Below are positions 1 through 64,000 of a DNA stretch of 64,000 bases, in pieces. Below the pieces are notes generated by a model, which saw nothing but the letters and a program-made list of their open reading frames with translations, was not told the origin of the DNA and ran no database searches. The stretch spans positions 40,307-104,306 of the forward strand of contig JAIYAW010000005.1 of assembly GCA_027488835.1 (NCBI GenBank). Reading direction: 5' to 3'. Each line of letters starts with the position of its first letter. The stretch's first letter is position 1. The DNA is from Bacteroidota bacterium (lineage in GTDB: Bacteria > Bacteroidota > Bacteroidia > NS11-12g > UBA955). The position numbers and the translations under genes are program-made.

Positions 1-463
1 ATGCTTTTTCTTGCATCCGATACGCTTTTACCAAACCGTTTAATCCCTTTGGTACACCATCTAAAATACCATTCTTCTTTTTGCCTTTTTCTTGAAGTTT
101 GATTTGTTCCCAATTTTGAAGGACTTCTTCTGCGCCGTCAACTTTTACCTCTCCATAAATGTGGGGATGACGACGGATCAGTTTTTCTATGAGGGATTTA
201 CACACTTCTCCAACATCGAATTGGTCTTTTTCATTGGCAATTTTGCTGTAGAATACAATGTGCAACAGAATGTCGCCAAGTTCTTTTTTGATTTCCTCGG
301 GGTTGTTTTCAATAATCGCCTCAGACAACTCATACGTTTCTTCAATGGTTAAGGTGCGAATGGTTTCCATGGTTTGTTTTTGATCCCAAGGACATTTTTC
401 CCTCAAATCATCCATTACATCCAATAATTTTGAAAACTGTTCAAGTATTTCTGCGCGATTCAT
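1..463 (-). CDS. mazG: Nucleoside triphosphate pyrophosphohydrolase MazG (partial; C-terminus runs off the window start)
   Basis: Reverse-strand translation from the ATG at 463-461 reads MNRAEILEQFSKLLDVMDDLREKCPWDQKQTMETIRTLTIEETYELSEAI...LGDILLHIVFYSKIA, which is typical of the MazG NTP-PPase EExxE/LGDxLxQ region. It is absent from the ORF track because it is truncated by the window edge. Confidence 0.75.
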   Translation of the reverse strand, partial: MNRAEILEQFSKLLDVMDDLREKCPWDQKQTMETIRTLTIEETYELSEAIIENNPEEIKKELGDILLHIVFYSKIANEKDQFDVGEVCKSLIEKLIRRHPHIYGEVKVDGAEEVLQNWEQIKLQEKGKKKNGILDGVPKGLNGLVKAYRMQEKA

Positions 464-513
464 GCCGCAAAAATAGGCAATCCAAAGGCTAAATGAATGA
501 AGGTTTTGCTTCT

Positions 514-1605
514 TTAAGGGTTGAAATTCATTTCAAGGACAAAATCCATGATGGCTAAGTTTGCCATGGCTTCAACAATGGGTATCGCCCTAGGCAAAAC
601 GCATGGGTCATGTCGACCAGTAGCAGATAATGTACTTTCATTCAAACTTGCGTCAAGCGTTTGTTGTTCTTTTGAAATGGTAGACGTAGGTTTGAATGCA
701 ACTTCCATGTAAATGGGTTCGCCGGTTGCCATTCCCCCAATAATACCCCCAGCATGATTGGTAATAGTGCCAATTTTATTGTCACTCATTTTCCAAGAAT
801 CATTATTTTCAGATCCTTTCAAATTTGCAACGTGAAATCCCTCGCCAAATGAAATGCCTTTCACCGCATTGATGTTTAAGATATATTGACCCAATACTGC
901 TTGGAGTTTTCCAAATACAGGTTCACCCAATCCGATAGGACAATTTTCAATTGTACATGCAATAATGCCACCTAAGCTATCTCCCTCAGATTTTGCCTTT
1001 TCAATGGCTTCAATCATTTTTTCAGACATGGAAATATCTGGACAACGCACCAGGCTTTCTTCAATTTTTGATTTTGAAGGAATCTGATTTGGTTTTGGCA
1101 ATTCGATGGTATGAATTTGCTTTACCCAAGCGGTAATGATAATTGGTAATTTATTTTGAGTTGGATCTTCAAGAAATTGTTTGGCCAAAGAACCTGCTGC
1201 AACCCAACCTGCGGTAATTCTGGCACTGCTTCTTCCACCTCCGCGATGGTCGCGAATTCCATACTTTGTTTGATATAAAATATCAGCGTGTCCAGGTCTG
1301 AAAACGTCTTTTAAATGGTCGTAATCTTTTGGCTTGGTATCGTTATTGGCAATTAGAAACGTAATGGGAGAACCTGTTGTTTGTCCCTCAAAAACACCAG
1401 ACACAATTTGAACCTCATCGGCTTCATTGCGTGAAGTGGTTAAATTGCTTTGACCAGGCCTTCTGCGCTGCATGTCGCGTTGCAACTGTTGAATATCAAT
1501 TTTAAAACCGGCGGGAAATCCATCAAGCACAGAACCAACAAATGCACCATGGCTTTCGCCAAAGCTCGTGAGAATGAGGTTTTTGCCAATGCTATTTCTT
1601 GCCAT
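514..1605 (-). CDS. aroC: Chorismate synthase
   Basis: The FGESHG N-terminal signature and the RPGHAD and GGGRSSAR motifs are present. The track ORF starts at 1644, but the canonical AroC N-terminus MARNSIGK...FGESHG corresponds to the ATG at 1605, which also removes the overlap with aroA. Confidence 0.92.
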   Translation of the reverse strand: MARNSIGKNLILTSFGESHGAFVGSVLDGFPAGFKIDIQQLQRDMQRRRPGQSNLTTSRNEADEVQIVSGVFEGQTTGSPITFLIANNDTKPKDYDHLKDVFRPGHADILYQTKYGIRDHRGGGRSSARITAGWVAAGSLAKQFLEDPTQNKLPIIITAWVKQIHTIELPKPNQIPSKSKIEESLVRCPDISMSEKMIEAIEKAKSEGDSLGGIIACTIENCPIGLGEPVFGKLQAVLGQYILNINAVKGISFGEGFHVANLKGSENNDSWKMSDNKIGTITNHAGGIIGGMATGEPIYMEVAFKPTSTISKEQQTLDASLNESTLSATGRHDPCVLPRAIPIVEAMANLAIMDFVLEMNFNP

Positions 1606-1609
1606 GAGG

Positions 1610-2962
1610 TTATTGGAATTCAAAGTTACACTTTTGTAGTTCAACCCAAAAGTTTGGAAATGATTTTTCTACGCATTCAATGTCGTCAAATGCTAATTCA
1701 TATTGCACCGCTAGCGGCGCAAACGCCATTGCCATGCGGTGGTCTGAATGTGTAGTTATCAATTTCGAGTCGCTTTCAACCAGTGATTTTTGCGATTTTT
1801 GCAAATAAAAAATATCTATATTTTCTGTGTTTTGCAAAAGTGCATATCCAAACTGAGCCAAATTTTCATTTAACGCTTCAATGCGGTTGCATTCTTTGTA
1901 CTTGAGGTTTTCAATTCCGGTAATCGTTCCTTCTAATTGAAGTGCCGCCGCAGCAACAATTAATGTGGGAGCCAAATCTGGAACCCCAGATAAATCCCAA
2001 TCAATATTTTTAGCCAAATTTCCGGAATAACTGAGTATACAACCCAATTCGGAGAATGTTGTTTGAACTCCCAAATCATTAAAAATCTGAGCACCAACCT
2101 TATCTCCTTGGCAAGTTATTTCTTTAAGATCTGGCATATGAATACTACATTGAGTTAGCGCACAGACGGCATAAAAGTAACTAGCAGCGCTCCAATCTCC
2201 TTCAATAGTCAACTCAGTTTGAATTGGCTTCTGATCTTGAATAATAATTTGTTGTAGTCCAGAATGTATTGTGCATTCAATTCCAAAATCAGCCATCACT
2301 TTTTGCGTCATTTCAATATATCCCGATGAATGCTCAGCTCCCTCCATTTGGATGGTTTTGATACCGGGATAAATGGGCGATATCAGCATTAGCGCCGAAA
2401 CGTACTGACTACTTTGGGTTCTATTTATTGTATTTTTAGGGAAACTCCACAGTCCTTTGGTAATGGTAATTGGGAAATGTCCCGATTTTTTCGTATATTC
2501 AAATTTGGCCCCACCTGATTCCAAAACATCAATGAGGGGTTGCATGCTTCTGTTTTCTAGGCTCTTATTTCCCTTGAGCGTTGTAATGATTCCAAGTGCC
2601 GAAAAATATGCAAGAATGAGTCGGGCAGGAGTGCCCGCATCCATAAATTCAAAGGATTCATCTTCCAATTGATTGGAAGCGTGGTTGTTCAAATGAACAA
2701 CTTCATTTTCATTCAATTGATAATGTGCCCAAGAAAAGAAATCGGTATTTTCTTCCTTTTCTTTTTTGAGTCCATTGAGTTTTAACAACGCACTTTTTAG
2801 CAGTTGTGTATCTCTTGACTGTGATAAATTATGAATGTTGTCGATGTCCATTTGGGCTTGATGTGCCAAAATGAGCGCTCGGTTGCTCTGGCTTTTTGAG
2901 GCAGGCAATGAAATTTGGATGCTTGTTGAAGGTTTTGGTATGTATTTCAACAATTTACCCAT
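1610..2962 (-). CDS. aroA: 3-phosphoshikimate 1-carboxyvinyltransferase (EPSP synthase)
   Basis: LPASKSQSNRALILA N-terminal motif; ~450 aa, typical EPSPS length; adjacent to aroC and aroB. Confidence 0.92.
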   Translation of the reverse strand: MGKLLKYIPKPSTSIQISLPASKSQSNRALILAHQAQMDIDNIHNLSQSRDTQLLKSALLKLNGLKKEKEENTDFFSWAHYQLNENEVVHLNNHASNQLEDESFEFMDAGTPARLILAYFSALGIITTLKGNKSLENRSMQPLIDVLESGGAKFEYTKKSGHFPITITKGLWSFPKNTINRTQSSQYVSALMLISPIYPGIKTIQMEGAEHSSGYIEMTQKVMADFGIECTIHSGLQQIIIQDQKPIQTELTIEGDWSAASYFYAVCALTQCSIHMPDLKEITCQGDKVGAQIFNDLGVQTTFSELGCILSYSGNLAKNIDWDLSGVPDLAPTLIVAAAALQLEGTITGIENLKYKECNRIEALNENLAQFGYALLQNTENIDIFYLQKSQKSLVESDSKLITTHSDHRMAMAFAPLAVQYELAFDDIECVEKSFPNFWVELQKCNFEFQ

Positions 2963-2963
2963 A

Positions 2964-3983
2964 TCAGATCCAGTTTTGTAAAACTTCTATAACCAATTCT
3001 CGTTCAACAACTGTGTTGAAAGTAACCTTTCCAATGTTTTCAGGCAATGAAAATAACCATTGGTTGTTTTCATTCTTTTTGTCGCCATCAATTAAAGTGC
3101 AAATTCTTTCAATTTCATTTCGTTGAAACTCAACTTTCGGAAACAAGGGGAATATAATTTTATCAATTTGCTTTAAAAAACCGGCATTACACAAACCCAT
3201 TTTATGTGCAATTTGGGTTTCTATTAGAATTCCGTTTGCAACACAAATGCCATGGTTAATTTTTGGTTTCCCAAAGTTCAATGCTTCGAGTGCATGGCCA
3301 ATGGTATGTCCTAAATTCAGTGTTTTTCTTATTCCAGATTCCTTGAAATCTTGATTCACAATACTTTGCTTGAATTCAATATTCTGTTGGATAATAGCAT
3401 CCCAGTCTTCTGAAGTTTTAACTGGAATGGTAGATTCTATTGTTTCAAACATATCGCCACCAGCTAAAATACCGTGCTTTACAATTTCGGCCCATCCTGA
3501 TAGCATTTCACTTTGCGGCAATCCTTTGATAAAGGCCGGTACAATCCAAACTTTACTGGCTTTTTGAAATGTGCCAATGATGTTTTTCTTCCCTCCCAAA
3601 TTTATACCTGTTTTGCCACCCTCGGCGCTATCTACCATTGATAGTAGTGTAGTTGGAACATATATGACATCAATGCCACGCATAAAAGTGGAAGCACAAA
3701 AGCCAGTTAAATCTAGCAGAGTACCCCCTCCAACAGCAATGATCAGTGATTTGCGGGTACAACCCAGATTTAAAAACTTCTCCCACAGTGAAGCCGCTCC
3801 ATTTAAGTTTTTACCAGATTCACCATCGTTGATTTTTACGACGTTGGCAATTTCGGGTATTTCAATGTGTGGTCCACAGTGGTGGAATGAATTCTCAGAA
3901 AATATAAAAACAATTTTATCGGGGGTGTTTTCCGAAATTAAAGTTTGAATGTTCTGGTTTAGGTGTTCGTAGGATAAAATCAT
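2964..3983 (-). CDS. aroB: 3-dehydroquinate synthase
   Basis: GGGTLLDLTGFCASTFMRGIDVIYVPTTLLSMVDSAEGGKTGINL NAD-binding and metal-site motifs of the DHQS family. Confidence 0.9.
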   Translation of the reverse strand: MILSYEHLNQNIQTLISENTPDKIVFIFSENSFHHCGPHIEIPEIANVVKINDGESGKNLNGAASLWEKFLNLGCTRKSLIIAVGGGTLLDLTGFCASTFMRGIDVIYVPTTLLSMVDSAEGGKTGINLGGKKNIIGTFQKASKVWIVPAFIKGLPQSEMLSGWAEIVKHGILAGGDMFETIESTIPVKTSEDWDAIIQQNIEFKQSIVNQDFKESGIRKTLNLGHTIGHALEALNFGKPKINHGICVANGILIETQIAHKMGLCNAGFLKQIDKIIFPLFPKVEFQRNEIERICTLIDGDKKNENNQWLFSLPENIGKVTFNTVVERELVIEVLQNWI

Positions 3984-4882
3984 CCCCTTATTTTTTCGTA
4001 GCGTTGTCCATTTGTAGCATCTAGCTCATTCAACAATTTAATTGCCGTAGTTTTATCAGGAACTGAGGCGCCTTTATATATTTCAACCAATTCAGGCCAT
4101 TTGGTGAAAAAGAATACTTTTTGTAATAAACTATTTTGATTTCCTTTGATTGATTCTTGGAAAGTTTTAATTGATTCAGTAACATTTTTACGCGCTATTT
4201 CAGGATCTTGGTAGAATTTATCCATTCCTTTTCTGTGGTAATTATAATTGAGTATTCTAAAGTCCTTAAATCGAGAGTTGTTTAAATTTTCAGCCAAATA
4301 AAATCTATTTCTAAATCCTTTTCCATCGGTTTGATTCCAACCCGTTTTATTTGTCATCAAGTTTACAATAGTTTGTGCTTTCACAAAGAATGGGGTTCCT
4401 GCAAGTTCTCCAAAGCTGTCGTAATCTAATCCCAAAGAAATATATACATAATAGGCTAGGAGGGATGATAAATCGTTCAAATTTTGATTTTCTTGAAACT
4501 CTAAATTTTCAAACTCCCGGTAGGAAAATGTTACATCTTCATCGTTGAACTGAATAATCGTGGTTTTGTAAGTGCTATTCAACACAGGACGAATCACTTG
4601 CAACTGCATTGTTCCTTGAAACTCATTGTTTTCGGACATTGCTGTGATATCAAAAAACAACGAAATTTCAATTTTTTCGTTGGTTTCAATTTTTTCTTCC
4701 GTCCATCTTCTTGTGGTGATAAACTGTTGAATGCTGTTTTGTAATGTTGTAAGAATTTGTTTGTCAGATATTTGAACCCTTGGTGCCACACATTGAACTG
4801 TGGCTTTTATTTCTTGAGACTTTGCATTTTGAATGCAAAATAAAAAAGCGAAAACGAAAAGGAGTTTCTTCATCTTATTCAA
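3980..4882 (-). CDS. Secreted hypothetical protein, likely the DUF4835 family member that sits between recN/aroB and coaBC in Flavobacteriia
   Basis: Signal peptide MNKMKKLLFVFAFLFCIQNAKSQ; the position immediately downstream of coaBC matches the conserved bamD-rpoZ-coaBC-DUF4835 neighbourhood recalled from Flavobacterium genomes. The family assignment is from synteny and memory, not from a motif. Confidence 0.5.
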   Translation of the reverse strand: MNKMKKLLFVFAFLFCIQNAKSQEIKATVQCVAPRVQISDKQILTTLQNSIQQFITTRRWTEEKIETNEKIEISLFFDITAMSENNEFQGTMQLQVIRPVLNSTYKTTIIQFNDEDVTFSYREFENLEFQENQNLNDLSSLLAYYVYISLGLDYDSFGELAGTPFFVKAQTIVNLMTNKTGWNQTDGKGFRNRFYLAENLNNSRFKDFRILNYNYHRKGMDKFYQDPEIARKNVTESIKTFQESIKGNQNSLLQKVFFFTKWPELVEIYKGASVPDKTTAIKLLNELDATNGQRYEKIRG

Positions 4883-6116
4883 ATATCCACGAATTTAATG
4901 TTTCTAAAATGATAACGGCAATTTCTTCTTTCGATTGTATGTCAGTTTCCATAGTTTGGTAATTTTTTCCAAATATTTTCACTTGGTTTGTGTTCGATTG
5001 AAATCCCGTTTCCTTGCTTACTGTATTCAATACAATGGCATCTAAATTTTTCTCATTTAATTTTTTCTGTGCGTATGCTTCAATATTGTCGGTTTCCAAA
5101 GCAAAACCCACGCAAAATTGATTTTGCTTTTTATTGAGCGACAATGTTTTTAAAATGTCGGGGTTTTTAACCAATTCTATTGACATATCATTGTCGGTCT
5201 TTTTTATTTTGGAGGACTGATATTCCTTAGGTCTATAATCGGCAACAGCTGCCGTCATAATCAAACCATCCATATTTGGGAAAACGGAAGCGCAAACATC
5301 CATCATTTCTTGTGAGGAAGTAACACGCATTAATTTGCAGTTTTGAGGGACATCAACATGCGATGGGCCCAAAACCAAGGTTACGTTTGCTCCTAAATAA
5401 ATCAGTTGTTCAACTAAGCTAATGCCCATTTTACCTGTGCTGTGATTGCCAATAAACCTTACTGGATCAATGGCTTCAAAGGTTGGGCCTGCAGTTACCA
5501 AAATATTTTTACCTCTAAAATGGGTTTTTGGTGGTGCAAAGAAGTTATCTAAAGTTGAAAATAATGTTTCAGGTTCTGCCATTCGCCCTTTTCCAACAAG
5601 GCCACTTGCCAATTGTCCTTCTTCAGCATCAATAATGGTAACTCCACGTTTTGCCAATGTTGATAGGTTTTCTGTCACTGCGGGTTGCTGATACATGTCT
5701 AAATCCATTGCTGGAGCAATGAAAACAGGACAGCGGGCAGATAGGTAAGTTGTTAGCAATAGGTTGTCGCATTCGCCATGAACCATTTTCGCAAGGGTAT
5801 TAGAGCCGCAAGGTGCAATAATAAATGCGTCGGCCCATAGACCAAGTTCAACATGGTGATTCCACATTCCGGTTTTTTCATCAAAAAAATGAACGAGGGT
5901 AGGATTTTCTGAAACTACAGAGAGGGTTTCGGCTGTTACAAATTGCAAGGCCGATTGGGTGCAAATGACTTGCACATGTGCGCCAGATTTTTTCAATAGG
6001 CGAACAAAATGAGGGAGTTTATAGGCGGCGATGCCGCCTGTAACTCCGACTAATATTTTTTTACCCGTTAACATTCTCGGGAGCACCTGGTACTCTCCAA
6101 TAGGTTTTGTGGTCAA
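4875..6116 (-). CDS. coaBC: Bifunctional phosphopantothenoylcysteine decarboxylase / phosphopantothenate-cysteine ligase
   Basis: KKILVGVTGGIAAYK flavoprotein motif in the N-terminal half and a CoaB ligase C-terminal half; 413 aa. An alternative start 14 codons in (MLTGKK..., complement of 6074) is possible. Confidence 0.9.
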   Translation of the reverse strand: MTTKPIGEYQVLPRMLTGKKILVGVTGGIAAYKLPHFVRLLKKSGAHVQVICTQSALQFVTAETLSVVSENPTLVHFFDEKTGMWNHHVELGLWADAFIIAPCGSNTLAKMVHGECDNLLLTTYLSARCPVFIAPAMDLDMYQQPAVTENLSTLAKRGVTIIDAEEGQLASGLVGKGRMAEPETLFSTLDNFFAPPKTHFRGKNILVTAGPTFEAIDPVRFIGNHSTGKMGISLVEQLIYLGANVTLVLGPSHVDVPQNCKLMRVTSSQEMMDVCASVFPNMDGLIMTAAVADYRPKEYQSSKIKKTDNDMSIELVKNPDILKTLSLNKKQNQFCVGFALETDNIEAYAQKKLNEKNLDAIVLNTVSKETGFQSNTNQVKIFGKNYQTMETDIQSKEEIAVIILETLNSWIFE

Positions 6117-6390
6117 TAAATTCTTGTGTTGCCAATAAAGTTGGTTTTGGCATTCGTTCGTACATCAAAGAGATTTCAATTTGTTCACGATTTTCTTGAA
6201 TTTCTTCAAGATTGTCGCCATCGTTTGCAAATGGTTCTAATCTACTACGCAACTCTTCTTTTTGCTTTTCAGCAATTTGATCAGCTCTTCTTGAAATAAC
6301 AACAGCACTTAAATAGATGTTGTCAGTTTCACGATCCATATTACGTAAATCGCGTGTTTCAGCATTTCGAGATGTTTTATTTATACTCAT
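6061..6390 (-). CDS. rpoZ: DNA-directed RNA polymerase subunit omega
   Basis: ~109 aa. The DNIYLSAVVISRRADQIAEK core matches the Bacteroidetes RpoZ N-terminal helix. The position between bamD and coaBC is conserved. Confidence 0.7.
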   Translation of the reverse strand: MSINKTSRNAETRDLRNMDRETDNIYLSAVVISRRADQIAEKQKEELRSRLEPFANDGDNLEEIQENREQIEISLMYERMPKPTLLATQEFIDHKTYWRVPGAPENVNG

Positions 6391-7208
6391 AATAGTTCTT
6401 TTAATAATTTAATTTCTTTTTCTGCTTTAATTTTATAATCTATTGCCTCGTTAAAGTGGGCACTATTTTTATCGTTGTTGTATTTGTAATCTTCAAAGTT
6501 AACCAATACTTCTTCAAAACGTTCTTTTCTTTTTCTTTCAATACTATTTAACGCATAAATGAATTGAGCCTTCACAGTTAAAAATTCTAATTCTTCGCGT
6601 TGTTTGATATCAGGATAAAGCTTTATAGCAATTTTAGCAGAGGTGACAGCCGCTTTGTATTCCCCCATTTTGAAGTACTGCTGTACATGATCATATTCCT
6701 TCTGTTGTAATTTTGCGCGTAAAATATCTAGGTGATCGTTACAGCGTTGGGTATATTCTGAATTTGGGTAATAGTTGGTGAATGTTTGTAATGCTTCCAT
6801 TACCTGTTTTGTTTCTGATTGATCGAGTTCATAAGAACCAATCGCCAGAAAATCACAATACAAACTCATGTATGAACATTCAATAAAGCGGTGGCTCTTG
6901 TCGAAATTATCTGTAAAGTCTTTGAAGAACATGGAAGCATATTGATAATCCTTCAATTGGTAATAACTCATTGCAGAATAATAATAGATTGTTTCCATGC
7001 TATCGGAATTTTTGTATAAATCTCGCAGTTGGTCGTACAATCCAACGGCGCGTAGGTAATCTTTTTTACCGTACAACTCCATGGCTTTTTTGTATTTTAC
7101 CTGTGGATTTTTTGATTTTAGGACTTTGTTATAGTCGCTACAAGCAAACAAAACAGGAATTAAAGCAAGAATTATATACTTTGCGATTTTTTGCATTTTA
7201 CCTTGCAA
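6387..7208 (-). CDS. bamD: Outer membrane protein assembly factor BamD (TPR lipoprotein)
   Basis: Lipoprotein signal peptide ending ...LFAC-SDYN, TPR-like repeats (YYYSAMSYYQLKDYQYA), ~270 aa, and the conserved bamD-rpoZ-coaBC arrangement. Confidence 0.7.
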   Translation of the reverse strand: MQGKMQKIAKYIILALIPVLFACSDYNKVLKSKNPQVKYKKAMELYGKKDYLRAVGLYDQLRDLYKNSDSMETIYYYSAMSYYQLKDYQYASMFFKDFTDNFDKSHRFIECSYMSLYCDFLAIGSYELDQSETKQVMEALQTFTNYYPNSEYTQRCNDHLDILRAKLQQKEYDHVQQYFKMGEYKAAVTSAKIAIKLYPDIKQREELEFLTVKAQFIYALNSIERKRKERFEEVLVNFEDYKYNNDKNSAHFNEAIDYKIKAEKEIKLLKELL

Positions 7209-7300
7209 ATATACCTAAAATAAAGGTTTTTTCATAATTTAATGAAGTATGCATAAAATGTTTATTGTTATACATTATGAAATGGTACTTTTGCAACTTT

Positions 7301-8149
7301 ATGAGAACTGTTAACGAGTTACAAACCATCGCAACCCAAGTGCGCCGTGATATTCTAAGAATGGTATACGCTGTAAAAAGTGGACATCCAGGTGGATCTT
7401 TAGGTTGTGCAGATTTTTTAACGGCTTTGTATTTTAAGTATATGAAGCACAATCCTTCAACATTCGAGTTAACCGGAAATCAAGAAGATGTGTTCTTTTT
7501 GAGTAATGGACATATTTCACCAGTTTTTTATAGCGTTTTGGCGCGTAGCGGTTATTTTCCAGTAGAAGAAATGGCTACCTTTCGTAAATTAAATACCCGT
7601 TTACAAGGTCATCCTACCACACATGAAGGTTTGCCCGGAGTGAGAGTTGCTTCTGGTTCTTTGGGACAAGGAATTAGTGTTGCTGCTGGGTTGGCACTTG
7701 AGAAAAAGTTGAACAACGACAATAGCACAGTTTGGGTACTCACCGGCGACGGTGAACTTCAAGAAGGTCAAATTTGGGAAGCAGTTATGTTCTCCAAACA
7801 TTATAAAATTGATAATATGATTGTTACGGTTGATTTTAATCAAAAACAAATTGACGGTAGCACCGGCGATGTAATGGGAATTACTGAACTTTCGAGTAAA
7901 TTCTTGGCATTTGGCTGGGAAGTACTTGAAATGGATGGAAACGATTGGAATAGTATGGATACCGTTATTCCCCAAGCACAAGCAAAACTTGGCCAAGGAA
8001 AACCTATCGTAATTATCATGAAAACGGAAATGGGTCAAGGTGTTGACTTTATGATGGGCACCCATGCCTGGCATGGTAAAGCGCCAAGCGAAGAGCAGAT
8101 GAATAGCGCCATGGCACAATTGCCCGTAACTGAATTGGGCGATTATTAA
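7301..8149 (+). CDS. Transketolase, N-terminal (TPP-binding) subunit of a split transketolase
   Basis: GHPGGSLGCADFL and GDGELQEGQIWEA TPP-binding motifs. The track ORF starts at a TTG at 7265; the ATG at 7301 (MRTVNELQT...) fits the family N-terminus. Confidence 0.88.
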   Translation: MRTVNELQTIATQVRRDILRMVYAVKSGHPGGSLGCADFLTALYFKYMKHNPSTFELTGNQEDVFFLSNGHISPVFYSVLARSGYFPVEEMATFRKLNTRLQGHPTTHEGLPGVRVASGSLGQGISVAAGLALEKKLNNDNSTVWVLTGDGELQEGQIWEAVMFSKHYKIDNMIVTVDFNQKQIDGSTGDVMGITELSSKFLAFGWEVLEMDGNDWNSMDTVIPQAQAKLGQGKPIVIIMKTEMGQGVDFMMGTHAWHGKAPSEEQMNSAMAQLPVTELGDY

Positions 8150-8161
8150 TCCCTCAAAATA

Positions 8162-9535
8162 ATGAAAAAAGGAACCCTTCTTCTCTTTATTCTTTGCCTA
8201 TTTAATTTGGCCCAAAGCCAAATGATCAATGGTTTTAAGGGGAAAAAAACGAGGATTCTCTTTTTGTTAGATGGCAGTGGCAGTATGCTTGCCGAAATGG
8301 ACCAATCGAATCGCTGGTCAGTTGCTGTTACACTCATGTCGCAAATTGTTGATACACTGAGAACAATTCCCGATGTAGAAGTTGGATTGCGTGTTTTTGG
8401 ACACAACCAACCCAACGACAGACGAGATTGTAATGATACAAAATTAGAAGTGCCATTTTCACCCTATAACCACAAACAGTTTGTGGGTAGGTTAAGGCAA
8501 ATTAAACCTCTTGGTTTTACTTCTATTACCCAGTCATTGTTGGCTTCTGCCAAAGATTTTCCTGAAGATAAAAATGCAAGAAATGTAATTATTATCATTA
8601 CAGACGGGGTTGAAGAGTGCGGTGGAGATCCTTGTAAGGTGAGTGAGCAATTGCAGAAGAAAGGAATTATTTTACGTCCTTTTATTATTGGGTTAGGAAC
8701 CGATGCTGAAGTTTTCAGAAAAGCATACAGCTGCGCAGGTCGATATTATAATGCTGAAAACGCAGGCGAATTTCAAAAAATTATTGGGGTTATTATTAAT
8801 CAAGCATTAAACAATACCACTGTTCAAATTAATTTGTTGGACGCACAAGGAATGCCAAGAGAAACGGATGTTCCAATTACCTTGTATGATGCTGATAATG
8901 GAGCATTGTTAGAGAATTTTGTTCATACCATGAATGGCAAAGGAATCCCAGATACTTTGTATTTGGATCCAATTCGCAGATACCGCGTTGTGGCGCATAC
9001 TTTGCCACCGGTTACACTCAATAATTTTGAGGTTGTGCCGGGTAGACACAATACCATTCCATTAAATACTCCACAAGGAAATCTGTATTTTAAAATTGGA
9101 GGGACAACAGGTTATGGCAGATTATTGGCCATCGTGCGTAAGGGAGGCGAAATGGAAACCATAAATGCACAAGATTTTAATACAGTGAAGAGATATTTGA
9201 CAGGTGGATATGACATTGAAGTTTTGTCGATTCCACGCATAAAATTTTCAAATATTTCTATTAGACAAAACCAAACAACTACAATTGAAATACCTGCGCC
9301 AGGAATGGTGCAATTAAGTATAAACAGAGATGTTACTGCAGCGGTTTTTCAAAAAGTAGACAATAAAATGGTTTGGGTGATGGATTTTAATAGTTCACAA
9401 CCCAAGCAAGTTCATATTTTGCAACCTGGTGATTATGCTGTTGTATATAGGCCAAAAAGTGAAACAAGAACGCTTTACACCAAGAAAAAAGACTTTAAAG
9501 TACAATCAGGAATAAATACTCAAGTATCGTTATAA
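8162..9535 (+). CDS. Secreted von Willebrand factor type A (VWA) domain protein
   Basis: Signal peptide; ILFLLDGSGSM MIDAS-type motif followed by IIIITDGVEECGGDPC; long beta-rich C-terminal region. Confidence 0.8.
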   Translation: MKKGTLLLFILCLFNLAQSQMINGFKGKKTRILFLLDGSGSMLAEMDQSNRWSVAVTLMSQIVDTLRTIPDVEVGLRVFGHNQPNDRRDCNDTKLEVPFSPYNHKQFVGRLRQIKPLGFTSITQSLLASAKDFPEDKNARNVIIIITDGVEECGGDPCKVSEQLQKKGIILRPFIIGLGTDAEVFRKAYSCAGRYYNAENAGEFQKIIGVIINQALNNTTVQINLLDAQGMPRETDVPITLYDADNGALLENFVHTMNGKGIPDTLYLDPIRRYRVVAHTLPPVTLNNFEVVPGRHNTIPLNTPQGNLYFKIGGTTGYGRLLAIVRKGGEMETINAQDFNTVKRYLTGGYDIEVLSIPRIKFSNISIRQNQTTTIEIPAPGMVQLSINRDVTAAVFQKVDNKMVWVMDFNSSQPKQVHILQPGDYAVVYRPKSETRTLYTKKKDFKVQSGINTQVSL

Positions 9536-9536
9536 A

Positions 9537-10493
9537 ATGAGAAAATTTGAAATATTAGGTAGCAAAGACACACGAAGTGGTTTCGGTGCGGGATTATTAG
9601 AAGCTGGACAAGCCGACGAAAATGTAGTTGCACTTTGTGCCGACTTAACAGGGTCGTTAATGATGGATGCATTCAAAGATGCTTTTCCTACAAGATTTAT
9701 CCAAGCAGGTATTGCCGAAGCAAACATGATGGGTGTAGCTGCAGGATTGGCTATTGGTGGTAAGGTTCCATTTACTGGAACTTTTGCTAACTTTTCAACT
9801 GGTCGTGTGTACGATCAAATTCGTCAAAGCATTGCATATAGCCATACCAATGTGAAGATTGCTGCATCGCATGCGGGTTTAACATTGGGGGAGGATGGTG
9901 CTACACACCAAATTTTGGAAGATATTGGGTTGATGAAAATGTTGCCTGGCATGACTGTTATCAATCCATGCGATTACAATCAAACAAAAGCGGCAACAAT
10001 TGCCATTGCGAAAATGAATGGTCCCGTTTATTTGCGTTTTGGTAGACCAAAATGGCCTGTATTTATTTCAGAAGATACCCCATTTGTAATTGGAAAAGCA
10101 TTAATGCTAAATGAAGGAACTGACGTAAGTATTTTTGCTACAGGTCATTTGGTATGGAAAGCAATTGAAGCGGGTCATATTTTGGCTGAAAAGGGCATTA
10201 GTGCTGAAATTATCAATATTCATACAATAAAACCTCTTGATATTGATGCTGTAATTACATCAGCGAAGAAAACCGGTTGTGTAGTAACTGCAGAAGAGCA
10301 TCAAATGAATGGCGGATTGGGAGATAGTATTGCACAATTGTTGGCCTTGAAAATGCCTACGCCGTTAGAAATGGTGGCGGTGAATGATAGCTTCGGTGAA
10401 AGTGGAACTCCAGATGAATTGTTGGTGAAGTACCACCTCGATAGCCAAGATGTTGCCGATGCAGCCGTTCGCGCTATAGCAAGAAAAATATAA
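9537..10493 (+). CDS. Transketolase, C-terminal (pyrimidine-binding/C-terminal domain) subunit
   Basis: FIQAGIAEANMMGVAAGLAIGGKVPF and HAGLTLGEDGATHQ motifs of the transketolase Pyr and C-terminal domains; 318 aa. Confidence 0.88.
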   Translation: MRKFEILGSKDTRSGFGAGLLEAGQADENVVALCADLTGSLMMDAFKDAFPTRFIQAGIAEANMMGVAAGLAIGGKVPFTGTFANFSTGRVYDQIRQSIAYSHTNVKIAASHAGLTLGEDGATHQILEDIGLMKMLPGMTVINPCDYNQTKAATIAIAKMNGPVYLRFGRPKWPVFISEDTPFVIGKALMLNEGTDVSIFATGHLVWKAIEAGHILAEKGISAEIINIHTIKPLDIDAVITSAKKTGCVVTAEEHQMNGGLGDSIAQLLALKMPTPLEMVAVNDSFGESGTPDELLVKYHLDSQDVADAAVRAIARKI

Positions 10494-10504
10494 CCTATAA
10501 CAAA

Positions 10505-11194
10505 TTAAGCAGTTTTTTGAATGGCCTCTAAAAGGGCCATTTTTTTTGCACGCGATATTTTAATTCTAGTATCATTATTCATAATAACCTCATCAGTACT
10601 GAAAGATTTAACATGGTCAAGGTTTACCGCGTAAGATCGGTGAACCCTTACAAATGTCTCAGGGAAATTATGAATAATGGATTTGATAGTTTTAGAAATT
10701 GTATAGAATTTATTATTGGTATACAAATTTGAATAAGAACCATAGGCTTCAATAAAAACAATATTGTTATATTGTAATTTAGTAATTGACTTATGATCTT
10801 TTATAACAATGTGATTCTTTACGTTTGATTTTTCATCACTTTTTATTTGTTTTTGTATGCGCTCTGAAAAGAAATTAAAATCACATTCAAGGCTGTCTAG
10901 CAACAAGTAATCATAAAAACCTTGTCTTATAGATTCAATTGCGTAGTCGGCGTTTTCTGAAACCATAATCAGATGAATGTTTTTTCTGGTTATTTCTTTC
11001 AAGCGAATTTCAGTTTCAAGAATATTGAAATTCTCTTTATCAACAAAGAGGTATATTTTGTCTGATGACGTGAAATTCTTTTCTCCATTGACTTTATCAA
11101 GGGATTTAATTCTTGCATTTGAAAATTTAGCACAAATTAAGTCGCTAATTTTTTTAGTATTAAATTGGTTATTGAATTGAATTAAAAATATCAT
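10505..11194 (-). CDS. LytTR-family DNA-binding regulator with a degenerate N-terminal receiver-like domain
   Basis: C-terminal LytTR signature (NIVFIEAYGSYSNLYT...FVRVHRSYAVNLDHV). The N-terminal approx 120 aa resemble a REC fold (IYLFVDKE, HLIMVSENAD, GFYDYLLL) but lack the N-terminal acidic pair. Confidence 0.8.
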   Translation of the reverse strand: MIFLIQFNNQFNTKKISDLICAKFSNARIKSLDKVNGEKNFTSSDKIYLFVDKENFNILETEIRLKEITRKNIHLIMVSENADYAIESIRQGFYDYLLLDSLECDFNFFSERIQKQIKSDEKSNVKNHIVIKDHKSITKLQYNNIVFIEAYGSYSNLYTNNKFYTISKTIKSIIHNFPETFVRVHRSYAVNLDHVKSFSTDEVIMNNDTRIKISRAKKMALLEAIQKTA

Positions 11195-11644
11195 CTCCGT
11201 TTTAAATTATTATTTACGTACAATCAAAAAAGCATCGTACTTTTTTGTATGATGTAGAATATCATCTACAAAAATAACCTAATTTTGAATGTAATATTTT
11301 ATAATATTGTAAGATAATTGTTAATTAATGTATTTTTTTCAAGAAATTATATTTCAATAACTTATGCGATTTTTTTTGAGAAATATTGGATTTTGGTACA
11401 AAAAAAATTATAAAATCAAACAATATATAGAAATCGAGGTTCATTTTACATTGTATAAAATTTGTTTCTAATGACTTTCCAAGATATCAATTTAGAATCT
11501 TTTTCTGATTTATTTCGATTACCAAGTACTTTCGAATAATGTGGTACTCCAGATGAAATATTGGTGGAGTACCACTCGGATAGCCAAGAAGTTGCTGATT
11601 TCGCAATCTTTGCTTTTGTTAGAAATGTATAACCTATTACAAAA

Positions 11645-12334
11645 CTAAGCCGTTTTTTGAATGGCCTCTAAAAGAGCCGTTTTCTTTGCGCGCGATATTT
11701 TTATTTTAGTATCATTATTCATAATGACTTCATCCGTGCTGAAAGATTTAACATAGTCAAGATTTACTGCGTAAGAGCGGTGAACCCGAACAAATGTCTC
11801 TGGGAAATTATGAATAATTGATTTGATAGTTTTAGAAATTGTATAGAATTTTTGGTCGGTATATAAGTTTGAATATGAACCATAAGCCTCTATGAAAACA
11901 ATATCGTTAAATTGTAATTTGGTAATTGACTTATGATCTTTAATAATGATGTGATTTTTTACGGTTGATTTTTCATCACTTGTTATTTGTTTTTGTATGC
12001 GATCTGAAAAGAATTTAAAATCATATTCAAGACTGCCTAATAACAGGTAATCATAGAAACCATGTCTTAAGGATTCAATTGCATGATCTGCGTTTTCCGA
12101 AACCATAATTAGATAAATGTTTTTTCTGTTAATACCTTTTAAGTATGTTTCTGGTGAAAGAATATCGAAATTTTTCGTATCAACAAACAGGTAAATTCTA
12201 TCTGTTGATGAAGAATCTTTACCCGCATTGAATTTATCAATAGATTTAATTCTTGCATTTGAAAATTTCGCACAAATTAAGTCGCTAATTTTTTTAGTGT
12301 AAAATAGATTGTCGAATTGAATTAAAAATATCAT
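11645..12334 (-). CDS. LytTR-family regulator, tandem paralogue of 10505-11194
   Basis: About 80% amino-acid identity to the neighbouring LytTR gene. The identical start context gaattgaattaaaaatatcat is shared by both copies. The track ORF is extended to a TTG at 12364; the ATG at 12334 (MIFLIQFD...) corresponds to the start of copy 1. Confidence 0.8.
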   Translation of the reverse strand: MIFLIQFDNLFYTKKISDLICAKFSNARIKSIDKFNAGKDSSSTDRIYLFVDTKNFDILSPETYLKGINRKNIYLIMVSENADHAIESLRHGFYDYLLLGSLEYDFKFFSDRIQKQITSDEKSTVKNHIIIKDHKSITKLQFNDIVFIEAYGSYSNLYTDQKFYTISKTIKSIIHNFPETFVRVHRSYAVNLDYVKSFSTDEVIMNNDTKIKISRAKKTALLEAIQKTA

Positions 12335-12576
12335 TTTCCTTGGTTTTGAATTATTGTTGTTCAAGTCAGCATAGTTAAAATAATTACGGACAAGAATATT
12401 TTCTACAAAAATAATTCACAAGTACAAGTCAAATTTCTTGAAGTTGTTGCATAATTAAATTCGGTACATATTAGATAGAGGCTCGGTAATAAATAATTGA
12501 TAAGTATATTTTTAACATTTTTATTGTTCAGGTATTTCGGATTTTGGAACAAAAAAATGACTAAAACTGAACTGTA

Positions 12577-13788
12577 TTAATTCAGTTTTAAGTTCTGAAA
12601 GTATACATTCGGACTGATTCCCGTTATTTTCTTGAAACTAACGTAATATGTGGTCCGTGAATTGAATCCTGAAAAATTACCAATTGCCTCCATCGTGTAT
12701 TTTTTGTTGCTGTTATCTTTTAACAATTTTATGGAATGATCGATTCGCATTTCACAAATGATATCGGGAAAGGATTTTTTGATGTGGTTATTAAGAATAA
12801 ATGAAATATGATGACTAGGAATTGAAAAATGGTTTGCAGCCATGGCAATTGAAAATTCAGGATTTAAATACAATTGTTTTTCATTTATTTCTGAAATGAT
12901 AGTTTGTGCCAAAATAAACTCTTTGTTATCAACTTCATCGGTATCATTTTTAAATGATTTAAAATTAGGTAGTGATTTTTCATTATCAGCTATGGTTTTA
13001 TAATTGATTTTTGGTAAACCATACAGAAGTAAAGGATTCAATAATATGTATGTTGCTAGTATTATAATAGACAAACCGGTTACAAATAATGGGATTTTTA
13101 AAAATAAATTCGAATGAACAGTAATGGTAGAAATAAAAATTGAATTATAAATTGATGAATATGCAACTGAAACAACAAAAACCGAAATTACAATTAAAAA
13201 TAACTTTAACCATTTTAAAACAAATTGTGATTTAATTTCACTATTGAGTTGTATGCTTCTGATATAGTTTCGCCACGCAAACAATGTATATGATACATAT
13301 AATAGAACCCGCAAAACAAAATTGTATTTTGCTTTCATTAATGTACCTGGATAATTGGCTATTTTTGTATAATCTGTGGATATTGTACTTGCCCAATATT
13401 GCCAGTGTTGAGGTCCTCCCGAATAATAATCCAAATTATCAATAATTGCATAAACAGCCGGAATTAAATGGAGCAAATCGATTTTCGAGAAGTTATAATT
13501 TTCATCTAAATTTATGACTACATAAAAATAGATTGCAGGTTGAACGATATAATAGAAAGGGGCAAAACCCCTTAACAAAAATGGTACGTTACCAATCAAT
13601 CCACTGATTACAAAAACATGTACCAAATGATAATTGATTATGCCCCAAAACATTGCAAACATTAACCATTTGAGTTTTGGATTTCCATTTTTTTCAATTA
13701 AAATTGTTCCACACGCAATAAAGGTTATTAATACAGCAGTAATCAGCATTACTATCACTGAAGTATCCTTAGGAATAACGAAAATCAT
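12577..13788 (-). CDS. Polytopic membrane protein with C-terminal AraC-type HTH DNA-binding domain
   Basis: N-terminal approx 260 aa with about 6-7 hydrophobic helices. The C-terminal approx 100 aa carries a typical AraC/XylS HTH (EKQLYLNPEFSIAMAANHFSIPSHHISFILNNH...GFNSRTTYYVSFKKITG). Confidence 0.8.
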   Translation of the reverse strand: MIFVIPKDTSVIVMLITAVLITFIACGTILIEKNGNPKLKWLMFAMFWGIINYHLVHVFVISGLIGNVPFLLRGFAPFYYIVQPAIYFYVVINLDENYNFSKIDLLHLIPAVYAIIDNLDYYSGGPQHWQYWASTISTDYTKIANYPGTLMKAKYNFVLRVLLYVSYTLFAWRNYIRSIQLNSEIKSQFVLKWLKLFLIVISVFVVSVAYSSIYNSIFISTITVHSNLFLKIPLFVTGLSIIILATYILLNPLLLYGLPKINYKTIADNEKSLPNFKSFKNDTDEVDNKEFILAQTIISEINEKQLYLNPEFSIAMAANHFSIPSHHISFILNNHIKKSFPDIICEMRIDHSIKLLKDNSNKKYTMEAIGNFSGFNSRTTYYVSFKKITGISPNVYFQNLKLN

Positions 13789-13944
13789 CTCAAATATATA
13801 AATTTATAGGGAGTTAAAAATAAGCAAGTATTTTGGTAGTTTGATTTGGTAAATTTTTTTCGAAAATAATGCATTTGCCTTAATTTGCGATTATTCAAAG
13901 ATCACTTTTTTTCAATAAATAAGTAGATAATTTGGAATACGAAT

Positions 13945-14095
13945 TTATTTGGATTTTGTGTTTTGTAGGCATTCACTTTGTGCAATACCCGTTATTATCT
14001 TGAAGCACACATAAAAAAGTTCTTTGATGAGTATTAATTTACCTGGTTATTTGATGATAAAAGCAAATACCCAATATTCATTGTGCCAAAATTGT
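13945..14095 (-). pseudogene. Chimeric remnant of a third membrane-AraC paralogue (3' end fused to a mid-gene segment; approx 650 bp internal deletion)
   Basis: 13945-14035 aligns base-by-base with the 3' end of gene 15155-16366 (15158-15250). 14029-14095 aligns with 15908-15975 of the same gene. The intervening portion is missing and no intact reading frame remains. Confidence 0.45.
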
Positions 14096-14470
14096 AAATG
14101 ACACAGTGAATATGGGCAATGTCTGTGCTGTAATGTAACTAGGTAAAATAACGAGAATTATTTTAAAGAAACATTGATGTGAAATTAAGTCCAGGTTTTA
14201 TTATGTGGCTCCTATCTAAATAATTTCTTTTAACTGTTTAAACTTCATACTAAAGTGAAAAATTCCATATTTTTATCATAACGAAGAAATGGTTTCTGTT
14301 CTAAAAAGCAATTTAAGGAATGTACGGATTTGCAACAAAAATGTCCTAAAATCATAAAAAATAGTTTGTATCGTATTGTTTTTTAATCTTTTAAATTATT
14401 TGTTGTTGCATTTTGATAAATCACACAATTTTCAAAATATGCAGAATCGATTAGAATTTAACTTTGTGAA

Positions 14471-15115
14471 ATGAAAAATTTGGGTGAGATAATTGATGTA
14501 GATATTTTTCTATTGGATGAAGTTTCTTTGTATGAAAATAATTTATGGCAAGAAAATTATAAATTACACCTTGCATTAAACAAGTTTAAATCGTTTAAAA
14601 TTGGAATACCCTTCGATTGCAAAAATAAATTGTTAGGACCAGTGATTCAGTTTATTGATTCAATCAATTTGAATGGTAGTTATTTTGTATATTTCAATAT
14701 TAACAATGAGGAAAATTTATTAGCATTAGTAAATAATTATCACTCAGAATTGACAAATCATATTTTTTACATTTTGCCTGATAAAAAAGTGAAATACTCA
14801 AAACTATCAAAAAATTTTTGGGACATACAATTGTTGGGATTTGAAATTCATATACTAAAATGTGACAAGATAGAAGAATGCAGGTTATCGCCTTCAATTA
14901 TGAATAAATATTGGCGGAAAGGAGCGATAGTTGGTATTGTAGGATTTACAAAGAATCCTATTCGGTTATTTAGAAAAAGAAAATTACAACAGTTGATAAG
15001 ACAAAAAATATTTGATTATTGGATAACTGAAATCATAGATCAAAAAGACGTGACTTATTTAAATGAAATCAAACTAAAAGCAGAATTGCTTAATTTTCGT
15101 GTTTTAAATAAGTAA
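14471..15115 (+). CDS. Hypothetical protein (no recognisable domain)
   Basis: 214-aa ORF, the only plus-strand ORF in the island. It is Lys/Asn-rich and is preceded by approx 680 bp of noncoding AT-rich DNA. Coding status is uncertain. Confidence 0.4.
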   Translation: MKNLGEIIDVDIFLLDEVSLYENNLWQENYKLHLALNKFKSFKIGIPFDCKNKLLGPVIQFIDSINLNGSYFVYFNINNEENLLALVNNYHSELTNHIFYILPDKKVKYSKLSKNFWDIQLLGFEIHILKCDKIEECRLSPSIMNKYWRKGAIVGIVGFTKNPIRLFRKRKLQQLIRQKIFDYWITEIIDQKDVTYLNEIKLKAELLNFRVLNK

Positions 15116-15154
15116 ATTAAATATTAAAATGATCAATACGGCTGATTATTCTTT

Positions 15155-16366
15155 CTATGGATTTTTTATGTTTTGAATGTATTCACTTGGTGTAATACCC
15201 ATTATTTTCTTGAAGCTCACATAAAAAGTAGTTCGTGAATTGAATCCAGAAATATTACCAATTGCCTCCATAGTGTATTTTTTATTTCGATTGTCTTTTA
15301 ATAGTTGAATGGCATGATCAATTCGCATTTCAGAAACGATATCGGGAAATGATTTTTTAATGTGATTGTTAAGAATAAATGAAATATGATGATTTGGTAT
15401 TGAAAAATGTTTCGCAGCCGTATTCAATGAAAAATCCGGATTTAAATACAATTGTTTTTCGTTGATCTCGGAAATAATACTATTGGCCAAAATATTTTCT
15501 TTATTATCACTGTTAGTCATATCATTTTTGAATGATATAAATTTTGATAACGCATTTGAATTGTCAATTATCGTTTTGTAATTGATTCTAGGTAAACCGT
15601 AGAGTAAAATCGGATTAAATAAAATATATCCCGACAGTGCCAAAATAGATAAGCCAATTAAGCTAATTGTAATCAAAACGGAGACATTGGAATTGTCCAT
15701 TATTGTATCAAGATAGTTAAAATTACTTACAGAACTTAAACTAACCGTTACAACAAAAACCGACATGATAATCAAAAATAATCTTAACCATTTTAGAACG
15801 AATTGATCTTTAATTTCTTGATTGTTTTTGACATAATGAAAATAGTATCGCCAAGCGAATAAAGTGTATGAAATCTTTAACAAATCAAGGAAAATAAAAT
15901 GATATTTGGATAGTATTAATTTGCCTGGATATTTGGTCAAGAAAGAAAAATCATTAGATATTGTATTTGCCCAAAATTCCCAATGGTTAGGGCCTCCGCA
16001 ATAAAATCCCCAATTATCTATAACCGACAAGACGAAGGGAATTAAATGCAGTAAATCTTTTTTTGTAAAATTATAGTTTTCATTCAGGGTTACTATAACA
16101 TAAAAATAAATTGCAGGCTGAATTATATAATAATAAGGATACAATCCCCTAATGAAAAATGGGAAATCTTTAATTAACCCCAAGGATATAAAAAGAATTA
16201 CGGAAAAATGAAGACCAATCTCTGTAAATATGATAAAAAGCAGCCACTTCAGTTGTGGATTACAATTTTTTTCAATTAAAATTGCTCCACACGCCAAAAA
16301 TGTAACTAGCACTGCTAAAATAAGCAGTGACTGCACGAAATAGCTTGGTGAAATAAAGAAAATCAT
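15155..16366 (-). CDS. Polytopic membrane protein with C-terminal AraC-type HTH domain (paralogue of 12577-13788)
   Basis: Same length (403 aa) and architecture as 12577-13788. Alignable throughout, including EINEKQLYLNPDFS and FPDI..EMRIDH in the HTH region. Confidence 0.8.
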   Translation of the reverse strand: MIFFISPSYFVQSLLILAVLVTFLACGAILIEKNCNPQLKWLLFIIFTEIGLHFSVILFISLGLIKDFPFFIRGLYPYYYIIQPAIYFYVIVTLNENYNFTKKDLLHLIPFVLSVIDNWGFYCGGPNHWEFWANTISNDFSFLTKYPGKLILSKYHFIFLDLLKISYTLFAWRYYFHYVKNNQEIKDQFVLKWLRLFLIIMSVFVVTVSLSSVSNFNYLDTIMDNSNVSVLITISLIGLSILALSGYILFNPILLYGLPRINYKTIIDNSNALSKFISFKNDMTNSDNKENILANSIISEINEKQLYLNPDFSLNTAAKHFSIPNHHISFILNNHIKKSFPDIVSEMRIDHAIQLLKDNRNKKYTMEAIGNISGFNSRTTFYVSFKKIMGITPSEYIQNIKNP

Positions 16367-16465
16367 ATTTGGTGACTCCTATGCAAAGATATAGGCATAT
16401 TCTTGATTGAATTAAAGGATACGCAAAAAAATCAAATTAATTCTGTTGTACCTTTGCTTAGTTAA

Positions 16466-19400
16466 ATGAATACAAGGGAAATCTTAAGTGAGTATTTGAA
16501 AATAGAGCCGGTTAAAGAATTGGTTGAAAATTGCCAAACAGATAATAAAACTATTTTTTTACAGGGATTGAGTGGATCAGGAGGTGCAATGGTTGTGGCA
16601 TCGGTTTATGCATCACTTCAACATCCACTTTTGTTGGTAATGCCTAACAAAGAGGAGGCAACCTATTTGAAATCGGATCTTGAGAATTTATTAATTGGAG
16701 AGCCCATTTATTTTTTGCCAGAATCGTTTCTTAAGCCTTATCAACCAGCGCGCGAAAGCGCCATGTCGGTTCAAGAACGAATAGAAACATTAAGTAGTTT
16801 TCGTAAAAACAACAAACGCATTTTGGTTACTTATGGCCGTGCGTTGGCTGAGTTTGTAATAGACAAAGTTCAACTAACCCAAAATTCGTTTGAAATAGCA
16901 AAAGGCCAAATACTCGACGTTGATTTTTTAATGGAGTTTTTAGAAATCAACGAATTTGAACGTGTCGATTTTGTATTCGAACCAGGTCAGTTTAGTTTGC
17001 GTGGAGGGATATTCGATTTATTTTCATTTGCCCATGAATATCCCTTCCGAATTGAATTGGATGGCGACATCATTGAGAGTATTCGTGCTTTTGATGTAAA
17101 CAATCAATTGTCTATCAAAGAAATGGCTCAATTTTCTTTGGTGCCTAAGATTAATGCCACCCATGATATAAAGAAGTCAACTATTTTTGATTACCTCCAT
17201 GAAAATACCTTGGTGTTTTCATTGGATTCATTTTTGCAAGTTGAAGATTTGGCAAAAGGCTGGGAAACAGCGCTGCAAAATCACCAAGCTGCCATAGATT
17301 TAAAAAGTGAGAATCTTCCTATTCATCCCAAAGAAATTTGGATGAGTCCCAAACAATGGGTTCAATCTTTTTCTAAATTTAGGCAGATTTATTTGGGGGG
17401 AGAAAAACCGTTAGAGAAATTTATCACCATTGGTTTTCAGCAAGAACCTCAACCAATTTTTAAAAGGAACTTTGATATGCTAAAGACTTGGTTGGCTGAA
17501 AATCAACAAAAGCAATATCAAACATTGGTTTTCAGCGACAATAGCCGACAAATAGAACGTTTACAAACTATTTTAAAGGATACTTCCATAGAACATGAAT
17601 TCACTCCAGTTTATGTTGGGCTATCTGGTGGATTTTTGGATGCTGAAGCCAAAATAGCCTTTGTTACTGAGCATCAATTGTTTGATAAGTACTACAGGCC
17701 GAAATCACGTCAACAGTATTCCAACCAAACGTCCCTCACTCTCAGAGAGCTAAAGAATTTAAAGCCAGGTGACTTTGTAACGCATATAGATCACGGAATT
17801 GGCAGGTTTGCAGGACTTGAAAAAATGCAAATGAATGGGGTAACACAGGAAGTGGTTCGTTTGGTTTATCGCGATAACGATTTGTTGTATCTGTCGGTGA
17901 ATAGTTTGCATAAAATTAGCAAGTATTCAGGTAAAGATGGAACAGCACCTAGTATGCACAAGTTGGGAAGTGGGGCTTGGGAAAAGCAAAAACGTACCAC
18001 CAAGAAAAAAGTAAAAGACATTGCCAGAGAACTTATTGCATTGTATGCAAAAAGGAAAAAAGAGAAAGGTTTTGCATTTGCTCCGGATAATTATTTGCAA
18101 TTAGAATTAGAAGCTTCATTTTTTTATGAAGATACTCCTGACCAGGCTAAAGCTACTGATGATATCAAGCGCGATATGGAAAATGAACAACCCATGGACA
18201 GATTGATTTGTGGGGACGTAGGTTTTGGTAAAACAGAAGTAGCAATGCGCTCAGCGTTTAAAGCCGTTTGCGATAGTAAACAGGTTGCTATTTTGGTGCC
18301 TACAACCATTTTGGCACAACAGCATTATAGAACATTCAAAAAACGTTTTGCAGGTTTCCCTGTTGAAGTAGACTATTTAAACCGGTTTAAGTCAACAAAA
18401 GAACAGAAAGAGACCTTGGAGAAATTGAAATCTGGAAAGGTAGATGTAATTATTGGAACCCACCGTTTGCTTGGAAAAGACATTGAATTCAAAGACCTAG
18501 GCTTGATGGTAATTGATGAAGAGCAAAAATTCGGAGTGGGTGCAAAGGAGAAATTAAAAGCAATTAAGGTAAATATTGATACACTTACCCTAACCGCAAC
18601 TCCCATCCCAAGAACATTGCATTTTAGTTTAATGGGGGCAAGAGATTTGAGTATTATCAATACACCACCACCAAACAGACAACCTGTTCACACAGAATTA
18701 GCTACCTATAACCGAGAATTACTAGGTAAGGTAGTAACAGATGAAATGAATAGGGGTGGTCAGGTTTTTGTTGTCCATTCTAGGGTGAAAGATATTCATG
18801 AATTGGCCAATGTAATAGCGTCGGAAGTTCCAGGGGTGAGGGTTTGTGTGGCACATGGTCAAATGGAAGGACATGAGTTGGAAGATGTGATGGTGAAATT
18901 TATTGAAGGCGAATACGACGTTTTGGTTGCTACCACGATCATTGAAAGTGGGTTAGATATTCCAAATGCCAACACTATTGTAATTAACAATGCACATTTA
19001 TTTGGATTGTCTGATTTACACCAAATGAGAGGCCGTGTTGGGCGTTCAAATATCAAGGCATTCTGTTATTTATTGTCTCCTCCTGTTAATTTACTTCCTG
19101 AAGATTCAAGAAAACGATTACGAACATTAGAAGAATATAGCGAATTGGGAAGTGGATTCCAAGTGGCGATGCGTGATTTGGATATTCGTGGTGCTGGAAA
19201 TTTACTTGGTGCAGAGCAAAGTGGGTTTATTTCAGAAATGGGATTTGACATGTACCATAAAATATTGGATGAGGCTGTAAGAGAATTAAAAAATGAAGAA
19301 TTTACGGATACTTTTGATACTTCATATGATATTAAAAGTAGAGATTGCCAAATAGATACACATTATGAAATTTTAATTCCTTCGAATTATGTATCTCAAA

Positions 19401-19810
19401 CTGCTGAAAGATTGAGTCTTTATAGTGAGTTGTCGAATATTGATACTGAATTGGCACTAAGAGAATTTACCCAACATTTGGTAGATCGATTTGGTAAGAT
19501 GCCAACCGAAGTAATTTCATTGATAGATTCGGTCAGATTAAAATGGGCAGGAAAGGAACTTGGAATGGAGAAAATTGTGCTATCTGAAATGAAAATGCGT
19601 TGTTATTTTCCTGGTGATCCCAATGCTTCTGTATATCAAAGCAGTGCTTTCGCCGAAATTATGGGCTTTATAGCTCAAAATCAGAATAAGTTTGCGGTAA
19701 AACAAACAGACAAAGCTTTAATCGTGCAAGTGAATTTGGTGAATGATATTTTTGAAGCACTTCATATTTTAGGGGAGTGGAAGACTTATCTAAATCGTGA
19801 ATTAATTTAA
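16466..19810 (+). CDS. mfd: Transcription-repair coupling factor
   Basis: 1114 aa; DEAD/DEAH helicase motifs (GDVGFGKTEVAMRSAF, VIDEEQKFGV, TLTATPIPRTL) and a C-terminal TRCF domain. Confidence 0.95.
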   Translation: MNTREILSEYLKIEPVKELVENCQTDNKTIFLQGLSGSGGAMVVASVYASLQHPLLLVMPNKEEATYLKSDLENLLIGEPIYFLPESFLKPYQPARESAMSVQERIETLSSFRKNNKRILVTYGRALAEFVIDKVQLTQNSFEIAKGQILDVDFLMEFLEINEFERVDFVFEPGQFSLRGGIFDLFSFAHEYPFRIELDGDIIESIRAFDVNNQLSIKEMAQFSLVPKINATHDIKKSTIFDYLHENTLVFSLDSFLQVEDLAKGWETALQNHQAAIDLKSENLPIHPKEIWMSPKQWVQSFSKFRQIYLGGEKPLEKFITIGFQQEPQPIFKRNFDMLKTWLAENQQKQYQTLVFSDNSRQIERLQTILKDTSIEHEFTPVYVGLSGGFLDAEAKIAFVTEHQLFDKYYRPKSRQQYSNQTSLTLRELKNLKPGDFVTHIDHGIGRFAGLEKMQMNGVTQEVVRLVYRDNDLLYLSVNSLHKISKYSGKDGTAPSMHKLGSGAWEKQKRTTKKKVKDIARELIALYAKRKKEKGFAFAPDNYLQLELEASFFYEDTPDQAKATDDIKRDMENEQPMDRLICGDVGFGKTEVAMRSAFKAVCDSKQVAILVPTTILAQQHYRTFKKRFAGFPVEVDYLNRFKSTKEQKETLEKLKSGKVDVIIGTHRLLGKDIEFKDLGLMVIDEEQKFGVGAKEKLKAIKVNIDTLTLTATPIPRTLHFSLMGARDLSIINTPPPNRQPVHTELATYNRELLGKVVTDEMNRGGQVFVVHSRVKDIHELANVIASEVPGVRVCVAHGQMEGHELEDVMVKFIEGEYDVLVATTIIESGLDIPNANTIVINNAHLFGLSDLHQMRGRVGRSNIKAFCYLLSPPVNLLPEDSRKRLRTLEEYSELGSGFQVAMRDLDIRGAGNLLGAEQSGFISEMGFDMYHKILDEAVRELKNEEFTDTFDTSYDIKSRDCQIDTHYEILIPSNYVSQTAERLSLYSELSNIDTELALREFTQHLVDRFGKMPTEVISLIDSVRLKWAGKELGMEKIVLSEMKMRCYFPGDPNASVYQSSAFAEIMGFIAQNQNKFAVKQTDKALIVQVNLVNDIFEALHILGEWKTYLNRELI

Positions 19811-19811
19811 A

Positions 19812-20900
19812 ATGATGCAAAAACTCTTTCTCTACACCTTTGTTTTAATGATGGTTACAATGACTACAAAAATCTTTTCACAAACTAAGCTTCCAACACA
19901 TAATCCCAATCTTCCTTTTATAAGCGCTAAGAAAAATATATGGGCAGGGAATCCGCTTTTAAACGGGAAATATGTAAATATTGAATTTCCGCACACAATT
20001 GGATTTAAAGATGTGATGAAGTGGAAAAGAATGAAAAATCCATATGAGGCATTTAAAAAAACCGATACCACCAAAATTGAAATTTTTGAAGGTGCTGAAA
20101 AAGCGATCACAGATACTTCAGATGGCATATTTTGGTTGGGTCACGCTACTTTCTTGATTCGACTGGCCGGAAAAACATTTATTACAGACCCCGTCTTTGG
20201 AAAGGTATCTGGTTTTTTAGCCAGGAAATCAGTATTGCCAATTAGCCCTGAAAAGTTACCTAAAATTGATTATTTACTCATGTCTCACGATCACCGAGAC
20301 CATTGTGATAAAATGAGCCTTAAATTCCTTTCGAAAAAAAATCCACAAATGAAATATTTTTCAGGTTTGGAAATGGACAAAATATTGGGAGATTTTTTGA
20401 AAGGCAATGAGGGACAAACAGCCGGTTGGTATCAACAGTACACCTTAGAGAATCATGTTTTTAAGTTGTGGTTTCTTCCAACGAGGCACTGGTGCAAAAG
20501 AGGTTTAACCGATGAGAATATTCGTTTGTGGGGTTCTTTTATATTAGAAATTGATGGGTTGGTAATTTATTTTGGCGGTGACAGTGGTTACGGTAGTCAT
20601 TATAAAGAAACTGCTGAATTATTTCCTAAGATTGATATAGCGATTTTGGGGATAGGTGCATTTGAACCAGAATGGTTTATGGAATCCAATCATTCTTCAC
20701 CGGCAAAAGCGTTTCAATCTTTCCAAGATTTAAATGCGAAGTATATGGTTCCTATGCATTATGGCACATTTGATTTGGCCGATGAACCGGTTTGTTTGCC
20801 TGGTCAAATGTTAAATGAACTTGCAATAGAGAAAAAGAAAACCCAACAGGTTTTAATTCCACTGTTGGGTCAAAATATACTTGAAATGTTAAAGAAATAA
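19812..20900 (+). CDS. MBL-fold metallo-hydrolase (NAPE-PLD-like / Zn-dependent hydrolase)
   Basis: LMSHDHRDHCD metal-binding motif and a GGDSGYG stretch; signal peptide. Separated from the mfd stop by 1 bp. Confidence 0.8.
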   Translation: MMQKLFLYTFVLMMVTMTTKIFSQTKLPTHNPNLPFISAKKNIWAGNPLLNGKYVNIEFPHTIGFKDVMKWKRMKNPYEAFKKTDTTKIEIFEGAEKAITDTSDGIFWLGHATFLIRLAGKTFITDPVFGKVSGFLARKSVLPISPEKLPKIDYLLMSHDHRDHCDKMSLKFLSKKNPQMKYFSGLEMDKILGDFLKGNEGQTAGWYQQYTLENHVFKLWFLPTRHWCKRGLTDENIRLWGSFILEIDGLVIYFGGDSGYGSHYKETAELFPKIDIAILGIGAFEPEWFMESNHSSPAKAFQSFQDLNAKYMVPMHYGTFDLADEPVCLPGQMLNELAIEKKKTQQVLIPLLGQNILEMLKK

Positions 20901-20905
20901 GAATC

Positions 20906-22726
20906 TTATTTCTTTATTATTCTCGTCATTTCATTTACATAGAACTGATAGTCCTTTGGTTTTTTACTTTTTGAAATGTTTGTATTTGATTTCGGTTGTT
21001 CTATAACAGGTATGTCATCAACTTTTGCGATAACATTTTTTGGTTGGTCAGCGTATGCCACTTCTTTTTGTTCCGTAGCTACAACCTGTGCAGTTTGTTC
21101 AATAGATTCTTGAGCTTTTATTTCGGTTTTTGTTTCTGATACAGGAGTTTGAATCGTTTCTTTTGGTGCTTCTGTTTTTGACGTTGGTTTTGATTCTAGC
21201 TCTGGATTTTTTGGTGCTTCTTCTAATTGTGGAGTACCTTGAATCATTTCTTCTTCGTTGTTCATTGATTCGCCTAAGAATCCATAAGGGCAACCATTAT
21301 TGCTCAATACACCAAAAACCTTTCGACAACTATCTCTCTTATCAGGCACACCATCATTGTCCCTATCTTTTTGTGTACCAATGTAAATATTTAATCCAAT
21401 TGTACCAGAAATATTGTTGGTATGTGCATATTCGGCAGCACCCCAAGCATTGTTGATGTTAAAGTAAGGCTGAATGACTCCCAAATTCAAACTCATTCCC
21501 ACGGATATTCTATTTTGGGAGTTTTGAAAATCATATTTACAATAGGTAGCCCTAATGTCTAAAATTTCTCCAATTTCTTGATGCACACCGGCGGATACAA
21601 ATGCTTTGTCACCGAGAACTCCAAAACCGTATCCTCCCACCAATTGAATATTGGTTCTTTTTAATGGAAAAAACTCTAGTCCTAATGTATATCTCGGTTT
21701 TAAATAAGTTGTGTAGTTTGAAATAGTTTTGGAGGATCCTTGGAATTTTAAATTTAAGGTATCTCTATATTGTTTTGCAATGTCATTGTTTAAATTGTTT
21801 GTTTGACCGGTATCTAGGCCTTTAAATATCCATTCTCCTTTAAATAATTTATGTTCCGTTGGAAGTACGTCCCATGTAATTTTACCCAAATTTTGAATGC
21901 TTCCTGAAACCCTCAATTTTTCGTTAATTCTATAAACGAAACCGGTACCAAAAGAAAATCCTTGATTTGAAGAAATACTAACTTTGCCCAATTGCGTGTT
22001 TACGGATTTGTTTATGTTTTCACGATAGGCACTATCGCCAATTTGCGACAAATCAATACCCATGAGTGATGCTTGGGCATTGGCTTCAACCGTTGCTCTA
22101 ATTTGATAAATTGAACTTACACCGGTATCGGTTTGCAAGCGCAAATATGTATTGCCTGCTTGTATGTTTGCAATTCCATTTATCAAACCTAGATTTACAC
22201 CAACTGATAATTCATTGGTGATTTGACGTCCATAGGTGATTTCATTTTTAAGGTATGAAGTGAAATTGGTATTTGAAAAATCAATATTGGCTTCTTTCCC
22301 AATAAATGCGCCATTCCCAAAATAAGCCAGACCAAATAAATCCTTGGGTGTATTAAGATTTCCTTCCAGAACAATTGAAGTTGTGTATGTGAAATAAGCT
22401 TTTTTACTGCGAATACCAAAGTGAAATAAATTGGTATTGGAAATAAAATCTAAGCCAATTTGTTTTTGACTTGAATTCATTAAATTTCTAATACTTTGAG
22501 AATCACTTTCAAGTTTGTTAAAAATGGAGTTTAAATTAAATCCATTTAAACCGACGCTATTAAAGGAATTGAACCCAAGGGTAAATTTATGCTGAGGCAA
22601 AAATCCAGGGTTCACAAGGGCAGATTGACTTAAGTGACGGTTATTGTAATCAAAGTTCATTTGTGCTTTTACAAAATTCATTTGAATGATGCAAATTGCT
22701 GCGATTAAAAGATTTTTCATTTTCAT
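20906..22726 (-). CDS. Outer-membrane beta-barrel protein of unknown function with a thrombospondin type 3 repeat and a low-complexity C-terminal tail
   Basis: Signal peptide; approx 430 aa of alternating amphipathic beta-strand-like segments rich in G/N/S/T/Y. The post-signal segment ALVNPGFLP loosely resembles the PorP/SprF N-terminal motif. A DRDNDGVPDKRDSC Ca-binding TSP3 repeat sits near aa 450 with no OmpA domain after it, followed by a P/T/E/K-rich tail. Confidence 0.5.
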   Translation of the reverse strand: MKMKNLLIAAICIIQMNFVKAQMNFDYNNRHLSQSALVNPGFLPQHKFTLGFNSFNSVGLNGFNLNSIFNKLESDSQSIRNLMNSSQKQIGLDFISNTNLFHFGIRSKKAYFTYTTSIVLEGNLNTPKDLFGLAYFGNGAFIGKEANIDFSNTNFTSYLKNEITYGRQITNELSVGVNLGLINGIANIQAGNTYLRLQTDTGVSSIYQIRATVEANAQASLMGIDLSQIGDSAYRENINKSVNTQLGKVSISSNQGFSFGTGFVYRINEKLRVSGSIQNLGKITWDVLPTEHKLFKGEWIFKGLDTGQTNNLNNDIAKQYRDTLNLKFQGSSKTISNYTTYLKPRYTLGLEFFPLKRTNIQLVGGYGFGVLGDKAFVSAGVHQEIGEILDIRATYCKYDFQNSQNRISVGMSLNLGVIQPYFNINNAWGAAEYAHTNNISGTIGLNIYIGTQKDRDNDGVPDKRDSCRKVFGVLSNNGCPYGFLGESMNNEEEMIQGTPQLEEAPKNPELESKPTSKTEAPKETIQTPVSETKTEIKAQESIEQTAQVVATEQKEVAYADQPKNVIAKVDDIPVIEQPKSNTNISKSKKPKDYQFYVNEMTRIIKK

Positions 22727-22746
22727 ATTTTCGTTCTCTTAATCGT

Positions 22747-24822
22747 TTAAATTTTTATTTTCCCTCTAAATGCAATGGAAACGTCGAGTTTACTGTCGGT
22801 ATAAATACTCACGGGAACATTTCCTGAATTGTAGGTATTGAAGTTTGCCCTAATCATAATGTATTTACATTTCTGGTCGTCTAATTTTTTCAATAAACTA
22901 TTTTTCATTAAAAAGGTCGTCATGTTTTCTGAAAAAGTAATTACTCGGCCATTTGCATCTGGTATGCCCGACGTCAAAAGTGTAATGTTCATCAACGAGT
23001 CTATTTTGGCGTATTTGTCGTCTGTAAAAATCAAATCTAAAGATCCATCAAGTGGAAACCCATTATTTGTTTTTATTTTTAATTCTAGGAAATCAAAGTT
23101 TGTTTTACCTTGAAGTGTTTCACCATTTTCTACGGTATCTATGTATGTAAAATCTTTGGCAGTAAACGTCATTGGAATATCTGCATCAAAACCTACTACA
23201 ATTGAACCTGAACTTACAATGTGGTTATTGTAATTTACAAACCCTTTTGGATTCATGATTGCTTTACCAATGATGTTAAAGGTATTTGCCGGCATTCCCA
23301 AACAATTTACAATATTTGAATTTGTTTTATTTATGGAGAATGTTTGAGATTTGATTTGACCTTTTTGTGCAATTGTTGGGAAGGGTAATTGCATGGAATC
23401 GACATTCATTGGCAATGAGTTATTTTTATCGTCTTTAGCCGTTATATCTAATTTTAACAAAATTGGCACACCAAAGGAATTGTCAACGTAAATATTCATA
23501 ATTGGATTTTCCATGCGAATGCCTTTTCCAAGTTTACTTAATTGACTAACGTCCAAATCATTGATGTTGATATCAAAGGTCCTTGTCCCCAAATAACCAT
23601 CTAAGTAATCAAATTTTGCTGTAGAAGCATCAAGCGTCATTTTTATATTGTCTGATGAATCAAAATTCACCATGCCATTTGATGCTTTTATGGATATAGA
23701 TACTTTCGTGCGCAATGTGTTATAGTCTTTTGGTGCAGAAGCACCCAAAAACAAATTGGTATTTGAGAAATTGATATTGGAATTTGTTGTAGACTTAGAA
23801 ACAGCATTGATTGCAAAAGGACTAATTGGATTCCCTGAAATCGTCGCGTCTAGGAAATCAACATTTAAATTAACATCTGTAGGAAATTTAGATTCTATTA
23901 TTACCGGAACATTTGAATTGGTGCTACCAAAAAGTATGTTTCTCAAACGTGCATCCGATGAAGGATCAGATAAATCAAGATCCAAATTTTGTGGTTTGAT
24001 TGTTTGAGAATTAATTACTGCTCTTCCTCCAATACAAATTAAGTTTTTACCAATTGCAGAAATAGTTATGGTACTTAATGTATCAATAATAACTTTCGAA
24101 GGACTTTGGTCAACGTTCGTAACTGGTGTTATAAAGCTTAAATCGTTTGATAATTCAACTCCTTCAAGGTTTATGCTGTCTCTACCCGATGAATTTGCTG
24201 GAATATTAAAGAATTTAGCAGTTCCCAATGTATGTGGTGTAGGCAAATTGTCAATAATGGTAATTTGTATTTCAGATACATTGGTAGGGAAATTATTTTT
24301 TATATCAAACACCAAATATCCTTTTGAAATTTTCAATGCTTCATAACTTGTGCTTTTTGCTATGTTGGTAGGTTTACTATTTGATGTATTGAAGGAAGGA
24401 AAAGTATCTAAAGATCCTTGCTTTATTCTGAGTGCTTGCTGTGTATTGTCTGTAGTGCCAAATAATTCCATCAATGTAACTTCTGATTTTTCATTGATCG
24501 ACGGGAATGTTATTGCACCCATGGACATGTTTATTATATTCTTACCTAAAGAAATATCTTTTAACAAAGAATCACCAGATAATTTGAAAACAGAATCCTG
24601 TTTGAATTTTAGATGTATCAAACCATCTGGATCGTACTTTATGATATTGTCTTGTTTTAAGATTTTACCAGCGGTGATTGATGTACTTGCTAGTGGACTT
24701 AATATTTCTGGATTTACACCATTCTTAAATTTATTGAAATCTAAGTCATTCTTTTTGCACTGAGTGTTGAATAATATCAAACCAATGAAAAGAACATAAT
24801 TTATTTTTTTGAATGATTTCAT
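22747..24822 (-). CDS. Large lipoprotein of unknown function (691 aa)
   Basis: Lipoprotein signal (…LFNTQC-KKN), Asn/Ser/Thr-rich beta-type sequence, no T9SS C-terminal domain. It lies 20 bp upstream of the beta-barrel gene on the same strand, so the two are likely co-transcribed. Confidence 0.55.
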   Translation of the reverse strand: MKSFKKINYVLFIGLILFNTQCKKNDLDFNKFKNGVNPEILSPLASTSITAGKILKQDNIIKYDPDGLIHLKFKQDSVFKLSGDSLLKDISLGKNIINMSMGAITFPSINEKSEVTLMELFGTTDNTQQALRIKQGSLDTFPSFNTSNSKPTNIAKSTSYEALKISKGYLVFDIKNNFPTNVSEIQITIIDNLPTPHTLGTAKFFNIPANSSGRDSINLEGVELSNDLSFITPVTNVDQSPSKVIIDTLSTITISAIGKNLICIGGRAVINSQTIKPQNLDLDLSDPSSDARLRNILFGSTNSNVPVIIESKFPTDVNLNVDFLDATISGNPISPFAINAVSKSTTNSNINFSNTNLFLGASAPKDYNTLRTKVSISIKASNGMVNFDSSDNIKMTLDASTAKFDYLDGYLGTRTFDININDLDVSQLSKLGKGIRMENPIMNIYVDNSFGVPILLKLDITAKDDKNNSLPMNVDSMQLPFPTIAQKGQIKSQTFSINKTNSNIVNCLGMPANTFNIIGKAIMNPKGFVNYNNHIVSSGSIVVGFDADIPMTFTAKDFTYIDTVENGETLQGKTNFDFLELKIKTNNGFPLDGSLDLIFTDDKYAKIDSLMNITLLTSGIPDANGRVITFSENMTTFLMKNSLLKKLDDQKCKYIMIRANFNTYNSGNVPVSIYTDSKLDVSIAFRGKIKI

Positions 24823-24937
24823 GTTGTTTCTTGTTGTGAAAAATATATCTCCCGAAGATTTTATTATTTACAAATTTAAGGTTAACTTGTTTGTATTTAG
24901 TTGATTTTTTTCTATTAAATAAATGTTTAATTGAAAA

Positions 24938-25774
24938 TTAATGTTGTTTTAATGAAATTGAATCCTCAGCAATTACAATCAGTCCTTTTTTATAAAGTGT
25001 CCCAATTGCCATTTTAAATGTTTTTTTGCTCATTTGCAGTTCATCTTTGATTTCCTCTGGGTCACTTTTATCTGACAAATGCAAATAGCCTTTGTTTTTA
25101 TCAAGCTTATTCAAAATTCTTTCGGAGCTAGAATCCATTTTGCCTCTACCAATGCGCTCTAGGCTTAAATCAATGAGTAAGTCGGTTCGGATATGTTTCA
25201 CATAGCAGCTAAAAATATCACCCACAAAAACAGGTTTGTATGTTTCATTTGCATAAATAATACCACGGTATTTTCCTTCAACAATTACTTGCATTCCACG
25301 GTCTGTTTCTTCGAAGGCCATAACCTCTACTTTTTGATTTAGCTGTAAATTAACGCTTTCAACGTGTAATGATTTTTTAATTTTTGTAGTTCCAACCAGA
25401 CGGTCAGATGCAAAATCGCGGTATACAAAAATCACATACCATTGACCGACCATCATTTGTCCGTTTTGCTCTCTAAATGGAACAAGCAGGTCTTTCTCTA
25501 GTCCCCAGTCCATAAACGCACCAACAGAATTCACAGCATTTACTTGTAAATATGCATATTGGTATACTTCAACCTTAGGAATCAGTGTGGTTGCAACAAT
25601 TCTATCTTCAGAATCTTTATAGATAAAAACCTCTATTTGGTCATTAAATTCATAAACCAAAGGGACATATTTATTTGGTAATAAAACCTCATTGCCTTCG
25701 TTATCTCCTAAGAATAAACCGAAGTCAGTTAATCTATCGATATTTAAAAATTGGGTAATTCCGATTGTAATCAT
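24938..25774 (-). CDS. cvfB: CvfB/YitL-family S1-like RNA-binding protein
   Basis: 278 aa. Repeated S1-like segments (GQWYVIFVYRDFASDRLVGT; VEVMAFEETDRGMQVIVEGKYRG) and a C-terminal winged-helix-like tail, as in CvfB. Confidence 0.7.
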   Translation of the reverse strand: MITIGITQFLNIDRLTDFGLFLGDNEGNEVLLPNKYVPLVYEFNDQIEVFIYKDSEDRIVATTLIPKVEVYQYAYLQVNAVNSVGAFMDWGLEKDLLVPFREQNGQMMVGQWYVIFVYRDFASDRLVGTTKIKKSLHVESVNLQLNQKVEVMAFEETDRGMQVIVEGKYRGIIYANETYKPVFVGDIFSCYVKHIRTDLLIDLSLERIGRGKMDSSSERILNKLDKNKGYLHLSDKSDPEEIKDELQMSKKTFKMAIGTLYKKGLIVIAEDSISLKQH

Positions 25775-25890
25775 GTGATTTGCAAAATTCGGTATTATTT
25801 ATCGAATTCTGACATTTTGTTTGCGTTCAAGTGAGAATTGTGTATTTAATCTGTAAAAGCATATTTTTTTAACGAACTTTGAACTAAAGT

Positions 25891-26535
25891 ATGGAAAGAA
25901 AAATAGAAAATTTAAAATACGTTTTTCAGGATTTTGAACCTAATTTGATTCATGATATAATCGACAATGCAATTGTAAAGGAAGTTGAATCTGGTGAAAT
26001 TGTGATGCGCACAGGACAACATTTGTCTTCTGCCATGATATTATTAAATGGAACATTGAAAATTTACAGAGAAGGAGATGAGGGAGGAGAGTTTTTTCTT
26101 TATTATTTAAATTCCGGTGAAGCTTGTGCAATGTCGCTTACTTGTTTAAATCACCAAGAAAAAAGCCAAGTTACTGCAATTGCTGTTGATTCAACCACGA
26201 TACTTTTTATCCCAATGGCAAAGGTGAATGAATGGATTCGGCTTTATAGAACTTGGTCAGATTTTGTCATTAATACTTACCGAACACGTTTTGAAGATGC
26301 ATTGCTTGTATTAGATAGCGTTGCATTTAGAGGGATGGATGAGCGCTTGGAATTCTATTTGAAAAAGCAAGTTGAAAATTGTGGTTGTAACGACTTGCAA
26401 ATTAATCATCAAACTATAGCCAACGATTTAAATTCATCGAGGGAGGTTATTTCCCGACTTTTGAAAAAAATGGAACAGCGCGGAATTGTAATCCTACATA
26501 GAAATCACATTGAATTTATAGGACAAGATTGTTAG
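25891..26535 (+). CDS. Crp/Fnr-family transcriptional regulator
   Basis: N-terminal cNMP-binding beta-roll (GEFFLYYLNSGEA) and a C-terminal HTH (SREVISRLLKKMEQRGIV); 214 aa. Confidence 0.85.
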   Translation: MERKIENLKYVFQDFEPNLIHDIIDNAIVKEVESGEIVMRTGQHLSSAMILLNGTLKIYREGDEGGEFFLYYLNSGEACAMSLTCLNHQEKSQVTAIAVDSTTILFIPMAKVNEWIRLYRTWSDFVINTYRTRFEDALLVLDSVAFRGMDERLEFYLKKQVENCGCNDLQINHQTIANDLNSSREVISRLLKKMEQRGIVILHRNHIEFIGQDC

Positions 26536-28835
26536 CGCAATACCATTACATCGCCTTTGTAGACTTGTAACTGTCCCTCAGGACTCAAGAAAGTAGCATG
26601 GTAAACGTAATTTCCAATTGGAACAAGTTCATTGTTGTAATACCCGTCCCAATGTTCATTTGGATCAGTTGATGTGAATAAAATTTGTCCCCATCTGTTA
26701 TAAATCATCAAATTATATTTTGAAATAATATTTCCGGTATTTAGTCCAAATTTGTCATTTAAATCTTTGGTAGAACCCGGCGTGAATGCTGTTGGGAACC
26801 AATAAAGTGGTGATGATTTTACGTAAATATCTTTAGAGAAAGTATCGGCACAACCGTGAATGGTTGATGAAATTAACGTTACTCTGTATTTTCCATAATT
26901 GTCATAGGAGTGGGTTGTGAATTTATTATTGTCGAAATAACCATCTCCAAACTCCCAAGTCCAATTATCATCATTTATGGATAGGTTATTAAAATTTACT
27001 GGATCTGCAGCATGCAATTCGGTAGGCGAATAGCTAAAATTAGCAACAGCTCTTGGGTAAATTGTAATTGCTTTATTTGCAGTGTCAGAGCAGCCAAAAC
27101 TGTTGAAAACTGCCATGGATACATTGAAATTGCCATAATCAGGGAATGCAACATTGTCGTTTTGATTGTAAGACATTCGTCCGTTGCCAAAGTTCCATAA
27201 ATATTTAACAATTATACCACCACCCGGTGTAGATCCATTCGAGAAGCTGATAGGCGTACCTTGGCAATCGTCAGTGAAACTCATTGCAGCATTGGGCATT
27301 GGAGCGATAAATAAAGGTCTTCTCATAGTGTCTTTGCAGCCATTGCTGTTATAAACCACTAAGAAAACATCGGGAACGCCAACGGCACCATAGTAATGAG
27401 TTGCCTTTTTCCCAGTTTCGGTGGGGGAGTTGTCGCCGTAAGACCAAGTTTCAGATTTTAACAAACCGCTTCCTGGCCAACTGAAAGATTCGAATTTTAC
27501 AAAACTATTTTCGCAGGTGTCTGCAACAGTGAAAATAGCTCTTGGTGCTGCCAAAATTTGTATGCGTTTTATTGCTGTATCAGGACAACCACTTTGTGAA
27601 CGAATTACGAGTCGCACATTGAATAATCCGCCTGGCGTATACGTTGTAAATGGGTTTTGTAAACCACTTAGTTTTCCATTTCCAAAATTCCATTGCCACT
27701 GAACTATTTTATCTGATGTAACACCTGAATTATCTGTAAATAAAATACTGTCGTATTCACAATTGCCTTTTACAGAAAATGCAGCTTTCGGATAAGGTGT
27801 TGTGTCGCTTAATGTCCAAATACCAGAAAACCCAATACCTGTGCGATAAGTTACTTCGTTTAAAGGGGTAGAAACGGTTCCATTTACAGGATACAACCAT
27901 TTGTTTACTCCAGTATTGTATTTAATGGCACCCAAATTAGCTTCCGTAATTGTATTATTTGAAGTTATCAAATCTGCGTCGGTATAACCCAATTTAAAAG
28001 TTACATCAGGTTGTTTTGCATATCCATTGTCCTCAACAATCCAAAAACGATCAATCATTCTTTCACTATTTTCACCATCACATTCATTATCTGTATTTTG
28101 AACGCCTGTTGGCATGGGTCGATTGTTAGGAACAGCAACATCGGCTGTGTGGTAAGTAGAAATTGCCACATAGCCTGAATCTTTTGTTTGTATTCCAACA
28201 GAGTTACAAGTAAGTGTGAAATTCAATCTAGTTCCCGCTGCATTCACAAGGGGATAAATAAATATTGGTCCAGTGCTTCCGTCTCTAATATTCCATTGTA
28301 AACGGCTATATCCAAATCCTGGCGAAGTTTCTGTTAGGATTCCACCCGATGAATAAGTGATTGCATTAGGACTGCGGTTGTTAATTATGAGGCTATAAGT
28401 ATTTACATTTAAAATATTGGAATTCAAACGCAATAAACCGGTTCCACCTCCGTTGAAACCACCCCCTACAAGCATATTTTGTTTGAGTGTTACTCCACCT
28501 GTACCTTGTAATGCCAAATCAGGGAAGTGGGTAATTTTTGTACCTCCTATAGAAATATTGTTGCCATAAAGTTCAACTTTTCCAAAATTACTTGTAAAAA
28601 CTACTGTATTTCCTTTGTTTGACCAATTGCCATTTACACGTAAACGGCTATTGGCTGTCATTGAAATAGATGCATCTGAAGTTGCGGCATAATTCCCGAT
28701 AGTGCCATCAACAATGACAAAGGCCCCATCTGTCATTACAATACTTCCACCTGCATGAATTAGTCCTTGTCCCCAAATATTATTTGAAAAAATAAGGGCC
28801 AACATAGCAGGGAATATATTTTTAAGCATTTTCAT
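26532..28835 (-). CDS. T9SS cargo protein: PKD-domain protein with type-B (gliding-motility-associated) C-terminal sorting domain
   Basis: Signal peptide. At least three PKD-like modules (WNFGNG, WTWEFGDG motifs with Cys pairs). C-terminal approx 90 aa (FTPGSTKDLNDKFG...YNRWGQILFTST...WDGYYNN...YVYHATF) match the type B T9SS C-terminal domain. Confidence 0.85.
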   Translation of the reverse strand: MKMLKNIFPAMLALIFSNNIWGQGLIHAGGSIVMTDGAFVIVDGTIGNYAATSDASISMTANSRLRVNGNWSNKGNTVVFTSNFGKVELYGNNISIGGTKITHFPDLALQGTGGVTLKQNMLVGGGFNGGGTGLLRLNSNILNVNTYSLIINNRSPNAITYSSGGILTETSPGFGYSRLQWNIRDGSTGPIFIYPLVNAAGTRLNFTLTCNSVGIQTKDSGYVAISTYHTADVAVPNNRPMPTGVQNTDNECDGENSERMIDRFWIVEDNGYAKQPDVTFKLGYTDADLITSNNTITEANLGAIKYNTGVNKWLYPVNGTVSTPLNEVTYRTGIGFSGIWTLSDTTPYPKAAFSVKGNCEYDSILFTDNSGVTSDKIVQWQWNFGNGKLSGLQNPFTTYTPGGLFNVRLVIRSQSGCPDTAIKRIQILAAPRAIFTVADTCENSFVKFESFSWPGSGLLKSETWSYGDNSPTETGKKATHYYGAVGVPDVFLVVYNSNGCKDTMRRPLFIAPMPNAAMSFTDDCQGTPISFSNGSTPGGGIIVKYLWNFGNGRMSYNQNDNVAFPDYGNFNVSMAVFNSFGCSDTANKAITIYPRAVANFSYSPTELHAADPVNFNNLSINDDNWTWEFGDGYFDNNKFTTHSYDNYGKYRVTLISSTIHGCADTFSKDIYVKSSPLYWFPTAFTPGSTKDLNDKFGLNTGNIISKYNLMIYNRWGQILFTSTDPNEHWDGYYNNELVPIGNYVYHATFLSPEGQLQVYKGDVMVLR

Positions 28836-28865
28836 GAATTCTAAAACTGACGTAACTTGTCAAAA

Positions 28866-30650
28866 TCATTTCTTAAGTTGTTCTAAGAGTTTTTTGTTTA
28901 ACGCTATTAATTCTTGATTTTGCTTTTTTAATTCTTCAATTTGAGCTTGTTGTTCTTGAATGGCTTTTACAATTGGCACAACAAAATTACCATAACGCAA
29001 TCCATAATAACTTTTCTCGTTTTTAGGCGCATCCACACCGTCGAATTCGTATCCAACTTCTTTTGCAGCTGTTTCAACATCTTGCGCTAAGAATCCGCTT
29101 GTTACAGTTTTTTCGCCATCGTATTTTGTAGTCCAATTCACAGAATCGTGAACGTTCAAGAAAATATTCATTTTATGAATATCCACATTATAAGTAACTG
29201 GTTTTAGCTTCATAATGAAATCTAAGCCTGAAACATTTTCTTTGATGTTTTTCTTAAATCGGGCATCACTTAGGGTTGTCCAACCCACTTGTCCACCTAT
29301 AGAAGTTATCGAGGAATTTCCAATTCGAACCATATCGCTGGCAGTTGCCTTTGACGAATTCCCTATGGCCGTAGTATTGTCCATATTCCCATTTGTTCCC
29401 GCATAATATCCAAGTGCGGAGTTATAATAACCTGTGTAATTGTAATAACCAGAATAATAACCAATTCCAGTATTGTAATATCCTGAAGTATTGTAATATC
29501 CACTTCCATAACCCTCATATGTATTTCCATAACCCAAGCTGTTCGATGCAAGTGAATATGAACCAGTGGCAGTATTGTAATGACCATAAGAGTTACTCCC
29601 AAGTGAATAACAACCATTAGCTGTATTCATAATACCACCTACATTATAAATCATGGAGTAAATACCTGAACAAGTATTGTAAGTTCCTGTAGTATTGTAA
29701 TATAAACTTCTATAGCCAATTCCCACGTTGTAAGAACCAGAAGTATTTGCAGTTAATGGTTCGTAACCAATCCCCACGTTGTATGTGCCTGTTGTATTTT
29801 GATATAATGCACTTGCACCAACGGCACAGTTATAAGATCCATTGTTATTTGCATACATCGCTTGCCATCCCAATGCGGTATTGTAATACCCTCCAGCATT
29901 GCTTTTTAAAGCATCTTTACCCAAAGCAATATTTGAATAGCCACTCGATGCTAAATTTGCTCTGTATCCAATTGAAATATTGTCGTTTGAAGGGTTTAAT
30001 TCTCCATACCAAGTATTGTTTACTCTGAAACGCAAAGCAACATTATCGGTTGTTCCAATAAAGTTATTTGAAGCGCTTAAGCCAGAATTTCCTGTCGTTC
30101 TCCATTGACTGGTTAAATTTACAAATCCACCACCTTTAGATAAAAAGATTGAATCGTTTGAAAGTCTTATTTTTTGAATTTCATTTAAGGTATCGTTATC
30201 TATCAATTTTTGCTTGGCAACGAGGGTAACTTGACCGTAATCATTGATAGTTACTATTGGAAATTCATTTACTGTGCCATATGTACCTTTAATAATTCCA
30301 GTTTTGGCAATATCTACATTTCCTTTACCTTGAACCATGCCCCCAGTTAATCCTGGTCCAAAAGTAATTGAACGCATAACAGGAACCCATTTGCTTTGTT
30401 CATAATACCAAAATCCAGCAGTATCATCTGTTTGGTAAATCATCAAACCATTTGCTGGGGTTGGAATTAGGAATTTCTGAGCCCTGCTTAATCTTGGAAT
30501 CAACATGCCCTTACTCGTTGCACTTACATCCAACATTGCTGAGCCATTAGGCGTTGCGCCTGTTTCATTTATTCCCACATTTTGGGCTTGAAGGAAATGT
30601 GCCGATATTGTAAGGATGAGTAATGTGAATTTATGTAGTTTTTTATGCAT
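28866..30650 (-). CDS. Tail-fiber-domain surface protein with C-terminal peptidase S74 intramolecular-chaperone domain
   Basis: Signal peptide. Central YNT/YNV Gly-rich heptad-like repeats (GTYNVGIGYE, SGSYNVGIGYR, TGTYNTCSGIYS, YYNTGIGYYSGYYNYTGYYN). A C-terminal SDARFKKNI...auto-chaperone signature is followed by a coiled coil (QEQQAQIEELKKQNQEL). Confidence 0.75.
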   Translation of the reverse strand: MHKKLHKFTLLILTISAHFLQAQNVGINETGATPNGSAMLDVSATSKGMLIPRLSRAQKFLIPTPANGLMIYQTDDTAGFWYYEQSKWVPVMRSITFGPGLTGGMVQGKGNVDIAKTGIIKGTYGTVNEFPIVTINDYGQVTLVAKQKLIDNDTLNEIQKIRLSNDSIFLSKGGGFVNLTSQWRTTGNSGLSASNNFIGTTDNVALRFRVNNTWYGELNPSNDNISIGYRANLASSGYSNIALGKDALKSNAGGYYNTALGWQAMYANNNGSYNCAVGASALYQNTTGTYNVGIGYEPLTANTSGSYNVGIGYRSLYYNTTGTYNTCSGIYSMIYNVGGIMNTANGCYSLGSNSYGHYNTATGSYSLASNSLGYGNTYEGYGSGYYNTSGYYNTGIGYYSGYYNYTGYYNSALGYYAGTNGNMDNTTAIGNSSKATASDMVRIGNSSITSIGGQVGWTTLSDARFKKNIKENVSGLDFIMKLKPVTYNVDIHKMNIFLNVHDSVNWTTKYDGEKTVTSGFLAQDVETAAKEVGYEFDGVDAPKNEKSYYGLRYGNFVVPIVKAIQEQQAQIEELKKQNQELIALNKKLLEQLKK

Positions 30651-30720
30651 ATTTTATAATTAAAGCAGTTATTAAGTCGTGAATATAAGAAAAATTATTG
30701 AGATTCAATTTTTCCCAGTT

Positions 30721-31476
30721 CTACTTCTTCTTAGACGCAATAACAAATTCATGGTTGCCTAGCTTTAATTTTTGTTTCAACTGTAAGTTGTTCATTGACC
30801 AATATATAGGCAATAGTTTTGCGGTTTTTAAGCGTTCTTCAAAATCAGATCCAAATAGTCTTAAGTGGTCAAATTGTCCAAGCTTTTCTATACGCTCATG
30901 CTTATTCCATGATATTTGCCCCTCAAGGGTATGAGGGATTTTTAGCGACATTGGAACTTGAGTAATGGCAATTCCTCCCGTTTTAAGCGTTCTATGAATT
31001 TCTTTCAATGCAGTTTCCACGTTTTCAACGTGTTCCAGTACATGGTTGCAAATAATAAAATCGAAAAAATTACTTTCAAATGGCAAATCCATTACATTTC
31101 CATGAATAACTGATTTGTCATAAGTAAAAAAATATCCCTTGGTGCGTAAATCAATTTTAACAATATCCAATTGAAATTCGGAAGCTAATTTTTTTGACAA
31201 GGATTTTTCCGGAGCAACATGCAGTAACTTCTTTCCAATTAATTGTTCAGGAGAGAAATTGCATTTGAAATATTCTAATATCAATCTATCACGGTCAGAA
31301 GATCCACATTTGGGACAGTCAACTTCTCTCTTTCCTGCGCCTATAATTTCTAATTTAGTGATAATTGAATAATCATGCCCCCGCTGCAAAAATTTATAAG
31401 CATGAAAGCCACAAATATTGCAATGATATTTATCCCCCCGGAATAAAAAATGGGGCAAAAAAAATGAGAATCCCAT
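30721..31476 (-). CDS. Class I SAM-dependent methyltransferase with N-terminal Cys4 zinc-ribbon
   Basis: CNICGF...CPKCGS zinc ribbon, then methyltransferase motif I-like LHVAPEKS and a VLEHVEN segment (methyltransferase type 11-like). Confidence 0.7.
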   Translation of the reverse strand: MGFSFFLPHFLFRGDKYHCNICGFHAYKFLQRGHDYSIITKLEIIGAGKREVDCPKCGSSDRDRLILEYFKCNFSPEQLIGKKLLHVAPEKSLSKKLASEFQLDIVKIDLRTKGYFFTYDKSVIHGNVMDLPFESNFFDFIICNHVLEHVENVETALKEIHRTLKTGGIAITQVPMSLKIPHTLEGQISWNKHERIEKLGQFDHLRLFGSDFEERLKTAKLLPIYWSMNNLQLKQKLKLGNHEFVIASKKK

Positions 31477-31527
31477 AGAATTCTCAAATTTAATTCGAAA
31501 TATAAAAAAACGGGAAATAGTTTCTAT

Positions 31528-32658
31528 TTATTTCACTTTCATTAATTCAGTATCGAAAATCAATGTTGCGTTTGGAGGAATAACCCCACCCGCACCGCGT
31601 TTTCCGTAACCCAATTCTGAAGGGATAATCAACTTGTATTTAGCACCTTCTTTCATCAATGCAATACCTTCATCCCAACCTGGAATTACTTGTCCAATAC
31701 CCAATTTAAATTCAATAGGTTCGTTTCTAGAATAAGAATTATCGAACTCACGACCATCCATTAATTTACCACTGTAGTGAACAGAAACAGTTTTGCCAGC
31801 TACTGCTTGCGCACCTTCTCCTTGACGTTCTACAACATAATATAAACCTGATGCAGTTTTTTGTGCGGCAGGGTAAGTGGTTTTGATCCAGTTTTCAAAT
31901 TTTGAAGCGGCTTCTTTTTCTGCGTTCATAGCTTTATTTTTTATTTCAGTCATGTATTTTTCTTTGCTAGCATCATCGGCTTGGAACGCTTTTGCAGCAG
32001 CACCTTGTCTGATGATTGTAACGGTTTCAATAATGTCGTCTTGTTTGATTGCATTCACAACATCCATTCCTGTAACTACTTTTCCAAAAACGGTATGCAT
32101 ACCGTCTAACCATGGTGTTGCAACGTGTGTAATGAAAAATTGACTTCCGTTTGTTCCTGGTCCAGCATTTGCCATAGACAATACACCTGGTCCTTCATGC
32201 TTCAACGTAGCATCAAATTCATCAGGGAATTGATAACCTGGTCCACCAGTTCCTGTTCCAAGAGGATCACCACCTTGAACCATGAAATCTGCAATTACAC
32301 GGTGAAATTTCAATCCGTCGTAATAATGTACACCATCACCCTTGGCAGTGTTTTTGATTTTACCTTCAGCCAATCCAACAAAGTTGCAAACGGTCATAGG
32401 GGTTTTGTCAAAATGTAATTTAATTAGAATTGTGCCTTTGCTGGTTTTCATTTCAGCATACAACCCATCAGCCATAGCACCGTTCTCAGCTGGAATGTTG
32501 TTGGTTTCTTGATTATTTGTATTCGTCATATTTGATTTCTTTTCAGTTGTTTTAGCTGGTTGCTCAGCTTTCGGCTTTGTTGTGGGTTTCCCCTTTGGTT
32601 GAGCCATAGCGCTTACTGAACAAGCAAGAGCGGCTAAGATTGCGATGTATGTTTTCAT
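31528..32658 (-). CDS. Periplasmic dual-family peptidyl-prolyl isomerase (cyclophilin domain fused to FKBP domain; CFBP-type)
   Basis: Signal peptide plus a low-complexity K/T/E linker. Cyclophilin core ([31 protein letters not shown]) is followed by an FKBP core ([16 protein letters not shown]...[15 protein letters not shown]...[13 protein letters not shown]). Confidence 0.85.
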
Positions 32659-33005
32659 GATTTTAATATTTCTTCTTTGAGTTTTTTTGGCAATTTTCTT
32701 ACCACTTGTTCATAACTGTGGTCAATGAGCGAAATTACGAATTCTGAAGTTAATCCGTCAAATGAAACCGTATTCCAAAGCGATTTATTTGTATGAAATC
32801 CCGGAATTATCTGCTCATATTCTTCCCTTAATTCAATTGCATATTGTGGTTCGCATTTTAAAGTAATTGATATAAAGTTATTTATGTCGCCAATGCAAAA
32901 CATCTTTCCTGCCACTTTCCACACAATGGTGGACTCGTCAAAAGGGAAAGTTTCTTCGACAAAAGCTTTTGATAAGCAATGGTTTTGAATAATTTCGAAA
33001 CTCAT
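32655..33005 (-). CDS. MmcQ/YjbR-family protein
   Basis: 116 aa with family-typical spacing of conserved segments ([13 protein letters not shown]...LKCEP); weak motif evidence only. Confidence 0.6.
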
Positions 33006-33071
33006 TTTGATAATTTTCGTGCTACAAAACTAATCAATCCTTTAACTTTGTAAAAATCTTTTACCACAGAA

Positions 33072-34253
33072 ATGCAAAAAATTGGTGTTTATATTACTTT
33101 ACTCTTGCTGGTCGCAGCAAATTCATTTGTTTTCGGACAAAAAAATGCAACCAAACAAAATTCCAAATCTGAAATTCACGTTGTTTTCCCTGTTGCAGAT
33201 GAATCAGGTACGCGTGCCAAAAAAATACCGCGTACCCGTTTTGATAAATTAACGGTCGATAATAACGGTTTGGTTTATAAAAACAACGAATTATTCACTG
33301 GATATTTTTATATGGTTTTTAATCCAAATGAAAAACCTACTGCCGATAAAAAGTTAGTTAGATACATTACTTCAAGAGAAGGACATTATACTAACGGACT
33401 TAAAGACAGTGCATATTACGAATATTCAAAAGAAGGGATCAAACAAGTGTTTGAAACCTATTTAATGGGAAAGAAAAATGGTCCGTTTGCTTATTATTTC
33501 GAAAATGGGGCAGTGGAAATTGAAGGCAATTTTTCTAATGGAGAACTCGATGGTAAAGTAATTGGATATTTTGCTAATGGAAATAAAAATTACATCAACC
33601 TTTACAACATAGGAAATCGCAATGGTACTTGCTCTACCTTTTTTCAAGATGGAACCCTAGAACAGGAAGCTACTTTTGTGAATGAAATTCCAGATGGCGA
33701 TGTGATTGGATATTTCCCCACTGGTAAGGTGAGAAGCATCAAAACCTTAAACATGGGTGTTTTGGAGGGACGTAATTACGTGTTTCACAAAAATGGTTGC
33801 CCTGCCATTGAAGAATATTATAAACATGGTAAGTTGGATAGTTTGCAACGCGCTTTTGATTATTTAAGTTGTAACGTCATCACTTCAGGTTATTGGAAAG
33901 ACGGCAAAAAAAACGGAGTATTTGTTAGTTATGACATGTTTGGAGATACGCTAGATTGCAAAACATTTAAAGAAGATAAGCGCGATGGTCTATTTGCTGT
34001 GTACAAAGAAAAATGGAATCCAGAAGCTAAAAAAATGGAACTATTGCCAGAAACAATGGGGATTTTCGAAAATGAGTCGCCAAACGGATTCTGGTTTTAT
34101 GGTAGAATTTCTAACCAAGACAGAAGAGAAGGCAAATACGATTTGGGAGTTAAAGTGGGTGAGTGGAACTACTATAATAAAGAGGGTGAATTGTTTTACA
34201 AACAATGGTATGATAATGATGGCAACTTGTTAAAAGATAAAGCCCTCAATTAA
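33072..34253 (+). CDS. Secreted MORN-repeat (YwqK-family) protein
   Basis: Signal peptide. Multiple approx 23-aa repeats of the YxxGxxxGxxxxYxxNG type (GYFANGNKNYINLYNIGNRNG; GYFPTGKVRSIK). Confidence 0.7.
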   Translation: MQKIGVYITLLLLVAANSFVFGQKNATKQNSKSEIHVVFPVADESGTRAKKIPRTRFDKLTVDNNGLVYKNNELFTGYFYMVFNPNEKPTADKKLVRYITSREGHYTNGLKDSAYYEYSKEGIKQVFETYLMGKKNGPFAYYFENGAVEIEGNFSNGELDGKVIGYFANGNKNYINLYNIGNRNGTCSTFFQDGTLEQEATFVNEIPDGDVIGYFPTGKVRSIKTLNMGVLEGRNYVFHKNGCPAIEEYYKHGKLDSLQRAFDYLSCNVITSGYWKDGKKNGVFVSYDMFGDTLDCKTFKEDKRDGLFAVYKEKWNPEAKKMELLPETMGIFENESPNGFWFYGRISNQDRREGKYDLGVKVGEWNYYNKEGELFYKQWYDNDGNLLKDKALN

Positions 34254-34254
34254 A

Positions 34255-34905
34255 GTGAGCCTCAATAAAATTGAACCTTTTGTAATTGGGATTACCGGTC
34301 TATCAGGTTCCGGCAAATCTTTCTATGTCAATTTATTGAAAGAAAAACTTGGCAATCATGTTTGTGTAGTTGGTTTTGACGATTATTATAAGTCATTAGA
34401 TCAGCAAATTACGGATGAAAATGGCGAAACAAATTATGATTTGCCTTCGGCCTTATATCAAGATAAGTTTCATGAAGACCTGCTTAAACTAATTGATTAT
34501 CAAACTGTAGAAATTAAAAAATACCAGTTTGAAAATTACGATGCTCCTGAGGTCACTGAAATTATAAAGCCTGCACCTATTTTGGTGGTTGAAGGATTGT
34601 TTGTGTTGGATTGTCAACCCGTAAATAATTTGTTGAACTTTAGAATATTTATGGATTGTAATTTGGAGCTTTGTTTCAGTCGCAGATTATTGAGAGATGT
34701 TACTCAAAGAAATATTCCTGAAATCAAAAGCAGATATCAATGGACAAACCATGTGTTGCCCGCATTTGAAAAATTCATCGTTCCTTACAAAGAAAGCTGT
34801 AATTTAGTAATTGAAAATAATGGAATACCAGATGAAAACATTGAAGCAATTATTGCAAAAATCAAACTGTTGGCACATCCTTCTGTGACGAATAGATTGC
34901 CTTAA
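34255..34905 (+). CDS. udk: Uridine kinase family protein
   Basis: P-loop IGITGLSGSGKSF at the N-terminus; DDYYK, VVEG and RRLLRD segments typical of uridine/cytidine kinase. The start is a GTG overlapping the previous stop. Confidence 0.75.
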   Translation: MSLNKIEPFVIGITGLSGSGKSFYVNLLKEKLGNHVCVVGFDDYYKSLDQQITDENGETNYDLPSALYQDKFHEDLLKLIDYQTVEIKKYQFENYDAPEVTEIIKPAPILVVEGLFVLDCQPVNNLLNFRIFMDCNLELCFSRRLLRDVTQRNIPEIKSRYQWTNHVLPAFEKFIVPYKESCNLVIENNGIPDENIEAIIAKIKLLAHPSVTNRLP

Positions 34906-35405
34906 ATAAATATTTGTTCGCTCCCTCTATCTTGGGTATTGTATATAGCAAAACTCGCTTCTCCAAATAATCCTGCAATTTCTCCTGGATTCATATACAA
35001 AGCACTTCCAAATTTTTGTTTGTGATATTTGTGTGTATGTCCAAAGAAAACGCAATCAAACCAACCAGTTTTTATCATAGTATGGGCATAAAACGGGTAG
35101 TGCGTTACCCCAATTTTAATTCCATCGAACACCAATTGTGTATCTAAATCGCCAATGAATTCTCCGTAAATTTTTATTTGAGGGAAATTCGCCGCCACTT
35201 GAGAAATATTAAATCTGTCGCCATCGTTGTTACCAAAAACAGCATATACATTTAAACCACTCTTCCCTAATTCATTTACTACAAATGGAGAACAAAAGTC
35301 CCCACAAATGATTAAGTCATTAATATTTCGTTCTTTTAACGTTGTTATCGCCTTTTTTAAGTTGGTTATATTGTCGTGTATGTCGCTGATTATTCCGAAT
35401 TCCAT
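34902..35405 (-). CDS. YfcE/MJ0936-type metallophosphoesterase
   Basis: MEFGIISDIHDN, ICGDF, GNNDGD and GHTH metal-ligand motifs. The track ORF begins at 35471, but the family N-terminus begins at the internal MEFGII... (complement of 35405). Confidence 0.8.
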   Translation of the reverse strand: MEFGIISDIHDNITNLKKAITTLKERNINDLIICGDFCSPFVVNELGKSGLNVYAVFGNNDGDRFNISQVAANFPQIKIYGEFIGDLDTQLVFDGIKIGVTHYPFYAHTMIKTGWFDCVFFGHTHKYHKQKFGSALYMNPGEIAGLFGEASFAIYNTQDRGSEQIFI

Positions 35406-35471
35406 AGAAAGATTTGTAAAATTTTGCTCGAAAATACAAAATGGTTGTAATTTTGCAGTAAATATTTTCAA

Positions 35472-35819
35472 ATGGCAATAATAATCACTGAAGAATGTAT
35501 CAATTGTGGAGCATGTGAACCAGAATGTCCGAATAATGCAATTTATGAGGCTGGAGTAGATTGGACGCTCGCCGATGGAACGGGAGTAACGGGTATGTTT
35601 ACCATGGCAAATGGTTCAGAAGTATCGGTTGACCATAAATTTTCTGCCATTAGCAATGAAGTTTATTTTATTGTTCCTGATAAATGTACCGAATGTACTG
35701 GCTTTCATGAAGAGCCACAATGTGCAGCTGTTTGTCCTGTAGATTGTTGTGTGCCTGATCCTGATCATGTTGAGAGCAAAGAAGTATTGCTCGACAGAAA
35801 GACCCGTCTACATTTGTAG
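35472..35819 (+). CDS. 4Fe-4S dicluster ferredoxin
   Basis: Two cluster motifs CINCGACEPECP and CTECTGF...CAAVCPVDC; 115 aa. Confidence 0.85.
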   Translation: MAIIITEECINCGACEPECPNNAIYEAGVDWTLADGTGVTGMFTMANGSEVSVDHKFSAISNEVYFIVPDKCTECTGFHEEPQCAAVCPVDCCVPDPDHVESKEVLLDRKTRLHL

Positions 35820-35878
35820 TCGCACGAAAAAGTATTTTTTGATTATCCATTTTCATTATTAATCTTTGTATCATCGCT

Positions 35879-36619
35879 ATGTTCGATGTACAATATATTT
35901 GCTTGCAATCTTGGGTTCCAATTAGAGCCTCTAATAGCAGTGCCTCGGAAATGGTAACATCTTTACTTTTTGGTGAAACTTGCATTGCCGTTGGAGAATT
36001 AGACGATTGGCTTCAAGTTCGAACCAATCACGATGGTTATGCCGGTTTTGTTCCTAAAAATTATGTTTATTTGCTTGAAACGTATGCACATATTCAGTGG
36101 AAAATAGTGGCAGAGCCTTTTACTTACATGATACATAACCAAATGGTTATTCAACTTTCTCCAGGCTCCCGTATCCCTCAAAATAATCATATTTTGATTG
36201 AAGGAAATGAATATGTTTGGAAAAATGGGTTGGGTGTTAAAACCATTGTAAATATGTTGGAACATGCCCAATGGTTTTTGAATACCCCTTATTTGTGGGG
36301 CGGAAGAAGTATTTTTGGCATTGATTGCAGCGGATTAGTTCAAGTATTGGCACAAATGTCAAATCTTAAAATGCCGAGAGATGCATATCAACAAGCGCTA
36401 TGTGGTACAAGGAAAACTTGGAGTAACCGACAGGCCGGTGATTTGTGTTATTTCGAAAATAAAAGTGGCAAAATAACCCATGTTGGAATTTTAATTTCAA
36501 CGGAAAGAATTATTCACGCCTCGGGAAAAGTGAGAATTGATTTCATTACTCCAGAAGGAATTGTGAATAGTCAATCAAATGAACTTACACATAAATTAGC
36601 TGATATTAGAACTTGGTAA
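35879..36619 (+). CDS. C40 (NlpC/P60) family peptidase with N-terminal SH3-like domain
   Basis: Catalytic Cys in GGRSIFGIDCSGLVQ, His in ITHVGIL, plus a downstream His; N-terminal SH3b-like segment. Confidence 0.85.
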   Translation: MFDVQYICLQSWVPIRASNSSASEMVTSLLFGETCIAVGELDDWLQVRTNHDGYAGFVPKNYVYLLETYAHIQWKIVAEPFTYMIHNQMVIQLSPGSRIPQNNHILIEGNEYVWKNGLGVKTIVNMLEHAQWFLNTPYLWGGRSIFGIDCSGLVQVLAQMSNLKMPRDAYQQALCGTRKTWSNRQAGDLCYFENKSGKITHVGILISTERIIHASGKVRIDFITPEGIVNSQSNELTHKLADIRTW

Positions 36620-36623
36620 AATT

Positions 36624-37070
36624 ATGAAACTCGCAGAATATATTGATGAATTTAAAGGGTCTTATCACCCACTTGAAGGAGTGAAATTTGGATTTGAAGC
36701 CTCCCAATCAGAGGCTCATGTTGATTTGACCGTAAACGCCGCAATGACATACATGCAAGGATTGATGATGTCTGGGAAAATTTCGGAAATTCAGAAGTTA
36801 GCAACGGGTGGATCAGAAGCTTTAAAGGACAGTCAATATTTTCAAGATTTACTTCAACAATGTGCAAATAGCTATTACGGGTTGGATTGGGATATTGAAA
36901 GGAAAAAGGTTTTGGCAGGAAGTATTTTGGCTTTCGTGTTGGAGGGATTGAGGGTGAAATTTCAATCTGGAGGATACGAATCGAATGCACAAGGCGTCAT
37001 GAAATTTCTTGGAATTGATTTGGGTATCATGGGCAAAATGGGTGGCATGTTTGGTAAATTTTTTAAGTAA
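36624..37070 (+). CDS. Hypothetical 148-aa protein with glycine-rich amphipathic C-terminal tail
   Basis: ORF 4 bp after the C40 gene and ending 3 bp before the next ORF. C-terminus LGIDLGIMGKMGGMFGKFFK. No known domain recognised. Confidence 0.4.
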   Translation: MKLAEYIDEFKGSYHPLEGVKFGFEASQSEAHVDLTVNAAMTYMQGLMMSGKISEIQKLATGGSEALKDSQYFQDLLQQCANSYYGLDWDIERKKVLAGSILAFVLEGLRVKFQSGGYESNAQGVMKFLGIDLGIMGKMGGMFGKFFK

Positions 37071-37073
37071 TTA

Positions 37074-39566
37074 ATGAAAAAGGAAAAGCACATCATTCAA
37101 TCACTGTTGTTTTGGGTGTTTTTTCTAGTTTGTACATCGGTTGATGCGCAATACAGCGATTTTGTGAGGCCCGAAAAGGCAGTAAAAGGTTTTGATTATC
37201 ACATTCTTATCACGAGCAACAGTGATTTTAAATATTTAAAAGCGCATATTCCGCATTTTTTAAACATAGAAAAACTCAGAATTGATGGTCCGGTTGATGT
37301 GAATCTTCTGTCGGAGATTGCAGGGAAATTCGACAATTTGGAAGAATTGCAACTGCGACAGTTTCAAGGTATTATTTCGGATGTGGATCTAGAAAACATT
37401 GAATGGATTCCACTTGTGTATTTATATGTCCCTCAAAATAGAGAAGATGCATTGCTGTTAAACAATTATTGGAGTCGGTTTAACCGAATTTCGTTAGAAT
37501 TTGAAGTTGTTCCGGATCAATATGATTTCATGAAAACTTGGAAATCATGCAAAGAACTTCAAATTATTGCACCATGGACGAGATCGGAATTGGATACAGC
37601 CTTGCGTGAAATATCTAAATTGGTTCCCAAACTTCAAAAATTGTCGATTTCTGTAAATAATGTTGAATACCTAACCCAATCGATTCATCGATTTAATAAG
37701 TTAACGAGACTTACCTTAATAGATGCTGCTAGTTTGTCAACCGGAGTTCCAATTGAACTTTTAAATGAAATATTAACACCCGTGAAAATCGGCAACAAAG
37801 ATGTGAATTTGGTGTCGGGCGTGAATAAAACAGTTATCAACAAGGCCATTCATATGCCTTTGGTTTTTTTAACAAACAATACCGAGTTGTTAACTTCAGA
37901 ATTGAAACATATCAAAAAGATTTTCCCAGATGGGGAAGTGGTTCAAGATTTTGAATGGATTGAACCAGAACAAAAGTTAGATTTCGTAGAAAATTTGGGA
38001 TTTTCACCAATTAAAAACAGGGGTAACTTTCCCAATCCTATTTCCAAGCCATTGATAGAAGATTTCCAAGAAGGGACATTTTATTTTGAGGGAAACAACA
38101 AAAGCAACCAAATTTTCGAAGGTGAGAGAAAATGGGCCATATTGGTACCGAAAGGTGGCATTGTAAATGCATCCGGCGAGGAATACCTGAATAACTATAC
38201 CATTAAAGTGAAAGTGATGACGAATCAAGAACGACTTCTGGCTTATGCACCGAATTTGGTTTATGATTCGGCACAGCAGCTGTTTCAGCTAAATCCATCG
38301 TTTTTGTTCGACATACAGGCATTTGATGGGAAAGAACTTTTAAATATTAAACCGGGTTGTTTTGTGGAGGTACATTTTGTAGGGACATTGAATCAAAATG
38401 CACATTTCTATGCTTTGAAAAACCAGAAATGGGTACATTTCTACGAGTATGATTATTCATTTTCAGACGATCATTTGGCCAAAATTGATTTCTTTCAATT
38501 TTATCAAGCTTCCCAAAATGCCAAATTTACCGGTGGTTCAGATATAAGCAGCTTGGATGAAAAACTTGAAAATAAAGGGTACTACTATTTGCTTAAAGAG
38601 AATGAAACAAAAAGTTGGGTCATACCATTCAAAAATCAATACGTACAAAAAATATCAAAGATTGCCGACGAAAAAAGCTTTTTATTAAAAAGAGGCTCTT
38701 CCTTAATTGGTGTGAGAAACTTTGTTTCAGAAAGGCCTACAGAAAAAGGCCTTTATGAGCTGAGAATCTACGATAAAACCAAAAAGTTATTTCCAGAATT
38801 GAAATCATTTGAGAATTACCCTTTGGTTTTTAAAACCAATATGGCTAAGAAAGATGTTACCCTTCAGTTTTTTAAAGCCATGAAGTTTTTTGATGTACGC
38901 ATTAGAGAATTTGGAGTAGGTTATGCGTTGGAATTAAAATCAAACGAAGGATTGTGGCAAATTCAATTGTTAGAGCCCAAAGAGCGGTATAAAACCTCGC
39001 CTAGATTTGCAAAAAGCGAACAGAAGAAATTTTCAAGTAAAATACAAATGTATTTGTCTCTTAGGGGTGGTAAAATAAATGCGTTGGAAAGTACGCAAAA
39101 ATCAATTGCGTTGAATGAACTACAAGATTCCAAATCTGTCATTTTTGGGAGTAATAATATTCCAAAAGCCAAAATGAAACGCAGTTTTCTAATTCGCAGT
39201 TTTGGGCGATTTGCTTTTGCATCAGCCGATTCAATAGCCTCAGCCAAATTTGTTGAATTGATACCTTGCGAACCAGGTAAAATTCCTTTAAAAGTGAATC
39301 AATTTGTTGTGATTTATGATAACCCAATGTCGACCATTTGTTTGGGTAAATCGGATCGCTATAGCATCGACATTGCAGAAAGTAATCTTTTATACATTGC
39401 ATGTAAAGATGAGTTTGATCGTGTTTTTGTTCTAACCGGCGATAAATTCAGAAAACTAAATATTCAAAACAATACTTTGACTTATATAGATATGGTTCAA
39501 CTTCCTGAACAATTCTTGAGCCAAGAAATCATCCTTAACCTATTTAAAATCAAACGCAAAAATTAA
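37074..39566 (+). CDS. Secreted 830-aa hypothetical protein with N-terminal leucine-rich-repeat-like region
   Basis: Signal peptide (…LVCTSVDA-QY). Repeated LxxLxL segments (LEELQL, LQKLSI, LTRLTL) in the first approx 230 aa; the remainder is unassigned. Its stop overlaps the start of the symporter gene. Confidence 0.5.
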   Translation: MKKEKHIIQSLLFWVFFLVCTSVDAQYSDFVRPEKAVKGFDYHILITSNSDFKYLKAHIPHFLNIEKLRIDGPVDVNLLSEIAGKFDNLEELQLRQFQGIISDVDLENIEWIPLVYLYVPQNREDALLLNNYWSRFNRISLEFEVVPDQYDFMKTWKSCKELQIIAPWTRSELDTALREISKLVPKLQKLSISVNNVEYLTQSIHRFNKLTRLTLIDAASLSTGVPIELLNEILTPVKIGNKDVNLVSGVNKTVINKAIHMPLVFLTNNTELLTSELKHIKKIFPDGEVVQDFEWIEPEQKLDFVENLGFSPIKNRGNFPNPISKPLIEDFQEGTFYFEGNNKSNQIFEGERKWAILVPKGGIVNASGEEYLNNYTIKVKVMTNQERLLAYAPNLVYDSAQQLFQLNPSFLFDIQAFDGKELLNIKPGCFVEVHFVGTLNQNAHFYALKNQKWVHFYEYDYSFSDDHLAKIDFFQFYQASQNAKFTGGSDISSLDEKLENKGYYYLLKENETKSWVIPFKNQYVQKISKIADEKSFLLKRGSSLIGVRNFVSERPTEKGLYELRIYDKTKKLFPELKSFENYPLVFKTNMAKKDVTLQFFKAMKFFDVRIREFGVGYALELKSNEGLWQIQLLEPKERYKTSPRFAKSEQKKFSSKIQMYLSLRGGKINALESTQKSIALNELQDSKSVIFGSNNIPKAKMKRSFLIRSFGRFAFASADSIASAKFVELIPCEPGKIPLKVNQFVVIYDNPMSTICLGKSDRYSIDIAESNLLYIACKDEFDRVFVLTGDKFRKLNIQNNTLTYIDMVQLPEQFLSQEIILNLFKIKRKN

Positions 39567-41059
39567 TGTCTCCGCTACTTATATTTATAGGACTCGCTAG
39601 TTACTTTTTAATTCTCCTTTCAATTGGCTATTTCACGAGTAAATCAGGCGGTGAGGATGGATATTTCTTAGGTAATAAACAAAGTATTTGGTGGCTTGTA
39701 GCAATTGGAATGCTTTCAGACTCTATGAGTGGGGTTAGCTTTATTTCTGTACCCGGGAATGTTTTTGCTGCTAAGTTTTACTATTTGCAAGTGGTTCTTG
39801 GTTATGTCATTGGTTATTTGGTTATTGCCTATATTTTATTGCCTTTATACTACAAACACAATGTAACAAGTATTTATAGTTATTTAAATACCCGATTTGG
39901 AACCATTCATCAAAAAACGGGTGCCTTATTTTTTGTATTGTCGCGATTAACGGGTAGTGCAGGTCGGTTGTTTTTAACTGCAGCAATTTTGCAAAAGTTT
40001 TTATTCTCACAATGGGATATTCCATTTGTGATTACAGTTGCCTTTATCATTGGGCTAATTTTGGCATACACCATTAAAGGAGGAATTAGAACATTGGTTT
40101 TTACCGATGCTTTGCAGAGTGTATTTTTGGTTGGAGGACTTTTGGTGTGTATTGCAATTATGATTTCCAAAACACCTTCGGTGGTAAATCAAGGTGCATT
40201 TAATGTTGTAGCTGATTCGGAATTGTCACAAATATTTAATTTTAATTTTTGGCAAAAAACCTTCGTCTTAAAACAAATTATTGGAGGGATGTTTTTATGC
40301 ATTGCCATGACAGGACTCGATCAAAATATGATGCAGAAAAACCTTAGCTGTAAGTCCTTGGGCGAAGCCCAAAAGAACATGCTAACAACTGCTGGTGTTG
40401 TGTTTTTTGTGAATTTATTATTCCTTTCATTGGGAATTTTCATGATAGAATATTTGAAATCAGTGGATCCAGTTTTGTTAGATCCTAACCACTACGCCGA
40501 TAAAAAAGTACTCACAGATATGTTTTTTCCTCATATTGCCTTGGATTTACTTGGACCAATTGCGGGAATGGCATTTGTACTGGGGTTATCAGCCGCAACT
40601 TTTTCAAGTGCAGATAGTGTTTTAACAACCTTAACAACAAGCACATATATTGATGTTTTGGGAATAGATAGTAGAGAAGATTTAACTATAGAACAAAAGC
40701 ACAAGAGAAGGGTACTCTTGCACATTGCATTCTCGGTGTTGCTATTAATGGCAATATTGGTTTTTTACGCATTTGTAAAAACCACGGTAATCAATTTGGT
40801 ATTAGACATTGCAAATTATACCTATGGTCCATTGTTGGGTTTGTTTACATTGGGTATATTTACCAAAGCCAAACCCAAAGGGTGGGGCGTTTTGATTATT
40901 AGTTTATTGGCTCCTTTGCTGTGCTACTTTTTGGTAAATTACATAGCAAAAGATGCCAAATACCAAATAGGATATGAATTGTTGCTCATTAATGGTTCGA
41001 TTTCGTTTATTGGTTATTACCTATTGCATTACTTTCAAAACAAACGCGAATTGCAGTAA
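39566..41059 (+). CDS. Sodium:solute symporter (SSS) family transporter
   Basis: Approx 13 predicted TM helices with SSS-family segments; 497 aa. ATGA-type overlap with the upstream gene. Confidence 0.85.
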   Translation: MSPLLIFIGLASYFLILLSIGYFTSKSGGEDGYFLGNKQSIWWLVAIGMLSDSMSGVSFISVPGNVFAAKFYYLQVVLGYVIGYLVIAYILLPLYYKHNVTSIYSYLNTRFGTIHQKTGALFFVLSRLTGSAGRLFLTAAILQKFLFSQWDIPFVITVAFIIGLILAYTIKGGIRTLVFTDALQSVFLVGGLLVCIAIMISKTPSVVNQGAFNVVADSELSQIFNFNFWQKTFVLKQIIGGMFLCIAMTGLDQNMMQKNLSCKSLGEAQKNMLTTAGVVFFVNLLFLSLGIFMIEYLKSVDPVLLDPNHYADKKVLTDMFFPHIALDLLGPIAGMAFVLGLSAATFSSADSVLTTLTTSTYIDVLGIDSREDLTIEQKHKRRVLLHIAFSVLLLMAILVFYAFVKTTVINLVLDIANYTYGPLLGLFTLGIFTKAKPKGWGVLIISLLAPLLCYFLVNYIAKDAKYQIGYELLLINGSISFIGYYLLHYFQNKRELQ

Positions 41060-41091
41060 TTGATTGACGCTAAGCTAACTGCTGCGCCTTT

Positions 41092-41222
41092 TTAGAAGCA
41101 TTGCTTGCGTTTGGATGAACTCTCATTTAGTTTTTAAAAGCACTGCATGCGTTTAGAAGAGCTTCACTCGTTTAGTGTTTAGAAGCATGCGTGTGTTGAG
41201 AAGAGCTTCACTCGTCTAGTTT
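41092..41222. repeat. Imperfect tandem repeat, approx 44 bp x 3
   Basis: Units tttagaagcattgcttgcgtttggatgaactctcatttagtt / tttaaaagcactgcatgcgtttagaagagcttcactcgtttagtg / tttagaagcatgcgtgtgttgagaagagcttcactcgtctagtt. The 16-mer gaagagcttcactcgt is exact in units 2 and 3. Confidence 0.8.
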
Positions 41223-41240
41223 AAAGGTTAATTAGAGCAA

Positions 41241-41580
41241 AACAACCTTTATAATCACTCATCAACCTTCATAAACCCTTATAATTACTCATAAACGTTT
41301 ATAAACCTTAGAATTCCCCTAGCAAACCAACCTTCATAAACCCTTATAATCACTCATAAACGTTTATAAACCCTAAAATTCTCCTAGCAAACCAACCTTC
41401 ATAAACCCTTATAATCGCTCTTAAACGTTTATAAACCCTAAAATTCTCCTAACAAACCAACCTTCATAAACCCTTATAATTACTCATAAACGTTTATAAA
41501 CCCTAAAATTCTCCTAGCAAACCAACCTTCATAAACCCTTATAATCACTCATAAACGTTTATAAACCTTAGAATTACCGA
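41241..41580. repeat. Tandem direct repeat, 65-bp unit in about 5.2 copies, in a convergent intergenic region
   Basis: The motif caaccttcataaacccttataat(c/t)actcataaacgtttataaaccctaaaattctcctagcaaac recurs at 41263, 41328, 41393, 41458 and 41523, an exact 65-bp period. Copies differ by only 1-4 substitutions, and a truncated copy lies at each end. Confidence 0.9.
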
Positions 41581-41581
41581 C

Positions 41582-42979
41582 TTACATGTACCCCAAAGTT
41601 TTGAGCATACTCTTATAACTTTGTTCTTTTGAAAATAAGCGGAAATAATAATCGCCGTTTTCATCGCGGTCAATGATTACATGTTTGGGTGCAGGGGTTA
41701 AACAATGTTGAATACCACCATAACCGCCAATACTCTCCTGATACGCACCTGTATGAAAGAATCCAATGTAAAGTGGGTCCTCGGCATCATATTTGGGTAA
41801 GTAAATGGCATTGACATGTTGTTCAGAGTTGTAGTAGTCATCACTATCACAAGTAATTCCACCTAGAAGTACCCTTTCTTGTTCCTCTTCCCAACGGTTA
41901 ACTGGAAGCATTATAAACTTCTTGTTGATTGCCCATGCATCTGGTAATTGTGTCATAAAGCTAGAGTCAATCATGTTCCATTTTTCCCTGTCGTTTTGTG
42001 ACTTCTGGTCAAGTACACTGAATACCGCTCCACCTGCTTCACCTACAGTGAATGAACCAAACTCAGTAAAGATATCGGGTTCTGGTATCTGATTTTCTAC
42101 ACAAACTTGTTTGATTTGGCTAACGATTTCGTTTGCCATGTATTCGTAGTCGTACTCAAAGTTTAAGGTGTTCTTGATAGGGAAACCTCCTCCAATATTG
42201 AGGGTATCTAGGTCTGGGCATTCTTTTTTTAGCTCACAATAAACTTTCAAACACTTATGTAATTCATTCCAATAGTAAGCGGTATCGTAAATGCCTGTAT
42301 TGATAAAAAAGTGAAGCATTTTTAATTTCACATTCTTATTCTTTTTTATAACGTTTCTATAGAATGGCACTATGTCTTTATATCCAATGCCTAATCTACT
42401 TGTATAGAATTCAAACTTAGGTTCTTCTTCCGCCGCAATGCGTATACCACAGGTTATTTGTTTATCAGTATGCTCAAGTAACTCACTTAACTCTCTTTGG
42501 TTGTCAAATACTGGAATTACATTTGTCCAATCATTATTGATAAGGTTGGCTATGTTCTCGAGATAGTTTTCTCTTTTAAAACCGTTACATACAACGTAGC
42601 TATCTTTACTTACTTTGCCTTGCTCATAAAGTGTTTCAATGATGTTTATATCAAAGGCGGATGATGTTTCTAAGTGTACATTGTTTTTTAGTACTTCGTC
42701 AAGTGTATGTTGGAAGTGGTTGCTTTTGGTGCAATAACAATAGAAGTATTTGCCTTGGTATTCTGCCTTTGCAATTGCCACGTTGAACCAAGAACGAGCT
42801 TTCTTAATGTTCTCACTTATCTTCGGTAAGTAAGTAAATTTTAAGGGTGTTCCATATTGGCGTATTAGATCCATTAAAGGTATTTCATGGAACTCAAGAT
42901 GTCCATTATCGTCTAAATCAAATTCTGAAGTTGGGAAATCAAAAGTTTGTTTAATTAAGTCGATATATTTATTTTTCAT
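41582..42979 (-). CDS. speA: PLP-dependent fold-III decarboxylase, most likely a short-form biosynthetic arginine decarboxylase (SpeA-like)
   Basis: NIGGGFPI glycine-rich motif and HTGAYQESIGGYGGIQHCL near the C-terminus, as in Orn/Lys/Arg decarboxylases and SpeA; 465 aa. Substrate assignment is inferred. Confidence 0.6.
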   Translation of the reverse strand: MKNKYIDLIKQTFDFPTSEFDLDDNGHLEFHEIPLMDLIRQYGTPLKFTYLPKISENIKKARSWFNVAIAKAEYQGKYFYCYCTKSNHFQHTLDEVLKNNVHLETSSAFDINIIETLYEQGKVSKDSYVVCNGFKRENYLENIANLINNDWTNVIPVFDNQRELSELLEHTDKQITCGIRIAAEEEPKFEFYTSRLGIGYKDIVPFYRNVIKKNKNVKLKMLHFFINTGIYDTAYYWNELHKCLKVYCELKKECPDLDTLNIGGGFPIKNTLNFEYDYEYMANEIVSQIKQVCVENQIPEPDIFTEFGSFTVGEAGGAVFSVLDQKSQNDREKWNMIDSSFMTQLPDAWAINKKFIMLPVNRWEEEQERVLLGGITCDSDDYYNSEQHVNAIYLPKYDAEDPLYIGFFHTGAYQESIGGYGGIQHCLTPAPKHVIIDRDENGDYYFRLFSKEQSYKSMLKTLGYM

Positions 42980-43090
42980 TGTTGTAAGTTACTTAGATTG
43001 TAATTTTTTTACAAATGTAATGTAGTTGGATTGATTTTTTTAATTAATTGTAGATGTTTTGCATAAAAAAAATGTAGTTTTTTTTCGTAT

Positions 43091-43124
43091 TTGTCGCGAA
43101 TTTCTTTTGAGCGCATTAACTTTG
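43091..43124 (+). promoter_or_regulatory. Putative Bacteroidetes sigma-A promoter for mdh (-33 TTG ... -7 TAACTTTG)
   Basis: TAACTTTG at 43117-43124 matches the Bacteroidetes -7 consensus TAnnTTTG. A TTG lies 23 nt upstream. It is 28 nt upstream of the mdh ATG. Confidence 0.3.
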
Positions 43125-43151
43125 TGCAAACCCAAGAAAATTAGACATAAC

Positions 43152-44075
43152 ATGAGTAAAGTAAGTATTATTGGCGCCGGTAACGTAGGTGCAAGTTGCG
43201 CAGAATACATCGCGATGAAGAATTTTGCTGCAGAGGTAGTTTTATTAGACATTAAAGAGAACTTCGCAGAAGGTAAAGCGTTAGATTTGATGCAAACAGC
43301 TGCGTTAAATGGTTTTGATACTAGAATTTCTGGTAGCACCAATGATTATTCAAAGACTGCAAATAGCGATGTGATAGTTATTACATCAGGTATTCCCCGT
43401 AAGCCAGGCATGACTCGTGAGGAGTTAATTGGTATAAATGCCGGTATTGTGAATACAGTTATGGGAAATTGCATGGAACATTCACCAAATGCAGTAATTG
43501 TAATTGTTTCTAATCCAATGGATACAATGACGTATCTGGCCAAAACAACTTCGGGTTTGGCTAAAAATAGAATTATCGGTATGGGTGGTGCCTTAGATAG
43601 CGCTCGTTTTAAGTATTATTTGTCAACGGCCTTAGGATGTCCTGCATCTGATGTAGATGGAATGGTTATTGGCGGACATGGCGACACTACAATGATACCT
43701 TTAACTAGAATGGCTTCATACAAGGGTGTTCCAGTTTCTAATTTTTTAAGTGCTGAAGTTCTAGATAAAGTAAAAGCGGACACAATGGTTGGTGGGGCTA
43801 CTTTAACAGGTATGTTGGGTACTTCTGCTTGGTATGCACCTGGTGCAGCAGTATCTGTATTGGTACAAAGTATCGTTTGTGATCAAAAGAAAATGATGCC
43901 TTGTTGTGTTGCTTTGGATGGTGAATATGGACAAAGCGATATTTGTATTGGAGTTCCAGTAATTCTCGGCAAAAGTGGTTGGGAGAAAATTATAAATTTG
44001 GATTTGAATGACAGTGAAAAAGCTGAGTTCGAAAAAAGTGCAGCTGCAGTGCGTAGTATGAACGCTGCTTTATAA
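43152..44075 (+). CDS. mdh: Malate dehydrogenase (LDH-like family)
   Basis: MSKVSIIGAGNVG Rossmann N-terminus and GIPRKPGMTR substrate loop. The track ORF extends to 43059, but the ATG at 43152 gives the canonical N-terminus. Confidence 0.92.
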   Translation: MSKVSIIGAGNVGASCAEYIAMKNFAAEVVLLDIKENFAEGKALDLMQTAALNGFDTRISGSTNDYSKTANSDVIVITSGIPRKPGMTREELIGINAGIVNTVMGNCMEHSPNAVIVIVSNPMDTMTYLAKTTSGLAKNRIIGMGGALDSARFKYYLSTALGCPASDVDGMVIGGHGDTTMIPLTRMASYKGVPVSNFLSAEVLDKVKADTMVGGATLTGMLGTSAWYAPGAAVSVLVQSIVCDQKKMMPCCVALDGEYGQSDICIGVPVILGKSGWEKIINLDLNDSEKAEFEKSAAAVRSMNAAL

Positions 44076-44134
44076 ATTAAATAACATTTAATTGCGGTGA
44101 ATCTCATGAACATGAGAGAAAATCGCTAAAATTT

Positions 44135-44196
44135 ACTGCCGTGCGTTTGGTTACAAAGTGTCAAAACACTTGAAACTACGCCACGGCAGTTTTTTA
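44135..44196 (+). terminator. Rho-independent terminator after mdh (compound hairpin plus T-tract)
   Basis: actgccgtg (44135-44143) pairs with cacggcagt (44182-44190), followed by tttttt. An inner hairpin aagtg/cactt sits in the loop, and a small upstream hairpin ctcatg-aa-catgag lies at 44103-44116. Confidence 0.65.
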
Positions 44197-44226
44197 TTAA
44201 TCCACAACCCAATTCGCCCATAAAAA

Positions 44227-45081
44227 ATGTCTAAAGGAATTCTATACATGCTCATTGCTTCCATTGCTTTTGGATTCATGAACCTATCTGTGAAGATGAT
44301 GGGAGAGATGCATGTTTCTCAAATCGTTTTCTTTAGGGCAGTGGTGCAAATAGTGTTGGGATTGGCTTTACTTATTCAGCAACGGCAAAGTCCTTTCGGG
44401 AAAAACCCTAAAATGCTCTTGATGAGAGGCTTTTTCGGATCAATGGGATTGCTCTGTTACTTTTATACTTTGCAAATAATGCCTTTGGGAAATGCAATTG
44501 TAATTCATTATTTGTCGCCAATTCTCACAACCTTACTGGCCTTTGCGTTGGGCGATGAAATTGTAAAACCCCGTCAATGGTGGTTTTTTGGATTGTCATT
44601 TTTAGGCGTGGTTGTTGTAAATGGTTTATCAAGTCACGTAACTTGGTTTGGCATTATTGCGGGATTGGGTGGCGCTGTATTTTCTGCGTTTGCATATAAT
44701 ACCATTCGTAGATTAAAGGGAATCGAAAACCCGAATGTTGTTGTATTTTATTTTCCATTGGTAACCTTGCCATTGTCGATGTTATATCCAGCGTTCGTAA
44801 ACGACGCCTGGCGGATGCCCATACAGAATGAATGGTTATGGCTATTGGTTACAGGTATTGCAACTCAAATTGGTCAATTTTTTATGACCCGTGCCTATCA
44901 GGAAGATGCAACAAGTAGGGTTTCAGCAATTAGTTATGCAGGAGTGATTTGGGCAACAGCAATAGGTGTGTTTATTTTTGCTGAAAATTATTCAGTCTGG
45001 CAATTTGTAGGAATTGCGTTGGTATTAACTGGGATGATTTTGAATTTGATATTCACGAAATCAAGTCCCTCAAAAACATAA
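44227..45081 (+). CDS. DMT-superfamily (EamA-like) transporter
   Basis: Ten hydrophobic helices in two EamA-like halves; 284 aa. Confidence 0.8.
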   Translation: MSKGILYMLIASIAFGFMNLSVKMMGEMHVSQIVFFRAVVQIVLGLALLIQQRQSPFGKNPKMLLMRGFFGSMGLLCYFYTLQIMPLGNAIVIHYLSPILTTLLAFALGDEIVKPRQWWFFGLSFLGVVVVNGLSSHVTWFGIIAGLGGAVFSAFAYNTIRRLKGIENPNVVVFYFPLVTLPLSMLYPAFVNDAWRMPIQNEWLWLLVTGIATQIGQFFMTRAYQEDATSRVSAISYAGVIWATAIGVFIFAENYSVWQFVGIALVLTGMILNLIFTKSSPSKT

Positions 45082-45100
45082 AAATTAAAGTAAAATAGAA

Positions 45101-45637
45101 ATGGATCAGAGTTTTAGTTTGCAAGATTTATATGAAGATAGGTTGGAAACCCAACGTATTTCGACTCGTTTTTTAAGCCGATATGATGTTGAGGCATGGG
45201 CGGAATTTTTCGAAAACGATGCTACCTTTGAGTTTTTACTCGAACGCAACGGCAAAACGAATATTGAAATGTCGGAAGATTGGATAAAACACCAATTACA
45301 ACGCTACGATAGCGGAACATTTGGCTTGCAAGCCATTATAGATCGAAAATCAAAAAAAATGGTTGGTCAATGCGGTTTGTTGTTACAAAAAGTGGATAAC
45401 AAACTTGAAATTGAAGTGGGTTATCATTTCATTCAAAAATATTGGGGGATGGGGTACGCCACCGAGGCTGCCACATTGTTTGTAGATTTTGCAATTGAAA
45501 ATCAGTTGGCACAATCTGTCATCGCAATGATTCACCCGAATAATTTAAAGTCGATTCGCGTTGCTGAAAAAATCAACATGAAATTCGATTTTGAAACCGA
45601 ATTCAACAGTGAAACTGTGAAGGTTTACAGAAGTTAA
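45101..45637 (+). CDS. GNAT-family N-acetyltransferase
   Basis: Acetyl-CoA-binding segment QCGLLLQKVD...EVGYHFIQKYWGMGYATEA (RimJ/RimL-like); 178 aa. Confidence 0.75.
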   Translation: MDQSFSLQDLYEDRLETQRISTRFLSRYDVEAWAEFFENDATFEFLLERNGKTNIEMSEDWIKHQLQRYDSGTFGLQAIIDRKSKKMVGQCGLLLQKVDNKLEIEVGYHFIQKYWGMGYATEAATLFVDFAIENQLAQSVIAMIHPNNLKSIRVAEKINMKFDFETEFNSETVKVYRS

Positions 45638-45652
45638 TTTATTTATAATTCC

Positions 45653-46795
45653 TTAGGAAGCGGGAGTGTAGTTGTCGTAAATCCAATGTAGGATATGGCG
45701 TTCAACCTCGTTGAATTCTTTGCTTCTACGAACCATAACCAACTGAGCGGTTTTTTCAACGGCAGGCATTTGGTGAGGTACAAATCCTGAGGCACCGCCC
45801 CATGAAAAATCAGGGACAAATTGTCGTGGGAAACCAGCGCCAAATAAGTTACAAGCGACTCCAACCACGGTTCCGGTATTAAACATGGTATTGATTCCAC
45901 ATTTGCTGTGATCACCCATGATTAAACCGCAAAATTGCTGTCCTGAGCGTTCAAATTTACCTGTGGCATAATTCCAAACTTTTACTTCGTCGTAAGTGTT
46001 TTTCAAGTTACTACAATTGGTGTCCGCGCCAATGTTGCACCATTCCCCTAAAACTGCATTTCCTAAAAACCCATCATGGCCTTTATTGGAATAACCATGC
46101 ATTACAATGTTGTTTACTTCTCCTCCCACGTTACAATAAGGGCCGAGGGTAGTGGCTCCGTATACTTTGGTTCCTAATTTCAATTTTGCGCCTTCGCACA
46201 TAGCCAAAGGTCCTCGTATCATAGATCCTTCCATGATTTCAGCATTTTTACCAACATAGATAGGCCCGTCGTTGGTATTGAGTGTAGCACATTCTACCGA
46301 TGCTCCTTCTTCAAGGAATACGGTGTGCTTACCAAAAACGGTATTTGAGTTTGAAATGTTTTCAGATTTTCTACCTGCTGTGAGAAGTTCAAAATCGGCA
46401 AGTATTTCTTGGTGGTTTAATTTAAAAATATGAAAAGGTCTTTCAATGAGTGAAATGTCACCATCAAATTCAATGTTGTGTGATATCTGTCCTTTTGCTG
46501 CCAATAAAACTTTTTGGTGATAAAGTGCTTGTCCTTCAGTTAAATTCATAATAGATTGAACCAAAGGTTTATTAGGGAGCAAGTGACCGTTGATATAAAG
46601 ATCAGGGTTTTCCAACAAAGTGAATTTCTGAGAAAGGTGGTCTCTGGTTTCGAATCCCAAATATGTAGCACCGAGGTGTTTTTGCCATTTTTCTGCAATT
46701 GTTAATATGCCTATGCGCAAATCCGCGGCAGGTCTCGTTAACGTAAGTGGGTATAAATTGGCAATGGATTCGGATTCAAACAGATTCAATTTCAT
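45653..46795 (-). CDS. Putative sugar nucleotidyltransferase-like protein with C-terminal left-handed beta-helix (GlmU-like family)
   Basis: N-terminal NTP-transferase-like LYPLTLTRPAADLRIG. C-terminal hexapeptide-repeat region (VGKNAEIMEGSMIRGP..., IGADTNCSN...). Confidence 0.65.
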   Translation of the reverse strand: MKLNLFESESIANLYPLTLTRPAADLRIGILTIAEKWQKHLGATYLGFETRDHLSQKFTLLENPDLYINGHLLPNKPLVQSIMNLTEGQALYHQKVLLAAKGQISHNIEFDGDISLIERPFHIFKLNHQEILADFELLTAGRKSENISNSNTVFGKHTVFLEEGASVECATLNTNDGPIYVGKNAEIMEGSMIRGPLAMCEGAKLKLGTKVYGATTLGPYCNVGGEVNNIVMHGYSNKGHDGFLGNAVLGEWCNIGADTNCSNLKNTYDEVKVWNYATGKFERSGQQFCGLIMGDHSKCGINTMFNTGTVVGVACNLFGAGFPRQFVPDFSWGGASGFVPHQMPAVEKTAQLVMVRRSKEFNEVERHILHWIYDNYTPAS

Positions 46796-46843
46796 ACTTA
46801 CAAAGTTAGTTTTAAAATTGATTGAGTGTATGTAAAAAGCACA

Positions 46844-46872
46844 TAAAAAAAGCCCAGCGAGCTGGGCTTTTC
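46844..46872 (-). terminator. Rho-independent terminator downstream of rpmE2
   Basis: Perfect 8-bp stem agcccagc / gctgggct with a 2-nt loop, flanked by a 7-nt A-tract on the plus strand (U-tract for the minus-strand transcript). Confidence 0.65.
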
Positions 46873-46890
46873 AAAAGGTTATTAAAAAGA

Positions 46891-47139
46891 TTACTTTTTG
46901 TTGTATCTTCTCATGAACTTATCGATACGACCTGCTGTATCAATCAAGTTTTGTTTACCAGTGTAAAAAGGGTGAGATTTTGAAGAAATCTCTAATTTGT
47001 AAAGAGGGTACTCATTGCCGTCTTCCCATTTGATGGTTTCTCTAGTGTCAACACAACTTTGAGTGATGAAACTGTAATCGCAACTCATGTCTTTGAAAAC
47101 AACTTTGCGGTAAGTTTTTGGATGAATATCTTGTTTCAT
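46891..47139 (-). CDS. rpmE2: 50S ribosomal protein L31, type B (zinc-independent form)
   Basis: [19 protein letters not shown]... with no paired CxxC zinc ribbon, and HPFYTGKQ near the C-terminus; 82 aa. Confidence 0.9.
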
Positions 47140-47149
47140 TCTATGAAAA

Positions 47150-47185
47150 ATTCGTTATTTAGGGCTGCAAATATAGTGAAACAGA
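47150..47185 (-). promoter_or_regulatory. Putative sigma-A promoter for rpmE2 (minus strand: TTG, 21 nt, TATATTTG)
   Basis: The reverse complement reads ...aattgatttttttaattctgtttcacTATATTTGcagcc..., a TAnnTTTG -7 element about 30 nt upstream of the rpmE2 start codon. Confidence 0.3.
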
Positions 47186-47224
47186 ATTAAAAAATCAATT
47201 AAATCTAATCTTTTTATTAAAAAT

Positions 47225-49453
47225 CTAATCTCCGAGGCCATCAATATTTAAATCTCTGCCCACATCGATTTTATCACTCTTTGATTTACTGCAATCAAAC
47301 ATTCCAGGGTCATAGTTTTTTGGTGCATCAATCATCTCTGCCTTGTAGCTCAATTTGTTGCTCCGTTGTAATTGGTGCATAAAATTTCCAAAAATTGGCA
47401 TCGCCATTGCTGAACCTTGTCCCATTAAAGCCCCTTTAACCCTTACGGTTGGATCATCGGCGCCAACCCATGTAGCGCAAACCAAATTCTTCATTACGGC
47501 CATGAACCAGCCATCGGCTGCCCCCTGGGTTGTTCCAGTTTTACCACCTATGTGGCCAGAGATTTCGTATTTCCCTTTTAAACCATATGCAGTTCCATGG
47601 TCAACTACTTTTTGCAGCATGGTAAACATAGTCAATGCTTTTTCTTCCGACAATACCTGATCGTGTTTTGGCGTATTAAATTCTTCTAAAACATTGCCGT
47701 CTTTGTCTTCGATTCTCGTAATGAATGAAGGTTGAACCCAAAGTCCTTTATTTACAAATGCCGAGTAAGCTGATGCCATTTCGAATGGACTTAATTCAAT
47801 TGTTCCCAAACAAATAGAAGGCACTCGGGGGATTCTATTTTTTTGAATGCCAACACGTTCAGCAAATTGACCAACCAAGTCTGGACCATCATCGCCTAAG
47901 CTTTTCATAACCTGTGCAGTTATCAAATTGTCGGACAGCGCGAGACCTTTTGCCATTGTCCATACTCCGCCAGAAGTGCCGTCGAAATTCCTAGGGGACC
48001 AAGTTTCGCCAGTTTCGGTGACAAAAGTTGTTCTCTCACGAGGGAATTCTGTACAAGGAGTAAATTTATTTATATCTATTGCTGTGGCATAAACAAGTGG
48101 CTTAAATGTAGAACCAACTTGTCGGCGCGCATTGATGTTTACGTGGTCATATTTGAAATATTTGTGGTCAATTCCACCCACCCAAGCTTTGATATACCCT
48201 GTTTCTGGATCAAGGGCAATAAAACCAGCGTGAAGAATTTTTTTGATGTAGACCATACTGTCATAGGGACTCATGGTTGTGTCTTTATCTCCATTCCAAG
48301 TAAAAATAGTCATCTTTACTGGTTTTTTAAGTTCGGTAATTATTTTTTCTTGGTTGTCGCCCAATTCATCTTTTAGATTTTGGTATCGGGCTGTTTTCTT
48401 TAATGCGTCTTCAATAAAATTTGGAATTACTCTTCGGTCGGTAATATACCTCCATGGTTTTTCTTTTCCCCAGGATTGAACAAATTTGCGCTGAAGTTCG
48501 GACATGTGTTTTTTTACCGCAGATTCTGCGTATTCTTGCATTTCACTGTTGATGGTGGTATAGATTTTCAATCCGTCTTTGTATAAATTGTAATTGTGTT
48601 CTTTACACCATTTTTTCATGTACTCACCCAAATAAGTTTTGAAGTACGGAGCCATACCATCAATAGCGGCAGTTCTATATTGCAATTTTATAGGTTGCGC
48701 TTTTAATATTGTTAAACTATCATCAGAAAGATAATCGTATTTGTTCATCTGATTTAAAACAGTATTGCGACGCATTTTTGAACTTTCTGCATTGTATTTT
48801 GGATTGTATTTCCAGTTTGCTTTGAGCATTCCTATCAATACTGCAGCTTCAACAGTATTCAATTCTTTTGGAGATTTATTGAAAAACTCTTGAGAAGCAG
48901 CTTCAATTCCAAATGACAACCCTGAGAATGGAACGGTGTTCAAGTACAGAACCAATATTTCTTTTTTTGTATAGCGTCTTTCGAGCTGAACTGCAATTAC
49001 CCATTCTTTGAATTTCTGCATCATTCGGCCTAACTTCCCGCTTGGTTTTTCGAAACGGCTAAATAAATTCTTTGATAATTGTTGGGTAATTGTACTTGCA
49101 CCACCATCGGTTCCCAAGGATGCAAAAGCGCGCATGGTTCCACGGATATCAATTCCAGAATGGCTGTAAAAACGTATATCTTCGGTTGCAATTAGTGCTT
49201 TAATTACTTCCGGGCTGATGTCGTTAATTCCAATATTGGTTCTATTTTCTAGGTAATATTTGCCAATAATAACGCCGTCTTCACCGTAAATTTCCGAGCT
49301 TAATGCATTTTTAGGGTTTTCTAAATCTTCAACTTCTGGCATGTCGCCAAAAAGGCCATAACCAACTCCAGTAAAGAATAAAACGAGGAGAAGTATCCCC
49401 CCACAAACAAAATACCAAAATTTTGGGATGATTTTAAATGATAAACTGCTCAT
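47225..49453 (-). CDS. Penicillin-binding protein 1A (bifunctional glycosyltransferase/transpeptidase)
   Basis: GT51 motifs (ATEDIRFYSHSGID, GASTITQQL) and transpeptidase motifs (STFKP, KTGTT); N-terminal membrane anchor; 742 aa. Confidence 0.92.
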   Translation of the reverse strand: MSSLSFKIIPKFWYFVCGGILLLVLFFTGVGYGLFGDMPEVEDLENPKNALSSEIYGEDGVIIGKYYLENRTNIGINDISPEVIKALIATEDIRFYSHSGIDIRGTMRAFASLGTDGGASTITQQLSKNLFSRFEKPSGKLGRMMQKFKEWVIAVQLERRYTKKEILVLYLNTVPFSGLSFGIEAASQEFFNKSPKELNTVEAAVLIGMLKANWKYNPKYNAESSKMRRNTVLNQMNKYDYLSDDSLTILKAQPIKLQYRTAAIDGMAPYFKTYLGEYMKKWCKEHNYNLYKDGLKIYTTINSEMQEYAESAVKKHMSELQRKFVQSWGKEKPWRYITDRRVIPNFIEDALKKTARYQNLKDELGDNQEKIITELKKPVKMTIFTWNGDKDTTMSPYDSMVYIKKILHAGFIALDPETGYIKAWVGGIDHKYFKYDHVNINARRQVGSTFKPLVYATAIDINKFTPCTEFPRERTTFVTETGETWSPRNFDGTSGGVWTMAKGLALSDNLITAQVMKSLGDDGPDLVGQFAERVGIQKNRIPRVPSICLGTIELSPFEMASAYSAFVNKGLWVQPSFITRIEDKDGNVLEEFNTPKHDQVLSEEKALTMFTMLQKVVDHGTAYGLKGKYEISGHIGGKTGTTQGAADGWFMAVMKNLVCATWVGADDPTVRVKGALMGQGSAMAMPIFGNFMHQLQRSNKLSYKAEMIDAPKNYDPGMFDCSKSKSDKIDVGRDLNIDGLGD

Positions 49454-49491
49454 AAACGCACTACAAATATAATGTCGTTTTTTGAATTGCG

Positions 49492-52113
49492 TTATAATTT
49501 ACCATCCTTGAACAATTGCAGATAATCTAAAATGGTTAAGTTTTTGACAAGTAATTGAAAATTGGGTTGTGTAATCCAAACCACATCAAATTCAAACACA
49601 CTTTTTGAAGCAAAAAAATCTGTTTGTTTTGATAAGTATTGTTGATAGAATTTGGCTTTGTCTGGAGTGGTGAAATTCTCAATTGAAATGATGTATTTAC
49701 TTCCAATATTTACTGAAACGCCAATCTGTATATCGTCAAGAGAATATTCTTTTTTATTTAAGTCGCTAATACCCGCTTTGAGCATGTTGATGTTGGTGCC
49801 TTTTGGAACAATCAATATGCAATTCAATGGAGTTTTTCCATTGTGTTTTTCAAAAGTGTTATCAGATAAGGCTTTTTTAGCTAACGAATCTTTTGGCAAT
49901 GCCGCTAATTCTCTTGCGCGTTTGGTGAAATCTAAGATATTGTGCGCTCTTTCAGATACATCGGTATTTGGATAATCAACAGTGATTTGCTCAAAATATT
50001 CCAACGCCTTTGGTTCTTTCAATTTTAGAGCACAAAGTGCATAAACAAAGTCAAATCTCGGCTGATAATTGTTTCCTGCGTAACTTTTATCGGCGCCCAT
50101 TTTGATTTTTTTAGCCAAATCATATTTTTCAGCCTGATATGCTTTCACCATTGAATCGTAATAATTGGTGATTTCTTTGCTCGTTGAATATTTGTCGGTA
50201 TTTTCAATCGCAGCGGCTTGATTCGGATTATCGAGTAATTTTCTGTAAATACTTTGAGGGAAGTTCTTTTCAAGGTCAGCCCTTAATCTCTCCGCTTCAG
50301 CTACATTATCAACCAATCGATTCAATTTAACCAATTCGTAAAGTGTTTGAGCAAAGTATTCGGTTTTCGTATATCTATTTATTAAAATGTTATAGTAATA
50401 AATAGCTTGATTAAAATCTTGTAATCTATTTTGGTAAATTTCTGCACATTTAAAAATGGCAATTTCAGTTTCTTTTGATTTTTCTTCTTGATTTGAGGGA
50501 CTTAATGGCAATTGCGCATAAAACCGTTTTTCTTCTTTGGGTACATCGGCAAATAAAGTAGAATCTATGGTTTCTGACTTCTTTGATATACCTGTTGTTC
50601 CAGTTGAAGTATCATTTGAATTATTTACAATTACAGATTGTTTTCTCGATGAATATCTCCAGAAATCTTTATTCTCTCTTCGTCCCCAATTTTTAATAAA
50701 ATCTTCTTCACCTTTTTTTCTGTTTAGCATATTGTAAAAAGGGAAGGAGCTATTGGTGTTTGCCATGGCGTTATCCATGTCAGGATTTCCCGGTATTTGA
50801 TTCATGTTATCCTGAGGATTTGGCTTCGGAAACTTGGCACGGGCTTCTTCATTTTTTTCGCGTTGAATGGCTTCTTTAATTTTCACTCTACGCCAATCTT
50901 TATCATTCACCATTCTTAAAAGGGAGTCGTTGGATTTTATTTTGATTAAATTCTTCAATAAATCACCAAAGATTTCATTTTTTGCAACGATTGCATCAAA
51001 GTCTGGATGTTTTTCGTCTAACGATTGGTTTGCCGAATCATAATAAACTCCAGCCAATTCATAAAGTTTCTGGTTATAATAAATATCTCCAATACTCAAG
51101 AATGAAGTTGTTTTTTGAGCAGGATCATCTGATGAATAAATTGTAGATGTTTTGAATTTTTCGATGGCTTGATTTGTGCGTTTTGCATTGAATTCATTTT
51201 TCCCCAAACGATAATATATTTGCCCAATGTAATCAATGTTTTTATCGTCTTTCAACATCGATAATAAAATTTGATTTGCTTTGGAATAGTTTTTTTGTTT
51301 TACCGAAAGTAATTCAACACGTGAAATTTGTGCATTGAATGCAATTTCATAAGGTGGATTAAATCGATAAATTTTACTGTAATATTTTTCTGCAAGCTCA
51401 TATTCTTCAATTGCTTGAAATGCCTGTCCGAGTGCAAAAAATGAACGATATTTATCCATTCTATCGTGCAAAAATGGTATAACCTTTATGAGTAGTTCAG
51501 AGGATTGTTTGAATTTCTTTTGTTTGTGATAAATATTGGCAAGGGTAAATTGAGCTTGAGACAAAAGTTTTTTTGGTAAATCTTTGTTAATTAAGATAGA
51601 TTGTGTGGCTGCTTCTGCTTCTATAATTTTCCCATTTAAAAGCAAACCTTTGATCATCCAAAGTTTACTAGTAAATTGAATTTCAGGATCTTTATACTGA
51701 GATGAAACGATATCGAAAATTTCCAACGCCGCATTTACATCGCCTTTAAATAAATAGGCTTTTCCTATAAGTAAATATGCATCGTCAACCCATTTGCTTT
51801 TTGGGTGGCGGTCAATCATTGTCGAAGCACGTTTGATAACATCATCCATGCTACTCTGATTGCCTTTTAGAACTTCTAAAGTACCGTAGTTAAATAGTTC
51901 AATTGGTTTTCGGAAATCTTCAACGTAAGCTTCTCTGCTGAGATCAACAGTTTCTAACCATTTTTGTTCAGCATTAAAGTACGTATTGTAGTGGGCAAGC
52001 GTATTGTGCCATTGTTTGTAGAACCAGCTTTTTTCATTGCGGCACGACCATAGACTCAAGCAAAGCAAAATGCAAACGCCACGTCCTAACAATTTTTCCT
52101 TGCTGTGAATCAT
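49492..52113 (-). CDS. TPR-repeat lipoprotein, possibly the SprE/PorW-type T9SS/gliding-associated lipoprotein
   Basis: The track ORF (971 aa) is over-extended. A lipoprotein signal MIHSKEKLLGRGVCILLCLSLWSC begins at the ATG at 52113, giving approx 873 aa with many TPR-like repeats. Size, lipoprotein nature and TPR content resemble F. johnsoniae SprE (about 870 aa), so the family call is a hypothesis. Confidence 0.4.
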   Translation of the reverse strand: MIHSKEKLLGRGVCILLCLSLWSCRNEKSWFYKQWHNTLAHYNTYFNAEQKWLETVDLSREAYVEDFRKPIELFNYGTLEVLKGNQSSMDDVIKRASTMIDRHPKSKWVDDAYLLIGKAYLFKGDVNAALEIFDIVSSQYKDPEIQFTSKLWMIKGLLLNGKIIEAEAATQSILINKDLPKKLLSQAQFTLANIYHKQKKFKQSSELLIKVIPFLHDRMDKYRSFFALGQAFQAIEEYELAEKYYSKIYRFNPPYEIAFNAQISRVELLSVKQKNYSKANQILLSMLKDDKNIDYIGQIYYRLGKNEFNAKRTNQAIEKFKTSTIYSSDDPAQKTTSFLSIGDIYYNQKLYELAGVYYDSANQSLDEKHPDFDAIVAKNEIFGDLLKNLIKIKSNDSLLRMVNDKDWRRVKIKEAIQREKNEEARAKFPKPNPQDNMNQIPGNPDMDNAMANTNSSFPFYNMLNRKKGEEDFIKNWGRRENKDFWRYSSRKQSVIVNNSNDTSTGTTGISKKSETIDSTLFADVPKEEKRFYAQLPLSPSNQEEKSKETEIAIFKCAEIYQNRLQDFNQAIYYYNILINRYTKTEYFAQTLYELVKLNRLVDNVAEAERLRADLEKNFPQSIYRKLLDNPNQAAAIENTDKYSTSKEITNYYDSMVKAYQAEKYDLAKKIKMGADKSYAGNNYQPRFDFVYALCALKLKEPKALEYFEQITVDYPNTDVSERAHNILDFTKRARELAALPKDSLAKKALSDNTFEKHNGKTPLNCILIVPKGTNINMLKAGISDLNKKEYSLDDIQIGVSVNIGSKYIISIENFTTPDKAKFYQQYLSKQTDFFASKSVFEFDVVWITQPNFQLLVKNLTILDYLQLFKDGKL

Positions 52114-52180
52114 TGTGAATTGATTTAAAAACGATATTTTCGTATTTTTATTTCTCAAATTAATAAAATTTTCTTTCAAT

Positions 52181-52570
52181 ATGGTTAAAAGAAGTCGCAA
52201 AATTATCTCAAATCTTCGGAATAAGTATCGTTTTGTTTTAATAAATGATACATCATTCGCGGAAGTGTTTTCGGTAAGGCTAACACCATTGAATATTTTG
52301 ATCATTATTAGTTCACTTTTATTGGTTTTTGCATTCTTGCTATATCTGCTTTTTGCCTTTACTGCCATGAGACATTTAATTCCCTCAAAAATTAGTGCAT
52401 CAGACAAACAAGAATTGATAGAATTGAATCAAGAAATAGAAAATTTAAAACGTCATATTGATGTGACCAATCAAAAATCGCAGGTTTTACATAATTTATT
52501 GAATGGCAATGAGGCAATGTATGATTCTACCTCAGTACGTCCCTCAAAAATTGAAAAAGTAGAAAAATAA
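52181..52570 (+). CDS. Hypothetical single-pass membrane protein with coiled-coil C-terminus
   Basis: ATG at 52181. One TM helix (LNILIIISSLLLVFAFLLYLLFAF) and a coiled-coil-like tail (ELIELNQEIENLKRHIDVTNQK). Divergent from the TPR lipoprotein gene and upstream of the bactofilin gene. Confidence 0.45.
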   Translation: MVKRSRKIISNLRNKYRFVLINDTSFAEVFSVRLTPLNILIIISSLLLVFAFLLYLLFAFTAMRHLIPSKISASDKQELIELNQEIENLKRHIDVTNQKSQVLHNLLNGNEAMYDSTSVRPSKIEKVEK

Positions 52571-52685
52571 TTCTATTGGAATTTAATGACTTTGTTTTTA
52601 AGTTGTTCATTGTAAATTGAATATGCAATTCAAATGAAAGAATCTTTCTTTTTTGGAGGGAAAAAGGTACCTTTGCATTATTATT

Positions 52686-53075
52686 ATGCTGGGTAACAAC
52701 AAAAGCAAAGAAAAAATCGTATCTAACAATCAGGGCTTATTGAATTTAATTGGTCCAGGTACCGAAATTAAGGGAAACTTGATTTGTGAAGGTGATATTC
52801 GCATAGATGGCAAAGTTGAAGGCACTGTAACAGTGGGCCAAAGATTGGTCATTGGTGAAACAGGTACCGTTCATGGAAATGTTCAAGCGGCACATGCATC
52901 TATTGCTGGATCTGTTGTTGGAAATGTTCAATCAGCTCAAACCACCCAATTACATAGTAAATCCTCTGTAAAAGGAGATATTCATACGAGTCAAATTATT
53001 ATTGAATCCGGAGCAAGATTTAATGGTAAATGTATAATGGATAATCAAGTTTCATCTGAAACCATTGAAGCCTGA
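52686..53075 (+). CDS. Bactofilin (polymer-forming cytoskeletal protein)
   Basis: Beta-helical bactofilin repeats (GNLICEGDIRIDGKVEGTVTVGQRLVIGETGTVHGNVQA...). The track ORF starts at a TTG at 52653; the first ATG is at 52686. Confidence 0.85.
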   Translation: MLGNNKSKEKIVSNNQGLLNLIGPGTEIKGNLICEGDIRIDGKVEGTVTVGQRLVIGETGTVHGNVQAAHASIAGSVVGNVQSAQTTQLHSKSSVKGDIHTSQIIIESGARFNGKCIMDNQVSSETIEA

Positions 53076-53310
53076 GCAAAATAAAATAGAAAACACACGT
53101 GGTTTTTTAAAATATACTTCCATGGCATTTCAAATGATTGCAACAATTTTGGTTTTTTTGTTCTTAGGCAAATTTTTAGATAGTCGTTTTGCCGCAAAAT
53201 CAAGTTTAAACGGCATCCATCATAGAACTTTTCCAATTTTCACATTTGTAGGCACCATTTTGGGCGTATCAGCAAGTTTATATCTCATCTTAAAAACCTT
53301 AAAAAAATGA
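53065..53310 (+). CDS. AtpZ/AtpI-like small membrane protein preceding the ATP synthase operon
   Basis: 81 aa with two TM helices, immediately upstream of atpB as in Bacteroidetes atp operons. Confidence 0.5.
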   Translation: MKPEQNKIENTRGFLKYTSMAFQMIATILVFLFLGKFLDSRFAAKSSLNGIHHRTFPIFTFVGTILGVSASLYLILKTLKK

Positions 53311-53705
53311 AAATTTACAGCATAAAAATGGCCTTTGTTTTTATTGCAATTGTGGTTAGCACCTATATGGGTTCGTTGTTTTCAAATCTGAAACTTGGTA
53401 ATAGCATCTATTTCGCTGCATTTTTTCAGCTTTGTGTATTCCTGTTGTTGAACTATTATGTAACAGTTGGTCATAAAAAAAATGCAAATTCACAAATTCG
53501 CAGAATAATGATTGCATCCCTGTTAAGGATGTTTGTGATAGTTATCTTTTTAATTATTACCATGTTAAATCAACCCAAAGTAAACATACCATGGACGATT
53601 GCCTACGGATTGTTTTTTCTTTTGTATTTAATGTTTGATATTTCTAAAAATCATACTAACTTGCGCCCCGATTTGAAAGCCCCAGATGAAAACGGAAATA
53701 ACTGA
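53307..53705 (+). CDS. Hypothetical 4-TM membrane protein in the atp operon leader region
   Basis: 132-aa ORF overlapping the atpZ-like stop by 4 bp; four hydrophobic helices. Confidence 0.45.
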   Translation: MKIYSIKMAFVFIAIVVSTYMGSLFSNLKLGNSIYFAAFFQLCVFLLLNYYVTVGHKKNANSQIRRIMIASLLRMFVIVIFLIITMLNQPKVNIPWTIAYGLFFLLYLMFDISKNHTNLRPDLKAPDENGNN

Positions 53706-53727
53706 TAATCAATTGTTTTTTAAAAAT

Positions 53728-54855
53728 ATGTCATTCGTAAAGATATCATTACTCACCATGTTGGCAACGTTTTTTGCTGTCGCGGCTTCTGCCAATACAG
53801 AAAATGAACATGTTGCTGTAGCAGAACAGACTTCAGAAGTGAAGCATGAAAGCACTGCAGGAAATGTTGGAGAAGCAGATAAACACGATGATTCGCATAA
53901 AAAATCTGGTAAGTTTGATGCAGGTAAAATGATTCTAGAGCACATTGCAGATGCGCACGATTGGCATTTATGGGGGGAAGGACATAATACTGTATCTATT
54001 TCACTCCCTGTAATCATTTATACATCATCAAAAGGAATTACAATCTTCAGTTCGTCTAAATTTGAACATGGTCATGCTGCTTTTGATGGGTTTAGATTAG
54101 ATGAGGAAGGACATATTGTTTGGGTTGATAAGACCAACTTAGATAAAATTTATGATATTTCGTTGACAAAAAATGTAGTAGCGATGCTTATTGCGGTATT
54201 GACATTGTGTATTCTTATTATCACTATGGCAAATTCATATGTGAAACGCAAAGGAAAAGCGCCGAAAGGAATTCATAATTTAATTGAGCCTTTGATTCTC
54301 ATGATTAGAGATGATGTAGCTAGGCCTTCTATTGGGCAGAAAACGGATAAATTCATGCCATTGTTACTCACTGTTTTCTTTTTTATATTTATCAATAACA
54401 TTTTTGGACTTATCCCAATTTTTCCAGGAGGAGCAAATGTTACAGGTAATATCGCAGTTACCATGGTTTTGGCCGTTGTGATTTTTTTAACTGTGAATTT
54501 AAATGGAAACAAATATTATTGGAAGCATATTTTCATGCCTGATGTCCCAGTTTGGATGTATATCATTATTATCCCAATTGAAATATTAGGAGTAATTTTA
54601 AAGCCATTCGTATTGATGTTGCGTTTATTTGCAAATATTACTGCGGGTCACATAATTATTCTTGGATTCTTCAGTTTGATATTTATCTTTGGAGCCATGA
54701 ATCCTGCGGGTGGAATTGGAGTAAGTCCTTTGAGCGTTGCATTTACTGTATTAATGGGATTATTAGAAATGCTAGTTGCATTTTTACAAGCCTTTGTATT
54801 CACATTACTGTCGGCAATATATATTGGAATGGCAGTTGAAGAACATCACCACTAA
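53728..54855 (+). CDS. atpB: F0F1 ATP synthase subunit a, with long His-rich periplasmic N-terminal extension
   Basis: C-terminal a-subunit core (LRLFANITAGHIII, LVAFLQAFVFTLLSAIYIGMA). Start taken at the ATG at 53728 (MSFVKISLL...signal-like). Confidence 0.9.
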   Translation: MSFVKISLLTMLATFFAVAASANTENEHVAVAEQTSEVKHESTAGNVGEADKHDDSHKKSGKFDAGKMILEHIADAHDWHLWGEGHNTVSISLPVIIYTSSKGITIFSSSKFEHGHAAFDGFRLDEEGHIVWVDKTNLDKIYDISLTKNVVAMLIAVLTLCILIITMANSYVKRKGKAPKGIHNLIEPLILMIRDDVARPSIGQKTDKFMPLLLTVFFFIFINNIFGLIPIFPGGANVTGNIAVTMVLAVVIFLTVNLNGNKYYWKHIFMPDVPVWMYIIIIPIEILGVILKPFVLMLRLFANITAGHIIILGFFSLIFIFGAMNPAGGIGVSPLSVAFTVLMGLLEMLVAFLQAFVFTLLSAIYIGMAVEEHHH

Positions 54856-54892
54856 AAATTAAACAATCTAACCAAAAAAAAAATCTATAATT

Positions 54893-55153
54893 ATGAGTTT
54901 AATGAACACTCTTCTACAAGCAGCTGATTTAGCAGCAGCTTACAGCAAAATGGGTGCCGCTATCGGCGCTGGATTAGCAGCTATCGGAGCTGGTATGGGT
55001 ATTGGACGTATTGGTGGAAGCGCCATGGAATCTATTGCTCGCCAACCAGAATCAGCAGGCGACATTCGTGCAAACATGATTGTAGCAGCAGCGCTTATTG
55101 AAGGTGCTGTATTCTTTGCAATTGTTGTTTGTTTGTTGATTCTTTTCTTGTAA
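54893..55153 (+). CDS. atpE: F0F1 ATP synthase subunit c
   Basis: GAAIGAGLAAIGAGMGIG...ARQPE...AALIEGAVFFAIVV hairpin proteolipid. Confidence 0.85.
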   Translation: MSLMNTLLQAADLAAAYSKMGAAIGAGLAAIGAGMGIGRIGGSAMESIARQPESAGDIRANMIVAAALIEGAVFFAIVVCLLILFL

Positions 55154-55214
55154 GTAAATCACAGGGACCAATTTCGGTTGGTCCCTTTTTTTTAACAAAA
55201 ATCAAACCAAACCA

Positions 55215-55724
55215 ATGGGATTAGTAACACCAGCAATAGGATTAGTATTTTGGATGCTCGTAACATTTACGTTGTTACTTGTAATCTTGAAAAAATTTGC
55301 TTGGAAGCCAATTTTAAGTTCTATTAAAGAACGTGAAGAGACAATCGAAAATGCATTGTCAATGGCTGAAAAAGCAAAAGAAGATATGGCACGTTTACAA
55401 GGCGAAAATCAGGCTTTATTGGCTGAAGCTCGTCAAGAACGTGATTCAATGATGCGCGAAGCGAAAGAAATTAAAGAAAAAATTATCAGCGATGCAAAAG
55501 GTATGGCAGATGAAGAAGCTAAAAAATTGATTGCACGTGCGAATGACGAAATTAACAAACAGAAATTTGCAGCAATGGAAGAATTGAAAAAAGAAGTAGC
55601 TAGTTTTTCAGTACAAATTGCAGAAAAATTGGTAGCAGCAAAATTGGAAGACAATGCGGCTCAACAAGCTTTGATTGCAAATCATCTTTCTGATTTGACC
55701 AAAAATCCATCTGCAACCGCTTAA
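55215..55724 (+). CDS. atpF: F0F1 ATP synthase subunit b
   Basis: N-terminal TM helix followed by a long charged helix (EERE..AEKAKED...); 169 aa. Confidence 0.85.
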   Translation: MGLVTPAIGLVFWMLVTFTLLLVILKKFAWKPILSSIKEREETIENALSMAEKAKEDMARLQGENQALLAEARQERDSMMREAKEIKEKIISDAKGMADEEAKKLIARANDEINKQKFAAMEELKKEVASFSVQIAEKLVAAKLEDNAAQQALIANHLSDLTKNPSATA

Positions 55725-55726
55725 CT

Positions 55727-56266
55727 ATGTCAAATTTTCGCATAGCATCCCGATACGCAAAAGCATTATTTGATAGATCAATTGAAACTTCATCGTTAGA
55801 TGTTGTTAAAAATGATATTGATCATTTGAATGCATTAGTAGCGGAAAGTAGAGAATTCGTGCTTTTTTTGCAAAGTCCTTTGTACAAAAAAAGTAGCAAA
55901 CAAGATGCATTGAAGAAATTATTTGCTTCAGCAGATCAATTAACTTTAAATGTATTTTTACTCATGGCAGAGAAGCATCGTGAATCGATGATTCCTGAAA
56001 TGGGAGTTGCATTTTTAAGAATGTATAACAACCACAATCAAATTGTTGAAGTTACTGTTGAATCAGCGGTATCGCTTGACAACAAGACAATTATGGAAAT
56101 TGAAACGTATGTCAAGGCGCAGTCAAATGCCAAAACGATTCAATTAACTCAAAACATTAACCCATCATTAATTGGTGGTTTAACAATTGAATTTGGCGGT
56201 AAAATTTATGATAATACCGTATCTAACCAACTAAGAAAAATTAAAAAAGAACTTCAATTAGCATAA
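55727..56266 (+). CDS. atpH: F0F1 ATP synthase subunit delta
   Basis: RYAKALFD N-terminal OSCP motif; 179 aa; lies between atpF and atpA. Confidence 0.8.
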   Translation: MSNFRIASRYAKALFDRSIETSSLDVVKNDIDHLNALVAESREFVLFLQSPLYKKSSKQDALKKLFASADQLTLNVFLLMAEKHRESMIPEMGVAFLRMYNNHNQIVEVTVESAVSLDNKTIMEIETYVKAQSNAKTIQLTQNINPSLIGGLTIEFGGKIYDNTVSNQLRKIKKELQLA

Positions 56267-56272
56267 AACATC

Positions 56273-57853
56273 ATGTCACAAATTAGGCCAGACGAAGTAT
56301 CCAGCATATTAAAAGACCAAATTTCTGGTTTTAATACAGCTGCGAGTTTAGAAGAAGTAGGTACCGTTCTTCAAGTAGGAGACGGTATTGCTCGTATCTA
56401 CGGATTATTCAGTGTACAAAGCGGAGAGCTTGTAGAATTTGAAAATGGTGTTCGCGCCGTTGTATTAAACCTTGAAGAAGATAACGTGGGAGCGGTATTG
56501 ATGGGTAGCAGCGCTGACATTAAAGAAGGAGATAAAGTAAAAAGAACCAACAAAATTGCCAGTATCAAAGTTGGTCATGGTATGTTGGGTCGTGTTGTTA
56601 ACGCATTGGGTGAACCAATTGATGGCAAAGGTCCTATTTCTGGTGACCTTTATGAAATGCCACTTGAGCGTAAAGCACCAGGTGTGCTTTTCCGTGAGCC
56701 AGTAAAAGAACCGTTACAAACTGGTATCAAAGCAATCGATGCAATGATTCCAATTGGACGTGGACAACGTGAGTTGATTATTGGTGACAGACAAACAGGT
56801 AAAACTGCAATTGCCCTAGATACAATTATTAACCAAAAAGAATTTTTTGAAGCAGGTAACCCTGTTTATTGTATTTATGTTGCTTGTGGTCAAAAAGAAT
56901 CTACAGTAAAACAAGTTGTTAAATCACTTGAAGAAAGTGGTGCAATGGCCTACACTGTTGTCGTTTCTGCTCCAGCATCTGCTCCTGCTCCAATTCAATT
57001 CTTTTCTCCAATGGCAGGTTGTGCAATTGGTGAATATTTCCGTGACTTAGGTTTGCCAGCATTGGTTGTTTATGACGATTTGTCTAAACAAGCGGTTGCT
57101 TACCGTGAGGTTTCTTTGTTGCTTCGTCGCCCACCAGGACGTGAAGCTTATCCTGGAGATGTATTCTATTTACATAGCCGCTTACTTGAAAGAGCTTGTA
57201 AATTGAATGCGAACGATTCAATTACACAAAACATGAATGATTTGCCAGCAGATTTACAAGGTAAAGTAAAAGGTGGTGGTTCTTTAACCGCATTGCCAAT
57301 TATTGAAACCCAAGCTGGTGACGTTTCTGCATATATTCCAACTAACGTAATTTCTATTACCGACGGTCAAATTTTCTTGGAGTCTAATTTGTTTAACTCA
57401 GGTGTTCGTCCAGCAATTAACGTAGGTATTTCGGTTTCTCGTGTAGGTGGTAACGCCCAAATTAAATCAATGAAGAAAGTAGCAGGTACTTTGAAACTTG
57501 ACCAAGCTCAATATCGTGAGTTGGAAGCTTTCTCTAAATTTGGTTCTGATTTGGATGCTGCTACTAAAACTGTACTTGATAAAGGTTCACGTAACGTAGA
57601 AATTTTGAAACAGGCTCAATTCAGTCCAGTTTCAGTTGAAAAACAAACGGCAATAATTTACTTAGGTACTTCTAACTTATTGAGATCTGTTCCTGTAAAT
57701 AAAATTCGTGAGTTTGAAACTGCATATTTAGATTACTTAGAAGCAAAACATAAAGATACCTTGAACGCTTTGCGTGCGGGTAAATTCGATGATTCAATTA
57801 CATCAGTTTTAGCTAAGGCTGGTGCTGAGATTGCTCAAAATTATACTGCTTAA
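56273..57853 (+). CDS. atpA: F0F1 ATP synthase subunit alpha
   Basis: GDRQTGKT Walker [20 protein letters not shown] and [30 protein letters not shown]. Confidence 0.97.
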
Positions 57854-57861
57854 TTTTTGTC

Positions 57862-58743
57862 ATGGCAAATCAGAAGGAAATTAGAGCGCGAATTTCATCG
57901 ACAAGCGGTACACAACAAATTACCAAAGCGATGAAATTGGTTTCTGCTACCAAGTTGCGTAAAGCCAGCGAAGCAATTGTGAAAATGCGTCCTTACGCAT
58001 CTAAGCTTCAAGGAATTATGTCTAATTTGCAAGATAGTGCGGATGACGAACGCTTGGCAGTTTACTTCAAAACAAGAGAAGTAAAATCTGTTTTAATGAT
58101 TGTTGTAACAAGTGATCGTGGACTTTGTGGTGCCTTCAATGCCAACGTTGTAAAACGTGCGAAAAATTTATTAGATGGTGACTATAGCCACTTGGTAAAA
58201 AATAATAAGGTACGCATCATGTGTATCGGTAAAAAAGGTGCGGAGGGATTGAAGCGTCTTGGGTTTGATGTTGATACAACATATATGTCTACCTTGGTTG
58301 ATATTTCTTCAGCGTCTGCGTTTGAATTTGGACAATTCGCTTTGGATCAATATACTACGGGAAACTTTGATAAAGTTGAAATCGTGTATAACCAATTCAA
58401 AAATGCGGCTACTCAAATTTTAACCAATGAAGTGTTATTGCCTGTTTCTAATAAACAAACGAACATTACTGCCAGTACCAATTCAGACTATATTTTTGAG
58501 CCAAGTAAAGTGGAAATTTTACAGGATTTGATTCCACGTAGTTTAAAAACCCATATTTACCGTGCGTTTTTGGATTCTTTGGCATCAGAACATGGCGCTA
58601 GAATGATTTCTATGGATAAGGCTACTGACAATGCAGGAGAATTGTTACGTTCGCTTAAATTGGCTTATAACCAAGCGCGTCAAGCAGCAATTACTAGAGA
58701 AATATCGGAAATTGTTGGTGGTGTTGCTGCCTTAGAAGGGTAA
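57862..58743 (+). CDS. atpG: F0F1 ATP synthase subunit gamma
   Basis: IRARISSTSGTQQITKAMKLVSATKLRKA N-terminal helix and C-terminal ARQAAITREISEIVGG. Confidence 0.92.
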   Translation: MANQKEIRARISSTSGTQQITKAMKLVSATKLRKASEAIVKMRPYASKLQGIMSNLQDSADDERLAVYFKTREVKSVLMIVVTSDRGLCGAFNANVVKRAKNLLDGDYSHLVKNNKVRIMCIGKKGAEGLKRLGFDVDTTYMSTLVDISSASAFEFGQFALDQYTTGNFDKVEIVYNQFKNAATQILTNEVLLPVSNKQTNITASTNSDYIFEPSKVEILQDLIPRSLKTHIYRAFLDSLASEHGARMISMDKATDNAGELLRSLKLAYNQARQAAITREISEIVGGVAALEG

Positions 58744-58770
58744 TCAGAAAGACATAATTTAACACAATAA

Positions 58771-58802
58771 AAAAAGACGCTAGAAATAGCGTCTTTTTTG
58801 TT
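58771..58802. terminator. Bidirectional rho-independent terminator between atpG (+) and the RSH gene (-)
   Basis: Stem agacgct / agcgtct with loop agaaat, flanked by an A-tract (aaaaa) upstream and a T-tract (tttttt) downstream. Confidence 0.7.
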
Positions 58803-58818
58803 ATCGATTCTTTTTGAA

Positions 58819-61035
58819 TTACTCCTCGTCTAATCGATGAACTTCGATGTATTTGTGGGTGCCTTTGATTTTTTGAACCAATTGATCTAAGTGATCGGCT
58901 GTGTTTACCATCACCTCAACTTGTCCGCCGAAAGTACCATCGCCGTTTGCCCTGATATTGATGGCCTTCATGTTTACTTCCATGTCTTTTGATATAATAT
59001 CGGCAATTTTACTCACAATTCCAACGTCATCAATTCCACTCACTGATAATTTGGCATCAAACGACTCGCTGTAACCATCAGTTCTCCATTGGGTTGGGAT
59101 AATTCTATAGCCGTATTGGCTCATCAAACGTGTGGCATTTGGACAATTGGTGCGGTGAATTTTAACCCCATCGCTTACTGTAATGAATCCGAAAATAGCA
59201 TCACCTGGTAAAGGATTGCAACACTTTGAAAGGTCGTAAGGCATTTCAAAGTCATCGCCAATGATTATTTGCTTTATGATTTTTTTCTTTTCTTTGGGAG
59301 CTTCTTTGATTGTTTTGTTTTTTGGAGGAAACAAAATTTCAATGAGCAATTCCTTATTCAATTTGATTTTTCCCTCAGAAACTGCTTGAAAAAACGCATT
59401 GTTGCTGTTGTATTTGAAATATTTCACCATCGATTGAATGTGTTTATCAATAAAATCGAGATGGTGTTTGCGAAACAATCTTTCTAAGATACTTTTTCCT
59501 AAACTAGATTGTTTTGATTTTTCGTCTTTTAGAAATTCACGAATTTTACTTTTTGCCCTAGCAGTATGTACAACAGTCAACCAATTTTCAGTTGCCCTGT
59601 ATTTTTGAGTGGTAATGATTTCAACGATATCGCCATTTTTTAGCAAATGGTTAATAGGAACCAACTTGTTATTTACTTTGGCACCAATGGTTTTCATTCC
59701 AATTTCAGTATGAATGGTGAAACCAAAATCTAGGGCTGTAGAACCAATTGGCATTGGTTTTACGTCACCTTTTGGTGTAAATAGATAGATTTCTTCACCG
59801 AGTAATGAAAATCTAAATTCATTCACTAAATCAAGCGCAGATAAATCACTGTTTTCTAATGTTTCTTTTACAGCGCTAATCCAATTTTCAAAAGCATTCT
59901 CTTGAGGTGTATTTTTCGATTCTTGATTTTCGGCTTTATATCGCCAATGTGCAGCCAAGCCACGTTCTGCAATATCGTCCATTCGCTTTGAACGTATTTG
60001 AACCTCTACCCAGCGTCCTTTAGGACCAACTACCGTTGTATGTAACGCCGAATATCCATTATTCTTAGGGTGGGAGAGCCAGTCACGCAATCGTCCCTCA
60101 TGAGATCTATATTTATCGGTGATAATGCTATAAACCCTCCAGCAATCTGCTTTTTCTAGAAAAAACGGGGAATTCACAATAACCCGAATGGCAAATGCAT
60201 CGTAAACCTCTTCAAAAGGAATACTCTGTTTTTGCATTTTACGGTAAATACTGTAAATACTTTTAGGTCGGCCTTTGATTTCGGTAATTTCTAAACCGGA
60301 ATTATCTAATTCAAGTTTTAATGGTTCAATAAATTCACGGATATACTTCTGTCTTGATAGTTTAGATTCGGCAATTTTGTGAGATATTTCTTTGTAAAAT
60401 ATTGGCTCTGTAAATTTCAAAGCCAAATCTTCCATTTCTGTTTTTATTGCGTTTAAACCCAATCTATGCGCCAAAGGAGCATAGATATAGAGTGTTTCAG
60501 AAGCTATTTTGAGTTTGGTATTTTCTGAAACCGAGCCAAGTGTTCTCATATTGTGCAACCTGTCGCACAATTTGATAAGAATTACCCTGAGGTCTTCTCC
60601 AAGTGTGAGCAGCATTTTCTTGAAATTTTCTGCCTGCACACTTGCATCTCTATCAACCGTTTCAAAAACAACAGAAATTTTAGTAAGTCCATTGATGATT
60701 GAAGTAATGGTACTTCCAAAACGATGTTCAATATCGTCGAGAGTAATTTCAGTGTCTTCAACAACATCATGAAGCAGGGCGCAAACAACGGAGGTGGTAC
60801 CAAGACCTAGTTCTCCTGCGGCAATTTGCGCCACCGCCAAAGGATGAAAAATATAGGGTTCACCACTTTTCCTTACTGTGCCTTCGTGTGATCTGGCAGC
60901 AAGGTCAAAAGCGGCTCTTATGAGGGATATTTTATCTTTGGATAAATCTTTGCCCAAAGTGCGTAATAAAGTACGATACCTTTTTAGTAACTCACTTCGA
61001 TACGCTTCATAAACTTCACCCTCAAGTAATGCCAT
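58819..61035 (-). CDS. Bifunctional (p)ppGpp synthetase/hydrolase (RelA/SpoT homologue)
   Basis: HD hydrolase motif (LLHDVVEDT), synthetase domain (AFAIRVIV...DYIA..PKSNGYSALHTTV), TGS and C-terminal ACT-like regions; 738 aa. Confidence 0.95.
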   Translation of the reverse strand: MALLEGEVYEAYRSELLKRYRTLLRTLGKDLSKDKISLIRAAFDLAARSHEGTVRKSGEPYIFHPLAVAQIAAGELGLGTTSVVCALLHDVVEDTEITLDDIEHRFGSTITSIINGLTKISVVFETVDRDASVQAENFKKMLLTLGEDLRVILIKLCDRLHNMRTLGSVSENTKLKIASETLYIYAPLAHRLGLNAIKTEMEDLALKFTEPIFYKEISHKIAESKLSRQKYIREFIEPLKLELDNSGLEITEIKGRPKSIYSIYRKMQKQSIPFEEVYDAFAIRVIVNSPFFLEKADCWRVYSIITDKYRSHEGRLRDWLSHPKNNGYSALHTTVVGPKGRWVEVQIRSKRMDDIAERGLAAHWRYKAENQESKNTPQENAFENWISAVKETLENSDLSALDLVNEFRFSLLGEEIYLFTPKGDVKPMPIGSTALDFGFTIHTEIGMKTIGAKVNNKLVPINHLLKNGDIVEIITTQKYRATENWLTVVHTARAKSKIREFLKDEKSKQSSLGKSILERLFRKHHLDFIDKHIQSMVKYFKYNSNNAFFQAVSEGKIKLNKELLIEILFPPKNKTIKEAPKEKKKIIKQIIIGDDFEMPYDLSKCCNPLPGDAIFGFITVSDGVKIHRTNCPNATRLMSQYGYRIIPTQWRTDGYSESFDAKLSVSGIDDVGIVSKIADIISKDMEVNMKAINIRANGDGTFGGQVEVMVNTADHLDQLVQKIKGTHKYIEVHRLDEE

Positions 61036-61036
61036 T

Positions 61037-62404
61037 TTATTTGCTTAACGCGGCAAAATGCTTGAAAAATTGTGGAATGGTTTCAATTCCTTTGAAGTAA
61101 TTGAATATTCCATAATGTTCATTTGGTGAGTGGATGGCATCGCTATCCAATCCAAATCCCATTAACACAGTTTTGGTTTGTAGTTCTTTTTCGAAAAGGG
61201 CTACAATAGGAATACTTCCACCACCTCTGGTTGGAATTGGTTCAACACCAAAAGTTTCTGTCATCGCTAACGACGCAGCTTTGTATGCATTGCTTGTAGT
61301 AGGGGTTAGTACTGGTTCGCCACCGTGATGTGGGGTTACCTTTACTTTAACTCCAGCAGGAGCAATTTTTTCAAAATGTTTTTGGAAAATTTCGGTAATT
61401 TTCTCACTGCTTTGGTTGGGAACCAAACGCATAGAAATTTTGGCATACGCTTTTGAAGGAAGTACAGTTTTTGCACCTTCTCCAATGTAACCACCCCAAA
61501 TACCATTCACATCAAGTGTAGGTCTGGTTCCAGTTCTTTCAATGGTAGTAAATCCTTTTTCACCCAAAACGTCATCAATATCCAAGTGTTTTTTATAATC
61601 GTCTAAGCTAAACGGAATACGACCTAATGCAGCTCTGTCTTCAGCAGAAACTTCAGCTACATCATCATAGAACTCAGGAATGGTAATATGTCTGTTTTCG
61701 TCGTGTAAACTCGCAATCATGGTACAAAGTGCATTGATTGGATTTGCTACAGCACCGCCGTAAACACCACTATGCAAATCAATACGAGGACCAGTAACTT
61801 CAACTTCTACATAACTTAAACCGCGCAATCCAACGTCGATACTAGGGCAATCATTTGCAATGATTCCAGTATCTGAAATTAAGATCACATCGGCTTTTAA
61901 TTTTTCTTTGTGGTTTTTGCAATAAGTACCTAAGTTATTTGAACCTACTTCTTCTTCACCTTCAATCATGAATTTGATGTTACAAAGTAAAGAGTTAGTT
62001 TGCATCATGGTTTCGAATGCTTTCACATGCATGAAAAACTGTCCTTTGTCGTCGCAAGCACCACGGGCATATATTTTATTGTCAATAATGGTAGGTTCAA
62101 ACGGAGGAGTGTTCCAAAGTTCATCTGGTACACTCGGTTGAACATCATAATGGCCATAGACCAAAACTGTCGGCAAAGCGGCATCAATTATTTTCTCTCC
62201 ATAAATGATGGGATTTCCAGCGGTTTCTTCTAAAACTACATTATCAGCACCTGCAGCAATTAAAAATTCTGCAACTTTTTCAGCACATTTGCGAACATCA
62301 CTAGCAAATGCAGAATCTGCACTAATACTTGGAATGCGCAATATTTCAAACAATTCGTTTAAAAAACGGTCTCTATTTGATTCAATATAACTTGTTGTTG
62401 ACAT
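61037..62404 (-). CDS. M20-family dipeptidase / metallo-hydrolase
   Basis: YGHYDVQP and GACDDKG metal-binding motifs, MIEGEEEVGS catalytic Glu pair; 455 aa. Confidence 0.85.
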   Translation of the reverse strand: MSTTSYIESNRDRFLNELFEILRIPSISADSAFASDVRKCAEKVAEFLIAAGADNVVLEETAGNPIIYGEKIIDAALPTVLVYGHYDVQPSVPDELWNTPPFEPTIIDNKIYARGACDDKGQFFMHVKAFETMMQTNSLLCNIKFMIEGEEEVGSNNLGTYCKNHKEKLKADVILISDTGIIANDCPSIDVGLRGLSYVEVEVTGPRIDLHSGVYGGAVANPINALCTMIASLHDENRHITIPEFYDDVAEVSAEDRAALGRIPFSLDDYKKHLDIDDVLGEKGFTTIERTGTRPTLDVNGIWGGYIGEGAKTVLPSKAYAKISMRLVPNQSSEKITEIFQKHFEKIAPAGVKVKVTPHHGGEPVLTPTTSNAYKAASLAMTETFGVEPIPTRGGGSIPIVALFEKELQTKTVLMGFGLDSDAIHSPNEHYGIFNYFKGIETIPQFFKHFAALSK

Positions 62405-62461
62405 AGGTGCAAGTTACGTAGGAATTGTATTTTCTGCAATTCAAATTCCTCTTTTTTGCAA

Positions 62462-62635
62462 TCAATTGTCGCCAGTATTCAAATTTGAATTTTCTTTGCG
62501 AGATTTGGCTTCTTTTTGTTTAAAACCTCTAAAAAAATAGAATACGCTAGCAAAAACTACAATGGTAATGATTACTTCCCATAAAAAAACTTGACCTTTA
62601 AAGGCAGTAATTGATGCATCGACTGTGTCTTTCAT
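62462..62635 (-). CDS. Small hypothetical membrane protein (57 aa), not in the ORF track
   Basis: Reverse-strand ATG at 62635: MKDTVDASITAFKGQVFLWEVIITIVVFASVFYFFRGFKQKEAKSRKENSNLNTGDN*. It has one TM helix and a basic C-terminus, and fills the otherwise empty 260-bp gap. Confidence 0.3.
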   Translation of the reverse strand: MKDTVDASITAFKGQVFLWEVIITIVVFASVFYFFRGFKQKEAKSRKENSNLNTGDN

Positions 62636-62664
62636 AATTACAAAGATAAGCTTGTATTGTTGGG

Positions 62665-63354
62665 TTAAGCATTTAAATCGATGACTGGAATTTCTCCTTC
62701 GATAACCAATCGACCAAGGGTTTTTTGTTTTACTTCGTCAAATGTAACACCTTCAGCAATTTCCTTCAACTCAAATCCTCTTTCGGTAATTTCAAAAACA
62801 CCCAATTCAGTCACAACTTTTTTTACACAACCTAAGCCTGTTAATGGCAAGCTGCATTGCGGCAATAACTTACTTTCGCCAGCTTTATTGGTATGTTGCA
62901 TAGCTACTACAATATTTTTTGCAGATGCAACTAAATCCATTGCTCCACCCATTCCTTTAACCATTTTACCCGGAATTTTCCAATTGGCAATGTCACCGTT
63001 ATCGCTCACTTCCATTGCACCCAATACCGTTAAATCAACTTTACCACCCCGAATCATTCCGAAACTTGTAGCACTATCAAAAATGGACGAGCCTTTTACC
63101 ATGGTAATTGTTTGTTTTCCCGCGTTAATTAAATCGGCGTCTTCTTCTCCCTCAAAAGGGAAAGGACCCATGCCAAGTAATCCATTTTCGCTTTGCAAAA
63201 CAACTTCCATTCCTTCAGGAATATAGTTGGCAACAAGGGTAGGGATTCCAATTCCTAAATTTACGTAGTAACCGTTTTTTAGTTCTTTGGCAATGACTTT
63301 GGCAATTCCGAATTTATCTAACATCTGAATACAAATTTCACTAAAATTTGTCAA
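62665..63354 (-). CDS. scoB: 3-oxoacid CoA-transferase subunit B
   Basis: [16 protein letters not shown] and catalytic-Glu region [12 protein letters not shown]; 229 aa. Subunit A is expected downstream, outside the window. Confidence 0.85.
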
Positions 63355-63381
63355 ACTTAAGCACCTGAAGATGCATTTTTT

Positions 63382-64000
63382 TTAATTGGGGATTTCTATT
63401 TCCCGAATCATTCGGTCGATTTCGAAATCCCAATTTTTAGCAGCGATTTTCCGAATTCGCATCACATTTTCAAGGTGTTTTTTAGCCAAATCTGTTTCTG
63501 CCAATTTGATATACATTTCCGCCAAATATAAATTTGCCAATTCATTATCTGGATTTAAAGCCAATACCGAAATCAGGTTCTTTTTAGATTCGTTTAAGTT
63601 GTTTTCTTTGTAAAAACACACTGCCAAATTTAACAAAGAGAGTTCGTGTTTGCGTGCAATTTTATTCTGTTTCTGAAGGACTTCTTTTGCCTTTCTTATT
63701 TCGTTGTTGCGTATCAATGCATTCGCATACTCTGCGCCGAAATCTAAATTCAATGGCATTTTATCAAAAGCCAATTTATACCAATTTACCGCATCGCTTA
63801 AGTGATTGGTTTTATCCAATGATTTCGCAATTCGGTAATTTGTCCATCCATCCAGATTTTTGTTTGATAAATCTTTAGACAGCGAATTCACCTGTTTGAA
63901 ATCGCTCCTTACATAAGCCAAATGAATTTTATCTTCAACATCGATTTCGTTTTTTTCAATAATTGATTGAGCTTTACTCAGAAATAATTCGTCTGGATTG
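63382..64000 (-). CDS. TPR-repeat protein (partial; N-terminus beyond window end)
   Basis: The track ORF starts at an internal TTG. The same frame stays open to the window edge (…NPDELFLSKAQSIIEKNEIDVEDKIHLAYVRSDFKQ…). TPR-like repeats follow (YANALIRNNEIRKAKEVL, LAVCFYKENNLNESKK, LAEMYIKLAETDLAKKHL). Confidence 0.6.
   Translation of the reverse strand, partial: NPDELFLSKAQSIIEKNEIDVEDKIHLAYVRSDFKQVNSLSKDLSNKNLDGWTNYRIAKSLDKTNHLSDAVNWYKLAFDKMPLNLDFGAEYANALIRNNEIRKAKEVLQKQNKIARKHELSLLNLAVCFYKENNLNESKKNLISVLALNPDNELANLYLAEMYIKLAETDLAKKHLENVMRIRKIAAKNWDFEIDRMIREIEIPN

Follow-up and report, generated by a model that had tools for sequence, protein, structure and literature searches.

Bacterial intergenic minisatellites, the VNTR loci exploited in MLVA typing, consist of head-to-tail units of tens of base pairs in non-coding DNA. 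Their copies are highly identical to one another, they mark a single lineage whose close relatives have either no array or a different one, and their growth is attributed to slippage or to unequal recombination. A VNTR is defined by copy-number polymorphism among strains. Here, we describe a tandem array of 65-bp units between two convergent genes in a 64,000-nucleotide stretch of the genome of an uncultured freshwater Bacteroidota bacterium (the window), which resembles these loci in anatomy and distribution and may have grown in the same way. It departs from them in that its unit is itself assembled from sub-repeats of ~10 bp, making it a higher-order repeat, and in its extreme strand asymmetry (90 C versus 12 G). 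REPs are DNA palindromes of 20 to 40 nt with hundreds of dispersed copies, often arranged as inverted pairs and associated with RAYT transposases. In Enterobacteria and Pseudomonas, REP/BIME elements likewise occupy 3' intergenic spacers, often between convergent genes, and their transcripts can form hairpins. The units in the window, in contrast, are direct repeats at a single known locus, and they fold weakly as DNA (-4.2 kcal/mol).

Tandem repeats of other kinds have been described in the Bacteroidota. BrickBuilt, a MITE with a 23-nt minisatellite, is present in Porphyromonas gingivalis in 19 copies in 2.35 Mb, or 1 per 123 kb (PMC4596501). It shares with our array a host phylum, an intergenic location and an imperfect tandem repeat free of spacers, and the likeness extends to a relative of the window in which a second array and a short common flank are found. 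However, BrickBuilt has a leader and tail with terminal inverted repeats, as well as promoter activity, whereas the window array lacks inverted repeats and a promoter box, is known from one locus, has a unit of 65 rather than 23 nt, and shows no sequence similarity to it. TAACTGA arrays, which occur in Beggiatoaceae, Cyanobacteria and some Bacteroidetes, are made of perfect heptamers, occur at many loci in each genome and in most cases directly precede start codons (PMC4679880). They too are short, AT-rich, intergenic direct repeats, but the motif in the window is different, the unit is 65 bp long, and its one locus lies at two 3' ends. CRISPR arrays also present regularly spaced direct repeats in non-coding DNA. 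In the window, the start-to-start spacing equals the unit length, so that units abut without unique spacers, and we found no cas genes nearby and no Cas domain in the neighboring genes. The original prediction, which had been made from the DNA letters alone, was thus right to set CRISPR aside.

The array lies between a sodium:solute symporter gene and a gene for a PLP-dependent decarboxylase (Table 1). The symporter gene ends a co-directional trio (36624-41059). The decarboxylase matches NCBIfam speA-type models at E=4.6e-55, yet falls under their curated equivalog cut-offs. In a domain search, the genes around the array encode, besides these two proteins, a malate/lactate dehydrogenase, an EamA transporter and a GNAT acetyltransferase. 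The prediction of a stop-to-stop gap of 522 bp filled almost entirely with repeats agrees with the exact gap bounds and with the two repeat families that we located. This is the sole long non-coding convergent spacer of the window, in which the others measure -4 to 75 bp. Viewed against convergent spacers of at most 75 bp in a compact genome, 522 bp of functionless DNA would be unusual, an observation that runs counter to neutrality.

Table 1. Coordinates of the repeat families, the surrounding spacer and the flanking genes in the 64-kb window.
Feature	Position	Strand	Basis and remarks
Sodium:solute symporter gene, left flank, 497 aa	39566..41059	+	Pfam SSF E=1.6e-25; NCBIfam sss superfamily E=1.5e-42; ORF coordinates
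Convergent spacer, 522 bp	41060..41581		Symporter stop (41059) to decarboxylase stop (41582)
44-bp repeat family, three units at 41089, 41133 and 41177	41089..41220	+	TRF and alignment; family weaker than the 65-bp array
Weak central stem-loop: TAAAGGTT, 14-nt loop, AACCTTTA	41222..41251		Fold -5.3 kcal/mol (+), -8.1 (-), z about -1
C-rich, G-poor tract	41228..41597	+	Spans all 78-nt windows in which (C+1)/(G+1) is 4 or more
"Copy 0", degenerate leading partial unit, 30 nt	41233..41262	+	First 30 nt of the unit minus a 10-nt segment (alignment)
Four full 65-bp units, starts 41263/41328/41393/41458	41263..41522	+	Consensus CAACCTTCATAAACCCTTATAATCACTCATAAACGTTTATAAACCCTAAAATTCTCCTAGCAAAC; TRF, repeat search, alignment
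Fifth unit, truncated to 53 nt	41523..41575	+	3' part TAAACGTTTATAAACCTTAGAATT orthologous to L082 sequence adjoining the decarboxylase stop
PLP-dependent Orn/Arg decarboxylase-like gene, right flank, 465 aa, speA-like	41582..42979	-	Pfam Orn_Arg_deC_N E=1.6e-16

Conventional genetic elements were not detected in the spacer. A coding array was rejected, as the ORFs lying wholly within positions 41060-41581 do not exceed 22 aa. A tRNA/tmRNA search of the spacer returned nothing, no Rfam family reached its gathering score anywhere in the 64-kb window, and at E values up to 10 the spacer gave 2 matches to eukaryotic RNA families, both far under their gathering scores. A scan for sigma-70-like promoters found no site inside the spacer, and the Bacteroidota promoter box TAnnTTTG is absent from both of its strands. 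An intrinsic terminator scan of positions 40800-41800 yielded 0 terminator-like sites; the best local fold of the spacer (-19.3 kcal/mol) has no flanking A or U tracts, and the G+C-rich stem-loop with a U tract that marks an intrinsic terminator is absent, in contrast to the hairpins of ten relatives considered below. A replication origin or terminus was also rejected because no GC-skew switch was found.

The anatomy of the 65-bp array is highly regular. Tandem Repeats Finder (TRF) reports a period of 65 bp over 41263-41575, with 4.8 copies, 94% matches, 0% indels and a score of 556. The five head-to-tail units of the original prediction were recovered at the same starts by our repeat search, with the fifth at 41523 and a spacing of exactly 65 bp throughout, and a 38-mer of the unit occurs 5 times at up to 2 mismatches versus 0.00 expected from 100 shuffles. 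After 53 nt, the fifth copy gives way to unique sequence beside the decarboxylase stop. The earlier figure of 5.2 copies is explained by the 30-nt copy 0 that precedes copy 1. Copies had been said to differ by 1 to 4 substitutions; we count 1 to 7 per 65 in pairwise comparisons, corresponding to identities of 89-98%. The outer copies 1 and 5 have in common the variant CCTTAGAATT, which is also seen in the nearest relative (locus L082), the variant CCCTAAAATT is common to copies 2 to 4, and a T/C variant at unit position 24 is spread over the copies as a mosaic. Such a distribution of outer and inner variants, together with the mosaic at position 24, is the pattern expected of amplification followed by unequal exchange.

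The unit has an internal structure of its own. Its self-identity reaches 32, 33 and 29 of 65 at lags of 10, 20 and 30, compared with ~18-23 elsewhere, a sub-period of ~10 bp that matches the reiterated cataaac core noticed earlier in each unit. In the AA/TT power spectrum, harmonics of the 65-bp period dominate (4.97, 6.49, 9.35), and there is no clear 10.5-bp peak. Every 65-bp unit also carries the 10-bp palindrome GTTTATAAAC.

The second repeat family was located as described in the original prediction, namely as three imperfect 44-bp units containing an exact 16-mer twice; the 16-mer, GAAGAGCTTCACTCGT, is found at 41156 and 41200. TRF reports 2.2 copies over 41122-41220 (85%, score 142), and an alignment of the units gives a mean column identity of 85%, with the leftmost unit most diverged. 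GTTTAG motifs in the 44-bp units correspond to the core motif of the 65-bp array in the opposite orientation. The 44-bp region folds no better than shuffled sequences (z = -0.8 on the + strand and +0.1 on the - strand). The two families are divided by the central stem-loop, which sits in a piece that aligns with L082 (TTTAAAGGkTAATyAGA..AAAACA) and whose right arm, AACCTT, recurs at the start of each 65-bp unit.

Composition and folding differ sharply between the strands. Over the 319 nt of positions 41263-41581, the + strand contains 125 A, 90 C, 12 G and 92 T (A+C 67%), and the C-rich, G-poor tract in Table 1, with a GC skew of -0.735, is the longest and most extreme of its kind on both strands of the 64 kb, reaching a maximum (C+1)/(G+1) of 12. 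The + strand unit has no structure as RNA (-2.7 kcal/mol), whereas the - strand unit forms a G.U-rich hairpin of ~16 bp at -13 to -14.5 kcal/mol (z -3.2 to -3.9), and the - strand spacer in its entirety reaches -135 kcal/mol (z -3.9). The hairpin relies on G.U pairs; as DNA, the unit hairpin is weak on the - strand, as given above, and weaker on the + strand (-1.9 kcal/mol). Substitutions in copy 3 weaken the - strand RNA hairpin from -14.5 to -9.1 kcal/mol (z -1.4) and are uncompensated, so no selection on structure is visible there. The extreme strand asymmetry, and - strand hairpins that beat shuffles (z -3.9), are observations that run counter to neutrality.

We compared the spacer with those of 25 related loci at which the symporter/decarboxylase convergent pair is kept, with gaps of 7-529 bp. 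In L082, the symporter is 95% identical in amino acid sequence and the flanking genes share 87-88% nucleotide identity with the window. Its gap of 191 bp contains no such array, aligns to the window at the central piece of the spacer and at the right edge of the array, and holds the 16-mer TTATAAACCTTAGAAT twice, 75 bp apart. Gaps of ~90-130 bp with a hairpin terminator are found in L002 (91 bp), L083, L085 and L087, and gaps of ~13 bp in L003 and L004; in the majority of the remaining relatives, a strong bidirectional hairpin terminator occupies a short gap. The array-length comparison suggested at the outset was made across relatives, and L082, L002, L003 and L004 all lack the array. In ten relatives, the spacer contains a strong A-stem-loop-T hairpin of -20 to -46 kcal/mol and has a skew of ~0 to +0.3, whereas the five hairpin-less spacers (the window, L082, L099, L100 and L103) have C in excess of G in the symporter sense, with skews of -0.12 to -0.63; these two classes are drawn from a small number of lineages that are in part related to each other.

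Tandem arrays are nevertheless a recurrent property of this spacer. Besides the window, unrelated arrays occur at the same place in L082, L090, L091, L095 and L103, amounting to 6 of 25 such spacers versus 3 of 189 convergent spacers elsewhere (Fisher p=9e-5; 5e-4 when the window is left out). These loci do not count as phylogenetically independent. All arrays that can be placed relative to a terminator hairpin or the central stem-loop lie on the decarboxylase side, as seen for L090, L091 and L095 with respect to their terminator hairpins. A palindrome, GATTAATC, recurs in the array of L095 as well. A recurrence of 6 in 25 could mean selection rather than tolerance, and in this respect runs counter to neutrality.

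Among the four roles put forward in the original prediction, a minisatellite fits best, given the 65-bp head-to-tail units and their absence from L082. We therefore consider the array to be probably a young, lineage-specific, higher-order minisatellite (a VNTR-type tandem-repeat locus with putative copy-number polymorphism) that was amplified from a pre-existing proto-repeat. The suggestion of recent expansion or concerted evolution gains support from copies that are 89-98% identical to one another next to flanks that are 87-88% identical to those of the array-less L082. Because the closest relatives lack the array, it most likely represents a recent, largely neutral repeat expansion rather than a new functional element.

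Based on these comparisons, we propose the following history. The ancestral convergent spacer would have been short. The window and L082 belong to a sub-lineage that lacks the bidirectional hairpin terminator usual at this site; the spacer of this sub-lineage is AT-rich, C-rich in the symporter sense and composed of ~10-bp CnTATAAAC-like motifs, and would already have contained a direct proto-repeat. Replication slippage, unequal recombination between direct repeats, or both could then have expanded a 65-bp segment to ~5 copies, after which exchanges between copies would have shuffled the few variant positions. No sequence-specific function needs to be invoked, and the array would be transcribed, if at all, only as the untranslated 3' tail of the convergent genes. 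The most plausible incidental effect would be that RNA read through from the symporter gene, being A/C-rich, G-poor and unstructured, is of the kind on which Rho loads.

That last property raises the question of whether the array is selected as a Rho-dependent terminator or insulator. In lineages that have lost the hairpin, Rho would load on transcripts that run from the symporter gene into a C-rich, G-poor, unstructured spacer, and the decarboxylase gene would be shielded from convergent transcription; amplification of the 65-mer would make the loading zone longer and stronger. A rut site is described as a C-rich, G-poor, unstructured stretch of at least 70-80 nt (PMC6407284), and each Rho subunit binds 5 nt, with linkers of 4-5 nt and a preference for A and C (PMC12360218). 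The array agrees with this description. Its + strand is the top C>G tract of the 64 kb and is unstructured, and the spacer is untranslated and has no intrinsic terminator, so that, like rut tracts, it could provide more than 80 nt of C-rich, G-poor, unstructured and untranslated RNA downstream of a gene (PMC6407284, PMC12360218). The split of the relatives into ten spacers with a hairpin and five C>G spacers without one also speaks for this reading, but comes from few, partly related lineages. Unlike rut tracts, however, the window array is a tandem array rather than unique sequence, its Rho dependence is putative, and it departs from C-spacing heuristics: 0 of 281 array windows pass the RhoTermPredict pattern (a C with 11-13 nt between, six times), and 0 of 281 show YC at intervals of 9-11 nt. 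Moreover, L082 manages with 191 bp and no array, and in most convergent pairs of this genome the genes are separated by next to nothing, so that it can evidently do without dedicated terminators. Thus, selection for Rho-dependent termination appears rather unlikely. A broader version of the idea, which we hold to be equally doubtful, is that the spacer following the decarboxylase gene may be a selected, length-tunable module rather than junk, in which unrelated arrays would have originated independently in several freshwater Bacteroidota lineages. In that case, the arrays would either be tracts for Rho entry or insulation that can be lengthened, or belong to a dispersed family of low copy number from which arrays are seeded in convergent spacers, and they would set how far convergent transcription reaches into the decarboxylase gene.

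We also considered whether the array belongs to a dispersed, possibly mobile family, either a BrickBuilt-like MITE enclosing a minisatellite or a REP/BIME-like element whose insertion sites are 3' intergenic spacers. A second array is indeed found in L002, whose spacer between the convergent GNAT and NTP_transf_4 genes measures 219 bp versus 15 bp in the window. It is a different array (31 bp x 3.9), made of similar ~9-10-bp motifs (YTCTAATC), and a 24-nt stretch that flanks it resembles the start of the window unit at 22 of 24 positions (18 exact). This match (24-mer ACCWAMCTTCATAAACCCTTATAA) has a BLAST E value of 0.002 in 1.5 Mb and a Smith-Waterman score of 38 versus 18 +/- 2.8 for shuffles, but a profile of the unit scores the same site at only E=0.27 in nhmmer. 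The 24-nt match hints at a dispersed family and so weighs against a minisatellite of this one lineage. Within the 64-kb window, no other copies were found with the 38-mer, the 18-mer or the 16-mer with mismatches allowed, by self-BLAST or with the nhmmer unit profile; none apart from the L082 ortholog were found in 1.5 Mb of related loci; and exact core 21-, 22- and 18-mers gave 0 matches in 185,579 species genomes, JGI metagenome contigs and viral contigs. At 19 copies per 2.35 Mb, the dispersal level of BrickBuilt is compatible with a single copy in a 64-kb window. Nonetheless, terminal inverted repeats are absent both from the window spacer (left end aligned locally with the reverse complement of the right end, score 6; shuffle mean 8.1) and from the L002 insertion (8 versus 8.5), a promoter box is lacking, the DNA hairpin is weak, and the units run head-to-tail rather than inverted. 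In addition, the array edges have their orthologs in sequence resident in the L082 spacer, which favors growth in place over insertion. We accordingly regard a dispersed family as unlikely, and the genome-wide REP-like element once proposed finds no support in the single copy in 64 kb, the 0 exact core matches and the weak DNA hairpin.

The folding of the - strand could instead point to an RNA element in the 3' UTR of the decarboxylase mRNA, in which five G.U-rich hairpins block 3'-5' exonucleases, as E. coli REP does, or yield a 3'-derived small RNA. The hairpins of the units and the fold of the entire - strand spacer exceed those of shuffled sequences, and the arrays of L090, L091 and L095 likewise occur on the decarboxylase side of the hairpin. 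Yet the hairpin is largely a product of the palindrome GTTTATAAAC and the 10-bp sub-repeats, it is broken without compensation in copy 3, Rfam returned 0 matches, and the nearest relatives have no conserved element. Such an RNA element therefore appears very unlikely. The earlier idea of a structured or small RNA locus finds no support either, given the absence of an Rfam match, of a Bacteroidota promoter box and of conservation in relatives.

An element acting at the level of DNA, such as the protein-binding array named among the earlier candidates, by way of a dimeric protein bound to GTTTATAAAC every 65 bp or of curvature from A-tracts phased at ~10 bp, is more improbable still. It would account for a perfect palindrome in each unit, for the 10-bp internal periodicity and for the repeated palindrome GATTAATC in the L095 array. 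However, no regulator, partition or replication gene adjoins the array, there is no GC-skew switch, the AA/TT spectrum is without a clear 10.5-bp peak, and the element is absent from relatives.

The assembly around the locus was compared with an independent short-read assembly. The Logan contig L001 (SRR16126838) is 100% identical to window positions 36566-41292 and ends 30 nt into copy 1, a break that is expected because a real tandem repeat interrupts k-mer assembly. The right-hand contig, L162, starts within the decarboxylase gene at about window position 41698, and none of the conspecific contigs (L001, L162 and L163) spans the array. A graph loop that had collapsed or expanded and was written out as a tandem array, an assembly artefact, would fit contigs that stop at 41292 and resume at ~41698, so that the copy number is that of the window assembly, but is highly improbable, since the copies carry position-specific mosaic differences that graph loops do not produce, and since the left junction is exact in an independent assembly that then breaks where the repeated k-mers of the first unit predict.

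A largely neutral minisatellite thus stands as our preferred reading, and its biological meaning is modest. The array is a well-documented case of a probable young minisatellite, set in a genome that is very compact elsewhere, and as it stands it matters little; it could serve for strain typing, and it accounts for the breaks in short-read assemblies at this locus. Transcription termination in the Bacteroidota is poorly characterized, and the Rho of this phylum carries unusual insertions (PMC12360218). If the recurrence of arrays in this spacer reflects selection, tandem amplification would be a quick route by which Bacteroidota may rebuild or tune termination in convergent gene pairs after a hairpin has been lost.

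The spacer between the convergent symporter and speA-like decarboxylase genes contains head-to-tail 65-bp units that start at 41263, 41328, 41393, 41458, and 41523, spaced exactly 65 bp apart in a repeat search. Alignment resolves four complete units and a fifth matching over 53 nt, which differ pairwise at 1 to 7 positions per 65, and a 38-mer from the unit occurs five times versus never in shuffled sequences. The 65-mer is itself made up of sub-repeats of ~10 bp (self-identity of 32, 33, and 29 of 65 at lags of 10, 20, and 30) and contains a perfect palindrome, GTTTATAAAC. Three 44-bp units, with 85% column identity when aligned, have an exact 16-mer in common, at 41156 and 41200. Because Tandem Repeats Finder, the repeat search, and the copy alignments agree, the repeat description in the original prediction is correct apart from small corrections. 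Its rejection of a CRISPR also holds, since unit follows unit with no spacer in between and none of the neighboring genes is cas-like. The array has no Rfam match, and no ORF wholly inside it exceeds 22 aa; the spacer yielded no tRNA, no sigma-70-like promoter, no intrinsic terminator, and, on either strand, no Bacteroidota −7 box (TAnnTTTG).

Repeat features of the symporter/decarboxylase spacer and of compared loci (window coordinates unless a locus is named)
Feature	Position	Strand	Details
Sodium:solute symporter gene	39566-41059	+	Left flank; stop codon bounds spacer
speA-like PLP-dependent decarboxylase gene	41582-42979	-	Right flank; stop codon bounds spacer
Convergent spacer	41060-41581		Stop codon to stop codon
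44-bp period, weaker	41122-41220		2.2 copies, 85% (Tandem Repeats Finder)
Degenerate “copy 0”	41233-41262		30 nt (alignment of copies)
65-bp period	41263-41575		4.8 copies, 94% matches, no indels, score 556 (Tandem Repeats Finder)
Tandem array, same spacer	L082 4623-4663
Tandem array, same spacer	L090 4576-4613
Tandem array, same spacer	L091 4600-4663
Tandem array, same spacer	L095 4567-4729		69 bp as higher order
Tandem array, same spacer	L103 4632-4689
Convergent NTP_transf_4/GNAT spacer	L002 561-790		219 bp versus 15 bp in window (45638-45652)

By its decarboxylase and symporter, the window falls among uncultured, mostly freshwater Bacteroidota. In 25 fetched loci the same convergent gene pair is kept; the gap between the genes ranges from 7 to 529 bp, and the window's is the largest among the compared loci. 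The nearest relative spanning the spacer, metagenome contig L082 (95% and 97% protein identity for symporter and decarboxylase, 87-88% DNA identity), has a 191-bp gap that lacks the 65-bp array but aligns with the window's central spacer piece (TTTAAAGGkTAATyAGA..AAAACA) and with the 30 nt that lead up to the decarboxylase stop (TAAACsTTTATAAACCTTAGAATT..ACTTACAT). In L082, the 16-mer TTATAAACCTTAGAAT is present twice, 75 bp apart. Window copies 1 and 5 carry the CCTTAGAATT variant found in L082, copies 2 to 4 have CCCTAAAATT in common, and T/C variation at unit position 24 forms a mosaic over the copies. The shared edges, the repeated 16-mer, and this variant pattern point to the recent amplification of sequence already resident in the spacer; it would have started from a pre-existing direct repeat (a proto-repeat) and been followed by sequence exchange among the copies. 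Such a history fits the observation that the copies resemble each other more than the orthologous flanking DNA does between the two species, in agreement with the recent expansion or concerted evolution originally proposed. Among more distant relatives, including L002 (the closest species-representative genome), L083, L085, and L087, gaps of about 90-130 bp are centered on a long A-tract/stem-loop/T-tract bidirectional terminator; those of L003 and L004 are about 13 bp.

The orthologous spacer of five other loci also holds tandem arrays, but unrelated ones, of period 15-23 bp. Together with the window, arrays are present in 6/25 symporter/decarboxylase spacers versus 3/189 other convergent spacers across the same loci (Fisher p=9e-5; 5e-4 without the window), although the loci are phylogenetically non-independent and the background set takes in more distant taxa. 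In spacers with a hairpin terminator, the array sits between the hairpin and the decarboxylase stop. The window's genome is very compact: apart from the 522-bp spacer with the array, the convergent spacers measure −4, 5, 11, 15, 39, and 75 bp, and a 216-aa ORF with a GTG start fills an apparent 648-bp gap at 34254-34901. In a GC-rich relative that is more distant, the symporter homologue is followed by a repeat of 93 bp x 2.4 (L152 4600-4818), each unit of which has a GC-rich hairpin (CCCGAC..GTCGGG) and a REP-like look.

Directly upstream of the symporter (36624-39566) lie head-to-tail ORFs of 148 and 830 aa, with a stop/start codon overlap at 39566 into the symporter. Neither matches Pfam or NCBIfam, their order is kept in L001, L002, and L082, and with the symporter they look like an uncharacterized three-gene operon. 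Elsewhere in the window is a tandem gene duplication (10399-12355 and 12577-16366): DNA identity between 10399-11211 and 11538-12355 is 84%, 229-aa ORFs at 10505-11194 and 11645-12334 are 83% identical, and 403-aa ORFs at 12577-13788 and 15155-16366 are 63% identical. The GC content of 12001-16000 is 27.5% versus about 35% elsewhere.

We rank the alternatives to a minisatellite, in descending probability, as a selected Rho-dependent insulator, a dispersed family, a 3′-UTR hairpin array, a protein-binding array, and an assembly artifact. The first, while unlikely, draws on an extreme strand asymmetry: the + strand over 41263-41581 has A125 C90 G12 T92, no other C>G tract in the 64 kb, whichever the strand, being as long or as extreme, and the symporter read-through RNA is predicted to be essentially unstructured (−2.7 kcal/mol per unit). 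Rho utilization sites are described as untranslated, unstructured RNA, rich in C and poor in G, that spans 70-80 nt or more (PMC6407284); Rho contacts five nucleotides at a time, preferring A and C, with 4-5-nt linkers between contacts (PMC12360218). The + strand transcript fits these published descriptions; however, 0/281 array windows pass either the regular C spacing that is a RhoTermPredict criterion or a YC-every-9-11-nt pattern. Ten orthologous spacers (L002, L083, L085, L087, L088, L090, L091, L095, L098, and L102) have a strong hairpin of the bidirectional type (−20 to −46 kcal/mol) and no C bias, and the five without a hairpin (window, L082, L099, L100, and L103) are rich in C and poor in G when read in the symporter sense. 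These two classes may reflect intrinsic versus Rho-dependent termination, the latter replacing the hairpin, in few lineages, some of them interrelated.

That the array belongs to a dispersed MITE- or REP-like family is rather improbable. The spacer ends are not inverted repeats of each other and the unit folds weakly as single-stranded DNA (−4.2 and −1.9 kcal/mol), and therefore neither MITE nor REP anatomy is seen; with no second copy within 64 kb by self-BLAST or nhmmer profile, the REP-like element originally suggested is disfavored. BrickBuilt of P. gingivalis has 19 copies in 2.35 Mb (PMC4596501), and a low-copy family as sparse as that would be invisible in 64 kb; a second array in L002 bears on this. 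That array (31 bp x 3.9, TTTATAATCCGTCTAATCTCTCTAATCTCTG, 96% matches) is made of similar motifs, and a 24-nt stretch adjoining it and the GNAT stop matches the window unit's start at 22/24 positions, 18 exact (BLAST E=0.002; Smith-Waterman 38 versus 18 ± 2.8 in shuffles), but nhmmer gives the site only E=0.27.

An array of 3′-UTR hairpins is more doubtful still. The decarboxylase 3′ tail is predicted to form one G.U-rich hairpin of ~16 bp per − strand unit (−13 to −14.5 kcal/mol, with z between about −3 and −4), but that of copy 3 is weakened to −9.1 kcal/mol without a compensating change. We give very little weight to a protein-binding array; GC skew does not switch sign at the array, and no replication or partition genes adjoin it. 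An assembly artifact is scarcely credible, as each copy carries its own substitutions, which speaks against an assembly loop. The Logan contig L001 (SRR16126838) is 100% identical to window 36566-41292, so the left junction is independently confirmed, and it stops 30 nt into copy 1, as expected where a genuine repeat exceeds the k-mer in length; the right-hand contig from that sample begins only at about 41698, and copy number comes from the window's assembly alone.

On balance we favor, with some reserve, a real, young, lineage-specific, higher-order minisatellite, which slippage or unequal recombination would most likely have grown from a proto-repeat and which probably has no dedicated function. 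This neutral reading does not fully explain the L002 match, nor the recurrence of arrays in one spacer of so compact a genome. The convergent spacer is fast-evolving, and its array adds a member to a known kind, the minisatellites. If the array acts at all, it would most plausibly do so passively, by giving Rho an entry tract on symporter read-through RNA.
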